Source: Patescibacteria group bacterium (GTDB taxonomy: Bacteria > Patescibacteriota > Microgenomatia > UBA1406 > HO2-37-13b). Taken from it: a DNA stretch of 58,414 nt. Both the position numbers and the translations under genes were made by a program. The notes beneath the pieces were generated by a model. The model was not told where the DNA came from, did no database searches, and worked only from the letters and a program-made list of their open reading frames with translations. The DNA lies in the NCBI GenBank assembly GCA_035289305.1, contig DATDXN010000015.1, positions 1 to 58,414 on the forward strand, given 5' to 3'. Shown piece by piece: positions 1 to 58,414 of this stretch (positions are counted from its first letter, which is position 1; each line of letters begins with the position of its first letter).

Positions 1-183
1 CTCGTAGTTATTTATCAAATCAAGCTTTAAAGGACCCGACAGAAAATATTCAGGAAAAACAATTAAATCCAGTTTTTTGAGATCTTCCCTATTTTTCTCA
101 AGAAGATTCTTAACTTCCTCTAGATTTTTGTGAACTTTAAGGAACTCTGGCAAAAATTGAAAATAGCCAATATTAATAATCAT
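1..183 (-). CDS. Carbon-nitrogen hydrolase (nitrilase superfamily), 5' part; runs off the window start
   Basis: Not in the ORF track. Manual translation from the ATG at 183 gives MIINIGYFQFLPEFLKVHKNLEEVKNLLEKNREDLKKLDLIVFPEYFLSG..., with the DLIVFPE motif carrying the first catalytic Glu. Confidence 0.7.
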   Translation of the reverse strand, partial: MIINIGYFQFLPEFLKVHKNLEEVKNLLEKNREDLKKLDLIVFPEYFLSGPLKLDLINNYE

Positions 184-197
184 ATCCAATTAAGTTT

Positions 198-621
198 TCA
201 TTCAGACAAATTGTTAAAATATCTATCTCTGTCAAATTTAACATCAGGTTTAACTTTTATTTTATATCCTCTGCCAATGGACTTATATCAACATATTCAT
301 AATCAACACCCATATCTCTTGCCGATTGGATAGCAAACATCACATCTTGATATTCGACAGCATTCATTTCTCCTCGTTGGCCTTCGGGGACTCTACCCAT
401 AATTAATCCTCTAACAAAATGTCTTGTTCCCGAAAGAGCTTCTTTACACAAAGCAGCAGTAGCGGTTGAATCAATCCCACCAGATAACCCAATCACAACC
501 CCGTCTAATTCAGGTTTTGAATACCCAGATATTTCATGAAGCGCTTTTCTAACATAACCTTTAAGATTGTCTATGGCTGGTTCGGGAATCCTTATTCGCT
601 ATGGTCTGATTCTGGCTTCAT
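198..621 (-). pseudogene. nadE: Truncated, frame-disrupted NAD+ synthetase (NadE-like) N-terminal fragment
   Basis: ELDGVVIGLSGGIDSTATAALC is the PP-loop ATP pyrophosphatase motif. The ATG-621 frame stops after 9 codons, the main frame ends at 257, and no downstream N-x2-AR-x-RM segment is present in the frames read. Confidence 0.65.
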
Positions 622-639
622 GATTAACTTGTCCTGGTT

Positions 640-855
640 CTGGAACAGGAAACCAAAATTTTACTTCAGGAGAAATTGGGAGTGTGTGTCGGCGCACGGG
701 TGGGCGGGACAACGATACTTTCTTTTTCCCTTCCTAATTTTCAAAAGGCGTGAAAAATTTTGAGGGAAGCGAGGCCGCCAAAGGCGGGCGGGCAAAGCGA
801 AGGCGGCTGCGGCGATTCCCTTTCCCTCGCCGCGGCCGCCGGACGCTGTTAATTT
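640..855. other. GC-rich non-coding segment with several short inverted repeats, downstream of the recombinase relic
   Basis: Abrupt GC rise (gaggccgccaaaggcgggcgggcaaagcgaaggcggctgcggcg...cgccgcggccgcc) against AT-rich flanks; no credible ORF. Confidence 0.4.
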
Positions 856-1200
856 CTACGAATTTTTTATAAAATATGTTCGAGCTTTGTTGTAAAGCTG
901 CACCAAAATCTGACTTTCAGAAAATTGACCGACTTTTTCGTTGGCGGCGCGGTGAGCCGCGCCTCCCGGTTGGCCAAGACGAGGTTCGAGCCAATCATTC
1001 TGCTTTTGTTCAATCCGCGCCATTTTCTCTTCCAGCGTCTTCTTTTCGGACAATAGAACGGCTTTTTGAAGCAGAGAGGAGATTTGTTTGTCCAAAACTT
1101 CTTGGCGAATACAAGGTTCTTTACATTTGACTGCCTTGGATTTCCGCGAGCAGTGATAATAGACGTAGTGGTGAACATTGCCGTTCTTTTGCTTCTTAAT
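856..1200 (-). pseudogene. C-terminal relic of a large serine recombinase (zinc-ribbon and coiled-coil region, internally deleted)
   Basis: KKQKNGNVHHYVYYHCSRKSKAVKCKEPCIRQEVLDKQI is a recombinase zinc-ribbon-like motif. The coiled coil is very short and the resolvase catalytic domain is absent. Confidence 0.6.
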
Positions 1201-1840
1201 AAGACCTGGGGCGAGGTTTTGGTGGAATAGGTTCATTCAGTAAAACCTTCATCAAGTTAAGGCGTGTTGGAGTATCTCTGTGATGAAGTAGCATAAGTTC
1301 TCTCATGAGGGTTAGCACTTCCCTGTCGTGAGATGTAATGTTTTTCTGACAATATAAAAGAAGTTGCTCTTTTAAGTCTGCTTCAGATACAACTTCCATG
1401 AATTGTTTTTCAGGAAAAAGCATAAGCCCTAGAGGTGCAGTTGCTCCAGTTAGTTCATATTGTCCCAAATCTGATCCAAGCGCTGTAATGTTTGTACTGA
1501 TAGCTGGAATACGTTGAGCGCGAAACCATTCACGCATTCTTGATTTTTCTGGTGAAAAGTTGGAGAATTTGATACATATAGCCTGATAGCGAGGATCTTT
1601 TCCTATACGAGAATATTCAGACAATATTTCTTTTTGTTCTTCTTCTGAAAGCTGTGCTACACCTTTGTGGATTGCTTCATTTGAATTACCAAGACGTTCT
1701 ACTTGTCTTCTATAGTTACCCAAAACTGGATTTTCGAGGAATAATATATTAATCTCCGCAATACTTTCTCCTAGAGTCGCCTCAAATAGTTTTTCCTCTT
1801 GAGGATCAATCGGATATAACGTTTCTACTCCGCCACGCAT
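1196..1840 (-). CDS. Hypothetical protein (no recognised motif)
   Basis: 214-aa ATG ORF divergent from holA, with a TATACT-like box in the 41-bp spacer. Confidence 0.65.
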   Translation of the reverse strand: MRGGVETLYPIDPQEEKLFEATLGESIAEINILFLENPVLGNYRRQVERLGNSNEAIHKGVAQLSEEEQKEILSEYSRIGKDPRYQAICIKFSNFSPEKSRMREWFRAQRIPAISTNITALGSDLGQYELTGATAPLGLMLFPEKQFMEVVSEADLKEQLLLYCQKNITSHDREVLTLMRELMLLHHRDTPTRLNLMKVLLNEPIPPKPRPRSY

Positions 1841-1881
1841 TATAAAAGAATAGTATACTACTCTATAAAGAAAAAATCAAT

Positions 1882-2559
1882 ATGATCTATCTTTTTTGCG
1901 GAGATGATACGGCCGCCTCACGAAATGCTTTTCATCTCGCGAAGGTCGCATACAAACAGAAAAACTATGAGGTGATCGCAATTGGCGAAAAAAACATCAC
2001 CGAGCTTGAAAAATGGCTCGTCAACAGCCAAAATCTCTTTTGGCAAAACAGGATTTTTGCGGGAGAGAATCTGCTCTCAAAAAAAGAATACCGTGATATT
2101 TTCAAAAATTATGATACAAAAGATGAAAACGCTATCATTCTTCTCTGGGATGAGGAGATTGATGAGCGAAGCGCAAAACGCATCTTCAAAACAGCGCGTC
2201 TTTCCATATCAAAACTGCCCTCAACAATCTTTAAGTTTTTGGATGCCGTATATCCTTCAAACAAAACCCCTGCATTGCGTCTTCTGCAGGATATTTCGCA
2301 GTCGATTGATGAACACATCATATTGTATATGTTGCAAAAAAGAATTCGCGAACTGATCGCAGTTACCACCGGAAAAACACCGGAGAAATTGCAGCAGTGG
2401 CAGATCGCAAAGCTCTCTATGCAGAGCAAAAAATGGAAGGAGCAGCAATTGTTGTCATTTTATGATGCGTTGTATAGAATTGAAGTATATGCGAAAACAA
2501 ATACTCATTACTATTCTATCAAAAAGTCACTTGACATTGCACTGTGCTACTCTATATGA
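1882..2559 (+). CDS. holA: DNA polymerase III delta subunit-like protein (short form)
   Basis: MIYLFCGDD N-terminus, IFKFLDAV and LYRIEVYAKT C-terminal pattern; 225 aa. Confidence 0.7.
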   Translation: MIYLFCGDDTAASRNAFHLAKVAYKQKNYEVIAIGEKNITELEKWLVNSQNLFWQNRIFAGENLLSKKEYRDIFKNYDTKDENAIILLWDEEIDERSAKRIFKTARLSISKLPSTIFKFLDAVYPSNKTPALRLLQDISQSIDEHIILYMLQKRIRELIAVTTGKTPEKLQQWQIAKLSMQSKKWKEQQLLSFYDALYRIEVYAKTNTHYYSIKKSLDIALCYSI

Positions 2560-2584
2560 TAGCATCATACAAAAATTAAAAGTC

Positions 2585-2603
2585 AACCCCGATAAAATCG
2601 GGG
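2585..2603. repeat. 19-bp micro-palindrome AACCCCGATAAAATCGGGG flanked by TC/TC
   Basis: Seen directly; an 18/19-identical copy lies at 44214-44232 on the minus strand. Confidence 0.8.
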
Positions 2604-2616
2604 TCAAAAGTCAAAA

Positions 2617-4017
2617 ATGATAAACATTGCCTCACAGATTTTCAAAAGCTACGATATTCGCGGTACCTACCCTGATCAAATTCATGAGAAGAACATTGTT
2701 GCTATTGTCAATGCTATTCACGCTTTTTTTCTTGAGCAAGCAAAAAAAGAGAGTATTTCTATAGTCGTTGGCCGCGATATGCGACTATCAGGTCCTTCAC
2801 TGTTTGCAATTGTCAAAAAAACACTTGTTGATGCTGGAGCACAGGTGATTGATATCGGACTCGTGGCAACACCCACGTTTTATTTTACCGTCCAAACATA
2901 TAGGTATGATGCGGGTATTCAACTTTCTGCATCTCATAATCCCCCTCAATACAACGGCTTGAAACTGGTGCAAAATTTTGGCGGCAGACTTCTCAAGATT
3001 GGTAAATCAACCGGAATGGAAAAGATCAAGGAATATGCCCTTGCCGGAAAAAAAGCTAGTTCATCACAGAAAGGCACTGTGACTGCAAAAAAAAATATCC
3101 TTACTCATGAAATAGAGGAAGTAAAAAAAATGGTAGATTTTTCTGGTATTTTACCGCTTAAAGTCGTTGCGGATCCTGCAAATGCCATGGGGTCTCTGTA
3201 TATAGAAGAGCTTTTTAAACATCTGCCCTGTGAGCTCGTAAAAATGAATTTTGAGCTTGATGGTTCTTTTCCCGCTCACCAACCAGATCCTTTGGTCAAA
3301 GCAAATCTCAAGAGTTTGCAGCAGAAAGTACGTGAGGAGCGAGCAGATATTGGACTTGCTCCAGACGGAGACGGAGACCGACTTTTTTTCGTCGATGAAA
3401 AGGGGCAGATCGTTTCTGCCTCCTACATCACGGCACTTGTGGCGCGAGAACTTTTGAAAAAAACCCCCGGAGCCGCAATTTTATATGATATTCGCTATAC
3501 CAAAACACCTGCGAAAAACGTGAAAAAGTATGGCGGCATTTCTCATATTACCAAAGTTGGCCATGCGTTCATTACAGAAGCCATGCATACACATAAAGCT
3601 CTTTTTGCGGGAGAATCGTCAGGTCATTATTATTTCGCCAAAACTGGCGGTGCCGAGTGGCAACTCCCCGTTATTTTAATCGTATTATCAGTCATATCAA
3701 AGGAAAAAAAACCACTTTCTCTGGTAGTTGAAGAGCTTCGGGGGAGTTTTGAATCAGGTGAATATAATTTCAAAACAGATACAGCGAAGGAGATTTTAGC
3801 AGCGCTGCAGGAGAAATATTGTGATGGTAAAATGGTGACAATTGATGGTGTGGCTGTTGAATATGATACATGGAGATTTGGTGTACGCACCTCAAATACC
3901 GAGCCTCTCATACGACTCAACCTCGAGGCAGATAGTGAGAAGCTTATGGAGGAAAAACGAGATGAGCTTATCAATTTCATTACCCATGCTGGGGCGACTC
4001 TCATGAAGGAGGAGTAA
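2617..4017 (+). CDS. manB: Phosphomannomutase/phosphoglucomutase
   Basis: FKSYDIRG, SASHNP (phosphoserine), PDGDGDR (metal loop) and GESSGH motifs. Confidence 0.92.
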   Translation: MINIASQIFKSYDIRGTYPDQIHEKNIVAIVNAIHAFFLEQAKKESISIVVGRDMRLSGPSLFAIVKKTLVDAGAQVIDIGLVATPTFYFTVQTYRYDAGIQLSASHNPPQYNGLKLVQNFGGRLLKIGKSTGMEKIKEYALAGKKASSSQKGTVTAKKNILTHEIEEVKKMVDFSGILPLKVVADPANAMGSLYIEELFKHLPCELVKMNFELDGSFPAHQPDPLVKANLKSLQQKVREERADIGLAPDGDGDRLFFVDEKGQIVSASYITALVARELLKKTPGAAILYDIRYTKTPAKNVKKYGGISHITKVGHAFITEAMHTHKALFAGESSGHYYFAKTGGAEWQLPVILIVLSVISKEKKPLSLVVEELRGSFESGEYNFKTDTAKEILAALQEKYCDGKMVTIDGVAVEYDTWRFGVRTSNTEPLIRLNLEADSEKLMEEKRDELINFITHAGATLMKEE

Positions 4018-4021
4018 ACAC

Positions 4022-5056
4022 ATGATAGATACACAAAAAATAAAAAAATTAGACACTGCAGACGTGTATTCATCTATCAAACAACTACCTCATCAAATAG
4101 AACAAGCCATGAAAGACGTAGAAAGAATAGCCTACCCAGAAAAATATAGAGATGCCGAAAACATCGCCATATCCGGTATGGGTGGCTCTATTTATAATTA
4201 CTATGTTATTTCCTCTCTTTTTACGCGTGAGCTGCACAAGCCCATCATAGCGGTAAATGGATATGAGCTTCCCGCATATATGAAGGCAAAAACACTGTTT
4301 GTCGGCTCTTCATATTCAGGAAGTACCGAGGAAACGATTGCCTCAACGACCGATGCCATCAAGCAAAACCTATTGGTTACTGCTTTAACCACAGGAGGAA
4401 AATTGGGTGAATTGATGAAGTTTCATGATCTTCCTTTTTATCAATTTACACCTCATTTTAATCCCTGTGGTCAGCCCAGAGTAGGTGTGGGTTATATGAT
4501 TTTTGGTGCTATTTTCATACTCTCACATTTGGGACTTCTTCATCTTGATATTGCTGCGGTGCACAGTGCTATTACTACCCTCAAAAATAATGATGCACGC
4601 ATACAAGAAAAAGCATATAAGCTCAAAAATCAGATGAAAGATACCATTATTATCTTCGTCGGATCAGAACATGTAAGCGGTGTGGTACACGCAGCGCGCA
4701 ATCAGATCAATGAAACAGCAAAAGCGTTTGCACAATATCACCTCATTCCCGAGCTCAATCATCATCTGATGGAAGGACTCACCTACCCGAAGGATAAAAA
4801 ACTTACCTTTGTGTTCTATAATTCCCACCTTTATCATGGGAGAAATAGAAAACGCTATGACGTCACGAAAAAAGTGCTTGATAAACAAGGTGTTCCTTAT
4901 ATTGATGTATCGCTTGAGGGGAAAAATAAACTTGAGGAGTTTTTGCTCTATCTTCAGTTGAGCTCATATCTTTCATTCTTCCTCGGCATCGACTACGGTG
5001 TTGACCCCTCTCAAATCCAGTGGGTAGATTATTTCAAAAAAGAGCTTGCAAAATGA
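4022..5056 (+). CDS. Bifunctional phosphoglucose/phosphomannose isomerase (SIS domains)
   Basis: SGMGGS, SYSGSTEET, NQINETAK and PELNHH motifs; AGGAGG SD upstream. Confidence 0.88.
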   Translation: MIDTQKIKKLDTADVYSSIKQLPHQIEQAMKDVERIAYPEKYRDAENIAISGMGGSIYNYYVISSLFTRELHKPIIAVNGYELPAYMKAKTLFVGSSYSGSTEETIASTTDAIKQNLLVTALTTGGKLGELMKFHDLPFYQFTPHFNPCGQPRVGVGYMIFGAIFILSHLGLLHLDIAAVHSAITTLKNNDARIQEKAYKLKNQMKDTIIIFVGSEHVSGVVHAARNQINETAKAFAQYHLIPELNHHLMEGLTYPKDKKLTFVFYNSHLYHGRNRKRYDVTKKVLDKQGVPYIDVSLEGKNKLEEFLLYLQLSSYLSFFLGIDYGVDPSQIQWVDYFKKELAK

Positions 5057-5065
5057 TAATCTATT

Positions 5066-5134
5066 TCAACTTTAATTATTTAATAAATTAAAGTCGTTTG
5101 TTACAAAGTTCCGAATGAGGATAATGCATACTGT
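5066..5134 (+). repeat. 69-bp dispersed intergenic element, copy A
   Basis: Gapless 54/69 match to the reverse complement of 29381-29449; contains the ACTTTAATT-N8-AATTAAAGT inverted repeat. Confidence 0.8.
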
Positions 5135-5146
5135 ATTAAATGACCA

Positions 5147-5175
5147 TTGACTTTTTTCCATAACTTATATACCAT
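5147..5175 (+). promoter_or_regulatory. Sigma70-type promoter TTGACT-N17-TACCAT
   Basis: Consensus-like hexamers with 17-bp spacing, 6 nt before the ATG at 5182. Confidence 0.55.
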
Positions 5176-5181
5176 AAAAAT

Positions 5182-5937
5182 ATGGACCACCAGGATCGTT
5201 CCCATGCATCACCATCATTTATCAATATATTTGTACTCCTCTTGTTTGCGGCTGTCATTGCGTTTGCGTCGTCTGTAGGAACATATATGTACATGACTTC
5301 GCAAAAAAATCAAGAGTCACCAACCAATCAACCTCTTGTAATTCCTCAAACCGCTGTTTCACCGACTTCTACATCGGCTAATCCGATAACGACTTCAGAT
5401 GAAACGGCGAATTGGAAAACATATACAAATAATCGCTATGGCTATAATATTAAATATCCAGCAAACTGGTTTGTTAGCACAAAATATTCTGAAATGGATT
5501 TTACAAGGCGCGGTGGTTATGATGTTGGCATTACTTATTATGGTGGAGATACCGCCTGGTCAAATTATCCTAAATTTGATTATACTCCACCCGATCCGCC
5601 ACCCTCTGATTCACAATTCATTGGTCTTATAATTCTTAAAACAGACCAATCTTTAGATGATTATTACAATTCAACATACAATGATCCTAATGACCCTGAA
5701 ACAAAAGTTCTTGAGAAAGAAAAATCTACTATTCAAGGTAAGGGATTATTAAAATTTACATATGTTAACTTTATTAATACACTTAAAACAAATAATCCTC
5801 AAGGTGCTAAGGCACGAAAAGCACTGGTAAAAATAAATAATGGGATCATGATCTTCAGTTATTCGATAGAAGAATACAAAAAAGATGAAAGCAAGATATT
5901 TGATTCTATGATAGATTCCTTGCGTTTTACACGATGA
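5182..5937 (+). CDS. Membrane-anchored hypothetical protein with a PsbP-like extracellular domain
   Basis: One N-terminal TM helix, S/T/P-rich linker, WKTYTNNRYGYNIKYPANW motif and FDSMIDSLRF C-terminus. Confidence 0.75.
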   Translation: MDHQDRSHASPSFINIFVLLLFAAVIAFASSVGTYMYMTSQKNQESPTNQPLVIPQTAVSPTSTSANPITTSDETANWKTYTNNRYGYNIKYPANWFVSTKYSEMDFTRRGGYDVGITYYGGDTAWSNYPKFDYTPPDPPPSDSQFIGLIILKTDQSLDDYYNSTYNDPNDPETKVLEKEKSTIQGKGLLKFTYVNFINTLKTNNPQGAKARKALVKINNGIMIFSYSIEEYKKDESKIFDSMIDSLRFTR

Positions 5938-6042
5938 GTTCATGAAACCCACCTCTTTTTTACATTTTTGAACCTTCCTTAATCAACGATATTTCAAGTT
6001 GCTTTTTTTCCGATTTCATGCGTATACTGAATAATATAGTTT

Positions 6043-8397
6043 ATGGCAAAAAAACACATTGTGTGGTTTGAGGAAGTTGATAAGGAAGATGTTGGGTTAG
6101 TAGGCGGCAAGGGCGCAAACTTAGGAGAAATGTTGAGAGCAGGTTTCCCAGTTCCGTATGGATTTATCGTTACGTCATATGCATATTTTTCCTTTATAGA
6201 GGAGAATAAGCTTTCTCCCAAAATAAAAGAATTATTAAGCGGTATTGACTATGAAGATTCTGATAAATTGGACAAAATTGCGCATCAAATCCAACGCCTC
6301 ATCACTTCCTCACCCATTCCTTCCTCACTTACAAAAACTGTCATAGAATTTTACGACCACCTTGAAGAAAAAGAGCAAAAAATTCTAAAAAAACATACGA
6401 GTCCTTTTGCGCGTATAAAAGCGCCTTTGAAGGCAACCTATACCCCACCGGTAGTGGCGGTACGCTCAAGCGCCACTGCCGAGGACCTGCCCACTGCCTC
6501 TTTTGCGGGACAACAAGAGACATATCTCAATATAAAAGGTGAAAATCACTTACTCATGAAAATCAGAGAATGCTGGGCATCTCTTTTCACACCCCGCGCC
6601 ATATATTATAGAAACAACCAAAAATTTGACCATTTCAAAGTCGGTCTTGCGGCAGTGGTGCAAAAAATGATAAATGGAGACTCATCAGGTATTGCCTTCA
6701 GTATCGACCCTATCACCAATAATAAATCAATGATGACGATTGAGGCAATTTTTGGTCTTGGCGAGTATATCGTGCAGGGAAAAGTCACCCCGGACCACTA
6801 TGAAATCGACAAAAAAACCCTCTCCATCGTCAAAAAAGAAATACGCACCCAAAAAACTGCGCTCGTTAAGGAAAAAGGCCGGAATAAAGAAATTATTCTT
6901 ACCAAGACCCACGGAGACAAGGAAAAGCTGACCGATGATCTGATTATTAAACTCGCACAGATGGTCAAAAATATCGAAAAACATTATTATTTTCCCCAAG
7001 ATATCGAGTGGGCCATGAAAGACAATCAATTATATATTGTTCAGTCACGACCAATTACAACGATTAATCACCCAAATATGGTAGAGACAGGTCGCGACCT
7101 GTCTCTACAGAATAAAGGAAAAATATTGGTAAAAGGAGATCCAGCCTCTCCAGGTATAGCATCTGGAAGGCCTGTTATTATCATGAAGCCTTCTGAAATT
7201 GACAGAGTCAAAAAAGGCGACGTGTTAGTGGCTCCTCATACAAATCCTGATTACGTCCCTGCGATGCGCAGAGCATACGCTATTGTCACTGAAACAGGCG
7301 GACGTACCTCACATGCTGCCATCGTTTCGCGTGAGCTTGGTGTACCTGCCGTGGTTGGGGCTTCCTCTGCGATACGGATTTTGAAGCATGAAAAGATAAT
7401 TACCGTCAATGGTAAAAACGGAGAAATTACGCGCGGAGGATTTTTCACGCCTCGGCCGTCCCAAACTCAAGAAAAAAGTAAGGCACATTACTCAAAACTC
7501 CATACGTTGACAAAAGTGTATGTCAACCTCGGTGAACCAGAGGAGGCAAAAAGAGTGGCGAGCATGCCTGTTGACGGGGTAGGTTTACTTCGTGCAGAGT
7601 TTATGATCGCAGAAATGGGTATTCATCCAAGAGAATTTATCAAGGAGAAAAAACAGCATTTTTTTACCCATACATTGACAAAAAATCTCATTACGTTTGC
7701 AAAAGCCTTTGCGCCACGCCCCATCATATATCGAGCAACGGATTTCAAAACAAATGAATATAGAAACTTAAAAGGCGGTTCATTATATGAGCCCAAAGAA
7801 GAAAATCCGCTTATTGGTTATCGCGGCGCAACGCGCTACATCGCTGATAAACAGGTTTTTGAGCTAGAACTTGCGGCTTTAAAGAATGTCAGAGAAAAGG
7901 GTTACAAAAATATACATTTGATGATTCCGTTTATACGGACGCCTCATGAGCTTTTTCAGATTAAAAATATTCTTTCATCTTTTGATTTTATCAATCGTCC
8001 CTCATTCAAGCTCTGGATCATGGTCGAGGTCCCATCAACCGTTATACTCCTTGAGGATTTTATTAAAATGGGAATTGATGGTGTATCCATTGGGACGAAT
8101 GATCTGACTATGCTTATATTAGGTGTCGACCGCGACAGCCACGAAGTCGCCCCTCTTTACGATGAGCGAAACAAAGCGGTATTGTGGGCGATTGAACGGG
8201 TTGTCAAAACTGCAAAAAAACATGGTATTACTTCCTCGCTCTGTGGACAGGCTGCATCTGATTACCCCGATTTAGTTGAAAAATTGGTAGAATGGGGTAT
8301 AACCAGTGTATCCGTGAGTCCTGATGCTTTTACTCAAACAAAATTACATGTGTTTTCTGCAGAAAAAAAATTATGGCAAAAATTAAAAAAATCGTAA
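6043..8397 (+). CDS. ppsA: Phosphoenolpyruvate synthase
   Basis: VGGKGANLGEM, VAVRSSATAED, GGRTSHAAIVSRE (phospho-His), GVGLLRAEF and SIGTNDLT motifs. Confidence 0.95.
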   Translation: MAKKHIVWFEEVDKEDVGLVGGKGANLGEMLRAGFPVPYGFIVTSYAYFSFIEENKLSPKIKELLSGIDYEDSDKLDKIAHQIQRLITSSPIPSSLTKTVIEFYDHLEEKEQKILKKHTSPFARIKAPLKATYTPPVVAVRSSATAEDLPTASFAGQQETYLNIKGENHLLMKIRECWASLFTPRAIYYRNNQKFDHFKVGLAAVVQKMINGDSSGIAFSIDPITNNKSMMTIEAIFGLGEYIVQGKVTPDHYEIDKKTLSIVKKEIRTQKTALVKEKGRNKEIILTKTHGDKEKLTDDLIIKLAQMVKNIEKHYYFPQDIEWAMKDNQLYIVQSRPITTINHPNMVETGRDLSLQNKGKILVKGDPASPGIASGRPVIIMKPSEIDRVKKGDVLVAPHTNPDYVPAMRRAYAIVTETGGRTSHAAIVSRELGVPAVVGASSAIRILKHEKIITVNGKNGEITRGGFFTPRPSQTQEKSKAHYSKLHTLTKVYVNLGEPEEAKRVASMPVDGVGLLRAEFMIAEMGIHPREFIKEKKQHFFTHTLTKNLITFAKAFAPRPIIYRATDFKTNEYRNLKGGSLYEPKEENPLIGYRGATRYIADKQVFELELAALKNVREKGYKNIHLMIPFIRTPHELFQIKNILSSFDFINRPSFKLWIMVEVPSTVILLEDFIKMGIDGVSIGTNDLTMLILGVDRDSHEVAPLYDERNKAVLWAIERVVKTAKKHGITSSLCGQAASDYPDLVEKLVEWGITSVSVSPDAFTQTKLHVFSAEKKLWQKLKKS
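7081..7108. repeat. Perfect 28-bp GTAG-type REP-like palindrome inside ppsA
   Basis: GTAGAGACAGGTCG|CGACCTGTCTCTAC is its own reverse complement; read in frame as VETGRDLSL. Confidence 0.85.
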
Positions 8398-9653
8398 GTC
8401 GTGAAATCCTTGATTCGCGAGGCATCCCGACAGTCGAGGCATGCCTTACGCTTGATACAGAAGTTTCTGTTACTGCTGCAGCCTCCTCTGGTGAGTCAAT
8501 TGGCGAACACGAAGCAAAGGACCTTCGAGATGGCGATGCACAGAGGTTTCATGGAAGAGGTGTCACAAAAGCGGTTTCCTTCATCAACGATCTTATTGGT
8601 CCGAAACTTGTAGGAGTTTCTTGCGATCGGCAAATAGATGTTGATTACTGGCTTATGAAAGTTGATCCCTCACCCACCAAAACACAGTTTGGCGTCAATT
8701 CACTCCTGACGGTTTCCCAACTGATGCTGAAAAGCGCAGCGGCAGATGCTCGTCTCCCTTTGTACAAATATGTTAATCAATTTTTCAATAAATTATTCAA
8801 TAATCCGTTTGATATACAAAAAATTCCAAACCCCATTTTCAACATGATAAATGGTGGAAAACACGGTGTAAAAAATCTAGAATTTCAAGAATTTCAGATT
8901 ATTCCCCTTACCTCTATTCCTTTTTCCAAAGCTCTACAAATGGGTGCAGAAATGTATCATGAAGTCAAAAAAACACTCGAGTATCGCAATGCAGGTATTT
9001 CTGTGTCCGAAGAAGGTGGTTTTACGCCAAATCTTCTGACCAATCACGGTGCACTTGATCTTCTCAAAGAGATAGTCACCGACCGAAAACTCATGATGGG
9101 TGTTGATATTTTTCTTGGACTCGATCTCGCCGCTTCATATTTTTATAAAGATGGAAAATATTATATTAAAGATAAACCAAAACCATTGAGAATTGACGAA
9201 TATATTGATTATCTTGTTGAACTCAACAAAACATTTAAAATACTCACACTTGAGGATCCAATTGAACAGGAAGATTTTTTGGGTTGGAAAAAAATCACGC
9301 AAAAAACAGGCAGCGACACATATATTATAGGGGACGATTTTCTCGCGGGCAGTAAAGAGCGAGTTCTTCGAGCAATTAAGGAAAATTGTTGCTCTGGCCT
9401 TTTACTCAAGCTCAATCAAACATCAACTATTACCGAACTTTTTGAAGTTATCAATCTGGCAAAACAAGGCTCTTTAAAAATCATATTTTCACAGCGCTTA
9501 GGCGAAACAAACGATGACTTCATTGCAGATATTGCAGTGGGAATACAATCTGATTTTATCAAATTTGGGCCTCCTGTGAGGGGAGAACGTGTCGCGAAAT
9601 ACAACAGACTACTTGCAATTGAGGAAGAATTAAAGCAGCAACAACCTTTATGA
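8373..9653 (+). CDS. eno: Enolase (divergent)
   Basis: REILDSRGIPTVE, NGGKH, FQEF, EEGGF, LEDP, GDD, LLKLNQ and ERVAKYNRL motifs. Confidence 0.9.
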   Translation: MAKIKKIVSREILDSRGIPTVEACLTLDTEVSVTAAASSGESIGEHEAKDLRDGDAQRFHGRGVTKAVSFINDLIGPKLVGVSCDRQIDVDYWLMKVDPSPTKTQFGVNSLLTVSQLMLKSAAADARLPLYKYVNQFFNKLFNNPFDIQKIPNPIFNMINGGKHGVKNLEFQEFQIIPLTSIPFSKALQMGAEMYHEVKKTLEYRNAGISVSEEGGFTPNLLTNHGALDLLKEIVTDRKLMMGVDIFLGLDLAASYFYKDGKYYIKDKPKPLRIDEYIDYLVELNKTFKILTLEDPIEQEDFLGWKKITQKTGSDTYIIGDDFLAGSKERVLRAIKENCCSGLLLKLNQTSTITELFEVINLAKQGSLKIIFSQRLGETNDDFIADIAVGIQSDFIKFGPPVRGERVAKYNRLLAIEEELKQQQPL

Positions 9654-11275
9654 ACCCCGTTGTTTTGATTGTCCTTGATGGCTTTGGTATCGCTCCACCC
9701 GGACCAGGAAATGCTATATATCTTGCAAACCCTCATCATATTCACAGTCTCCTGTGTTCATATCCCTATACATATCTTAAAGCATCTGGAATGTCAGTAG
9801 GATTACCACAGGGCGAAGTCGGCAACACAGAAGTAGGTCATCTCAATCTCGGTGCAGGGCGAGTCATATACCAAAGTTTACTGCGCATTAATATGGCAAT
9901 TGCCGATGGAACATTTTACGAAAATGTCGCCTTTCTTGAAGCACTTATCCACCTATCAAAAACAGGAGGAAAGCTACATCTTATCGGACTTGTCGGTGAA
10001 GGGTCGGTACATGCCAGTGTTGATCATCTGTCAGCTCTTTTGCATTTTTGTAAGCGAAATAACTTCAGGCACGTATTTGTCCATGCGATAACCGATGGTC
10101 GAGACTCGCCGCCAAAGATGGCCGCAAGTTATATCGATGGTCTTGAAAAAAAATTGGATCAATTGGAACTAGGTGAAATTGCGACAGTGATGGGAAGATA
10201 TTATGCAATGGATCGGGACAAACGCTGGGACAGAACAGAAAAAGCATATATATGTTTGACAAAAGGTGCTGAAAAAAAAGCGCAGTCGTGGCGAGATGTT
10301 TTTGACAGTTCATATAAACGAGGTATTACTGACGAATTTATTGAGCCGATAAATATCACAAAAAATGGAGAACCCATCGCACTTATTCAAGAAGGTGATG
10401 CAGTGATTTTCTTCAATTTTAGAATTGATAGGCCCCGGCAATTGACGAAAGCCTTTGTGCTGGATAATTTTGAAGCAAATGCAAATAAGACGTTTTATGA
10501 TCCCTATGCCACAGAATACTATAAAAAACACGAAGTGGAGGAAAAAATACTGGCGCCTCCCTTTAAAAGAGGTGAAAAAATCAAAAATCTTTACTTCATC
10601 ACTATGACAGAGTATGAAAAAGATCTTCCGGCAATTATTGCTTTTCCCAGTCGTATGGTGCATATGCCGCTCGGGCGGGTGTTATCGGATAATTCTTTAT
10701 ATCAACTGCGTTTGACTGAAAGTGAAAAAGAACGCTTTGTGACGTATTATTTCAACGGTGGACGTGAGGTTCAATTCCCGTATGAGGAAAGACTTATTGT
10801 TCCTTCTCCAAAAGTACCCACATATGATCTGAAACCAGAAATGAGCGCATATGAAATCACTGACATCCTCATCAAGAAAATGTCTCTCATGAAATACAAA
10901 TTCATTCTGGTAAATTTCCCCAATGCAGATATGGTAGGACACACAGGAGATTTGAAGGCTTCGATCAAAGCAGTAAAAGTCATTGATGAGGTTGTAGGGA
11001 GAATAGTCAATGCGTCACTGGGACTTGATTATCAACTTCTTATCACTGCTGACCATGGAAATATCGAGGAAAAAATTAATACAAAAACTGGCGAGATGAT
11101 GACCGAACATACTGCAAACCTCGTGCCTTTTATTGCGGTCTCAAACAAGCTCCAAGGCAAACCGAAAAAACTCCATATCGGAATTCTCGCCGATGTTGTA
11201 CCAACAATTTTAAACCTCATGGGTCTTCCAAAGCCTACTGAAATGATGGGAAGAGATTTGCTTGAGGAAGTATAA
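9650..11275 (+). CDS. gpmI: 2,3-bisphosphoglycerate-independent phosphoglycerate mutase
   Basis: LDGFG, NTEVGH, TDGRD, GRYYAMDRD, DMVGHTG and TADHGN motifs; ATGA overlap with eno. Confidence 0.93.
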   Translation: MNPVVLIVLDGFGIAPPGPGNAIYLANPHHIHSLLCSYPYTYLKASGMSVGLPQGEVGNTEVGHLNLGAGRVIYQSLLRINMAIADGTFYENVAFLEALIHLSKTGGKLHLIGLVGEGSVHASVDHLSALLHFCKRNNFRHVFVHAITDGRDSPPKMAASYIDGLEKKLDQLELGEIATVMGRYYAMDRDKRWDRTEKAYICLTKGAEKKAQSWRDVFDSSYKRGITDEFIEPINITKNGEPIALIQEGDAVIFFNFRIDRPRQLTKAFVLDNFEANANKTFYDPYATEYYKKHEVEEKILAPPFKRGEKIKNLYFITMTEYEKDLPAIIAFPSRMVHMPLGRVLSDNSLYQLRLTESEKERFVTYYFNGGREVQFPYEERLIVPSPKVPTYDLKPEMSAYEITDILIKKMSLMKYKFILVNFPNADMVGHTGDLKASIKAVKVIDEVVGRIVNASLGLDYQLLITADHGNIEEKINTKTGEMMTEHTANLVPFIAVSNKLQGKPKKLHIGILADVVPTILNLMGLPKPTEMMGRDLLEEV

Positions 11276-11279
11276 TGTC

Positions 11280-12182
11280 TTACTGTGCGCCGATTTTCCC
11301 GATGATGCGGCTCGCATATTCTGCTCCCCGCAGCAGCGCCTTTTCAACCAATTTTTCCTTCAAGTATGCGGATAGGAAACCACTGGTAAATGCATCTCCA
11401 GCTCCTGTTGTATCTACTATTTTTTGAGGAGTTACTGCCTTTTGGTGATATACTTTTTTTTGGAAATAAGCAAAACTCCCCCGTTCTCCATCCGTAAGCA
11501 CGAGTAATTTGTCATTGAAACGAAGAAGTGTTGCGCAATTCTTGGTGAAATCTATTTTTTCTCGCGGCTTTTTGACGAGCTTTCCAAACTCATGCGTGTT
11601 TAGTATCAAGATGTCGGCGAACGTGAGCAATCGTCTGATGCGTGAGATAGGTAGCGCGCAATCAGTTACCCCGAAATTAAGGCAAAGGAGCGCCCTATTT
11701 CTTTTAAAAAATGCAGCGATACGTTTTCGATCCTCTATTGAAACACCTGGTAGATTTCCCATGTATACTATTTTGGGTTTTGCGATTTGTTTTATCGCTT
11801 CGGTAAGCGAGAAAGAAACATACGGTGTTGTATAATGCACAATCGTCCGCTCTCCTTTTTGCGCCAAAAATATGCAGGAAATATTTATATATTCTTTTTC
11901 ATGCAGCAAAAATTCAGATGAAACGCCCTTTCTGATTAATTTTTGGATGATAAGTTGTTTAAAGGAATTTTCACCTATTTTACCGATAACTGCAGCACTG
12001 ACGCCAAAATGAGAACAACCGGCAGCGACATTTGCACTTCCTCCACCCAATGATTCATAAAAATGATCAGCATGGTATTTGCCACCGATGGCCAGATAAA
12101 ATCTGTTTTGTTTTGTCGTCAGAGATACTCCTTTAAAAAAAAGATCGATGGTGATGTCTCCAATACTGATAAGATCGTACAT
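11280..12182 (-). CDS. PfkB-family carbohydrate kinase
   Basis: GGGSANVA and DTTGAGDAF motifs; probable start MYDLISIG at 12182 (ORF track extends to 12242). Confidence 0.88.
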   Translation of the reverse strand: MYDLISIGDITIDLFFKGVSLTTKQNRFYLAIGGKYHADHFYESLGGGSANVAAGCSHFGVSAAVIGKIGENSFKQLIIQKLIRKGVSSEFLLHEKEYINISCIFLAQKGERTIVHYTTPYVSFSLTEAIKQIAKPKIVYMGNLPGVSIEDRKRIAAFFKRNRALLCLNFGVTDCALPISRIRRLLTFADILILNTHEFGKLVKKPREKIDFTKNCATLLRFNDKLLVLTDGERGSFAYFQKKVYHQKAVTPQKIVDTTGAGDAFTSGFLSAYLKEKLVEKALLRGAEYASRIIGKIGAQ

Positions 12183-12220
12183 GTCAAACACATTATTGCA
12201 AAGTCGGAGGGAAAAATCAA

Positions 12221-12249
12221 TTGACAAATCAGCATTTTTCACCTACTAT
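12221..12249 (+). promoter_or_regulatory. Sigma70-type promoter TTGACA-N17-TACTAT for acsA
   Basis: Perfect -35, 17-bp spacer, -10 box 9 nt before the ATG. Confidence 0.7.
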
Positions 12250-12258
12250 TATCGATAA

Positions 12259-13968
12259 ATGAAAAGCGATAAAATCATAGAGGGAAAAAAATATGTTAAA
12301 AAAAATCCCAACCTTCAAGACTATGATCGCGTCGTTTCCTCCTTCTCTTACAAGACATACACACAAGAACTTACGTGGTTTGATAAAGATACAATTAATG
12401 CTGCTTATAACGCCATTACCAGAAACACTCTTTCTTCACGCAAGAACAAGCTTGCATTATTATGGGAAAGTGAGGAAGGAGAAAAGAAAAAATACACATT
12501 TGCAGACATAGAGGAAATCTCAAACCAAATTGCCCATTACCTTCGACATCTCGGTATTGAAAAAGGAGATCGTGTATTTCTTTTCCTTCCCCGTATTCCT
12601 GAACTATATTTTTCCTTCATTGCCATTTTGAAAATCGGTGCTGTAGCAGGGACGCTTTTTTCTGCTTTTGGTCCACAAGCCCTTTTTGACAGACTTTCCC
12701 AATCTGGCGCAAAGGTACTCATCACGACAGAAGAGATGGCAAAAAGAGTACAGTCAGTGCGAAAAGACCTTGATAAACTCGAAAAAATAGTACTGGTTAA
12801 TGATAATTTTACACAAGAAATTGCAAAAATGGAAAAAACATACAAGGTTTCCCACACGCATAGCGAAGATAATGCGTTTATGCTCTATACATCAGGAACA
12901 ACAGGTAAGCCAAAGGGTATTGTCCATGCGCATCGCGCAATCATTCACCAGTACCTTACCGCACAGTGGGCGCTTGACATCCAGGAAGATGACGTATATT
13001 GGTGTACTGCAGACCCTGGCTGGGTAACGGGCATAGCATACGGTATATTGGGTTCATGGGCAAATGGAGCTACATCTATAGTTTATGAGGGAAGGTTTTC
13101 TCCTCAAAAGTGGTATCAAATCCTTCAGGATTACGAAGTGACTATTTGGTACACTGCCCCGACTGCGATCCGCATGCTTGCTGCACAGGGACTGGACTTG
13201 ATCAAAAAATACGATTTCTCGCATTTGCGCTATCTGGCAAGTGTTGGAGAGCCTTTGAACCCCGAACCAATTTTTTGGGGTCTTAAAGCATTTCATCTCC
13301 CCTTTCATGATAACTATTGGCAGACAGAGACAGGGGGCATAGTGGTCGCAAACTATCCCGGCCTTCCCATAAAGCCCGGCTCTATGGGCAAACCATTTCC
13401 TGGTATTAAAGCACATATCGTAGATGATGAAGGCCATGAGCTCGCCGAAAACAAAATTGGCAACCTTGCTCTTGAGCCAGGTTGGTCTTCCATGATGAAG
13501 GAAATTTGGAGAAGGCCAGAAAAATATAAATCGTATTTTTTGAAAAAATACTATATCACTGGTGATCTCGCCTACAAGGACGCTGATGGTTATCTGTGGT
13601 TTGTCGGACGGGCAGACGATGTGATCAAAACATCAGGCGAGCGTGTGGGGCCATTTGAAGTCGAGTCAGCGCTTGTAAGCCATCCTGCGGTAGTTGAGGC
13701 TGGTGTCATTGGCAAACCAGACCCCCTGCGCGGACAGATTATCAAAGCTTTTGTCGTGTTAAAACCTGAAATAAAGCAGAGTGAGAAGTTGAAAGAAGAA
13801 CTCATGGTGCACGTGAAGAAAAATCTCGCTGGCCATGCGTATCCTCGAGAAATTGATTTTATTGATAAACTTCCCAAAACACGCTCGGGCAAAATCATGC
13901 GCCGCATCCTCAAGGCCAAAGAACTCGGCCTCCCCATCGGTGATACCTCAACACTTGAGGAATACTAA
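12259..13968 (+). CDS. acsA: Acetate--CoA ligase (AMP-forming acetyl-CoA synthetase)
   Basis: LYTSGTTGKPKG, ADPGWVTG, VGEPLN, YWQTETG and PKTRSGKIMRR motifs. Confidence 0.93.
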   Translation: MKSDKIIEGKKYVKKNPNLQDYDRVVSSFSYKTYTQELTWFDKDTINAAYNAITRNTLSSRKNKLALLWESEEGEKKKYTFADIEEISNQIAHYLRHLGIEKGDRVFLFLPRIPELYFSFIAILKIGAVAGTLFSAFGPQALFDRLSQSGAKVLITTEEMAKRVQSVRKDLDKLEKIVLVNDNFTQEIAKMEKTYKVSHTHSEDNAFMLYTSGTTGKPKGIVHAHRAIIHQYLTAQWALDIQEDDVYWCTADPGWVTGIAYGILGSWANGATSIVYEGRFSPQKWYQILQDYEVTIWYTAPTAIRMLAAQGLDLIKKYDFSHLRYLASVGEPLNPEPIFWGLKAFHLPFHDNYWQTETGGIVVANYPGLPIKPGSMGKPFPGIKAHIVDDEGHELAENKIGNLALEPGWSSMMKEIWRRPEKYKSYFLKKYYITGDLAYKDADGYLWFVGRADDVIKTSGERVGPFEVESALVSHPAVVEAGVIGKPDPLRGQIIKAFVVLKPEIKQSEKLKEELMVHVKKNLAGHAYPREIDFIDKLPKTRSGKIMRRILKAKELGLPIGDTSTLEEY

Positions 13969-14654
13969 GATGCTCTTATAACAACGGCAAGTTCACCTTT
14001 ATATGTATAATTGAGTAATTCATGTGCTTTTCCGCGTATGACTTCTTCAAATTTCTTCGTCATCTCGCGACAAATACAAATTTCATTGTTTGGTAAAACC
14101 TCATCAATTATTGTTAATGTGTGATTAATTCGATGCGGCGACTCATAAAATACGACGGTCAGATCGATTAACATTTTACCCATAGACTTTAATTTGTTAA
14201 TTAATTGAAGTAATTGAAATTGTTTCTTGGGAAGAAAACCTAAAAAAAGAAGATTTTTTGTCGAAAAACCCGAAAGTACACATGCGTTTACAAACGCAGT
14301 TGGGCCGGGTATGACCGTGTAGGAGATATTCTCTTTAACTGCGCAAGTTAAAAGTAACGATCCGGGATCGCAGACTGTTGGCATGCCTGACTCTGAAACA
14401 AGAGCAATATTTTTGTCTTCCTGTAGGAGATTTAAAACCTGAGGCAACAGTTCAAATTCATTTTCTTTGTGGAAATGAATGATTTTCTGCGATTTTTGTG
14501 GGTGAAGATTAAAAAGTTCCTGTATGTTTTTATAGAAACTATCAAAGCTTTGAGCGTCCTCAACAAGAATAATATCTACATGCACCAAGGCTTTCACCAT
14601 ACGCATACTTGCATCTTGCATGTTTCCAATGGGTGTTCCTACTATATAAAACAT
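13965..14654 (-). CDS. rsmI: 16S rRNA (cytidine-1402-2'-O)-methyltransferase
   Basis: YIVGTPIGN, SESGMPTVCDPG, IPGP, FYESPHR and CREMTKKFEE motifs; true start at 14654. Confidence 0.88.
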   Translation of the reverse strand: MFYIVGTPIGNMQDASMRMVKALVHVDIILVEDAQSFDSFYKNIQELFNLHPQKSQKIIHFHKENEFELLPQVLNLLQEDKNIALVSESGMPTVCDPGSLLLTCAVKENISYTVIPGPTAFVNACVLSGFSTKNLLFLGFLPKKQFQLLQLINKLKSMGKMLIDLTVVFYESPHRINHTLTIIDEVLPNNEICICREMTKKFEEVIRGKAHELLNYTYKGELAVVIRAS

Positions 14655-14712
14655 ATATTTGGATAAGTATAGTATTTTTGAGGAAAAAATGGTACACTTA
14701 TAGATTTGGCGT

Positions 14713-16713
14713 ATGTTTAAACTTACTTCATCTTTTTCACCAATACAGGAGCAGCAAAAAGCAATCGCGGGGCTTGTGACAGGAATTCGGACAGGTCTTA
14801 AAAACCAAGTGCTTTTGGGTGTCACCGGGTCGGGAAAAACATTTACCGTGGCTCGTACGATAGAAGAGCTTGCAGCGCCCGCTCTCATCATTTCGCACAA
14901 CAAAACGCTTGCAGGCCAACTATACCAAGAAATGCGAGAATTTTTCCCCACAAATGCTGTTTCCTACTTTGTCTCGTATTATGATTATTATCAGCCAGAA
15001 GCATACATTCCTCATACCGACACGTATATTGAGAAAGAAGCTCAAATCAATCAGTTGATTGATAAATTGCGCCTTGCCTCAACCACCAATATTTTGACGA
15101 GGAAAGATGTGATCGTTGTTGCGTCTGTTTCATGTATTTACAATATTGGTTCTCCTCACGAATATGGCAAATTCATACTTGAGTTAAAAAAAGGAGAATA
15201 TATTAACCGGACGGAGATTTTTCGAAGACTTGCGCAGCTTCACTACGAGAGGAGTGAATTCGATTTTAAAAGAGGTACATTCAGGCAACGCGGTGGCGTA
15301 ATAGATATTTATCCTGCCTATGAAGAAGTAGGAATCAGGGTTGAACTTGAAAATGAACATATCACTGCAATTACACAATTCAACCCCATAACAGGTGAGG
15401 AGCATACGCAAAGACCTATACAAAAGATTGTTATATATCCTGCAAAACATTACATGACAGACCAAGAAATAGTCAAAAAGGCTGAAGCACAAATTCGAAA
15501 AGATCTTGAAATAGAATATAAAAATCTGCAAAAGAGAGGAAAAATCATTGAGGCAGAAAGGCTCTACAAAAAAGTCACGTTTGATCTCGAGATGATCAAA
15601 GAAGTTGGATATGTGAATGGGATTGAAAATTACTCGCGTTACTTTGAGGAAAGGAAAATAGGAGATCCTCCCTATACATTGATCAATTATTTTAATGAAA
15701 CGTACGGTAATGATTGGACCGTCTATATAGATGAGTCGCACATGACGATCCCACAAATACGAGGAATGTATAACGGAGACTATCAGCGCAAAAAAACACT
15801 TATTGAATATGGATTTCGTTTGAAGAGCGCTCTTGACAATCGTCCCTTAAAATTTGAAGAGTTTTTGCGCCAAGTTCCACGTCTTGTGTACATTTCAGCG
15901 ACACCAAACGACTGGGAAATGCGCAAGTCAAAAACGAGTAAAATACCACCTGGTATAGTCCAACAGCTCGTCCGTCCAACTGGCATCGTTGATCCCCACA
16001 TAGTGATCAAACCCGCACGCGGTGAAGTTCTCGATTTGATCAGTGAAATAAAAAAAAGAGTTGAAAAAAAGGAGCGTGTTCTTGTCACAACACTCACAAA
16101 ACGGACAGCAGAAGATCTCACTCATTACCTGACCGAAAAACACGTGAGAGTCCAGTATCTTCACTCTGATATAAAGACACTTGAACGAACGGACATACTG
16201 CATAAACTGCGCAAAAACGATTACGACGCACTGGTAGGGATCAATCTCCTTCGAGAAGGGCTTGACTTGCCTGAAGTATCGCTCGTTGCTATTTTGGATG
16301 CGGATCGTGAGGGGTTTCTGCGCAGCAAGACATCTCTTATCCAAATCATGGGGAGAGCCGCGCGAAACACACGGGGAGAAGTCATTCTGTATGCCGATGT
16401 GATGACAAGATCAATCAAAGAGGCAGTAAGTGAAGTTGATAGACGACGAGAATATCAAATTGCCTATAACAAAACCCACGGCATCACTCCTTCAAACATC
16501 ATAAAGCCTATACAAGCACCGATCATCAGTGAGGAAGTAGTAAAAGAGGCTATCTCATCTGACCCTTTTTCAGATATTAAAAGCGACTCACTGACCCCAT
16601 TTGATAAAAAAAGACTCATCAACACGCTTCGAAAAGAGATGAAAAGGTACGCTAATGATTTGAAATTTGAAGCAGCAATAGCTATGAGAGAGAAAATTAA
16701 ATCACTCACTTAA
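14713..16713 (+). CDS. uvrB: Excinuclease ABC subunit B
   Basis: [38 protein letters not shown] and FEAAIAMRE motifs. Confidence 0.97.
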
Positions 16714-16719
16714 AAACCT

Positions 16720-19608
16720 ATGGATATCTTACGTATTCGAGGGGCACGTGAACATAATCTGAAAAATATATCTCTTGATATTCCAAAAAACAAACTTGTT
16801 GTTTTCACCGGAGTATCAGGATCGGGTAAATCATCTCTTGCGTTTGACACAATTTATGCTGAAGGACAGCGAAGATATGTTGAATCGCTCTCGTCATACG
16901 CGCGACAATTTTTAGGGATTATGAGTAAGCCAGACGTTGAAAGTATTGAAGGATTATCACCTGCTGTTGCGATTGATCAAAAGTCCGTGACGCATAATCC
17001 GAGGTCAACAGTAGGCACTATCACAGAAATTTATGATTATATGCGATTGCTTTTTGCGCGAATTGGTCATCCCTTTTGCCCACAATGTGAGCGGGAAATC
17101 TCAAAATTATCGGCGGAAGACATAGCGCTGCGTATAATTGCCTCACTTCACACATGGTTTCATGAAGATAAGATAAAGCCAGTGCATTTTTTGATCACTG
17201 CTCCTGTTGTGCGCAAACGCAAAGGCGAATTTACCGGATTATTTGCCAATTTGCGCGCAAAAGGTTTTAATAACATTATTGTTGATGATAAAAAACATTC
17301 GCTCAAAGAGGACCTTGTGCTTCTGAAAACTAATACACATACAATTGAGGTTATTATTGATACGATCAGTTTGGATTATAAAAATAGTAAAAATCCTGTA
17401 TTTATGAGTCAGCTGAAGTCGCGAATATTTACTGATGTTGAAACTGCGCTCAATCTTTCAGACGGTCTTGTAGCGATAATAAGAGAAAAAATTACATCCA
17501 TTTTTTCTGAGAAATTTTCTTGTCCAAACTGCAATATTTCACTGCCAGAAATTGAACCGCGCATGTTTTCTTTCAATTCCCCCATTGGAGCGTGTGAAAG
17601 ATGCAAGGGTCTTGGATTTATCACTGCAATTGACCCAGATTTAGTACTGAACAAGAATTTGTCTATCAACGAGGGAGGAATTATACCGTTTGCTTCTGTT
17701 TTTTATCATACCACCTGGTATGCCCGCCTTTTTCAGACATTTCTCCAAAAAGAACATATTGATCCAAAAATACCCATCGGAGAACTTGAAGAAGAAGCGA
17801 TCAAAAAATTACTTTTTGGAACGCATACTTCATACAACGTTTATGGAACCAATAGATTTGGGAAAGAAACAATGATCGTTGAAAAGTTTGGAGGGGTAAT
17901 CAGAGAGCTTGAACGAAGATATTTTGAAAGTGAATCAGAATACGCGCGGCAAGAAATCCAGAAATATATGTTTGAGGAAACGTGCACCTCATGTCAAGGA
18001 AAAAGACTCAAACCAGAAGTATTGAGTATTAAAGTCAATAACAAGAATATTTTTGAACTCTGCGATTTGTCGATCTCACACATTATTGATGAAATTAATT
18101 CTGTGGAGCAAAATCTCAATCCCTATGAAAAAGAAGTCGCACATACGATTCTGACAGAAATACGATCACGACTTGCGTTTCTCTACAATGTAGGATTGTC
18201 GTATCTCACCCTCAATCGTGGGGCGCGGACACTGTCTGGAGGAGAAGCGCAGCGGATCAGACTTGCCTCACAAATAGGCAGCGGCTTAACGGGAGTGCTG
18301 TATGTTCTTGATGAGCCGTCTATTGGCCTTCATCCCAAAGATGTGCACGCGCTTATTATGAACCTCAAAAAACTTCGCGACTTGGGCAATAGTATCATTG
18401 TTGTTGAACATGATTTGGAAACCATTATGTCCGCTGATCATATTGTTGATTTTGGCCCCTTTGCAGGACAGCAGGGAGGACGTGTGATATATGAGGGAGA
18501 TGTGGATAGTTTGAAGAATGCCTCACAATCACTCACCGCTCAGTATGTGACGGGCACGCGGACAATACCACCCATGACGAGAAAATCCTCTTCAAAAACT
18601 TTCCAAGACCGGGAACATATTATGATCACAGGTTGCAAACAATACAATTTGAAAAATATCACTGCACGTTTTCCGCTCAATACGCTCATCTGTGTGTCAG
18701 GTGTTTCAGGTTCGGGAAAGTCTACCCTTGTTGTTGAAACTCTATATCCTGCGCTCTCTCACGGGTTGTATGGGACTCACCACGTCTTGCCCGCACCCTA
18801 CGGGGAACTTCACGGACAACAATATATAGACAAAGTGTACCTTGTCGATCAATCGGCAATCGGAAGAACACCTCGCTCAAACCCCGCCACATATCTTGGT
18901 ATTTTTGACCACATACGAGACCTTTTTGCGCAAACCATTGATGCACGAAGCAAAGGATATAAAAAGGGAAGATTTTCTTTCAATGTAAAGGGTGGAAGGT
19001 GTGAAAAATGCATGGGTGCGGGAAGTATCAAAATCGAAATGCAATTTCTCCCCGATGTGTATGTCACTTGCGATATTTGTATGGGCAAAAGATATAATTC
19101 GCAAACCCTTGAAATAACCTATAAAGGAAAAAATATCTATGACATACTCAATTTTACCGTTGTTGAAGCGCTCGATTTTTTCAAAAATCATCCTGCGATT
19201 TATAATAAGCTGAAAACGTTGCAAGACGTCGGTCTTGGATATATCACGTTTGGCCAATCTGCGCCCACTCTATCCGGTGGGGAGGCACAAAGAGTCAAGC
19301 TCGCGTTTGAACTCTCACGAAAAGACACAGGACGAACAGTATATATTCTTGATGAACCGACAACCGGCCTTCACTTGTATGACGTTGAAAAACTTCTCAC
19401 CACGTTATATAAGTTAATTGAGCGGGGAAATACGGTCATTATCATTGAGCATAACATAGAGGTCATCAGAAATTGTGAGTATATCATTGATTTAGGCTCA
19501 GAAGGCGGTGAAAAAGGAGGTAGTATCGTATACCAAGGACCGGTCCAAAAAATAAAGACGATTAGCAATTCCTACACAGGTAAATTTTTAGCAAAACATG
19601 AACGCTAA
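16720..19608 (+). CDS. uvrA: Excinuclease ABC subunit A
   Basis: Two GVSGSGKS Walker A motifs, zinc fingers and two LSGGEAQR signatures. Confidence 0.97.
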
Positions 19609-21433
19609 ATTGAGGGTATTTTTGAGCATAGTCTTATTTTTCTTCATCATCGTGCCCCACAGCACATACGCTCAAAAATATAAAACGACTTATAATACAG
19701 CATATTTTTTGAAATCCAACGGAGATAGTGATGTAAAACTGGATATAAGCATCGCCAACCTCCAATCAGATGTATATGTAAGGGAATTTACGCTTTCATT
19801 CCCTGCGACCTTCTCAATAGAAAATGTAAAAGCATATGATGAAGCAGGAGACGCAATTGAAACAAAGGTCTCCACTGTAGGTCTGACACTCAAAATCTTA
19901 CTCACTTTTTCCGAACCAGTTATCGGAAAAAACCTTCAAAATAAATTCTATATTACTTTCTTGCAGAAAAATTTATTCAAAACTGCAGGCGTAATGCGCG
20001 AGATTATCTTGCCAACCATGAATAACGTAGAAGAAGTAGACTACTCAATTTCTGTTAATCTGCCGGAAAGCTTTAACAAAGATATATCCATAGCCAAACC
20101 AAAACCAACGTCCATAGATGGAAATAGCATTAAATGGAACAGTGTAAAAACTAAAACAGTATATGCAGTCTTTGGAGATTCTCAATACTACGACTTCAAT
20201 TTCACCTATCATCTCAAAAATGATGAACTTCGCCGCGTTTACTACGATATTGCCTTTCCTCCGGAGACACTGTACCAAAAAGTTTTTATCAATGCGGTAC
20301 GGCCAATACCCGAGAAAATCGCCCTAGATGAGGACGGCAATTACCTTGCGCGCTATACACTCAACATAAAGGAAAGTAAAGATATAAAAATAGAAGGCGC
20401 ACTTGCTATTTTCACAAAACCGCAAGAAGATATGATTGACATTGTGCGCGACACGATCAACACGCAAAAATCGTACCTTTTATCCCCGCATACGTATTGG
20501 AATATAACTTCAAGCGCTGCGGAGAGCGAGATAGCAGAGCTTGCCAACCCACAGGAGATATATTCATATGTCGTCAAAAAGTTGACCTATGATTATAGTA
20601 AGGTCAACGAACCTACATCAAAACGCCTTGGCGCCTCACGGGTCCTTATCGAACCTACAAAAGCCGTGTGTATGGAGTTTACTGACTTATTTATTGGCAT
20701 CATGCGCACGAAGGGGTATTTTGCTCGGGAAATGAACGGCTATGGTTTTTCCCATGATCCGTATCTTCAGCCGCTGTCTTTGGTAGCGGATATTCTTCAC
20801 GCATGGCCTGAATATTACGATACAGCCAAAAATATCTGGGTTCCTGTTGACCCAACGTGGGAAAACACATCAGGGATTGACTATTTTAATGACTTCGACT
20901 TAAATCACATTGTTTTTGCCATTCACGGCAAAGATGACAGCTATCCTTTGGCTGCTGGGATGTACAAAATAGATGAAAAGTCTCGTGATATAGATATCGA
21001 GCCCGCGGCAACACTCCCGACTGAAAACTCGACTGTTTCGGTCGAAACAACAATCAAAAAAGAAATTTCACATAAACAAACATATCAGGCAAAACTTTTC
21101 ATTAAAAACATGGGGAACGTGTTCATCAAAAATGCCACTCTTGAAATGTCTTCATCACTTATTTCCTTTTCACCGCAAAAAATGACCATACCACTTCTTG
21201 CTCCCTTTCAAACAATAGAGAAGAATATCACCTATACTTCCTCGTCCGTATCTGCCGATACTCAAGATACACTTACCGTCAGACTCAACGGAAAACCTGT
21301 CCATACAAAAAGCATCCTTATCGCGCTGTCTTGGCTGAAGATACTATATAGAATAGTGGGTATTTTTGCAGGCATTGTCTTTATCGTTGTTATCTATATC
21401 GTGGTAAATCCTCCATGGAAACGTCGATTGTGA
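19598..21433 (+). CDS. Exported, membrane-anchored transglutaminase-like (Cys-His-Asp) protein
   Basis: Signal peptide, AVCMEFTDLF (Cys), HAWPEYY (His), WVPVDPTW (Asp) and a C-terminal TM helix. Confidence 0.85.
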   Translation: MNAKLRVFLSIVLFFFIIVPHSTYAQKYKTTYNTAYFLKSNGDSDVKLDISIANLQSDVYVREFTLSFPATFSIENVKAYDEAGDAIETKVSTVGLTLKILLTFSEPVIGKNLQNKFYITFLQKNLFKTAGVMREIILPTMNNVEEVDYSISVNLPESFNKDISIAKPKPTSIDGNSIKWNSVKTKTVYAVFGDSQYYDFNFTYHLKNDELRRVYYDIAFPPETLYQKVFINAVRPIPEKIALDEDGNYLARYTLNIKESKDIKIEGALAIFTKPQEDMIDIVRDTINTQKSYLLSPHTYWNITSSAAESEIAELANPQEIYSYVVKKLTYDYSKVNEPTSKRLGASRVLIEPTKAVCMEFTDLFIGIMRTKGYFAREMNGYGFSHDPYLQPLSLVADILHAWPEYYDTAKNIWVPVDPTWENTSGIDYFNDFDLNHIVFAIHGKDDSYPLAAGMYKIDEKSRDIDIEPAATLPTENSTVSVETTIKKEISHKQTYQAKLFIKNMGNVFIKNATLEMSSSLISFSPQKMTIPLLAPFQTIEKNITYTSSSVSADTQDTLTVRLNGKPVHTKSILIALSWLKILYRIVGIFAGIVFIVVIYIVVNPPWKRRL

Positions 21434-22734
21434 TCAAAAGAGATCATCTGGCTACAATTCCACATCAGCCCGGGGTCTATCTTTTTATGCATAGAAATAC
21501 TCCGATATATATTGGCAAAGCAACCCACTTAAAATCACGCATCATATCCCATTTTTATCAAAAAAAGGTAAATCCAAAAGAAAAGCTCATCTTCCAAAAT
21601 ACCGACCATATTCGTGTCATCCCCATGATGTCTGATTTTGAAGCGCTGCTTCTTGAGGCAAAACTAATTAAAAAATACGAACCAAAGTATAATGTCGTTT
21701 GGAAGGATAATAAATCTTACCTCTATATCAAAATCACCATACATGAACAATACCCAAAAATATTTTCTACACGAAAAGAAAACGATGGAGAATCACTCTA
21801 TTTTGGCCCTTTTGGCTCATCGAGAAAAGTAGAAAAACTCATACGAGAACTTCGCAAAATTTCTCCCTTTTGCACACAAAAAAAGATAAGCAAATATCCA
21901 TGCTTTTATTCAAAAATAGGTCTTTGTAGTCCATGCCCCAACAGCGTAGAACAAAAAAGAGATGCAGAACGTGGTTTGTCCAAAAAGATTTACCGTGCAA
22001 ATATCCGGCGCGTCATTACTATCCTGAAAGGAAAAGGAGAAAATGTGCAAAAAGAGTTGGAAAAAAAGATGAACGCATATAAAAAACGCGAGGATTATGA
22101 AGCAGGCATCATGATGCGCGATAAGCTATTTTTCCTCCATGAATTGTTTTCAGAGAAGTCGTTTGATGATGTAGATATATACGAAAACATTGAGAAAAAC
22201 CAAAAAAAACTTTTTGAAGAGACTGCACATTTCCTAAAAAAGGCATTTGATAAAAACATGATTGACAGACAACACATAAAAATTGAATGCTTTGATATTT
22301 CCAATCTTTTTGGTAAAGAAGCAGTGGGTTCTATGGTTACTTTCATCAATGGTATCCCTCAAAAAAATCAATACAGGCGATTTAAAATAAAGACTGTTTC
22401 ACGAATTTCAGACATTCATATGCTCAAGGAAGTGCTTTCAAGGCGTTTCAAAAGAGCTGAATGGGAGTTTCCCCATCTGATCGTTGTCGATGGTGGCGCC
22501 CCACAAGTTCGTGCCGCAGGCGAAGTGTTGCACAGTTTGCATCTTGACATTCCGCTTATTGGTTTTGCAAAAAATCCAGATAGAATCGTCTATCCAAATA
22601 GACATAAGGATTTTTTTTCCACTCAAAAAGATTCCCTTTTCTTTAGAGAGCTTATACGGCTGCGTAACGAGTCACATCGTTTCGCCAAAAAATATCACCT
22701 TTTGATGCGAAAAAAGAAACTAATTCCCATCTAA
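21415..22734 (+). CDS. uvrC: Excinuclease ABC subunit C (short, no HhH tail)
   Basis: GVYLF...IYIGKA (GIY-YIG), IECFDISN and VVDGG (RNase H-like domain). Alternative start GTG 21430 gives a GTGA overlap with the upstream stop. Confidence 0.9.
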   Translation: METSIVIKRDHLATIPHQPGVYLFMHRNTPIYIGKATHLKSRIISHFYQKKVNPKEKLIFQNTDHIRVIPMMSDFEALLLEAKLIKKYEPKYNVVWKDNKSYLYIKITIHEQYPKIFSTRKENDGESLYFGPFGSSRKVEKLIRELRKISPFCTQKKISKYPCFYSKIGLCSPCPNSVEQKRDAERGLSKKIYRANIRRVITILKGKGENVQKELEKKMNAYKKREDYEAGIMMRDKLFFLHELFSEKSFDDVDIYENIEKNQKKLFEETAHFLKKAFDKNMIDRQHIKIECFDISNLFGKEAVGSMVTFINGIPQKNQYRRFKIKTVSRISDIHMLKEVLSRRFKRAEWEFPHLIVVDGGAPQVRAAGEVLHSLHLDIPLIGFAKNPDRIVYPNRHKDFFSTQKDSLFFRELIRLRNESHRFAKKYHLLMRKKKLIPI

Positions 22735-22766
22735 AAACGTGGTATAATTAAAGTAAGGAAGAATCT

Positions 22767-23165
22767 ATGAAAAAAATAACTCGAATGATTGTCTTTTCGG
22801 CCATAAGTTTGTTTATCGTATCATTGCTCATAAAAGGATTTATAGTGAAACAAGAACTTATATCTTTTGTTATCACAACGGTCTCTTTGGCTATTGTATA
22901 TTACCTTGCCACACCGTTTTTGAAATTGGTGCTCTTACCACTCAATATTATCACCGTCGGCCTTGTATCGATTGCGGCATACATCATACTTTTTCATTAT
23001 GTTATTAGCTATTTCAATTTTGTTATAGTCAAGCCCTGGGTCTTTCAGGGATTACAACTGTACTCATTCACGATCCCAAAACTATCCATGAATTATCTTA
23101 CGACACTTATCATTTCATCAATATTGTACGCATTCATTATCAATATACTAGAACTTTTGACATGA
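22767..23165 (+). CDS. Four-TM membrane protein, phage-holin-family/DUF360-like
   Basis: Hydrophobic pattern with PFLKLVLLPLNIITVGL; TGGTATAAT extended -10 at 22740-22748. Confidence 0.7.
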   Translation: MKKITRMIVFSAISLFIVSLLIKGFIVKQELISFVITTVSLAIVYYLATPFLKLVLLPLNIITVGLVSIAAYIILFHYVISYFNFVIVKPWVFQGLQLYSFTIPKLSMNYLTTLIISSILYAFIINILELLT

Positions 23166-23377
23166 AAGACGCATTGCTGATTATCGGAAGCGTTTTGAGC
23201 ATTTTTATTGTATTGCTCATACTCATTCAAGGAAGAGGTGCAGGCCTTGGGAGCGCGTGGGGAGGAGGAGGTGAACTCTTTCAAACAAGACGTGGAATCG
23301 AAAAATGGACTTTGTGGCTGACCGTTATTTTTATAGTTATCTTATTCATTGTTTCTGTAGCAAAACTTTTACTATGA
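23162..23377 (+). CDS. secG: Preprotein translocase subunit SecG
   Basis: LILIQGRGAGLGSAWGG...TRRGIEK motif with two TM segments. Confidence 0.92.
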   Translation: MKDALLIIGSVLSIFIVLLILIQGRGAGLGSAWGGGGELFQTRRGIEKWTLWLTVIFIVILFIVSVAKLLL

Positions 23378-23381
23378 GTGT

Positions 23382-24728
23382 ATGTATAAAAAGATACGAT
23401 ATTACTATTGGTTGATATTCTCTTTTCTCAAAAAAAACTTTAAACTTCTCTTTTTAAACTTCGTCATTGGTTTCTTTCTTGTTATCCTATTTGCCAGTTT
23501 TTTTCCATTGGTGAACTCATTCATTTTTTCAAAAGTTGAAAAAATAGGAGTGGTTGGAACCTATGATCTCACCAATTTACCGGGAGAAATACAGGAGGCA
23601 ATATCCAATCCCCTTCTATCGTTAAGTGACAAAGGGGAAATCACGCCTGTTCTTATTTCCTCATATGAAATCCTTGATGGTAATAAAATCTATCGCCTTC
23701 GCCTCAAGTCAGATATTCGCTGGTCAGACGGAGAAAAATTCACTGCTTATGATATCAATCTCAATTTTAAAGGGATAGAAACAAAAGTCATCGACGAGAC
23801 GACGATAGAATTTAGATTAAAACAGCCGCTTTCTATTTTTCCAATATATCTGACCAAGCCGCTTATTAAAGATGAAAAAATTGGTGTTGCGGGATTATAC
23901 ACGTTTGGCGAATATAAACTTCAGGAAGGCCATTTGGTAAACGTACAACTTTACCCACAAAAAAAGACCTTTCCGAAACGGAGTTATCACTTTTATGATA
24001 CGGAAAACAAGCTTATCAATGCGTACAAAAAAGGCAGTGTAAATTTTATACGCACGCCAAAGGTAAAAATTGTAGAACAATTTTCGCCATGGAAAAACAC
24101 AACCATCACAAAAGAGGTAAATTATCGACAAATGATGACTCTTTTTTTTGATACAAAAAAAGATGTACTTTCGTCAAAGGAGACTCGTGAGGCCATTGTG
24201 TGGTCAGTGCCCTATTTTGAGGAGTATGGAGAACGGGCAAAAGGGCCAATACCACCCTTTTCATGGGCGTATTTTAAGGATCTTAAATCATATACACCAA
24301 ATCCTCTCAAAACAAAAGATTTTTTCAAAAAAGACTCAAGTGATGAAAAACGTACAGAACTCAACTTTTATACGTTTTACGATTATCTTGAGGTAGCGGA
24401 GCAGATAAAGAAAAATCTGGAGGGGGCGGGACTCACAATTAATCTTAAAGTGCTTTCGTACCTTCCACAAGACTTTGATCTGCTTTTGACGGTATGGAAT
24501 CCACCGCCTGATCCAGATCAGTATTACTTCTGGCACTCCACCCAAAGGACAGGAAATATCACCAACTATAAAAACGTCAGAGTCGATAAACTACTTGAGG
24601 ATGGGCGAAAAACTCTGAATGTCGATGATAGGCGAAAGATATATATAGAATTTCAAAAAAACATCGTCCAGGACCTTCCCGCTCATTTCATGTACTATCC
24701 GTATGTATATACGATACGGAAGAAATGA
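23382..24728 (+). CDS. ABC transporter substrate-binding protein, family 5 (peptide/nickel-like)
   Basis: N-terminal TM anchor, RWSDGEKFTAYD, DPDQYYFWHS and VDKLLEDGR motifs. Confidence 0.85.
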   Translation: MYKKIRYYYWLIFSFLKKNFKLLFLNFVIGFFLVILFASFFPLVNSFIFSKVEKIGVVGTYDLTNLPGEIQEAISNPLLSLSDKGEITPVLISSYEILDGNKIYRLRLKSDIRWSDGEKFTAYDINLNFKGIETKVIDETTIEFRLKQPLSIFPIYLTKPLIKDEKIGVAGLYTFGEYKLQEGHLVNVQLYPQKKTFPKRSYHFYDTENKLINAYKKGSVNFIRTPKVKIVEQFSPWKNTTITKEVNYRQMMTLFFDTKKDVLSSKETREAIVWSVPYFEEYGERAKGPIPPFSWAYFKDLKSYTPNPLKTKDFFKKDSSDEKRTELNFYTFYDYLEVAEQIKKNLEGAGLTINLKVLSYLPQDFDLLLTVWNPPPDPDQYYFWHSTQRTGNITNYKNVRVDKLLEDGRKTLNVDDRRKIYIEFQKNIVQDLPAHFMYYPYVYTIRKK

Positions 24729-24751
24729 TATAATTCTAATGTGTGTAAGCC

Positions 24752-24837
24752 GCCGCGGTGGTGGAACTGGCAGACACGCAGGACTTAAAATTCTGTAGCC
24801 TTTACCGGCTGTGAGGGTTCGACTCCCTCCCGCGGCA
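24752..24837 (+). tRNA. tRNA-Leu(TAA)
   Basis: Acceptor gccgcgg/ccgcggc, anticodon arm cagga-cttaaaa-ttctg, long variable arm, GTTCGA T-loop. Confidence 0.95.
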
Positions 24838-24920
24838 CACATAAGTCGTTAGTCTTGCGTCATGTGTCGTGAGACCTTTATCAATTTGATACAATATAAG
24901 ATAAGAGTCGTAGCTGTTTT

Positions 24921-24993
24921 GCCTGCTTAGCTCAGTGGCTAGAGCAGCTGTTTTGTAAACAGCAGGTCGTCAGTTCGAATCTGACAGCAGGCT
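24921..24993 (+). tRNA. tRNA-Thr(TGT)
   Basis: Acceptor gcctgct/agcaggc, anticodon arm gctgt-tttgtaa-acagc. Confidence 0.95.
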
Positions 24994-25083
24994 CAAAACA
25001 GTCGTTAGACGTTCGTCTTGAGTATTTAGTCTTGAATCAACCTAGGTCTAATGACAATTGACAAAAGACTAACGACGAATATC

Positions 25084-25156
25084 GCGCTCGTAGCTTAACG
25101 GATAGAGCAATTCCCTTCTAAGGAATAGGTTGCGCGTTCGATTCGCGCCGAGCGCA
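25084..25156 (+). tRNA. tRNA-Arg(TCT)
   Basis: Acceptor gcgctcg/cgagcgc, anticodon arm attcc-cttctaa-ggaat. Confidence 0.95.
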
Positions 25157-25230
25157 CATTTTAAAAAGTACCTGATAGCTTTTCACCTCGGAGGTGCAAT
25201 GAATATAACACCTTGGGGTAAAAAGAAACC

Positions 25231-25626
25231 ATGAAAAAACAAAAGCCACAAATAGTAGTGCTGGCAATTATACAAGATGGTGATCGGTTTCTGTTGACGA
25301 AGCGAAATGACCCAAATCCTCGCATTCATGGTAGGTGGCAGTTACCGGGTGGGAGAGTGGAGTTTGGAGAGCATCCGGAACAAGCAGTCGTTCGCGAAAT
25401 GCAGGAGGAACTGGGAATACTCGTGGACATTCAACGTTTCATCCCCCACATATTTCACAAAATTGACAAAAATTGGCACGGTGTATTTTTAAGCTACGTG
25501 TGCAAAGCACAAAATAAAACAATAGTTCTCAATGAAGAAGCGCACGATTTCAGATGGATGAGCCGTGAAGAGATACAAAAAATAGATACTCTTGGACCTG
25601 TTTTTGAACTCCTTACAAAGATTTAA
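25231..25626 (+). CDS. NUDIX hydrolase
   Basis: Nudix box GGRVEFGEHPEQAVVREMQEELG. Confidence 0.9.
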   Translation: MKKQKPQIVVLAIIQDGDRFLLTKRNDPNPRIHGRWQLPGGRVEFGEHPEQAVVREMQEELGILVDIQRFIPHIFHKIDKNWHGVFLSYVCKAQNKTIVLNEEAHDFRWMSREEIQKIDTLGPVFELLTKI

Positions 25627-26089
25627 ATGAGATGATTTCTCCGACCTGCAAATCCAAGCGCTTCACTTGTCCAGCCGAGAGCTCAATTGCTTTATCAAAC
25701 AAATACGGAGAAGAAAATGCCTGCGGATATGTGCCCGGTTCTACATTGTTTAAAACTGCTACAACAGTATTTCCGTTCATGAAGATGAAATCAAGCGAAA
25801 ACTGCATATCTTTCATCCAGAAAAAGTAGTAATCGGGTTTGGAAAAGGTAAAAAGCATGCCTTCGGTATCTTTTATTTTCGAAAGTTGAGATAGTCCTTT
25901 ATTCTTTTTTTCTTCACTGTCAGCGATAAAAAGCGTAAAAGATTTGTTTTTTATTTTTACGCCAATAATTTTATACTCCTTTAAAGGAGAAATGATAACA
26001 CGATATCTATTCAATGAGAGAAAGCTCAAAAAGAATAAAAAAATAATGCAAAAAGAAATAAAAATATGTTTCTTCTTCATAGAAGACAT
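25613..26089 (-). CDS. DUF192-family protein
   Basis: N-terminal TM, GMLFTF, FWMKDMQFSLD and IELSAG motifs. Confidence 0.85.
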   Translation of the reverse strand: MSSMKKKHIFISFCIIFLFFLSFLSLNRYRVIISPLKEYKIIGVKIKNKSFTLFIADSEEKKNKGLSQLSKIKDTEGMLFTFSKPDYYFFWMKDMQFSLDFIFMNGNTVVAVLNNVEPGTYPQAFSSPYLFDKAIELSAGQVKRLDLQVGEIISFKSL

Positions 26090-26106
26090 TACTGAAATAA
26101 ACTCCT

Positions 26107-29053
<2,947 letters not shown>

Positions 29054-29137
29054 AAGAAAGAAGCATTTAATAATGCTTCAAAAAAATAAAACTTATGCGA
29101 TCTACCTAAAAAAATACACCGTTTTGTCAAAGTGCAG

Positions 29138-29210
29138 TGGACCCAAGGAGATTTGAACTCCCAACCTCCGGTATGCAAAACCGGCGCGCTAGCCATTGCG
29201 CCATGGGCCC
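29138..29210 (-). tRNA. tRNA-Ala(TGC)
   Basis: Acceptor gggccca/tgggtcc, anticodon arm ccggt-tttgcat-accgg. Confidence 0.95.
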
Positions 29211-29352
29211 TATTATATATGGCTTTTAGATATTAAAATAAAAAGCTGATAGCTCTAAGCTATTAGCTAACGAGGCTGTTAGGAGAAGAAGTGTAGTCAA
29301 CTCCAATAGTGCCTTTTAGACTCTTGGTTTCGGACACATCATAACAATTCCA

Positions 29353-29381
29353 ATACTAACAAAATCATCCTCAAAAGTCAA
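29353..29381 (-). promoter_or_regulatory. Promoter of the tRNA-Ala/23S unit, TTGACT-N17-TAGTAT
   Basis: Near-consensus hexamers with 17-bp spacing, about 140 nt upstream of tRNA-Ala. Confidence 0.7.
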
Positions 29382-29449
29382 CAGTTTTTGCTATTTTCAT
29401 TTGGAGCTTTACGACCAACGAATTTAATTTATTAAATAATTAAAGTCGA
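29381..29449 (-). repeat. 69-bp dispersed intergenic element, copy B
   Basis: Gapless 54/69 match to 5066-5134; abuts the -35 box of the rRNA promoter. Confidence 0.8.
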
Positions 29450-29501
29450 TTCATTTGACCTTTCTTAATAAGCTTTTTAACGAGAAGTGTATATATTCAG
29501 T

Positions 29502-30167
29502 TTACGATGTAATTTGTTTCCTATCCTCTCTGTCAAGACGTATCGCCGTATGAATAAGCTCGGGAATAAGAATAATCAGAAAACACAAGACAATAACCCA
29601 ACCGATGATATCCAACAATGTCATAGCGGTGAAAACAACAAAAAATTCTGGGTTTCCAGTGAAAAGCAGTATTAAGTTGATGAGAAACAAACTTATGCGG
29701 GCTTCTGTGGGGCCAACGTTTTGGATGGAAAATTCAAAAATTTTATATACTTTTGCCTTTAAAAATACATGGATCATCGAAAGGAGCATACATGAAAGCA
29801 CCCATACCCATGACGTCGTGTACGTCAAGGTTGATGCAGTAATACCCCCTATCACAATCGCAACGGAGAGGGAATCAAGAATATGGTCAACATAATAACC
29901 ATAATGCGGACGTGTTTTTTTGCGATAGCGGGCAATTCGACCGTCTAGACTATCTGCCCACCAGTGAAGGATGAGGCAGAGATTGATAAGTAGGAGCAAC
30001 AGATTGTTTTTTGAAACGAAAATATACAATATGCCGGCTAAAATAGAGGCAAGAATCGCCAGGGCTGTCAACATATCAGGGCTTACCCATGCTGGAATGC
30101 GTCGCACCATCCAGTCGAGAATCTTTACCTCAATACGCGCAGTGAAGGAAAAATTAATCCGTTTCAT
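29502..30167 (-). CDS. CDP-alcohol phosphatidyltransferase
   Basis: DSLDGRIAR...YGYYVDHILD family signature with multiple TM helices. Confidence 0.9.
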   Translation of the reverse strand: MKRINFSFTARIEVKILDWMVRRIPAWVSPDMLTALAILASILAGILYIFVSKNNLLLLLINLCLILHWWADSLDGRIARYRKKTRPHYGYYVDHILDSLSVAIVIGGITASTLTYTTSWVWVLSCMLLSMIHVFLKAKVYKIFEFSIQNVGPTEARISLFLINLILLFTGNPEFFVVFTAMTLLDIIGWVIVLCFLIILIPELIHTAIRLDREDRKQITS

Positions 30168-30177
30168 AGAAGATGTT

Positions 30178-30605
30178 TTATCTTAACACATGTGGCTTTT
30201 TGGCGCGAAGAGACAGTAGTTTTGCCTCAATGAGGGACCTTCGCAGTAACCCTAATGCATGGTGTCTCTCCTGTATGGTTTTGCTTTCGGCAAGCAGTTT
30301 TTGAGCCTGTTCCTGCGCCTTTTTGACCGCTGCCTCATCAAGTTCATCTTGTCCGTATGCTGATGAAACTAAAAGATGCACACGCCTTCCATCTGTTTCG
30401 ATATACCCTCCGCCTATCCCAAACAATTCTTCTTCATCTTCCTTTTTCGCCACCACTACTCCTTCTTTCAGCAAGGAAAAAAGGCGGACATGATGGGGAA
30501 GTATGGTGATGATCCCTTCCACCGTCGGGGCGGTAACAGACATAATTTCTTCCTTGAGTGCTATTTTTTTTGGTGTAATGATCTCTAGTGTGAGCTTCGA
30601 TTGCA

Positions 30606-30606
<1 letters not shown>
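30178..30606 (-). CDS. atpC: ATP synthase epsilon subunit
   Basis: GIITILPHH and GGGYIE motifs; operon position. Confidence 0.92.
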
Positions 30607-31982
<1,376 letters not shown>

Positions 31983-32867
31983 TTAGTGTATTTCTGTTGA
32001 TTCCTTTGCAGAAATCATGTCAAGAAGTTCACTGGTAATTGTTTCTTGCCTTAGTTTATTGCGCAGAATCGTCAATGTATATACTACTTCCTGTGCGTTA
32101 TCAGTAGCATTTTTCATGGCAATCATACGAGATGAATGTTCTGATGCTTCACTTTGGAGAATTGCCATGCGTATTTTCTCGCGCAAAAAATCATCAATCA
32201 GAGGATCAATGAGCTCTTGCACAGATGGCTCAAATAGATATTCGCTTTCTTTTTCCTCTTGGTCTGTAGTACCTGTACCAATAATCATTTTTATATCAGT
32301 AATAGGTAATAACTCAACAATAACAGGATCTATCTTGAACGTAGAAATAAAATGATTGTAGGCGAGAAATACACGGCCATACGTACCATTTAGAAATCCA
32401 TCTTTTACCAATGAAAAAATAGCATTTGTCGCGTCGGAAAAAGGAGTCGTAGAAGAGAAATCAGCGATAATATTTTTTCTCATATGCATAATAAACTCTG
32501 CACCCTTTTTCCCAATTGTTATAAATGCTACATCCTTATCCTTTTTCTGCATTGTTTTTTGAAACAAAATTCTCTCCAAGTTAAAATTAAACCCTCCACA
32601 GAGACCCTTATTTGATGCAATGAGAATATAGATCTCTTTTCCCACTCCCTGATTGCGTGCATTATGTAAATACCGTGAGGCAGTTAAATCAACCCGAGTG
32701 AGAATGCGTTTGAGAATTCTCTCAAGTGTGGTGCGGTAATATGTACCTTCAAGCGCTTGTGCTTGTGCTTTTTTCATTTTTATCGCTGACATCATTTGCA
32801 TCGCACGCGTAATTTTGGATATGTTTTGTACTGTTCTTATCTTTTTTCTTACTTTCTTAAAATTCAT
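31983..32867 (-). CDS. atpG: ATP synthase gamma subunit
   Basis: KITRAMQMMSA, GLCGGFN and RQETITSEL motifs; start MNFKK at 32867. Confidence 0.95.
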   Translation of the reverse strand: MNFKKVRKKIRTVQNISKITRAMQMMSAIKMKKAQAQALEGTYYRTTLERILKRILTRVDLTASRYLHNARNQGVGKEIYILIASNKGLCGGFNFNLERILFQKTMQKKDKDVAFITIGKKGAEFIMHMRKNIIADFSSTTPFSDATNAIFSLVKDGFLNGTYGRVFLAYNHFISTFKIDPVIVELLPITDIKMIIGTGTTDQEEKESEYLFEPSVQELIDPLIDDFLREKIRMAILQSEASEHSSRMIAMKNATDNAQEVVYTLTILRNKLRQETITSELLDMISAKESTEIH

Positions 32868-32883
32868 ATGTTTTTTCTTCTTT

Positions 32884-34389
32884 TTATTTATAGTGAAGCG
32901 ATATAAACTCTTCAACGATCCCCTTCAAACGCTCTTCTTCCTTTTTGCCGATTACTTTTTCTGTACGTATGCCGTTTAAAATTTTTTCTCCCCTTCCTGC
33001 AAAAAAAGTGAAAAACTTACTTTCAAATTCAGAAATGCGAGGCACGGGAATACCATCGAGATATCCGTTTACCGCAATCCATAAAATCACTATTTGATGG
33101 GAAGTATCCATAGGCTCGTGCTTTTTTTGCTTGAGAAGTTCGGTAATTCGTGCTCCTCGATCTATAAATTTTTTTGTCTCTTTATCAAGATCTGATTCAA
33201 ACTGCGCAAACGCTGCAAGCTCCGCATATTGAGCAAGGTCAAATTTCAGTTTTCCCGCAACTTGTTTCATAGCTTTTATCTGGGCAGTGCTTCCAACACG
33301 GCTGACTGAAGTACCGACGTTCACTGCAGGACGAATACCTGCATTAAAAAGATCTGTTTCCAGAAATATCTGACCGTCTGTGATCGAGATAACATTGGTG
33401 GGAATGTATGAGGAAACATCGCCTTCTTGCGTCTCAATAATAGGAAGAGCAGTCAGAGAGCCTCCTCCCTGTTTGGCATCAAGCTTGCATGCACGCTCCA
33501 AAAGACGGGAATGAAGATAAAAAATGTCGCCCGGATATGCTTCTCTTCCTGATGGACGCCTGATAATGAGTGAAATTTGTCTATATGCCCATGCGTGTTT
33601 TGTCAAATCGTCATAAATGATAAGTACATCTTTTCCCTGATCCATAAAATACTCTCCGAGAGAACAGGCAACATAGGGAGATATATACTGCATAGAGGCA
33701 GGATCTGAAGCAGCTGCCGCTACGACGATGGTGTACTCCATCGCTCCTTTTTTCCTCAAAAGGTTGACTGTTGAGGCAATTTTCGCGTTGCGCTGACCGA
33801 TGATATTGTAAATACATATGACATTATTGCCCTTTTGATTAAGGATTGTATCCATTGCAATCGTTGATTTACCCGTACCACGATCACCGATGATTAGTTC
33901 TCTTTGTCCCCTTCCAATGGGAATTAATGCATCAATAGATTTGATGCCAGTTTGAAGCGGCGTATCAACAGATTTTCGGTAAATGACGCCGGGAGCAATA
34001 CGTTCCACCGGGTAAAACTTTGACGATGTAATCATTCCTTTTCCATCTATCTCTTGCGCCATACTATTTACCACTCTTCCCAAAAAAGCATCACCAACGG
34101 GTACTGAAAGAATTCTACCAGTCGTTGCGCAGGAATCGCCTTCTTCAATCTTCAAATAATCTCCAAAAATAATAATGCCTACTTCGTCTTGTTTAAGGTC
34201 AATCACCAAACCATAAGTACCATCCTTGAATTCAACCATCTCCCCAAAACTCACATTTTTCAGTCCGTATACGGTCGCAACCTCATCTTTTATCTCATAT
34301 ACGACACCGATATTTCTCTCCTCGATTTTCGCCCGCGCTACAGAGAGTTCCTTCTCAATATCTTTAAAAAAAGTATCAATGACGCTCAT
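32884..34389 (-). CDS. atpA: ATP synthase alpha subunit
   Basis: [20 protein letters not shown] and [11 protein letters not shown] motifs. Confidence 0.97.
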
Positions 34390-34663
34390 GTACTTTGTTC
34401 ATTAAACGAGTAATCATGCCATGCATCGAGGCATCTATATATGTTGAACCACATTGAATGATAAACCCCCCCAATATATCTTTATCCACTGTGTTTTGAA
34501 TTATTTTATTCCTCAAGAACGGAAAGTTCTGTGAAAAAGCTGAAATTTCTTGTTCTGACAGCTTATAGGCAGTCGAAATGGTCGCACTACGTTCTTCTTC
34601 CTCTTGTATTTTTGTGAGAACCAGACTTTTCAATTGCCTCTTAAGGCTTTCACTAATTTTCAT
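34376..34663 (-). CDS. atpH: ATP synthase delta subunit (C-terminal domain only)
   Basis: [22 protein letters not shown] motif; lies between atpF and atpA; about 95 aa. Confidence 0.8.
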
Positions 34664-35174
34664 ACAGCTCACCTTTTGATGAAGGAGAATGTTTTAATTT
34701 GTCCAACAATCGCTGTGTCATTATCTCTTGTTCTTTTTCGTTAAAAAAATCTTTTAAAACAGAGCGTACCAAAAGTTCACTTGTCTGTAATGTGCGCATT
34801 TTTGCTTCTTTGTATAATTGTTGCTTTTCTTCCTCACGCATTGTTTTTTCCTGTTTTTTCAGGTGTTCGATCTCCTCATGGGCTTTTTGCAAAAGCTCTT
34901 CCTTCACTTTTATGGCCGCAGTTTTTGCTTCTTCAATGATATATTCTGCACGGCTTTGAGTTTCTTGAATTAGTTTTCTTTCTTTTTCTTGGAGTTTTTC
35001 CTCTTTATCTTTAAGATCCTCAAGTATCTTTTCTTTTTCTTGAGCCTGCTTTTTTTGTTCTTTGAGAAATCCAAAAAAATGTTTAGCAATATATTTTTTG
35101 AAAATCAAAAAAAATATGCCAAAATTAATAAGCTGCGCAATCAATAATTTATAATCTATTCCCAATGCTTCCAT
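34653..35174 (-). CDS. atpF: ATP synthase b subunit
   Basis: AQLINFGIFF TM segment followed by a charged coiled coil. Confidence 0.9.
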   Translation of the reverse strand: MEALGIDYKLLIAQLINFGIFFLIFKKYIAKHFFGFLKEQKKQAQEKEKILEDLKDKEEKLQEKERKLIQETQSRAEYIIEEAKTAAIKVKEELLQKAHEEIEHLKKQEKTMREEEKQQLYKEAKMRTLQTSELLVRSVLKDFFNEKEQEIMTQRLLDKLKHSPSSKGELYEN

Positions 35175-35181
35175 AAAATTT

Positions 35182-36153
<972 letters not shown>

Positions 36154-36161
<8 letters not shown>

Positions 36162-36462
36162 ATGGTTTCTCTTTTTCTGACGAAGGTGTCGCTAATTTTT
36201 TCAAATTATATAACGTCGATAGGGTGCCCACACCAATACCTATAAGCGTCAATAGTGGTTTCGTGTGAAACGCATTGTCCAGTACTATACCCAAAAACAC
36301 TCCACCTAAAAGGGGAGTAAGTAAATAATACCCCACATTTACATATTTTGCAAGCATATTTTTTTCTGTTTTCTTTGTTTTTTTCTCGTTTTGGGCTTTT
36401 ACATCAATATGATCTATTTCAAAATTCTTCCCTATTTTGTATGCTGTACGTTTTTTATCCAT
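36154..36462 (-). CDS. AtpZ/AtpI-family protein
   Basis: GGVFLGIVLD...PLLTLIGIGVG pattern; first gene of the atp cluster. Confidence 0.8.
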
Positions 36463-36473
36463 GAAATTAATTT

Positions 36474-39400
36474 TTATGTCGCGATCTGTTGCAGATCAAC
36501 CGCGTTTTCTACGAGAACATGCAATCTTTCTTCTTTCGTATCAATCCTTCCTTTCAAAAGTACGATTGCATGAGTTTTCCATAAACTGGCTGTTGAGGCA
36601 AAAAGCCGAGGAAAAACAATAGCCTCTACTGAACCTGTTTCATCAAAAATTGTCGCAAAAACCATTTCGCGATTGTCTTTCTTTGTCATTACTTTTTTGA
36701 GGCGAGAGATAGTACCTGCAATAATTTCGCTTTTTCCTGCATCGTGAGAGGAGATCTCACCAATCTTTTTCGTTATTTTTTTTGCAATAATTGATCTAAA
36801 TCTATCAAGAGGATTTTTGGTGAGGGAAAAGCCAATGAGTTCTTTTTCCATGACAAGAAGCTGTCCGTCTGAAAATTCGTCAACCTGTGGTACGAGATCA
36901 GTGAGATTTTTGTTTTCATCACCATCTGAAAAAAGACCAAACTGCCCATGTATTTTTTCACTTTTGCGCCGCAGTACATCTTCAAGCGCTGTCGGATAGT
37001 ATATAAGAAGTCCCGCTCTTGAGCCAAATTTGCCAAACGTACTAACCTTTATCAGACTCTCAATAGTCTTTTTATTGACTTTGCGCACATCGACTCGATA
37101 CAAGAAATCACGAAGACCTTTAAATGGACCATCATTTCTCGCAAGTAAAATCGAATCAATCGCAGCCTGCCCAACATTTTTTACTGCTGATAACCCAAAA
37201 CGTATCGCGCCTTCTTCTATCTTGTAGTCAAAATCTGATTTATTAACGTCGGGTGGTAATACTTTGATATCCATCACCCTACACTCTTCAATCGCCTGCA
37301 TCATTTTGATCTCCCGCAGTGTTCCTGCAACTCCTTGAAGCTCTGCAGAAAGGAGTGCGGTCATATATTCTATTGGATAATTTGCCTTCATATATGCAGT
37401 CCAATAAGCAATAAGAGCATAGGAGGCAGAATGTGGCTTATTAAAGCCATATCCTGCAAATTTCTCAATAAAGCCAAAAATTTTCTCAGCCAAACTAACC
37501 GTATAGTTGTTTTTTATACACAGGGTAATAAACTTCTCTTTTTCTTTTTTCATCAGCGCTTTTTTCTTCTTTCCCATTGCCATACGGAGAATATCCGCCT
37601 CACTCATAGAATATTTGGCTATTTTGTGGGCAATTTCCATGACCTGTTCCTGATATACAAGCACTCCATATGTTTCCTCCAAAATATCTTTGAGATCCTT
37701 ATGGAGATATCGAATTTTATGAGGAGCTCGCTTTCCTTCCAAAAAAAGTGGAATAAGATCCATTGGTCCGGGGCGATACAACGCAACCATAGCAGAAATA
37801 TCTGAAATCTTGGAGGGTTGGAGTTCTTTGGCGAGACGCCGCATTCCTTGAGATTCAAGCTGAAAAACACCAACAGTTTTTCCCGAGGAGATGAGTTCAA
37901 ATGTTTTTTTATCATCAAGGGGAATATTGTGAATATCAACTTTTACACCCCTCGATTTGTATACATATGCAATCGCATTTTCCAAAATGGTAAGATTGCG
38001 AAGACCCAAGAAGTCAACTTTCAGAAGTCCGATCGCTTTGTTATCAGATACTGCGTTGAGATCAAGACAGTACATATCATATTGTGTGATGATGCGCTCA
38101 CCCTTCACCTCACGCTGCAAGGGAACATATTCGGTCAGTTCGCGATCTGCAATAACGACTCCTGCGGCATGTACAGATGAGTGCCTGGCAAGGCCTTCGA
38201 CTTTGCGGGCAATATCGAGCACCTTTTTTGTATCCTCCTCACTTTGGTATGCAAATTGTAGCGTGGGATTTTCCTCAAGTGCTCGATCTATCGACATAGC
38301 AAACCCCTGCTTGCCTTGTGGAATCATTTTGGCTATTCTATCGCCCTGCGCATATGACATCCCCAGAGCACGGGCCACATCACGCACCGCCAGTCTCGCC
38401 TCCATTCTGCCAAATGTGATAATTTGAGCTACCTTTTCTTTACCGTATTTTGAGGTAACATATGCAAGCACTTCATCCCTGCGCAAATCTGCAAAATCAA
38501 TATCAATATCAGGTGGAGTAGGACGTTCTGGATTCAAAAACCGCTCAAATGGCAAGTTGTACTCCAGAGGGTTGATGTCAGTAATTTTGAGAATATAGGC
38601 AACAAGCGATCCTGCAACTGATCCTCTTCCCGGACCTACCGCAATATCGTGATCTTTTGCCCAATTGACAAAATCAGCAACAATCAAAAAATACGTGGCG
38701 TATCCTTTTTTGCTAATAATCTCAAGTTCATACTCTATTCTTTTCTCTATATCTTTTTGTGTTAAAAAACGCCCAGGGAGTTTCTCGTGAACTAAAGATT
38801 TCAGAAGTTTTTCCGGCGTATCATGATGGGATAGCGGATATTCGGGTAAAATCCATGAGCCGTGTGGAATCTCCAGATTACAAGCATCTACAATTTTTTG
38901 TGTATTTTCTATTGCTTCAGGAAGATCTATGAAAAGCCCTTTCATCTCTTCTTGGGATTTCAGGTAAAAATCAGGCATATTTATCATGGAAAGTGGCCTG
39001 TTTTTTTCCACGATAGTACGTTGTGTTTGAATACAGAGTAAAATTTCCTGTGCATATGCGTCCTCTTTATCAAGATAATGAACATCAGCTGTGGCAACAA
39101 GTGGTACTCCAAACTTCCTTGAAAATGAAATGAGCCCTTGGTTAATCATCTCTTGTTTTTCATCTTTCTGATGCCTCTGAAGTTCCAAATAAAAATTGTC
39201 TTTGTAAATTGAAAGATACTTCTCAAGTATCTTCTCGGCTTCCTTGAGGTGTTCACCCGCAACAAGGGTGGGAATTTCTCCTGCCATACATCCAGAAAGT
39301 GCGATAATACCATCACTATGATGGGTAAGTGTCTCAAAGTCTACTCGAGGTTTATAATAGCATCCTTCAAGATGCGCTTTTGTGACGATTTTCATAAGGT

Positions 39401-39698
39401 TTCTATATCCGGCTAAGTTTTTTGCGAGAAGAACGAGATGATACTGATCTTTGTCAACGTGTGGCTGCTTATCAAACCGAGAATTTTTCGCCTTGTATAT
39501 TTCAACTCCAATAATAGGTTTTATTCCTCTCTCTTTTGCCTTGAGGTAAAAGTGAAATGCACCATACATTGCCCCATGATCAGTCAAAGCAAGAGAAGTC
39601 ATACCTAGCCCAATAGCTTTTTCTACAAGGTCATTAATTTTGGGCAATCCATCAAGCAGTGAGTATTCTGAATGAACGTGAAGATGAGTAAAAAACAT
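36474..39698 (-). CDS. dnaE: DNA polymerase III alpha subunit
   Basis: HLHVHSEYSLLDG PHP domain, GRGS, PDIDIDF, YGFNKPHS and an OB-fold tail. Confidence 0.97.
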   Translation of the reverse strand: MFFTHLHVHSEYSLLDGLPKINDLVEKAIGLGMTSLALTDHGAMYGAFHFYLKAKERGIKPIIGVEIYKAKNSRFDKQPHVDKDQYHLVLLAKNLAGYRNLMKIVTKAHLEGCYYKPRVDFETLTHHSDGIIALSGCMAGEIPTLVAGEHLKEAEKILEKYLSIYKDNFYLELQRHQKDEKQEMINQGLISFSRKFGVPLVATADVHYLDKEDAYAQEILLCIQTQRTIVEKNRPLSMINMPDFYLKSQEEMKGLFIDLPEAIENTQKIVDACNLEIPHGSWILPEYPLSHHDTPEKLLKSLVHEKLPGRFLTQKDIEKRIEYELEIISKKGYATYFLIVADFVNWAKDHDIAVGPGRGSVAGSLVAYILKITDINPLEYNLPFERFLNPERPTPPDIDIDFADLRRDEVLAYVTSKYGKEKVAQIITFGRMEARLAVRDVARALGMSYAQGDRIAKMIPQGKQGFAMSIDRALEENPTLQFAYQSEEDTKKVLDIARKVEGLARHSSVHAAGVVIADRELTEYVPLQREVKGERIITQYDMYCLDLNAVSDNKAIGLLKVDFLGLRNLTILENAIAYVYKSRGVKVDIHNIPLDDKKTFELISSGKTVGVFQLESQGMRRLAKELQPSKISDISAMVALYRPGPMDLIPLFLEGKRAPHKIRYLHKDLKDILEETYGVLVYQEQVMEIAHKIAKYSMSEADILRMAMGKKKKALMKKEKEKFITLCIKNNYTVSLAEKIFGFIEKFAGYGFNKPHSASYALIAYWTAYMKANYPIEYMTALLSAELQGVAGTLREIKMMQAIEECRVMDIKVLPPDVNKSDFDYKIEEGAIRFGLSAVKNVGQAAIDSILLARNDGPFKGLRDFLYRVDVRKVNKKTIESLIKVSTFGKFGSRAGLLIYYPTALEDVLRRKSEKIHGQFGLFSDGDENKNLTDLVPQVDEFSDGQLLVMEKELIGFSLTKNPLDRFRSIIAKKITKKIGEISSHDAGKSEIIAGTISRLKKVMTKKDNREMVFATIFDETGSVEAIVFPRLFASTASLWKTHAIVLLKGRIDTKEERLHVLVENAVDLQQIAT

Positions 39699-39704
39699 AT
39701 TATT

Positions 39705-41024
39705 TCACAATTTTTCCTCGATTTTTTTTCGTATAATTTGTGCGTCAGCTTGTCCTTTCAACTCCCTCATGACCAAACCCACTAAAAACATGATAGCGTT
39801 TTGTTTCCCTCTTTTATAATCGTTGACAGCTTTCTCATTGGCTTCCAGGATTTTTTCAATATGGGAGACTAATTCTTCACCTTCAACATGTTTTTGTTCA
39901 CTTATTGCTGTAAGCGTCTTAACAAAAGCGGCGGGAGCAGTGTTCTTCACCATATGCGGTTTGTTAACCATAATATTGGCGATTCTGGCAATTAAGCGAG
40001 AATCAGCCACAAGAACACATCTTTCGAAAAATTGGAACTTTTTCTTGTCAGAGGCAATAATTAAAGCATTTTGATTGCTTATCTTGTATTTTTGCATCAG
40101 CAATGATCTTCGCATCTCAAATGTCGAACGTGCGTGAAGCAGTTCTTCGATTTTTTTCTCATGTGCGTTATCAAACTCTATGGGTGGTATGTCTGGTTCG
40201 GGGAAGTAGCGATAATCATGAGCTTCTTCTTTTGTTCTTTGGCTGTATGTTATTCCTTTTTTCTCTTCAAAACCTCGTGTTTCCTGTCGCGGCGAGCCTC
40301 CTTTTTGCAGAAGATCAATCTGTCTTTTTATCTCATATTCAATTGCCTGCTTCACAAATCGAAATGAGTTGATATTTTTAACCTCAACTTTATAATCTGG
40401 TAATTTTCCACCCGACTTTTGACTCCCCATCGAGATATTCGATTCAAGTCTCATGCTCCCTTTTTCCATATCTGCATCTGAAACTTCCAAATCTCTGATG
40501 AGAATTTGAAGCTGTTCCAAAAACATTTTCACTTCCTCTGCCGAATGAAAATCTGGTTCAGTCACAATCTCAACAAGTGGCACGCCCGAGCGATTAAAAT
40601 CTATAAGTGTCACCTCTTCCTCATGAAGCAATTTCCCTGTGTCTTCTTCTATATGAACCCTTCGTATGAGATGTTCTGTGTGACATCCATAAAACTCTAT
40701 TTTTCCTTCACTGCATAAGGGTTCGTCATACTGGCTGATCTGGTAACCTTTGGGAAGATCTGGGTAAAAGTAATGCTTTCTGTCAAATTTTGAACTCTGG
40801 TTTAGTCTGCAATTGAGAGCTTTTCCGATAAGCTGCGCATAATATATGGCTTTTCTATTGGGTACTGGCAATGCACCGGGAAGTCCAAGGCACACGGGAC
40901 ATGTCTGGGTGTTTGGTTTTTTGCCAAAATAGTTTGCGGGACATTGGCAAAACATTTTTGCCGCTGTGTTAAGCTCCACGTGAATTTCAAGTCCGATGAT
41001 AGGCTGATATGTAGACATAATCAA
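39705..41024 (-). CDS. gatB: Asp/Glu-tRNA amidotransferase subunit B
   Basis: IGLEIHVEL, YFYPDLPKGYQISQ and YRYFPEPD motifs. Confidence 0.96.
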   Translation of the reverse strand: MIMSTYQPIIGLEIHVELNTAAKMFCQCPANYFGKKPNTQTCPVCLGLPGALPVPNRKAIYYAQLIGKALNCRLNQSSKFDRKHYFYPDLPKGYQISQYDEPLCSEGKIEFYGCHTEHLIRRVHIEEDTGKLLHEEEVTLIDFNRSGVPLVEIVTEPDFHSAEEVKMFLEQLQILIRDLEVSDADMEKGSMRLESNISMGSQKSGGKLPDYKVEVKNINSFRFVKQAIEYEIKRQIDLLQKGGSPRQETRGFEEKKGITYSQRTKEEAHDYRYFPEPDIPPIEFDNAHEKKIEELLHARSTFEMRRSLLMQKYKISNQNALIIASDKKKFQFFERCVLVADSRLIARIANIMVNKPHMVKNTAPAAFVKTLTAISEQKHVEGEELVSHIEKILEANEKAVNDYKRGKQNAIMFLVGLVMRELKGQADAQIIRKKIEEKL

Positions 41025-42412
41025 TCTTGATATTTTTTTAATATTTGTTTCGTAACTCCGAAAAAATCAGTTTCTTCCTCATACTGATGGGCTAGGCGCA
41101 CTATAGTTTCCTCGTCAAAATGGCGTCCGATAATCTGCATACCGATGGGAAGATGATTACTATCCAACCCCACCGGTATGTTGATCGCGGGAAGTCCTGC
41201 TATAGCTCCCGGCTCATTGAGTATATCCATCATTTCTCCAAAAAAAGGATATTTTTCCCACTCCCCAATTTTCAAAGCTGTCATAGGAGTCGTTGGTGCG
41301 ATGATAACATCAACATCTTTATATACCCTCTTAAAATCTGCTCGTATCACCTCTCTGACTATTTCTGCCTTTTTGTAATACGCATCATAATACCCATGTG
41401 ACAACGTGTATGTCCCCAACATGATCCGTCTCTTCGCTTCCTGTCCCAAATACTCTCGACCATTACCATATCGTATACCGTCATATCGCGCAAGGTTGGA
41501 TGACACTTCAGCGCGCTGAATAATCGTATAGACTGATATAGCGTACTTTGGAGAAATAAGTTTGATTTTTTTGATGCGGTGTCCGTGCTTGCGAAAAACA
41601 TCCAAGGCTTCTTGCACCTTTGCGCTTACTTCAGGCTGGACATTGTCAAAATACTCATCAGAAACACCGATAGTTAATGGCTCCTTGTTTTTTAGGCACG
41701 ATAGATAATCTGGCACTGAAATAATTTCTGAAGTCGCATCGTATGGATCATGTCCAGCAAGTATCCCCAGCAAAAGTGCCGCATCAGAAACTGTGCGAGT
41801 GATGGAACCGGGACAATCAAGCGAAGATCCCATGGCAATGACGCCGTAGCGCGAGACCCTTCCATAGGTTGGTTTAAGCCCTACCAAACCACACCACGCA
41901 GCAGGTTGGCGAATGGATCCTGCAGTTTCTGATCCAATAGCTAGGGGGGCAAGATACGCACAAACTGCTGCAGCCGATCCGCCCGATGACCCGCCTGGAA
42001 CACGGGTAAGATCATGGGGATTTTTTGTTACGCCAAAATCAGAAGTTTCTGTGGATGATCCATGCGCCCATGCATCCATATTGGTCTTGCCAAGCAAGAT
42101 GCATCCAGCTTTTTTGAGTTTGGTGACCACGGTCGCATCATAGGGCGGGATAAAATCATTAAGAACTTTGGAAGATGCAGTTGTTCGTACTCCTTTTGTG
42201 CAAAAGTTGTCTTTGATAGCTATGGGCAAGCCAAAAAGGGGTTGTCCATTGCTCACATTCTTTTTTTCTTCGACTGTTGTCACATACGCGTTAAACTGGT
42301 TGTCATATTTTTTTATCCTTTTTAAAAAAAATTCCTGAAGCTCTGAAGAAGACATCTTCTTTGTTTGAAGAAGTCTGATTAGTTCTATTCCAGAAGTGCC
42401 TACTATATTCAT
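41021..42412 (-). CDS. gatA: Asp/Glu-tRNA amidotransferase subunit A
   Basis: IKDN, GGSSGGSAAAV and GSIRQPA amidase signature. Confidence 0.96.
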   Translation of the reverse strand: MNIVGTSGIELIRLLQTKKMSSSELQEFFLKRIKKYDNQFNAYVTTVEEKKNVSNGQPLFGLPIAIKDNFCTKGVRTTASSKVLNDFIPPYDATVVTKLKKAGCILLGKTNMDAWAHGSSTETSDFGVTKNPHDLTRVPGGSSGGSAAAVCAYLAPLAIGSETAGSIRQPAAWCGLVGLKPTYGRVSRYGVIAMGSSLDCPGSITRTVSDAALLLGILAGHDPYDATSEIISVPDYLSCLKNKEPLTIGVSDEYFDNVQPEVSAKVQEALDVFRKHGHRIKKIKLISPKYAISVYTIIQRAEVSSNLARYDGIRYGNGREYLGQEAKRRIMLGTYTLSHGYYDAYYKKAEIVREVIRADFKRVYKDVDVIIAPTTPMTALKIGEWEKYPFFGEMMDILNEPGAIAGLPAINIPVGLDSNHLPIGMQIIGRHFDEETIVRLAHQYEEETDFFGVTKQILKKYQD

Positions 42413-42416
42413 ATAT

Positions 42417-42707
42417 TTACATGATTTTTTTCACTGAAAAATACTGGTCTTTTTTGTGTTTCGTATTTGCAAGTGCTTGATCAGGAGATAGAATACGGAC
42501 AGGTGACGTTTGATCGTCAAAAAAAACATTCTGCTTTTTTTCTTTTTTCTCTACGTGTTGGTGAGTGATCTCTGACAAATTTTCTATATACGCAATGGTT
42601 TCGCTCAGTTGTTTTTGATATTGTGCGACTTCCTTTTCGGTCAATTTCACGTGAGCAAGATTCGCAAGATGCATTACTTCACCCCGAGAAAAGAGTTTTT
42701 TTGCCAT
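42417..42707 (-). CDS. gatC: Asp/Glu-tRNA amidotransferase subunit C
   Basis: VMHLANLAHV motif, size and position before gatA. Confidence 0.88.
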   Translation of the reverse strand: MAKKLFSRGEVMHLANLAHVKLTEKEVAQYQKQLSETIAYIENLSEITHQHVEKKEKKQNVFFDDQTSPVRILSPDQALANTKHKKDQYFSVKKIM

Positions 42708-42715
42708 ACTGTATA

Positions 42716-43618
42716 TTACATTTCCCGCAGTAATTTGATTCTTTCTGTAACCGGCGGATGCGTGCTAAAAAGTCCTGAAATCCATGAAAATGCAGAACTT
42801 TTTTTATGTAATGGATTTGCTATAAAAAGATGTGCGGTAGCATTTGAGGCAGTGTGAAGTATATGAGGATCTGTTGATATTTTCTCAAGAGCGCGAGCAA
42901 GACCATCAGGATTTCGGGTAAGAAGAGCGCCAGAGGCATCTGCCAGATACTCACGGCGGCGCGATAGTGCAAGCTGGACCAATGTAGCGACAATTGGCAT
43001 CAGAATTAAGAAAATGAGAAAAATAATGAAGAGTAAAGCTCCGCTGCGCCTGTCGCTTCGACTATCACGGCGCATTCCTCCCCACCACATACTGCGCATG
43101 GTCCAATCTGATACATATACCACCATCCCCACAAGTATAGAAACAATGCTCATGAGTAAAATGTCATAGTTTTTGATGTGTGAAAGCTCATGCGCAATAA
43201 CTCCCTCAAGCTCGCTTCGCTCAAGTTTCTCAAGAATTCCTGTCGTTGCTGCAACGACTGCATGTTTTGGATTCCTACCTGTTGCAAAGGCATTGAGCGC
43301 CTCATCTTCGATGACGTATAATCGTGGTTTTGGTAAACCCGCTGCAATGCTCAAATTTTCAGCTACAGTATAGAAGTCGAAATGTTTGTGTCTATCTGCA
43401 GGTCGCGCTCCCATCATGAAAAGAACCATTTTGTCCGAATAAAAATAGCTTGCCACCCCTGAAAAAAATGAAAATAAAAGTCCTAGTATAAAAAAAGTAG
43501 TGGGATCACCCACATATTTACCGATGAGGTAAAAGAAAAATGAAATAAATACCACAAAAAAAAAGATAATAAAAAAAGTTCTCGCTTTATTGCGTGCTAT
43601 TTGACTATAAATTGACAT
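42716..43618 (-). CDS. htpX: M48 zinc metalloprotease HtpX
   Basis: NAFATG, HELSH, SRRREYLAD and STHPP motifs. Confidence 0.93.
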   Translation of the reverse strand: MSIYSQIARNKARTFFIIFFFVVFISFFFYLIGKYVGDPTTFFILGLLFSFFSGVASYFYSDKMVLFMMGARPADRHKHFDFYTVAENLSIAAGLPKPRLYVIEDEALNAFATGRNPKHAVVAATTGILEKLERSELEGVIAHELSHIKNYDILLMSIVSILVGMVVYVSDWTMRSMWWGGMRRDSRSDRRSGALLFIIFLIFLILMPIVATLVQLALSRRREYLADASGALLTRNPDGLARALEKISTDPHILHTASNATAHLFIANPLHKKSSAFSWISGLFSTHPPVTERIKLLREM

Positions 43619-43634
43619 ACAACACTCTCCCTTC

Positions 43635-44189
43635 TCATGGAAATTTTACTTTTACTTCTTTCTTCTCTTCTTCCCGAGCTTCAAAAAACGCATCCTCGGC
43701 AAAATGAAATGTTTGCGCAATGACCGTATTTGGGAATGTTTTGATCTTCGTATTATAATCCAAAACTGTGCTGTTGTAAAACTGTCGTGAATATGCAATC
43801 TTGTCTTCAGTATCTTCCAATTGTCGCTGCAACTGCCGAAAATTCTCACTGCTTTTAAGCTCTGGGTACGCCTCTGCCACCGCAAAAAGTGATTTGAGTG
43901 CTGCGCTCACCATATTGTTTGCTTGCGCTTTTTCATCTACAGTGTGTGCTGACAGTAAATTTGATCGTGCTTTGGTTACTTTTTCAAACACTTCTTTTTC
44001 ATGAGTCATGTATCCTTTGACGGTTTCCACTAAGTTTGGTATAAGATCAATACGCCGTTTCAGCTGTACATCTATTCCCGAAAGCGCCTCTTTTATGCGT
44101 GTCCTCAGTATGACGAGTGCATTATACGTCCCCCAAATATATATAACCAACAAAACGAGAATTCCAATAATTATTATGCTGCTATTCAT
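43635..44189 (-). CDS. lemA: LemA-family protein
   Basis: [18 protein letters not shown] and SRQFYN motifs; AAGGAGGTGA SD before the ATG at 44189. Confidence 0.93.
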
Positions 44190-44213
44190 ATAGATATATT
44201 CACCTCCTTTCAA

Positions 44214-44232
44214 CCCCGATTTAATCGGGGTT
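44214..44232. repeat. 19-bp micro-palindrome overlapping the polX stop codon
   Basis: Minus strand TT|AACCCCGATTAAATCGGGG|TT; 18/19 identical to 2585-2603. Confidence 0.8.
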
Positions 44233-46023
44233 AAGCCAGTGTTTTATTTCATTATACCCCATGGTATTGAGTATGTCACTTTTTTTAGCCCAACCTCTCC
44301 GCGCCACTGCCACACCATACAGTATACCCTCCATTTGAGAAACCGCATGAGCATCGGTATTGATGACCATGGTAAGACCCTGATTTACTGCTTGTCTTAC
44401 CAATTCGTCAGGAAGATCTAACCGCCCTGGCCATGAGTTGATTTCAACCGCTATATGTTTCCGCTTACATTCTGTAAAAATTCTCACCCAATCTGCCTCA
44501 ATCTCTTCACGTTTGTGTAAAAGTCGTCCGGTTGGATGTGCGAGAATTTTCACTTTTGGCTGTTGTAAAGCTGTAAGAATTCTTTTTGTCATGTCTGCTT
44601 TTGACATCCTGAAACTACTATGTACCGATACGATGAGAAAATCTATATAAGACATCGTTTCTTCTGGAAGGGCAATTTTTCCGGTAGGAAGAATATCAAC
44701 TTCAAGACTGATGAAAAAATGTAAACGTTTACTTTTTTTGAACAAACTTTTTTGAACAATATATTCCTTTCTTTTCTTCATCAAATTGATAATTTCTGCA
44801 TCAGAATGATTAGTGATGCTGGGATTGTGATCGGCAAAGCCAACATACTCATATCCCAGTTCCTGTGCCTTGTTGAAAATTTCTTCATAGCTATTCTCTC
44901 CCAAATCATGAGATACCTCTAAATTATATGAAGAATGAATATGAAAGTCTCCTCGGATATCTGCGCGAGTTACCAATTGAGGTATTTTTCCCTTACGAGC
45001 TCTCTCAATTTCATCGGTACCTTCTCTGATTTCAGGCGGAATATACTGGAGACCCAAAAACTCATAAAAATCCTTTTCATTCTTAAATATATGTTCTCGG
45101 GTATTTTTGTATTTATTTTTGATTTTCTTAATGCCGTATTCTGATAGCGAGTATCCCTTTTTGATCGCATATTCCCGAAGCTTGATATTATGTTCCTTGC
45201 TTCCGGTGAAATACTGAAGCATTGCGCCATATCGCTCTTTTTCCACAGTGCGTATGTCAATTCGTTTTCCCGAACTTGTGAGAATTGCTGCTTTTTTTTC
45301 GCCTTTTTCCTCAACCGAGGAAACAAATGGACCGGAAACAAAATAATCTATCACATCTTTTGCATGTAATAGAGAGCATATGACTGCTATGTCTATATCC
45401 CCAACGGTGGCGGTCATCCTTCGAAGCGAACCCACCACTTCAGCCTTTTGGACATGCGGATTCAGTCGAAGATAATCAACGATTTCTGCGGCGAGTTCAT
45501 ATGCATATGGTAACGGCATTCGTTCTTTTTTTTGAGATGATCTTTGATGGAGTTCGATTGATCGAAGTATTTCTTCCTGCGATTTTTGGCCAAATGTAGG
45601 AATAGACGCTACTTTATTTTTGAGACATGCCTCATGCAACTGCTTGATAGCTGTATGGGAATCACTGAAGTGCAAAGCCTTGACAAGTTTAAAAGCTTTT
45701 TTTGGGCCAATACCTCCCAAATTCATCAACGTAAACACCGGAGCAGGAATTTTTTTGAGGACGCTTATTAAATATGAACGGTCCTTTTTTTCAAAATACT
45801 CCGCAAGGTGATCGAGAATTGAGGGACCGATACCAGGAACCTGCTGTAATGCACCATTTTCCCACATGTCTTTTAGTTCGCGATTTAGATGGTCAATTAC
45901 GTCTGCGGCACGTTCGTACGCAATGACCCTAAAGTGGTTTTCATCAGTCAAGAGATATACCGCTGCCACATGACGAAGAAGGGTACTTATTTCTTTATTA
46001 GTCATGGTAAGCGATGATACCAT
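44221..46023 (-). CDS. polX: DNA polymerase X with C-terminal PHP domain
   Basis: GSLRR, GDIDI, IDIR and YFTGSKEHN motifs; PHP motifs HIHS, HPTGR and NTDAH. Confidence 0.93.
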
Positions 46024-46041
46024 ACCATGCAGTATATCCTA

Positions 46042-46070
46042 TTTACAACAAAAAATATATGTGTTATAGT
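46042..46070 (+). promoter_or_regulatory. Promoter for tRNA-Asp, TTTACA-N17-TATAGT
   Basis: Consensus-like hexamers 15 nt upstream of the tRNA. Confidence 0.55.
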
Positions 46071-46085
46071 AATGTGAAGTTGCAT

Positions 46086-46159
46086 GGGGTCATAGCTCAA
46101 TTGGCTAGAGCGCTTCCCTGTCACGGAAGAGGTTGCGGGTTCGAGTCCCGTTGATCCCG
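46086..46159 (+). tRNA. tRNA-Asp(GTC)
   Basis: Acceptor ggggtca/tgatccc, anticodon arm cttcc-ctgtcac-ggaag. Confidence 0.95.
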
Positions 46160-46221
46160 CAAATTAGCTATTAGCTGATAGTCATTTGCTAATAGCCAAC
46201 GAAGGAGGTGAAGAAAACTAT

Positions 46222-46800
46222 ATGACAGCGCAAGAAGCAACAATTTCGTATAAGGATGCAGTTTTTCAAAAGATTAAACAAAACTACCAATCTGTTATTC
46301 TTGGAGCACTTGTCGTCATCGTCGGTCTTTCAGTATTTTTTAGACTTACCGCACAGGAAAAATCGAAAAAGATATCTACTTCATCTGAAACTGAAGCAAC
46401 CGCACAAAAAGAAGAGGCGGGAGCCGGAAAAAAATACACGGTAAAAAAAGGTGATAATCTGTGGAAAATTGCAGAGAGTGAATATGGGTCAGGATACAAC
46501 GCTCTAGATATTGCCACTGCAAACAAGCTCGCAAACGCAAATATCATCGAAGTCGGACAGGTATTGGTCATCCCTGCCGTTGCCGCAAAAAAAGCAACAA
46601 AAGGCGAAATAGCACAGGCAAAGACCGAGAAAGTTTCAATTACCACAGATACATACACCGTGAAGACAGGGGATACGCTCTGGAAGGTCGCGGTGGAAGC
46701 GTATGGAGATGGATATCAATGGGCGAAGATCGCGAAGGAAAACAAGTTGAGTGATCCTGATGTCATACATGGAGGAAACACGCTCAAACTACCGCGGTAA
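46222..46800 (+). CDS. Membrane-anchored protein with two LysM domains
   Basis: YTVKKGDNLWKIA and YTVKTGDTLWKVA repeats; AAGGAGGTGA SD before the ATG at 46222. Confidence 0.92.
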   Translation: MTAQEATISYKDAVFQKIKQNYQSVILGALVVIVGLSVFFRLTAQEKSKKISTSSETEATAQKEEAGAGKKYTVKKGDNLWKIAESEYGSGYNALDIATANKLANANIIEVGQVLVIPAVAAKKATKGEIAQAKTEKVSITTDTYTVKTGDTLWKVAVEAYGDGYQWAKIAKENKLSDPDVIHGGNTLKLPR

Positions 46801-46834
46801 AAACATTGCATTTCATTAACAAGACTTACACAGT

Positions 46835-46880
46835 GTCATTCCGAGCGAACCCGCCGATTCGGCGGGGAAGCCGAGGAATC
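46835..46880. repeat. GTCA-type REP-like element with a nested GC palindrome
   Basis: GTCATTCCGAGC-GAA-[CCCGCCGATTCGGCGGG]-GAA-GCCGAGGAATC. Confidence 0.6.
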
Positions 46881-46947
46881 CCTTTTGTAAAATAAAGAAA
46901 GGGATTTATGTAGATGAGCTAAAAGCGCACGAGCTCATAGCTCATGT

Positions 46948-46986
46948 GCGGGATTAGTACAATGGCAGTATGCATCCTTCCCCCGC
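46948..46986 (+). pseudogene. tRNA-Gly(CCC) 5' half
   Basis: gcgggat-ta-gtac-aatggca-gtat-g-catcc-tt-ccc gives the acceptor 5' strand, D-arm and 5' anticodon arm; no T-arm follows. Confidence 0.7.
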
Positions 46987-46993
46987 CTGCCAT

Positions 46994-47065
46994 GCGGTGG
47001 TAGTTCAGTGGTAGAATGTCTCCTTCCCAAGGAGAAGGTCGAGGGTTCAAATCCCTTCCACCGCT
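46994..47065 (+). tRNA. tRNA-Gly(CCC)
   Basis: Acceptor gcggtgg/ccaccgc, anticodon arm tctcc-ttcccaa-ggaga. Confidence 0.95.
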
Positions 47066-47389
47066 CAAAACTGGATTAAAACTGCAAAAATACGTTATAG
47101 ACTGATATAACAATAAAATTGTAGGTTTGAGCCAAGCAGATTTTGGAAAATTAAGCTTCTCTTGACTGGAAATAAAAATGGAGATTTGCACATTATTAAT
47201 ATCGAGTCTAGGGAAATTACCAGTCATTATCAAGGATGGGGAACTTGGACAAATTATGGTAATAAACATTGGGAGACTAAAGATTATTTAAGAGCTGGTA
47301 CTATTTCAAAATTTGAATCTAAAACTTAATAAGGACTTAAAAAACCAAACCTTCCACCTCGGAGATGTAATAAATAGGACACATAGGAA

Positions 47390-47863
47390 TTACTGCCACT
47401 CGACGAAATCGCAACCTACGGCCATGCGATTTTGTGCGTCCCATTTGTTGGTCGAGCATTTTTTCAGACGTTTTCCATTACTGGTCGTGAGCATCACAAG
47501 TTTTGCCCCGCATTTCGGACACTCCTCACCAAGCTCCTCTGTCTTGCCCTTCACCCACTCGACATAGTCGCATCCGGATGCAGTGCGTGTGGCAGCATCC
47601 CATGTACCGGCCGAGCATTTTTTGAGCTTCTTGCCAAATCGCGTCGTTTTTAAAACCAATGGAGAGCCGCATTTGGGGCATTTTTCATCAAGCTCTTGAT
47701 CAGGAGCAGCAAACCACCGCACATACGTACACCCCTCCACTCGCCTGGTAGCCTCATTCCAGCTTCCTTTGGAGCAGCGCTGAAGCTGTTTACCCGAAGG
47801 AGTCGTCGTAACTTCACCCAAAGGAGCACCGCATTGTGGACACGTCGTATCTTTGTCTGACAT
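47390..47863 (-). CDS. Stand-alone protein of three C4 zinc ribbons (topoisomerase I C-terminal type)
   Basis: Three repeats of about 52 aa, each C-x2-C-x17-C-x13-C (CPxCG...CS...W...GCx(Y/F)VxW). Confidence 0.85.
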   Translation of the reverse strand: MSDKDTTCPQCGAPLGEVTTTPSGKQLQRCSKGSWNEATRRVEGCTYVRWFAAPDQELDEKCPKCGSPLVLKTTRFGKKLKKCSAGTWDAATRTASGCDYVEWVKGKTEELGEECPKCGAKLVMLTTSNGKRLKKCSTNKWDAQNRMAVGCDFVEWQ

Positions 47864-47882
47864 ACACTAATATAGAATTGAA

Positions 47883-47901
47883 TTCCGAATTTCTCGGAAT
47901 A
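47883..47901. repeat. 19-bp micro-palindrome with a CCGA-N5-TCGG core
   Basis: Minus strand TT|TATTCCGAGAAATTCGGAA|TT; same 2+6+5+6 geometry as the copies at 2585 and 44214. Confidence 0.55.
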
Positions 47902-47973
47902 AACATATAATGACAGCATTATATACTAAAATTTACCGATATGCATTTGTTATAATTTTCTATGAGAAGACGC

Positions 47974-48045
47974 GCCGATGTAGCTCAATGGTAGAGCAAT
48001 CCCTTCGTAAGGGAGAGGTTGGAGGTTCAAGTCCTCTCATCGGCT
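47974..48045 (+). tRNA. tRNA-Thr(CGT)
   Basis: Acceptor gccgatg/catcggc, anticodon loop ttcgtaa. Confidence 0.95.
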
Positions 48046-48117
48046 CATTAGAAAGCGTTTGCGCGGGAAACGAATAAATATGCTCTGTGGACAACAATTA
48101 TAATATAATAAAAGAAT

Positions 48118-48828
48118 ATGAGAAGACTTGAAAAACATCGCAGCAAAAAATACTCCTCTCAAATTTTCACCTATAGCGTGATACTCATCGTTGTCGTGCT
48201 TTTTCTTGCCACAATTGGCTTCAAATTCCTCATCAGCACCTCACTCTTCATATCGCGGCTCTCGCAAAGGGGCGCTAACGGTACACCAAATAATAATAAT
48301 GAAACGGTGATCCTTTTTGAACCTGAACTCTTTAATCCTCCTTCAGCGACCAATACTGCCACTCTTCAAATATCCGGAAATACAACTCCCAATACTGAAC
48401 TTTCCATATACATAAACGACAGCGAGCAAAAGAAGCTCACTCCCACGACATACACATTTGAGACAGAAGTAGAGCTGACAAAAGGTGAAAATACCCTTTA
48501 CATCCTCGCGGTTCACAAAGAAACAAAAAAACAAAAACAGTCACGCATATATAAAATACTTTACAAAGATGGAAAACCGACCCTTGAGATGACAACGCCC
48601 GCAGATGGCGATACAGTGCGCACAGATGAGGTGCAGATCGTGGGGAAAACCGACGCCGATGTTCTGGTGCATATAAATACTTTTCCTGTCATTACCTTGG
48701 CAGATGGGTCTTTTTCACATACAGTAAAATTGCAGGAGGGAGAAAACAAAATAATTATTTCGGCACGAGATATTGCGGGAAATGAAGAGCAAAAAGAACT
48801 CACGGTCTCCTACCAGAAATCTGACTAA
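48118..48828 (+). CDS. Membrane-anchored protein with two Ig-like beta domains
   Basis: Single N-terminal TM; ELTKGENTLYILA and KLQEGENKIIISARDIAGN Ig-like repeats. Confidence 0.8.
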   Translation: MRRLEKHRSKKYSSQIFTYSVILIVVVLFLATIGFKFLISTSLFISRLSQRGANGTPNNNNETVILFEPELFNPPSATNTATLQISGNTTPNTELSIYINDSEQKKLTPTTYTFETEVELTKGENTLYILAVHKETKKQKQSRIYKILYKDGKPTLEMTTPADGDTVRTDEVQIVGKTDADVLVHINTFPVITLADGSFSHTVKLQEGENKIIISARDIAGNEEQKELTVSYQKSD

Positions 48829-49933
48829 TGCTTGCCGCACACACCATGATAAATACCATAAGGGTGAGATTGTGAAGTATGATGTTATCAAAAAGAGAAG
48901 CAATCAGTATCACAAATAACGCAGTTTTTCCCAGATGAGGCAGGAGATCATACAGTTTCTTCATGAAATATAAAAATGTTCCAAATCCAATGATTCCTGA
49001 TGCGGCAAGTAGAGTAACAAAACTTGACGAAAAAGCAGCTGCCGAATGGTCAAACCCCTGCAGACGGCGTACATATCGCAACCTATCGTATCCATGCCCC
49101 AAAAACGGCCGCTTAAGCCATAAGACTAGTCCTTCCTGTTGATTGATAAGTCGTGCTTGTATCGTAAATAATCTTTCAAGCCGAGTGCTCTCACCCTGCA
49201 CGCGCGGAAGAAGCATAATAAAAACAAAAGCGATCAATATATACAGGAGCACCGTTTTGGCCCTTAATTTTTTTGCAAACGAATAAAAAAAAGCGATCGT
49301 AAAAGCCACATATGAAATCCGAGAATAGGTGAGTAGCAACAAGATAAGTAGCACACTACCCATAAACCACCTGTATCTCCCACCTCTTTCAAGAGAGTAG
49401 AAAAAAAGAAGTGCGAGAATGATGCCGCTCGCTGTCGTATCAAAGAAAAGACCAAAAAGACGCGCCACATGCTTATCCCAACCCAAATATGCTAGATTAG
49501 TAAGCTCCGGATAGAGAAAATACTGCGCGATCGAAAAAATAATGGTCAGGACCATAAATAGTTGTACTCCTTTTTTTATCACGGTTCCGTGATCTTTTTT
49601 AAGGGTTACCCAGCTCAAAAGATATAGAAAAAACAATCCGTACATGAATAAACGTATAAGATACAAAAATCCAACAGTATTTTCAAACATAGAGAATTTC
49701 CAAAATTCACTGATAAGCGACACAAAAAGCACAAGAATAAAAATGTAAAAAGCTTTCTCATGCGGTTTTGGGCGTGTAAAAAGAGAAAAGCCGATTTTCT
49801 TCATCAGGTAAAAAAGTGTTGGAGCCATCACTACCTCATGAAGGTATAGATTAACTTCTTGATCGAAAAGAGAAATACGACCAATGTGACCCAGAGAAAG
49901 CAATAAAAAGATGCTATAGAGCAAGTAGGGCAT
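48800..49933 (-). CDS. O-antigen ligase/polymerase-family membrane protein
   Basis: About 10-11 TM helices; LLTYSR and PFLGHGY motifs. Confidence 0.8.
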   Translation of the reverse strand: MPYLLYSIFLLLSLGHIGRISLFDQEVNLYLHEVVMAPTLFYLMKKIGFSLFTRPKPHEKAFYIFILVLFVSLISEFWKFSMFENTVGFLYLIRLFMYGLFFLYLLSWVTLKKDHGTVIKKGVQLFMVLTIIFSIAQYFLYPELTNLAYLGWDKHVARLFGLFFDTTASGIILALLFFYSLERGGRYRWFMGSVLLILLLLTYSRISYVAFTIAFFYSFAKKLRAKTVLLYILIAFVFIMLLPRVQGESTRLERLFTIQARLINQQEGLVLWLKRPFLGHGYDRLRYVRRLQGFDHSAAAFSSSFVTLLAASGIIGFGTFLYFMKKLYDLLPHLGKTALFVILIASLFDNIILHNLTLMVFIMVCAASISQISGRRP

Positions 49934-49942
49934 AGAGAAAGG

Positions 49943-50680
49943 CTAATGATACTTCATATATAATTTCGCCCGAACCAGAAACGAGTGAAAACTCATGAAA
50001 AATGCATAGACAAAACCGGGAGGACCATCTAAAAATCCTCCTTTAAAAATGTAATTCAACATGAATTTGAAAAAAGGGTAGGCGATAATCTCCACGACTG
50101 AAACAGATTTCTTATTTTGATACAGCTCTTGAGCTCGCAGACTGCTGTAAACATTAATTTCGCTCAAAAACTCACGGACGGTAGGATGTGGTGTGTGAAA
50201 GAAAAAATTTGATAGTTTTCCAATTTTACCAGTTGTTTCAAAAACTTCATGCACGTTTCCTTTCCATTTTCCCGCACCTTTTTTGAAAAGTCGTACGAGC
50301 TGTATATTTCCCACCTCACCGTGTTTCAGCTCTCTCCCCCACCACACATCACGTCGTTTAAGATAGTATGCGGCAAAAATATCTTGTTGTATAGTCTTTT
50401 TTATCTCTTGCGCTAGTGTATCAGTCACATATTCATCAGCGTCTATGCATAAAATCCATTTCCCCCGACACTCTCCTTCTCCAAAATTTCTCTGTGCGGC
50501 AAAATCTTGAGTAAGATGGCGTTGACGCACAACTGTGCCATTTCTTTGTGCGATTTCTGCGGTTTTATCGGTAGAATAGTCGTCGATAACAACTACTTCA
50601 TCGCAAAAAGAAACGGATTTGATCGCTTTCTCGATCGCTTTCTCCTCGTTTTTTGCAAGGATAAGTGCACTAATACGCAT
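49943..50680 (-). CDS. Glycosyltransferase family 2
   Basis: LAKNEE, IDDYSTD and IDADE motifs. Confidence 0.92.
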   Translation of the reverse strand: MRISALILAKNEEKAIEKAIKSVSFCDEVVVIDDYSTDKTAEIAQRNGTVVRQRHLTQDFAAQRNFGEGECRGKWILCIDADEYVTDTLAQEIKKTIQQDIFAAYYLKRRDVWWGRELKHGEVGNIQLVRLFKKGAGKWKGNVHEVFETTGKIGKLSNFFFHTPHPTVREFLSEINVYSSLRAQELYQNKKSVSVVEIIAYPFFKFMLNYIFKGGFLDGPPGFVYAFFMSFHSFLVRAKLYMKYH

Positions 50681-50690
50681 AAAAACTGTG

Positions 50691-50764
50691 TGGCCACTGA
50701 AGGACTTGAACCTTCAACCTCTGCAATGTGAATGCAGCGCTCTAGCCAATTGAGCTAAGCGGCC
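50691..50764 (-). tRNA. tRNA-Val(CAC)
   Basis: Acceptor ggccgct/agtggcc, anticodon arm ctgca-ttcacat-tgcag. Confidence 0.95.
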
Positions 50765-50831
50765 AATGCTTTTATTATAACAAAAAAACACTCTTGTTTT
50801 TAAGATATGTATTTATTTATAATCCTCACAT

Positions 50832-51389
50832 ATGGAATTGCTCAAAAGAATTATCGCCTTTGTGATGGACACGCTTGAGACGGTGATTTTCATCGCCTCG
50901 ATTTTCGTCGTCATCTATCTTTTCATCATGAGCCCACATCAAGTAAAAGGTGCTTCTATGGAGCCGACGTTTCAATCTTCTGATTATATTTTGACCAGTA
51001 AAATCTCCTACCGGACGGGCGCGCCCCAAAGAGGAGATGTGATCGTATTCAAATCTCCCAAAAATCCCGATATCGACTATATAAAAAGAATTATCGCAGC
51101 ACCCGGGGACAAAATTCTGATCAAAGACTTTGAGGTGTATGTGAATGGCACACTGCTTGAGGAGCAATATATAGCGAGCAAGACATCTCTTTTTCCCGGA
51201 GGATTCGTACAAGAAGGAGTAGAAGTAGTGGTGCCTGAAAATTATTTATTCGCCATGGGAGACAATCGCCCACGTTCATCTGATTCCCGTGAATTTGGAT
51301 TTATACCCATGAAAGATGTTATTGGAAAAGTCTTTTTCCGCTATTTTCCGCTTAACAAGATCGGTCAGGTAAAAAACCCTTCATTTTAA
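50832..51389 (+). CDS. lepB: Signal peptidase I
   Basis: GASMEPT (Ser), YIKRII (Lys) and MGDNRPRSSDSR motifs. Confidence 0.95.
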   Translation: MELLKRIIAFVMDTLETVIFIASIFVVIYLFIMSPHQVKGASMEPTFQSSDYILTSKISYRTGAPQRGDVIVFKSPKNPDIDYIKRIIAAPGDKILIKDFEVYVNGTLLEEQYIASKTSLFPGGFVQEGVEVVVPENYLFAMGDNRPRSSDSREFGFIPMKDVIGKVFFRYFPLNKIGQVKNPSF

Positions 51390-51926
51390 TTGTGTGTTAT
51401 CTACTACTTTTTCCAAAATATCTGTCGTACATGCTCTATTTCCTTTGACCGTAAGAGACAAAACTGCACGTGTTCTCGTTTGGACGATTTTTACCTCAAG
51501 ACGCTCACTAATTTTTTTAAATTTGTGCTCTATGGCAATTTTGGTTTTTTCATCTATCTTTTTACCTCTATGTTTAAAGGAAGAGTTTTTCTCGCTTACA
51601 TATTCTTCTGTCTGTTGTATCGTGAGATTTTCTGCAAGAATTTTTTCGTAGAGCTGTATCATCTCCTCTGTGGTGGCAAGTCGGGAAAGCACAAAAAGAT
51701 GGCTTGCGCTTAAATGCTTTGCGTAATACCCATCACTCACAATTTCAGGTAGTTTTGAGAGACGAAGCAAATGACATACATATGAGGGGGAAACGTGGAG
51801 TTTTATGGCGATGTCTTTTATCCGCATGTCTTTCTCTTTTGCAAGGATCTTGATGTATTTTCCCCTCTGAAGAACGTCTTTCTCTCCTTCAAGCTTTTTC
51901 ACGTAGTAATCAATATTTTCTGTCAT
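51381..51926 (-). CDS. ParB/Spo0J-like HTH and C-terminal domain protein lacking the N-terminal ParB domain
   Basis: IKDIAIKLHVSPSYVCHLLRLSKLP HTH, LSASH and LTIQQTE motifs; no GERR arginine patch. Confidence 0.75.
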   Translation of the reverse strand: MTENIDYYVKKLEGEKDVLQRGKYIKILAKEKDMRIKDIAIKLHVSPSYVCHLLRLSKLPEIVSDGYYAKHLSASHLFVLSRLATTEEMIQLYEKILAENLTIQQTEEYVSEKNSSFKHRGKKIDEKTKIAIEHKFKKISERLEVKIVQTRTRAVLSLTVKGNRACTTDILEKVVDNTQLK

Positions 51927-51934
51927 ACAGAAGA

Positions 51935-52180
51935 CTAAATCACCGACACGTATTTTTTGCCTCTTTTTATCCCAAATTGTACTTTTCCCTTAGCTACAGC
52001 ATAGAGCGTGAAGTCTTTACCCGCTTTTACACCCCTCCCGGGGTTGCAGATCATTCCACGCTGGCGAATGATGATGTTGCCTACTTCTGCTTTTTGTGAA
52101 CCATATATTTTCACTCCCAGACGCTTTCCCGCAGAGTCACGATTGCCTGCTGCTGCTTTTTGAGATTTTGTATGTGCCAT
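51935..52180 (-). CDS. rpmA: 50S ribosomal protein L27
   Basis: MAHTK...RDSAGKRLGVK motif. Confidence 0.96.
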   Translation of the reverse strand: MAHTKSQKAAAGNRDSAGKRLGVKIYGSQKAEVGNIIIRQRGMICNPGRGVKAGKDFTLYAVAKGKVQFGIKRGKKYVSVI

Positions 52181-52193
52181 AGGTTTTAAAGCA

Positions 52194-52502
52194 TTAAACT
52201 TTTGTTATTTTAATTTTGGTCAAGTAGGGTCTGAACCCTTTGGTTTTTCGATGACGCGACTTGGCGCGAAAACGACGTATATGTACTTTGTCACCCTTTA
52301 CATTCTCTACGATTTGAGCTTCTACTTTCACGTCTAGATATGGGCTTCCAATTTCAATATCTCCGCCTTCAAAATCACCTCGCGCAAGGGTCTCAAGCTG
52401 TACTATTTTTTCCTGCCCTTCGAGACGATCCACGTATATCTCCTGATTTTCTTCCACAACGTACTGCTTTCCTCCTGTTTTGATAACTGCCTTTTTTGCC
52501 AT
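52194..52502 (-). CDS. rplU: 50S ribosomal protein L21
   Basis: AVIKTGGKQY...GFRPYLT motif. Confidence 0.96.
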   Translation of the reverse strand: MAKKAVIKTGGKQYVVEENQEIYVDRLEGQEKIVQLETLARGDFEGGDIEIGSPYLDVKVEAQIVENVKGDKVHIRRFRAKSRHRKTKGFRPYLTKIKITKV

Positions 52503-52532
52503 ATAAATAAGTATACCATTTAGGTGATTTAT

Positions 52533-53579
52533 TTACAACGACATACTCAAGCCCAGAAGCATCATCGAAACGACAATGGAAGAGCCACCATATGATATGA
52601 TCGGAAGCGGAATCCCTGTCACGGGAAACAAACCAAGATTCATACCAATATTGATAAAAACGTGTGTTGCAAAAAAGAGGGTAACGGCGATAAGAAACAG
52701 AAATGAGTAACTATATTTAGGCTGATAGAAAGCCTTTCTCATAATCCGATACATAATAACTACATACAATATCATCACTACAACTCCACCGACGAAACCA
52801 AACTGTTCAACAAGCGCCGCATATGCAAAATCAGTCGTTGAGGCAGGAAGAAACATAAACCGAGACTGTGTAGCAAGCCCCAAACCACGTCCTAGAAATC
52901 CGCCCGAACCTGCAGTAATCACCGATTGAATCAAGTTGTACGATATTCCTTGCGGGTCAGTCGTTGGATTGAGGAAACTGACGATACGATCTTTCTGATA
53001 ATCTCTCAAAAATCTCCAAAAAATGGGCAGTACAATACTTCCTCCAAGCAATGTGTACAAAAAATATCGCGCATGCGCTCCTGAAAAAAATAATACACCT
53101 ACATATATTACTGCATATACAATCGCTGTACCTAGATCAGGCTGCTTGAAGATAATGAATGTGGGAAGGGCAAAAAAAATAAAACTCACGAGGATTTTCT
53201 TTGCTGTTGTTCCCTCTCGTATTATCTGTTCCCGCGCGAGAATTCCACTGATGATAATGATAAAGACGATCTTAAAAAACTCTGATGGTTGAAAATTCAC
53301 AAAAGAAAAATCAATCCATCGGCGCGAACCTCTCACCTCTTGTCCAAAAAGTACAGTCCCTATGATGAAAAGAAGTCCGATGATATATAGTAAACGATCG
53401 TTTAATCTCAAAAAACCTACTCCCCATTTATAAAAAACATACAATGAAATAAATCCAATAAAAATGTATATGAGATGCGTTTTGAGATCTTGCCGAGCTA
53501 TCCCCAAAAACGAGAGTGAGCTAAAGAGAGACAATCCAACAAGAGATAGCACTATCCACGGATCAAAACTTCTTTTCAT
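52533..53579 (-). CDS. rodA: SEDS-family peptidoglycan glycosyltransferase (RodA-like)
   Basis: RRWI, FQPSEF, GSGGFLGRG and TDF motifs; RodA versus FtsW is not fully resolved. Confidence 0.8.
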   Translation of the reverse strand: MKRSFDPWIVLSLVGLSLFSSLSFLGIARQDLKTHLIYIFIGFISLYVFYKWGVGFLRLNDRLLYIIGLLFIIGTVLFGQEVRGSRRWIDFSFVNFQPSEFFKIVFIIIISGILAREQIIREGTTAKKILVSFIFFALPTFIIFKQPDLGTAIVYAVIYVGVLFFSGAHARYFLYTLLGGSIVLPIFWRFLRDYQKDRIVSFLNPTTDPQGISYNLIQSVITAGSGGFLGRGLGLATQSRFMFLPASTTDFAYAALVEQFGFVGGVVVMILYVVIMYRIMRKAFYQPKYSYSFLFLIAVTLFFATHVFINIGMNLGLFPVTGIPLPIISYGGSSIVVSMMLLGLSMSL

Positions 53580-56395
53580 GGTATTTTTTTTACCATCAGC
53601 TTTTCACCTTTTTGAATTTCTTTTGCCATTACTTTTTGTTTAATAAGATCTGCAAATTTTTGCGGATAATCAGGAAGAGTCACCGCGATGAGATCCGTTG
53701 GCGCAAGGCCCTGCGCTTTTCTCTCAAGTTGTATGGAACGTATAAGCTCTCGCACAGTGCCCATTTCAGTATCCTGATTGGACTTATCTGCTGTTTTATC
53801 GGGAATAGTAATATCGCCTGCTTCTCCTGCATACATTAATACCTTCACATTCACCTCTTCCAAAACGACCCGTTCAATGTCTCCTTTTATACGAAAAGGC
53901 CCGCTATATGAAACTACATTGAGGGGAATTCTCACAGCAATAGTATGTTTTTTTCTCAAGGCATGAATTGCTGAAGCCAACTGTATCCCTTGATTCATTT
54001 CATTTTCAAGCTTTTTATCATGATGGGACGCATACGTTTCTTTCGTGTAGGGCCAATCTGATAAATGTACTGATGTTTCATTGGTGAGATTTTTGTATAT
54101 TTCTTCGCTGATAAAAGGGGCAAATGGAGCAAAGACCTTTGTATACTGCACAAGCACCTCCCACAATGTTTGATATGCATCCTTTTTGTCTTGTATATCT
54201 TTCACATGTGGTGCCACACGTTCACGTATTCTTCGCACATACCATTTTGAAAGATCATTGATAAAAACGTGCGCATGATTGACCGCATTAGAAACATCAT
54301 ACTGTTCAAGACTTTCATTCACATTTTTTGTCATTCCCCAAAGACGAGACAGTATCCACCGATCAAGTATATGTGTGGGTTTAAACGCTTTTTTGAGCGG
54401 TGACCATTTGTTTGAAGATGCATAGGTGATAAAAAATTTATATACATTCCACAATATCAGAAGCATTCCTCTGACCTGATCTTTGTATTCTTTTTCAGAA
54501 ATACAAACATCCTCACCCTTCATCACGGGACTACTCAAAAGATAGAGGCGCAGTGCATCACCGCCATGCGTGAGAAGCATTTCACGAGGATCGGGATAAT
54601 TATGATAGTTTTTGCTCATTTTACGGCCATCATCACCCAAAATCACTCCTGTAACGACAACATTTTTAAAGGCGAAAGATGAAAAAATTGCGTTTGCGAC
54701 AACGTGAAGCACATAAAACCACGCTCTGATTTGACCTGTATATTCGGCGATAAAGTCAGGAGGAAAAAAATCGGGGAGCTTCACCTGTTTGTTGAAAGGA
54801 TAATGCACCTGTGCCCACGGGGCTGATGCGGCCTCGATCCAGCTATCAAGTACCTCACTCACTCTGCGCGCACGCTTACCACATTTTATACATGTGACTA
54901 CCACGTTATCAACTGCCGGTCTGTGAAGATCTTTCACTTTCTGCCCCGATCTCTCTTCAAGTTCCTTCACACTTCCTGGCACGAAACGCTCCCCGCACGC
55001 ACACTCCCATACAGGCACGGGCGAACCAAAATAGCGATTTCGTGAAATACACCAGTCAGGCGCAGCCTCCATGCTTTTTAAAAATCTGCCATGCTTGAAA
55101 TGATCAGGAAACCAATAAATATCTTCATTTGTCTTCTTCATTCTTTCTTTAAGCTGCTGAACATCGACATACCACGCATCGTACGGGGCATAATACAAGC
55201 GCGTGCGGCAACGCCAGCACAGGGGAATACTGTGCGTATGAGGTGTCTCGCTGTACAAAAGACCACGTTTCTTCAATTCTTCATTAATCAATGGATTTGC
55301 CTCAAGATAATTCATTCCCCCCCATTGTGGCACTTCTTTTTTGATAATTCCCTCCTCATCCACATGCAGCACTACCTGAATATGCTCTTTTTTCATGACA
55401 GCTAAATCTTCCTCGCCATATGGAGCTATAGTCACAATGCCCGTTCCCTCACCCGCCGTCACAAATTCTCCTCCCACGACGACAAAAGATTTCTTATTTT
55501 TTTCCCGCGGGAAAAATGAAAAATGAGGTTCGTATTTCATACTCAAAAGTTTTTCTCCTTTATACGTTTGCTCTATAGAAAAAGGTCCCTGCAGCATTTT
55601 TGTCGTTGATGCAGCAAGAATATAATATTCATTTCCTTGTTTCACCTTCACATAATCAAGCTGTGGATTAACAGCAAGAGCGGTGGTCACAAGTTTGTTC
55701 CATGGCGTTGTAGACCATGCTAGGAAATAGGTATTTTTCTCGCCTGCCAATTTATATTTATAGATATTGGACGGCTCCGTAACTGATATGTAGTTATCAG
55801 CATCCATCGCTACCTCAAAATTAGAAATAGGAGTCACACAATGAGGACAGTACAAAGATACTCGAAGACCCTTATAAATATAGCCTTTTTCATACATTTG
55901 TTTAAACATCCACATGACTGTCTCCATATAGTCAAAATTCATGGTTTTGTACGCATTTTTGAAATCCACCCATCGACCTATGTGGTCGACATACCATTCC
56001 CATTCAGAAGACACTTCACTCACATAGAACTTACATTCCTTGATAAATCGCTCAATTCCCACTTTGTCTTCAATATCTTTTTTTCGTTTGATATGTAGTT
56101 TGTTTTCGACCTTATTTTCGGCAGGAAGACCGTGACAATCCCAACCCCACAGACGATCAACTCTATATCCCTTCATTGTCCAAAAACGGGGAAAAACATC
56201 TTTGACAATTGAGGAAAGTAGAGTCCCATAATGAGGAAGACCGGTGATAAAGGGCGGACCGTCTAAAAACGTCCATTTTTTTGAAGCAGGGTTTTTCTCG
56301 ACAGATTTTTCAAAAATCCGATTTTTTTTCCAGTAATGCAATATTTTTTCTTCGATCTCTGGAAAATTGGGAAACGCTGAAACAGGATCAAACAT
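53576..56395 (-). CDS. ileS: Isoleucine--tRNA ligase (type 2)
   Basis: DGPPF, WGWDCHGLP, WSTTPW, DWCISRNRYFG and KMSK motifs; start MFDP at 56395. Confidence 0.93.
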   Translation of the reverse strand: MFDPVSAFPNFPEIEEKILHYWKKNRIFEKSVEKNPASKKWTFLDGPPFITGLPHYGTLLSSIVKDVFPRFWTMKGYRVDRLWGWDCHGLPAENKVENKLHIKRKKDIEDKVGIERFIKECKFYVSEVSSEWEWYVDHIGRWVDFKNAYKTMNFDYMETVMWMFKQMYEKGYIYKGLRVSLYCPHCVTPISNFEVAMDADNYISVTEPSNIYKYKLAGEKNTYFLAWSTTPWNKLVTTALAVNPQLDYVKVKQGNEYYILAASTTKMLQGPFSIEQTYKGEKLLSMKYEPHFSFFPREKNKKSFVVVGGEFVTAGEGTGIVTIAPYGEEDLAVMKKEHIQVVLHVDEEGIIKKEVPQWGGMNYLEANPLINEELKKRGLLYSETPHTHSIPLCWRCRTRLYYAPYDAWYVDVQQLKERMKKTNEDIYWFPDHFKHGRFLKSMEAAPDWCISRNRYFGSPVPVWECACGERFVPGSVKELEERSGQKVKDLHRPAVDNVVVTCIKCGKRARRVSEVLDSWIEAASAPWAQVHYPFNKQVKLPDFFPPDFIAEYTGQIRAWFYVLHVVANAIFSSFAFKNVVVTGVILGDDGRKMSKNYHNYPDPREMLLTHGGDALRLYLLSSPVMKGEDVCISEKEYKDQVRGMLLILWNVYKFFITYASSNKWSPLKKAFKPTHILDRWILSRLWGMTKNVNESLEQYDVSNAVNHAHVFINDLSKWYVRRIRERVAPHVKDIQDKKDAYQTLWEVLVQYTKVFAPFAPFISEEIYKNLTNETSVHLSDWPYTKETYASHHDKKLENEMNQGIQLASAIHALRKKHTIAVRIPLNVVSYSGPFRIKGDIERVVLEEVNVKVLMYAGEAGDITIPDKTADKSNQDTEMGTVRELIRSIQLERKAQGLAPTDLIAVTLPDYPQKFADLIKQKVMAKEIQKGEKLMVKKIP

Positions 56396-56437
56396 ACTGA
56401 TACGTAGTGTAGCAAAAAGAAGAATTTTATGCAATTT

Positions 56438-57559
56438 CTAGTGGATTTTTTTGCGCAAGAATGTAGGGATATCAAATTCATCATCATCCATCATTACTTC
56501 ATCTTCTTTTTGATCGTTTTTTTCTTTCTGTGCATTGTGGGAGGCAAATATGGTTTCTGATGCATTCTCCTGCTGTTTGCTCTTCATTTTCAAAATACGC
56601 AGACGTGCTTCATCAAATTTCGTGGCAATCACCGTGATTTTCACCTGGTCGGTCATTTTTTCATTGATGACTGCGCCAAAAATAATATCAGCGTCCGCAT
56701 CAACGGTTTTTGCAATGATATTTGCCGCCTCATCTATTTCATTCATGGATAAGTCTGAACCACCCATGACGTTGAAAAGCACCCCTCGTGCGCCCTCAAT
56801 AGATGTCTCAAGAAGAGGAGAGGAAATCGCCTGTTTGATGGCTGCAAGAATTCTTCCCTCACCCGTTCCTGTTCCTATGCCCATAAGCGCCGTACCTGCA
56901 TTGCTCATGATGGTTTTCACATCGGCAAAATCGACGTTGATCAAACCAGGTGTTGTGATCAATTCTGCAATAGCTTTCACACCTTGATGGAGTATTGAGT
57001 CTATTTTTTTAAATGCCTGTGTCACGCCTACTTTTTTATCAATAACCTCCAAAACACGCTGATTTGGAATGATGATGAGCGTATCGACCTTGTCTTTAAG
57101 CTGCGATATGCCTTCCTCTGCTGTTACTTTTCTCCTCGATCCTTCAAAATTAAATGGTTTCGTCACTACTGCAACGGTCAATGCACCGGATTCTTTCCCA
57201 ACTTCTGCCACGATAGGAGCGCCACCCGTGCCAGTGCCACCTCCTTCACCGCATGCGATGAAAATCATGTCTGCGCCGCTTAAATGTTCCTTGATTTTTT
57301 CTCTCGATTCTTCTGCGGCTTTAAGACCAACTTCAGGATCTCCGCCTGACCCAAGTCCTTTTGTGAGATTTTCGCCGATTTGGATTTTTACATGTGCTTT
57401 ATGATGAAGCAATGCTTGAGCATCAGTGTTTAAAATAACAAATTCAACACCACGGATATCTTCCTCAATCATCATGGAAGAAATTGCGTTACCGCCTCCT
57501 CCACCAACTCCCACGACTTTTATTTTTGCTGGTTGTCCTGCTTTGGGTTTAATAAGCAT
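56438..57559 (-). CDS. ftsZ: Cell division protein FtsZ
   Basis: GVGGGGGNA, GGGTGTG, NVDFADV and the DIPTFLR tail. Confidence 0.97.
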   Translation of the reverse strand: MLIKPKAGQPAKIKVVGVGGGGGNAISSMMIEEDIRGVEFVILNTDAQALLHHKAHVKIQIGENLTKGLGSGGDPEVGLKAAEESREKIKEHLSGADMIFIACGEGGGTGTGGAPIVAEVGKESGALTVAVVTKPFNFEGSRRKVTAEEGISQLKDKVDTLIIIPNQRVLEVIDKKVGVTQAFKKIDSILHQGVKAIAELITTPGLINVDFADVKTIMSNAGTALMGIGTGTGEGRILAAIKQAISSPLLETSIEGARGVLFNVMGGSDLSMNEIDEAANIIAKTVDADADIIFGAVINEKMTDQVKITVIATKFDEARLRILKMKSKQQENASETIFASHNAQKEKNDQKEDEVMMDDDEFDIPTFLRKKIH

Positions 57560-57613
57560 AAAAAGTGAATACTTTCATTATACTTGACCAGAATAATTAC
57601 TGCAATCGCGGCC

Positions 57614-58414
57614 TCAAGGAAGAAATGATTTGAAAAGATCAGTGACTTTTTTGAAAGACCCTTTGACAGAAAAATTACGGAAAATTGAACCAAAATCTTT
57701 AAAATGCATTTTTTCCTCACTACCTCTTTTTTCATTGCCATACAAAATAAGACCAACAACCGCTGCAAATGGAGGATACATGACTTCATCAACAAGTCCT
57801 GTGACCCCTTGGGGTACTCCAATGCGGGCTGAAAGCCCGATGACTTTTTTCGCAACCTCCACGACCCCGATGGTTTGTGCTCCACCTCCGGTGATGACTA
57901 AGCCCGAGGGAACCATGGTGAAAAACCCGCTTTTTTCAATCTCCTCAAACACTTTCTCAAAAATTTCATCAAGCCTGGGCTTGATGATTCCATCAGACAC
58001 TGTTTTAAAAGATACGGTCGAAAGTCCTTCAACTAACCGAAGCTCTGCAATATCAATATCATCTTTTCTTAGAGGTTTGAGGAGCGAGTGGTGACCTTCA
58101 TGTTTCTTGTGTATTTTCTCAAGAAGAAATAATTTGATTTTTTCTGCCGAATCAAGAGAAACACGAAGACCTACTGCAATATCGTTGGTGATATGTCGCG
58201 CACCCATCGGTATTGAGGAAGAATATGAAAGCGCTCCGTCTACATACATACACACATCAGTTTTCCCCCCGCCAATATCAACGGTCACGACACCGAGCTC
58301 TTTTTCCGTATCCGAAAGCGTTGACAGAGAACTCGCAAGACCGGAGAAAACATAAGAGCTCCTTTCTATACCCAAATCCGAGAGACTGCGCTCGATGTTG
58401 CGCAGATTTGTGAC
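57614..58414 (-). CDS. ftsA: Cell division protein FtsA, 3' part; starts beyond the window end
   Basis: VDIGGGKTD, ITNDIA, AEKIK, VITGGG and an amphipathic C-terminal helix; frame is open to the window end. Confidence 0.95.
   Translation of the reverse strand, partial: VTNLRNIERSLSDLGIERSSYVFSGLASSLSTLSDTEKELGVVTVDIGGGKTDVCMYVDGALSYSSSIPMGARHITNDIAVGLRVSLDSAEKIKLFLLEKIHKKHEGHHSLLKPLRKDDIDIAELRLVEGLSTVSFKTVSDGIIKPRLDEIFEKVFEEIEKSGFFTMVPSGLVITGGGAQTIGVVEVAKKVIGLSARIGVPQGVTGLVDEVMYPPFAAVVGLILYGNEKRGSEEKMHFKDFGSIFRNFSVKGSFKKVTDLFKSFLP

Follow-up and report, generated by a model that had tools for sequence, protein, structure and literature searches.

The stretch of DNA analysed here (the window; 58,414 nt) is contig C15 of an 897-kb, 36-contig genome with 40% GC (G000), whose host is an ultra-small bacterium, Roizmanbacteria-like to judge by the names of homologues. 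A 225-aa gene ends at position 2559, upstream of the first site of interest (site 1), and is followed by a phosphomannomutase/phosphoglucomutase gene (2617–4017, plus strand; Pfam PGM_PMM I–IV domains on the identical protein). A promoter-like TTGACA-18-TATGAT sequence with 11 of 12 matches (2531–2560, plus strand) is kept in G008, G016, G001 and L079; site 1 lies downstream of it and thus within the mRNA leader. Here an A-rich heptamer array (2571–2619, plus strand) reads AAAAATT, AAAAGTC, a 21-bp unit, AAAAGTC and AAAAATG, with the unit accommodated in phase and the last heptamer containing the ATG at 2617. Site 1 itself is a 17-bp palindrome, CCCCGAT-AAA-ATCGGGG (2587–2603, plus strand), between two identical direct repeats of TCAA, read directly at 2583–2586 and 2604–2607 of the same strand; in full it is AAAAGTCAA-CCCCGATAAAATCGGGG-TCAAAAGTCAAAAATG. 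The predicted hairpin (−12.3 kcal/mol, z = −4.7) lies 14 nt before the start codon. Deleting the 21 bp from 2585 to 2605 leaves AAAAATT-AAAAGTC-AAAAGTC-AAAAATG, the clean array that a preliminary description of this DNA had expected on removal of the unit. Over positions 2570–2625 contig depth rises about fivefold (runs X4, X6, X8 and X9), because contigs of other organisms in the same groundwater/soil samples hold look-alike heptamer-palindrome-heptamer segments, which show 10 differences in 56 positions.

Two further sites had been placed with site 1 under the pattern YYCCGA-N5-TCGGRR, and all three are present at the positions reported for them; the pattern matches three times in the window versus 0.06 expected from shuffles. 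Site 2 (44210–44234, minus strand; palindrome 44214–44230) reads TCAA + CCCCGATTTAATCGGGG + TTAA in plus-strand letters and is, as described, identical to site 1 at 18 of 19 positions when taken on the minus strand. On that strand it supplies the codons N-P-D and the TAA stop (44223–44221) that end a 600-aa PolX gene, and it directly precedes the Shine-Dalgarno sequence of a LemA-like gene. Site 3, TGAA + TTCCGAATTTCTCGGAA + TAAA (47879–47903, minus strand; palindrome 47883–47899), lies 20 nt upstream of a minus-strand 157-aa gene (47390–47863). It matches copies of the form TTCCGAT-TTA-ATCGGAA elsewhere in the genome (C11:5038, C18:5810 and C22:2658) at 15 of 17 positions, the two differences break an inner pair, and its hairpin is no better than those of shuffled sequences (z = −0.9). 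Its membership of the family described below is therefore probable, as had been proposed, but to judge from its letters it is probably a decayed member rather than a clean copy. The four-nucleotide flanks of the three sites are TCAA/TCAA, TCAA/TTAA and TGAA/TAAA, respectively.

Two other CCGA..TCGG cores that had been thought related do not belong here. The one at 46850–46866 (CCCGCCGA-T-TCGGCGGG) is part of another, nested-hairpin repeat, and that at 27243–27259 (GCCTCCGA-A-TCGGAGGC) forms one of the usual helices of the 23S rRNA encoded on the minus strand (26113–29045). The nested hairpin (46838–46884; GTCATTCCGAGCGAA-CCCGCCGATTCGGCGGG-GAAGCCGAGGAATC) starts like the TGTCAT...ATGACA composites with a CCCGAT palindrome that are found in G043, G111 and G147 and belong to a sister family.

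The preliminary description read the sites as 19-bp palindromes with 2-bp direct repeats. The 21-bp unit which this implies holds, though in a different register and with 4 nt as the better reading of the repeat: the more economical frame is a perfect 17-bp palindrome, YCCCGAT-NNN-ATCGGGR, with 7-bp arms set 3 bp apart, lying between identical 4-nt direct repeats at T(C/A)AA. A perfect 19-bp palindrome of the form A-Y-CCCGAT-NNN-ATCGGG-R-T is present in 19 of 26 copies and corresponds to the earlier 19-mer moved by one base. The enrichment of flank identity which had been predicted is found genome-wide. Identical 4-nt flanks occur in 19 of the 26 copies (TAAA in 11, TCAA in seven and CCAA in one), against a background of 0.8% at random positions, or 2.4% if only pairs of AT-rich flanks are counted. 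With 6-nt flanks, at least five of the six bases are identical in 14 of 22 copies, compared with 1.1% at random, and when flank partners were permuted among copies the observed mean was reached in 0 of 5000 trials. As an independent test, public metagenome contigs in which only the right flank had been fixed (as GTCAAA) carried TCAA on the left as well in 58 of 101 unique contexts. The fixed 17-bp frame is the right one for these comparisons; the 4-nt repeats do not show in a maximal-stem frame, where the first and last of their bases pair with each other. Palindrome and one repeat together make 21 bp. The palindrome stands beside a T(C/A)AA, with the tetranucleotide repeated after it, so each insertion adds exactly this length, and tandem or nested copies are found exactly 21 bp apart at C18:5812/5833, C1:8065/8086 and C16:33077/33098.

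The family that includes the three sites is real and has about 30 copies in the genome. The excess was judged by counts at other spacings and with control stems: CCGAT-N3-ATCGG occurs 24 times in the 897 kb, control 5-mer stems occur 0–3 times, and CCGAT/ATCGG at other spacings mostly 0–2 times, with secondary peaks of 5–6 at 4 (six copies), 14 and 24 nt. CCCGAT is the top stem among the perfect palindromes of this genome with a 6-bp stem and a 3-nt loop, the broader YYCCGA-N5-TCGGRR has 27 matches genome-wide, and around 30–35 copies are reached once variants with one mismatch, a compensated pair (CCCGAC...GTCGGG) or a 4-nt loop are counted. The half-site hexamer CCCGAT is not enriched (368 observed versus 416 expected in the genome), so the palindrome is the unit; on the same counts, a reading as DNA uptake sequences was dropped. 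About two-thirds of the copies are intergenic and about one-third lie inside genes, in a genome that is roughly 90% coding. By crude ORF calls, 15 intergenic copies divide into six between divergent genes, eight between co-directional genes and one between convergent genes; copies sit in the groES-groEL and grpE-dnaK spacers, and one precedes an ArsR-type regulator gene by 17 nt. Orientation relative to genes in G000 is nine sense to eight antisense (by eye, on 36 contigs with the origin of replication not placed) and, in metagenome ORFs, 29 to 5, a ratio for which stop codons in the TTGA orientation are a confounder. At gathering score, Rfam matched only the 23S rRNA and eight tRNAs across the whole window, leaving the three sites uncovered, and full-text literature searches brought up no account of such repeats for the candidate phyla radiation. 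A scan of public contigs with CCCCGATNNNATCGGGG (14 specified bases, 596 Gb) was uninformative, the matches listed being chance hits from all phyla.

Among 151 genomes of the order, 59 have the 15-bp core, with copy numbers of 0–30, and one has the reversed control pattern; the core is identical letter for letter in an order where orthologous genes are only about 55–70% identical. Copies in G016 also have TCAA/TTGA flanks and lie in phase inside (AAAAGTC)n arrays, and metagenome copies lie in phase within arrays of other A-rich heptamers. Such arrays (AAAAGTC, AAAAATC, AAAATTT and variants) form 5' leaders, as at 2571–2619 of the window and at L005:1260–1350. They look like preferred targets because each heptamer boundary offers a TCAA. 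A sister family (f2) has the core without direct-repeat flanks, often inside larger TGTCAT...ATGACA inverted repeats, and the 21-bp unit may thus be confined to a single lineage.

Insertion is shown directly by palindromes that one lineage has and others do not at orthologous sites, and the empty sites that had been sought in relatives were found at several loci. The site 1 palindrome is absent from the orthologous locus in four relatives. In G008, G016 and G001, which represent three other genera, the gene pair and promoter are the same, with comparable A-rich heptamer leaders that have no palindrome in G016 and G008; L079, an 88%-identical relative, is without a 48-bp block that includes site 1. 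The site 2 palindrome is found in 0 of 23 family relatives, where PolX ends W-(I/L)-x-x-stop. In the 88% relative, site 2 persists in decayed form (TTGA|TTTTCGATTAAATCGGGA|TTGA) and PolX reads through it in another frame, so that the copy is older than the split of the two species and has been under no strong constraint. The sharpest case is the seryl-tRNA synthetase (SerRS) gene on the minus strand of C21, in which RK-IDPDLVG-VDIEKIL stands in place of RK-------VDIEKIL, the form found in 119 of the 119 closest homologues. The insert is seven residues, or exactly 21 bp in frame, and its DNA (ATTGA|CCCCGACTTAGTCGGGG|TTGAT) is a 17-bp palindrome between two copies of TTGA. A leucyl-aminopeptidase loop (TATAAA|TCCCGATTTAATCGGGA|TAAACC) is likewise seven residues longer than in G011; the same loop in G016 holds, instead of the palindrome, a six-unit A-rich heptamer array in frame (L081). 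The empty-site relatives are distant (66–88% nucleotide identity), and base-exact boundaries come from SerRS only. No presence/absence polymorphism within the population was seen among near-identical protein variants or in the contigs of four runs, although contigs hide rare variants.

The leader of the phosphomannomutase gene differs in length between the window genome and L079. At L079:1150–1210 the ATG stands only about 7 nt after the TTGACA-18-TATGAT promoter, compared with a leader of 57 nt in the window genome, and because of this short distance the L079 mRNA is, judging by its sequence, probably leaderless.

Gene-internal copies are translated in all three frames, as PDxIG, TPxxSG and SRxNRD, and the element therefore acts at the level of DNA. 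A peptide repeat of xPDxIGx heptads was ruled out on the same evidence, together with the many copies that have stops in the PD frame. Taking these observations together, we consider the sites to be copies of a dispersed, non-coding insertion element, a 17-bp palindrome at T(C/A)AA that adds 21 bp each time, and give this reading a probability of roughly three in four. The flank repeats and empty sites support the earlier proposal of an ultra-short insertion element, smaller than published REPs (20–40 bp) and MITEs.

The closest competitor is a classical REP-RAYT system, in which the palindromes would be REPs cut and spread by one of two RAYT-like Y1 enzymes, whose gene would be flanked by its own REPs. 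The window contains no mobiliser, as had been stated, and the suggestion that Y1 genes flanked by the palindromes might be found elsewhere in the genome was borne out for the genes but not for the flanks. G000 has two RAYT-like genes of 223–225 aa (C24:6626–7303 and C34:4979–5650), which score 48 and 43 bits to NF047646, both below its cut-off of 80 bits, and one IS200-type TnpA (C16:103606–104052; 122.6 bits to NF033573). The RAYT-like family is common and multi-copy across the order. Nearly every RAYT-like locus examined (about 50) has its own perfect palindrome of 15–25 bp with a 3-nt loop, of the CACC../AACC.. type (e.g. CACCTnnnAGGTG or CAACCTCnGAGGTTG), which is like the present family in build and different from it in sequence. 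Inverted repeats of about 37 bp with arms YCCGAT ... ATCGGR lie on both sides of the C34 gene, and a RAYT-like gene is present in 22 of 25 genomes with at least three palindrome copies versus 68 of 126 others (Fisher p = 0.0015, not corrected for phylogeny). Against these points, the compact CCCGAT-N3-ATCGGG palindrome flanks none of the roughly 50 RAYT-like loci examined in G000 and the order, including those of palindrome-rich genomes (3 of 3 loci in G016, with 16 copies; 4 of 5 in G043, with 30 copies). One copy in G005, also rich in the palindrome, is near a RAYT-like gene, yet outside that gene's own CCCAC..GTGGG repeats. The C34 arms are widely spaced (17–18 nt), and BLAST of the C34 flanks against the genome showed them to be unique, with no further copy; the closest homologues of the C34 gene are in genomes with zero copies of the palindrome, while G008, G051 and G108 carry 3–4 copies and have no RAYT hit. 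Finally, the palindromes are perfect and have no GTAG or CGTC tag, whereas the E. coli TnpA-REP requires both a tag and a stem mismatch (PMC3333891). On balance, we regard a classical REP-RAYT system as unlikely.

The wider search for a mobiliser gave no other linkage. In G000 the compact palindrome flanks no gene on both sides, no Y1 gene was found beside 118 metagenome copies (835 kb scanned with Y1 queries only), and a multi-copy IS1595-like element of G000 has ends that differ from the palindrome. The end hairpins of the IS200-type element (C16:104141–104160 and 103573–103592) are CCCCGACGC-AA-GCGTCGGGG and CCTCGCAGC-AA-GCTGCGAGG, and share only CCCCGA with the palindrome family. The outer 7 bp of the first are the same as in the SerRS copy (CCCCGAC-TAA-GTCGGGG), and some 100 nt beyond this the contig ends in ...CCGAT, which may be coincidence.

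Several other repeats came to light in the same genome. The C24 RAYT-like gene (C24:6560–7350, L002) lies directly downstream of the 3' end of a 16S rRNA and is bracketed by CACCCCWGGGGTG palindromes and ACCTTAGG boxes, which form a third palindrome family with five genome copies. At about 25184–25220 of the window, TTCACCTCGGAGGTGCAATGAATATAACACCTTGG represents a second REP-like family (CACCTCSGAGGTG plus GACACCTYGG, five genome copies) and is similar to the repeats on either side of that RAYT-like gene of G016 which is closest to the C34 gene of G000. A 13-mer, GGCTCTAGACTAG, has 25 genome copies, mostly 110–130 nt from contig ends (among them C1:608, C1:55456, C2:127, C3:126 and C5:122); it adjoins an IS1595/ISXO2-like transposase fragment (C1:1–582) and looks like the end of a multi-copy IS that fragments the assembly.

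It is improbable, by a wider margin still than for REP-RAYT, that the palindromes are operators of a conserved dimeric DNA-binding protein, forming a regulon rather than a set of insertions. In most copies the dyad is perfect about one central base (CCCGATT-N-AATCGGG), the core is letter-identical across the diverged order, and copies in spacers are over-represented where the adjoining genes diverge (6 of 15) and near start codons, one being the copy upstream of the ArsR-type gene. All of this would suit an operator, but the one-third of copies within coding sequences, in all three frames, and the exact 21-bp SerRS insertion would not; no dimeric operator needs identical 4-nt direct repeats beside the dyad, and the copies decay, are not conserved in position between genera and number from 0 to 30 among close genomes. 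That the palindromes are RNA hairpins which arose in place (terminators, processing sites or mRNA stabilisers) and are unrelated by descent is hardly credible, for despite the stability of the site 1 hairpin, the terminator-like score of the site 1 minus strand and the copies between groES/groEL and grpE/dnaK, the stems are identical rather than co-varying, most copies are without a U-tract on the transcribed strand (sites 1 and 2 have no T-run on the gene strand), convergent genes flank only 1 of 15 intergenic copies, orientation is mixed, and the direct-repeat flanks and gene-internal copies are left unexplained.

For an insertion element of this kind, we favour a mechanism in which the hairpin together with one TCAA would move as single-stranded DNA and be pasted 3' of a matching tetranucleotide. 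The enzyme would be of the HUH/Y1 type and act in trans, as with IS200/IS605 elements. Transfer of this sort would give an apparent duplication, a strict target and, because each insertion recreates the target, tandem arrays of 21 bp. The data are no less compatible with a staggered 4-bp cut and subsequent fill-in, in which case the repeats would be a true target-site duplication. A paired-end DDE transposase seems unlikely on steric grounds, the two ends being separated by just 3 bp. Since 21 is divisible by three and the unit has no stop in most of its frames, insertions into loops of coding sequences would be tolerated, and this in turn would explain why about one-third of the copies are in genes. 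The site 1 copy now forms a stable predicted hairpin in the mRNA leader and the site 2 copy provides the PolX stop codon; a regulatory effect of either is conjectural.

A more far-reaching version of this proposal can be offered only tentatively, and we think it possible rather than probable. On this view nothing more than a 17-nt hairpin and its 4-nt target would be needed for mobility, and the element would be the smallest transposable DNA known in bacteria. It would move as single-stranded DNA, either through a trans-acting HUH/Y1 enzyme that needs just one hairpin and a tetranucleotide, or without a dedicated transposase, by copying guided by microhomology at TCAA. With a footprint of 21 nt it would become seven-residue loops in essential genes (SerRS, aminopeptidase, PolX and glycosyltransferases) and so continually supply the genome-reduced Patescibacteria with small protein insertions.

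Among known systems, the element is a very small variant of the REP/MITE kind, REP-like in its behaviour and without the tag, size and RAYT features of REPs. Published REPs are 20–40 bp long with a GTAG or CGTC tag, and may be found within genes and provide their stop codons (PMC3733652). Like the REP/BIME repeats of E. coli, Pseudomonas and Stenotrophomonas and their RAYTs (PMC3733652, PMC3333891), the family consists of short, GC-rich palindromes that are high in copy number, mostly intergenic and patchy in distribution, with tandem or paired copies, some copies in genes or providing stop codons, and Y1 genes in the same genome. It differs in that the element is 17–19 bp and perfect rather than an imperfect, tagged repeat of 20–40 nt, has identical tetranucleotide flanks, which REPs do not, places about a third of its copies in coding sequence and, in its compact 3-nt-loop form, flanks none of the RAYT genes examined. 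For the Y1 enzymes of IS200/IS605 elements, a hairpin is the recognition signal and a short adjoining sequence the place of the cut (PMC3333891). This 'peel and paste' system (IS608, ISDra2) inserts next to a specific tetra- or pentanucleotide, to which the fixed T(C/A)AA beside the hairpin would correspond in a derived, PATE-like element; hairpin recognition would be a further likeness, and by the logic of the system an element ending in the tetranucleotide of its target gives the order target-hairpin-target that is seen here. The family differs in having a single hairpin, with no room for guide sequences or a gene.

Bacterial MITEs are about 50–400 bp in length, with separate terminal inverted repeats that are bound by a DDE transposase. 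Like them, the family is non-autonomous and has inverted ends with short direct target repeats on both sides, the apparent target duplication being of fixed length; no autonomous IS with the same ends was found, and its two 7-bp ends, 3 bp apart, are hard to reconcile with a paired-end transposase complex. Rickettsia palindromic elements (RPEs), which PMC3733652 mentions, are about 100–150 bp long and are found in frame in essential genes, to which they add a short peptide. They are thus alike in being palindromic, in-frame insertions in essential protein genes and differ in their greater length; they are not known to have a tetranucleotide repeat. The nearest analogue in kind is provided by organellar hairpin elements, the GC clusters of yeast mitochondria (GC42, GC18), which are short GC hairpins with AG or ACT direct repeats, conserved stems and variable loops, and for which no transposase is known (PMC4478555). 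These too are GC-rich hairpins in AT-rich DNA, with 2–3-nt direct repeats that resemble target duplications and with mergers and tandem arrays; they differ in being organellar and eukaryotic, unrelated in sequence, 18–42 nt or more in length and targeted to AG or ACT.

The element would be among the smallest insertion elements seen in bacteria. If the reading given here is true, a mobile DNA unit can be as little as one 17-nt hairpin and a tetranucleotide, which makes the family a test of the minimal recognition needs of a transposase, and the palindromes would serve as a simple marker, open to counting, of past insertions in uncultured Patescibacteria. For annotation, they explain odd seven-residue inserts and some shifted gene ends in such genomes. 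A non-coding repeat here adds seven-residue loops, a new C-terminus and 5'-leader hairpins to the housekeeping genes of genomes that are supposedly streamlined.

Follow-up and report, generated by a model that had tools for sequence, protein, structure and literature searches.

A dispersed 26-bp palindrome in a Roizmanbacteria-like genome: a candidate operator of TrpR-like proteins

Introduction

The described systems that most resemble the element reported here are the operators of TrpR-family repressors. HisR (YerC) proteins recognize 20-bp palindromes with the common consensus cacTTTAnnnnnnTAAAgtg, and about half of hisR genes are autoregulated, while TrpR itself uses GNACT half-sites with 8-bp spacing (PMC9413887). 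Escherichia coli TrpR, a dimeric helix-turn-helix repressor that autoregulates at its own promoter, has three known operators (trp, aroH and trpR), all located at promoters. The 8-bp register of TrpR sites permits tandem dimers. Two other kinds of dispersed palindrome invite comparison: REP elements, short extragenic sequences that occur in hundreds of copies, often at gene 3' ends, and that bracket the RAYT gene encoding their presumed recognition protein; and parS, a 16-bp palindrome of the TGTTNCACGTGAAACA type that clusters near the origin of replication.

Almost nothing is known about gene regulation in bacteria of the candidate phyla radiation, which cannot be cultivated alone. Here we analyze a palindrome found in a 58,414-nt stretch of DNA (contig DATDXN010000015.1, or C15; hereafter 'the window') from a Roizmanbacteria-like genome whose assembly comprises 897 kb in 36 contigs and is 92.6% complete. 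A preliminary description of the window had reported a 69-bp repeat at two places 24 kb apart, each between a stop codon and a TTGACT promoter, and had listed as possible explanations a protein-binding site (for an activator or an insulator), a terminator combined with an UP element, a recombination site and a mobile-element scar.

Results

A 26-bp palindrome lies at the core of the repeat

The two copies of the repeat, A (5066-5134, + strand) and B (29449-29381, - strand), align without gaps at 54/69 positions by hand count, in three successive blocks of 2/3, 25/26 and 27/40. A 24-mer within them, ACTTTAATTATTTAATAAATTAAA, is shared without mismatch between 5069-5092 and 29423-29446 and found no match in 100 shuffles. 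Copy A contains a perfect 9-N8-9 inverted repeat and copy B the same repeat with one mismatch (AAATT for AAAGT), as previously described, and direct reading of both loci bore out the order stop codon, element, TTGACT. What did not hold was the 69-bp length: the conserved unit is a 26-bp palindrome, ACTTYAATT-N8-AATTRAAGT, whose dyad symmetry falls within the range of about 20-34 bp expected of TrpR/YerC-like operators of the bracketed Microgenomates type, and similarity extends into the flank only in A and B and, partly, in a copy on another contig (C31:18669).

The promoter-facing 40-nt flanks of A and B are far more alike (27/40) than the average of 180 flank pairs (mean 11.2 identities, sd 3.2), and the next-best likeness to A/B is that of C31:18669 (20/40 and 17/40). 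Spacer A carries about 13 additional nucleotides (ATTAAATGACCAT) ahead of TTGACT relative to spacer B, and once a gap of about 13 nt is allowed the likeness continues into TTGACTTTT; the palindrome ends 52 nt from the -35 box at A and 39 nt from it at B. Because flank likeness is limited to A and B, and weakly C31:18669, the 69-bp repeat is best described as a member of a 26-bp family together with a promoter run-up. Feature coordinates are collected in Table 1. In a search for empty sites, the contigs compared, which come from seven independent metagenome assemblies of the same population, all carried an identical copy A.

Table 1. Coordinates of the palindrome family and of associated features. 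Positions without a contig prefix refer to the window.
Feature	Coordinates	Strand	Remarks
Palindrome copy A	5069..5094		ACTTTAATTATTTAATAAATTAAAGT; 12 nt past the stop of a PGI-like gene
Spacer, palindrome A to its -35 box	5095..5146	+	first 40 nt 27/40 identical to the B spacer
Promoter-like TTGACT-17-TACCAT	5147..5175	+	TTGACT 5147-5152, TACCAT 5170-5175; consensus match only
Third window copy	14186..14211		ACTTTAATTTGTTAATTAATTGAAGT; 744-nt gap between an acetyl-CoA-synthetase-like gene and uvrB
Promoter-like TTGACT-17-TAGTAT	29353..29381	-	TTGACT 29381-29376, TAGTAT 29358-29353; upstream of the tRNA-Ala/23S unit
Spacer, palindrome B to its -35 box	29382..29420	-	39 nt; homologous to the A spacer
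Palindrome copy B	29421..29446		ACTTTAATTATTTAATAAATTAAATT on the - strand; one arm mismatch
All ten genomic copies	C2:3850, C11:35640, C15:5069, C15:14186, C15:29421, C16:31195, C26:85663, C30:31497, C31:18669, C31:24138		
Palindromes of other TrpR-like paralogues in G041			ATATCGATATTTTAAAATATCGATAT, 9 genomic copies; ATAAAATGTTATATAACATTTTAT, 6; ATTCCAATTAATTAATCAATTAATTAATTGGAAT, 3

The PGI-like gene upstream of copy A ends at a stop codon at 5056. The gene that follows promoter A starts with an ATG at 5182. Its 251-aa product has a weak PsbP-like match and, as judged from the sequence, a hydrophobic stretch at the N terminus. The TACCAT -10-like box at 5170-5175 ends only 6 nt ahead of this ATG (window 5170-5184), which suggests a leaderless or near-leaderless mRNA for the PsbP-like gene. 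Copy B lies 55 nt past the stop codon (29502) of a CDP-alcohol phosphatidyltransferase gene, and its promoter is followed on the - strand by tRNA-Ala (29210-29137) and 23S rRNA (29045-26113). This 23S rRNA unit (26113-29210, - strand) has tRNA-Ala and a promoter of its own in front of it, with no 16S upstream. The tRNA-Ala/23S arrangement is common to 29/29 relatives (L160-L188), many of which carry a conserved CACCTCGTTTGCAACGAGGGG hairpin upstream of tRNA-Ala; at the position equivalent to copy B, no conserved palindrome is shared among the 29.

Ten intergenic copies in one genome

A search of the whole genome, as the preliminary description had proposed, recovered ten copies with ≤2 mismatches to ACTTTAATT-N8-AATTAAAGT, three of them in the window; the third of these had escaped the earlier description. 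Shuffled genomes gave no match at ≤2 mismatches (their 17-32 matches carry up to 4), and at 4 mismatches the genome showed no excess over shuffles. The consensus of the ten copies is ACTTyAATTwATTAAwTAATTrAAGT, worth about 46 bits uncorrected; the copy on C30 is palindromic over all 26 bp. Apart from the Y/R position, the outer arms hold a single mismatch across all ten; differences gather in the central 8 bp and at position 5. When position 5 is paired with its counterpart, position 22, two copies are changed on both sides, three on one side and five not at all.

By crude gene calls about 93% of this genome is coding, yet every one of the ten copies is intergenic. Each follows the 3' end of at least one gene, often with 4-23 nt between it and the stop. 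Convergent genes flank two of them: the C30 copy has dnaB on one side and a gene for a 682-aa protein on the other, and C31:24138 overlaps a stop codon. Divergent genes flank none of the ten. The convergent pair means that placement before a TTGACT promoter, as seen at A and B, is not general. Beyond the palindrome the copies are unrelated, apart from A and B and, weakly, C31:18669. A coherent regulon did not emerge either, as Pfam annotation of 24 flanking proteins returned unrelated functions: PGI, PsbP-like, acetyl-CoA-synthetase-like, UvrB, CDP-OH transferase, FemAB, aspartate kinase, BrnT toxin, MurD, DnaB, peptide deformylase (Def) and PMT-like membrane proteins.

The same genome contains other repeats. 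Several contig ends (C2:1-140, C24:8112-8252, C26:86189-86328 and C31:1-139) share a few repeats of about 140 bp, and many contigs end in a similar way; the probable cause is an insertion sequence present in several copies, at which the assembly breaks. An IS200/IS605-type TnpA gene (C16:103575-104151; 148 aa, PF01797 E = 6e-34) also lies at a contig end, surrounded by GC-rich 20-bp hairpins (CCCCGACGCAAGCGTCGGGG, CCTCGCAGCAAGCTGCGAGG) that recur at C8:4423-4442, C33:12141-12160 and C17:13597-13616.

The palindrome is retained at orthologous sites in Collierbacteria

Among 40 relatives from the same family and order, intergenic copies were confined to one genome, G012, which has three, all exact matches to ACTTCAATTATTTAAATAATTGAAGT; the other matches were intragenic. 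A scan of one genome per GTDB species returned 40 loci, mostly from two Candidatus Collierbacteria genomes (G041 and G042), and several copies per genome were found only in Microgenomates. G041 has 20 copies in 0.9 Mb, 16 of them perfect ACTTCAATTATTTAAATAATTGAAGT and four with 1-2 mismatches, and all 13 copies in G042 are perfect. We classified 36 intergenic contexts, comprising 33 exact copies (G041, G042, G012, G043 and G044) and three near-variants from other taxa: tandem arrangements account for 20 of them, and convergent and divergent ones for 8 each. Of 74 oriented flanks, 15 had a -10-like hexamer directly upstream, which is no enrichment over the background of 16.5%. Most solo copies accordingly have no fixed position relative to promoters.

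The two Collierbacteria genomes allowed us to compare sites across a species boundary. Their flanking genes are 65-87% identical in DNA (13-35% different), and for 9/13 sites in G042 the orthologous intergenic region of G041 also holds a copy. Over these nine pairs the palindrome is 231/234 identical (98.7%), whereas the 150 nt on each side are about 45% identical with gaps counted. Such near-identity amid diverged flanks indicates purifying selection on the palindrome in Collierbacteria, and the shared positions imply that the sites predate the species split and have been retained since. Occasional decayed copies with 1-2 mismatches at orthologous places argue against wholesale homogenization.

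A tenth G042 site (L036:1595-1620) nearly fills the gap between two co-directional genes; in the G041 orthologue (C5:364506-364624) a 30-bp insert, TCCCGCAGAGCAGGATCAGGCTTTGCCTGA, with a small GC hairpin interrupts the copy precisely at its midpoint (TTT|AAA). Palindrome centres may be a target for another tiny insertional element. Our genome, G012 and the related contig L145 share no copy positions.

The 13 copies on the 588-kb G041 contig C5 occupy two stretches, 36-187 kb and 506-572 kb, and are absent from 187-506 kb. As cumulative GC skew is lowest near 45 kb and highest near 550 kb, the copies are clustered around the putative origin and terminus.

TrpR-like genes bracketed by their own palindromes

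In G041, two palindrome copies bracket a gene for a 149-aa protein (C5:565118-565567) that belongs to the Pfam Trp_repressor family (PF01371, E = 1.2e-12) and whose closest PDB relatives are the TrpR-like structures 3KOR, 3FRW and 3G1C. The order of elements is TTGACT, 18 nt, TATAAT, 1 nt, palindrome, 3 nt, ATG, then after the stop codon 27 nt and the second palindrome; among the Collierbacteria 149-aa regulator genes this downstream copy lies 27-40 nt past the stop. In such cassettes the 5' UTR would be the palindrome itself, again suggesting leaderless or near-leaderless mRNA.

G041 encodes four paralogues of about 149 aa that are 42-52% identical, each bracketed by its own, different palindrome (Table 1). 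The two paralogues whose recognition helices resemble each other most (TVYTVKYWL and TVYTVKTWL) also have the palindromes that are closest in sequence (..TYCAATTAWTTAA..). At G041 C5:78226-78301 and 141242-141316, palindromes of two different TrpR-like paralogues (ACTTCAATT... and ATATCGATATTTTAAAATATCGATAT) lie 20-40 nt apart within one intergenic region; the same pairs occur in G042 (L034 and L037), where both palindromes are kept between the species and the intervening DNA is not.

The bracketed layout recurs in G012, G043, G042 and a Rifle-aquifer organism. Orthologues of the regulator in Hainich and Rifle groundwater (P0004, P0007 and P0011; 81-85% identical, 13 contigs) have differing gene neighborhoods, and in all of the orthologue contigs that we read the order promoter, palindrome, gene, palindrome is kept. 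In one orthologue the upstream copy carries ACTTTAATT, the T-type arm that is usual in our genome. Two Hainich contigs (L125 and L127) encode an identical TrpR-like protein. Their DNA is 100% identical between about codon 20 and a point 40 nt beyond the downstream palindrome but unrelated upstream of the promoter, a pattern that indicates recent recombination around the cassette. Cassette contigs are mostly shorter than 2 kb and several (L126, L131, L132 and L133) begin or end inside the 26-bp palindrome, so a regulator cassette is easily lost from genome bins.

No bracketed regulator in the present assembly

A tblastn search with the four paralogues and a six-frame PF01371 scan found no bracketed regulator in our assembly. 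The same scans identified a single Trp_repressor-family gene, a YerC-like gene of 105 aa on C21 (about 24545-24862), with no copy of the 26-bp element near it. This gene has its own, different single-copy 26-bp palindrome (ATACTAATATGTTAACATATTAGTAT, C21:24477-24502). It is followed after 5 nt by the -35 box of a TTGTCA-17-TATAGT promoter, and 6 nt separate the end of that promoter's -10 element from the ATG. The metagenome contigs carrying regulator orthologues were considered as a source of this organism's regulator and proved to be Collierbacteria-like instead. Scanning metagenomes for T-type palindromes with an ATG after them yielded four loci, none with a TrpR-like gene.

Elsewhere the pairing is also incomplete. 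The cassette is absent from the syntenic site in G042 (a 790-bp indel relative to G041) and from the rest of that assembly, and no orthologue of the bracketed regulator was detected in G012. Palindrome and bracketed regulator therefore co-occur in 1/4 genomes (ours, G041, G042 and G012), a figure partly excused by cassette contigs that break inside the palindrome, fall below 2 kb and drop from bins.

Comparison with described systems

The Collierbacteria bracketing gene belongs to the same Pfam family (PF01371) as Bacillus subtilis HisR (YerC), whose operators are likewise palindromic and whose autoregulation is frequent. The outer half-site ACTTTA/TAAAGT equals that of HisR, cacTTTA-N6-TAAAgtg (PMC9413887). 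The element differs in being 26 rather than 20 bp long, with ACT and AGT 20 nt apart rather than 12, a spacing difference of 8 bp. The palindrome can in fact be parsed as two HisR-type 18-mers, ACTTYA-N6-TAAATA and TATTTA-N6-TRAAGT, that overlap with an 8-bp offset. The Collierbacteria-type proteins are about 50 residues longer than HisR, with a conserved C-terminal tail. Unlike HisR sites, the element has a second copy past the stop codon and 10-20 dispersed copies unlinked to histidine genes, and our genome lacks the bracketed regulator gene.

E. coli TrpR is a member of the same Pfam family, and its half-sites contain ACT (PMC9413887); it is not known to have any counterpart to the letter-perfect conservation over 26 bp, the copy past the stop or the sites between convergent genes. 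REP elements share with the palindrome a dispersed extragenic location, frequent placement at gene 3' ends and the bracketing of a gene for a presumed recognition protein. The element, however, has no GTAG head and only 10-20 copies, and the gene that it brackets encodes a helix-turn-helix protein without HUH/Y1 motifs. A RAYT partner was considered and set aside: PF01797 (Y1_Tnp) genes occur in 33/41 relatives irrespective of the motif and are not flanked by it. In sequence the element is unrelated to the parS consensus; its copies in G041 do cluster near the extremes of GC skew.

Discussion

We consider it somewhat probable that the palindrome is a dispersed operator of a TrpR-like protein, which in our genome precedes, among other places, the tRNA-Ala/23S promoter and a promoter for a membrane protein. 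The protein-binding site, one of the options in the preliminary description, is favored because the palindrome, in Collierbacteria and in the metagenomic orthologue contigs read, brackets a Trp_repressor-family gene and occupies an operator position there, and because it is near letter-perfect at orthologous Collierbacteria sites with diverged flanks. We infer from these sequence comparisons the binding itself and the direction of any regulation, and also the identity of the binder in our genome, since the assembly is without the bracketed regulator. The 26-bp dyad-symmetric core would then belong with the operator palindromes of the expanded TrpR/YerC-like helix-turn-helix proteins in Microgenomates of the candidate phyla radiation. 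The overlap of two 18-mers with an 8-bp offset suggests that two dimers could lie side by side, perhaps aided by the extra 50 C-terminal residues. At A and B, a bound TrpR-like protein might modulate the downstream promoter from upstream or block read-through from the preceding gene, and a roadblock role would equally suit copies between convergent genes. Several points count against the operator reading: the assembly is without the bracketed regulator, palindrome and regulator co-occur in 1/4 genomes, most solo copies have no set position relative to a promoter, the neighboring genes make up no regulon, relatives share no palindrome ahead of tRNA-Ala/23S, and about 46 bits far exceeds what a transcription factor with 10-20 sites needs. 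On a bolder variant, which we regard as unlikely, the TrpR-like protein would be less a classical repressor of promoters than a genome-wide 'punctuation' factor whose tandem dimers, on letter-perfect sites where genes meet, insulate transcription units as a roadblock terminator or boundary in bacteria with no excess of canonical terminators. One such boundary site would precede the tRNA-Ala/23S promoter, and mobility or difficult assembly of the regulator gene would not prevent the sites from persisting and staying conserved.

The element might instead be a relic or selfish repeat spread by duplication or mobilization, either in the manner of REP/MITE elements or as the residue of regulator cassettes that have since moved or disappeared, and without present function here because the cognate protein is gone. 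We judge this fairly unlikely, with evidence on both sides. The cognate gene is indeed absent from the assembly; A, B and partly C31:18669 are alike past the palindrome, as expected from copying of a larger segment; the cassette present in G041 is missing from the syntenic 790-bp indel site in G042; other small insertional palindrome families inhabit the same genome; and positions differ among our genome, G012 and L145. Yet the outer arms are near-invariant, with variation at position 5 and in the central 8 bp that looks like constraint rather than random decay, and the Collierbacteria sites are old and under purifying selection. Nor do the roughly 45 copies behave like a MITE: none has a target-site duplication or flanking direct repeat, and the sole candidate for an empty site, in G041, turned out to be a filled, interrupted copy. 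RAYT/Y1 transposase genes neither co-occur with the motif nor are flanked by it. Site-specific recombination, through a lox/FRT/dif/pdif-like core with inverted arms and an asymmetric 8-bp spacer or through an integron attC site, appears highly improbable. It would fit the 9-8-9 architecture with its variable, asymmetric centre in our genome, and one G041/G042 rearrangement breakpoint adjoins a copy. Active sites in 10-20 dispersed copies among essential genes would be hazardous, however; direct reading found no likeness to Xer arms or the attC core (GTTRRRY), no integrase gene was seen among the inspected neighbors, and the sites are stably syntenic between G041 and G042. Neither copy number nor sequence thus supports the dif/attC comparison that had been proposed earlier.

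A hairpin acting at the RNA level at gene ends, as a bidirectional terminator, a stabilizer of mRNA 3' ends or a processing site, seems quite improbable to us. Its appeal lies in location, since ten copies lie past gene 3' ends, often 4-23 nt from the stop, two of them between convergent genes, and one copy in each regulator cassette is always past the stop codon; moreover, the window has no excess of canonical GC-rich terminators (15 versus 16.1 expected). The predicted hairpins, however, are weak (-2 to -9.5 kcal/mol), consist entirely of A-U pairs and lack a U tract; on the transcribed strand, A and B fold at -5.5 and -7.1 kcal/mol, respectively (z-scores -1.9 and -1.7). The terminator of the preliminary description, an A-U stem of -5.5 to -9.5 kcal/mol with no U tract, is correspondingly a weak option. 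Structure alone would not require one sequence at 26 positions across genera, and changes at position 5 are uncoordinated between the arms, two of the three single changes creating a C-A mismatch on the transcribed strand; compensatory change at positions 5 and 22 was rejected, as the counts fit independence. Further, 8/36 classified intergenic contexts are divergent, and neither A nor B had an Rfam match at the gathering threshold or at E <= 1.

There is also a practical warning: assemblies break inside these palindromes, and metagenome bins can easily lose the regulator cassettes that contain them. The window contributes the persistence of such sites as 'orphans' in a genome bin without the regulator gene and the position of one of them just upstream of a ribosomal RNA promoter. 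A regulator family with its own long, readily recognized site beside every paralogue would give a readable regulator-to-site code for these bacteria.
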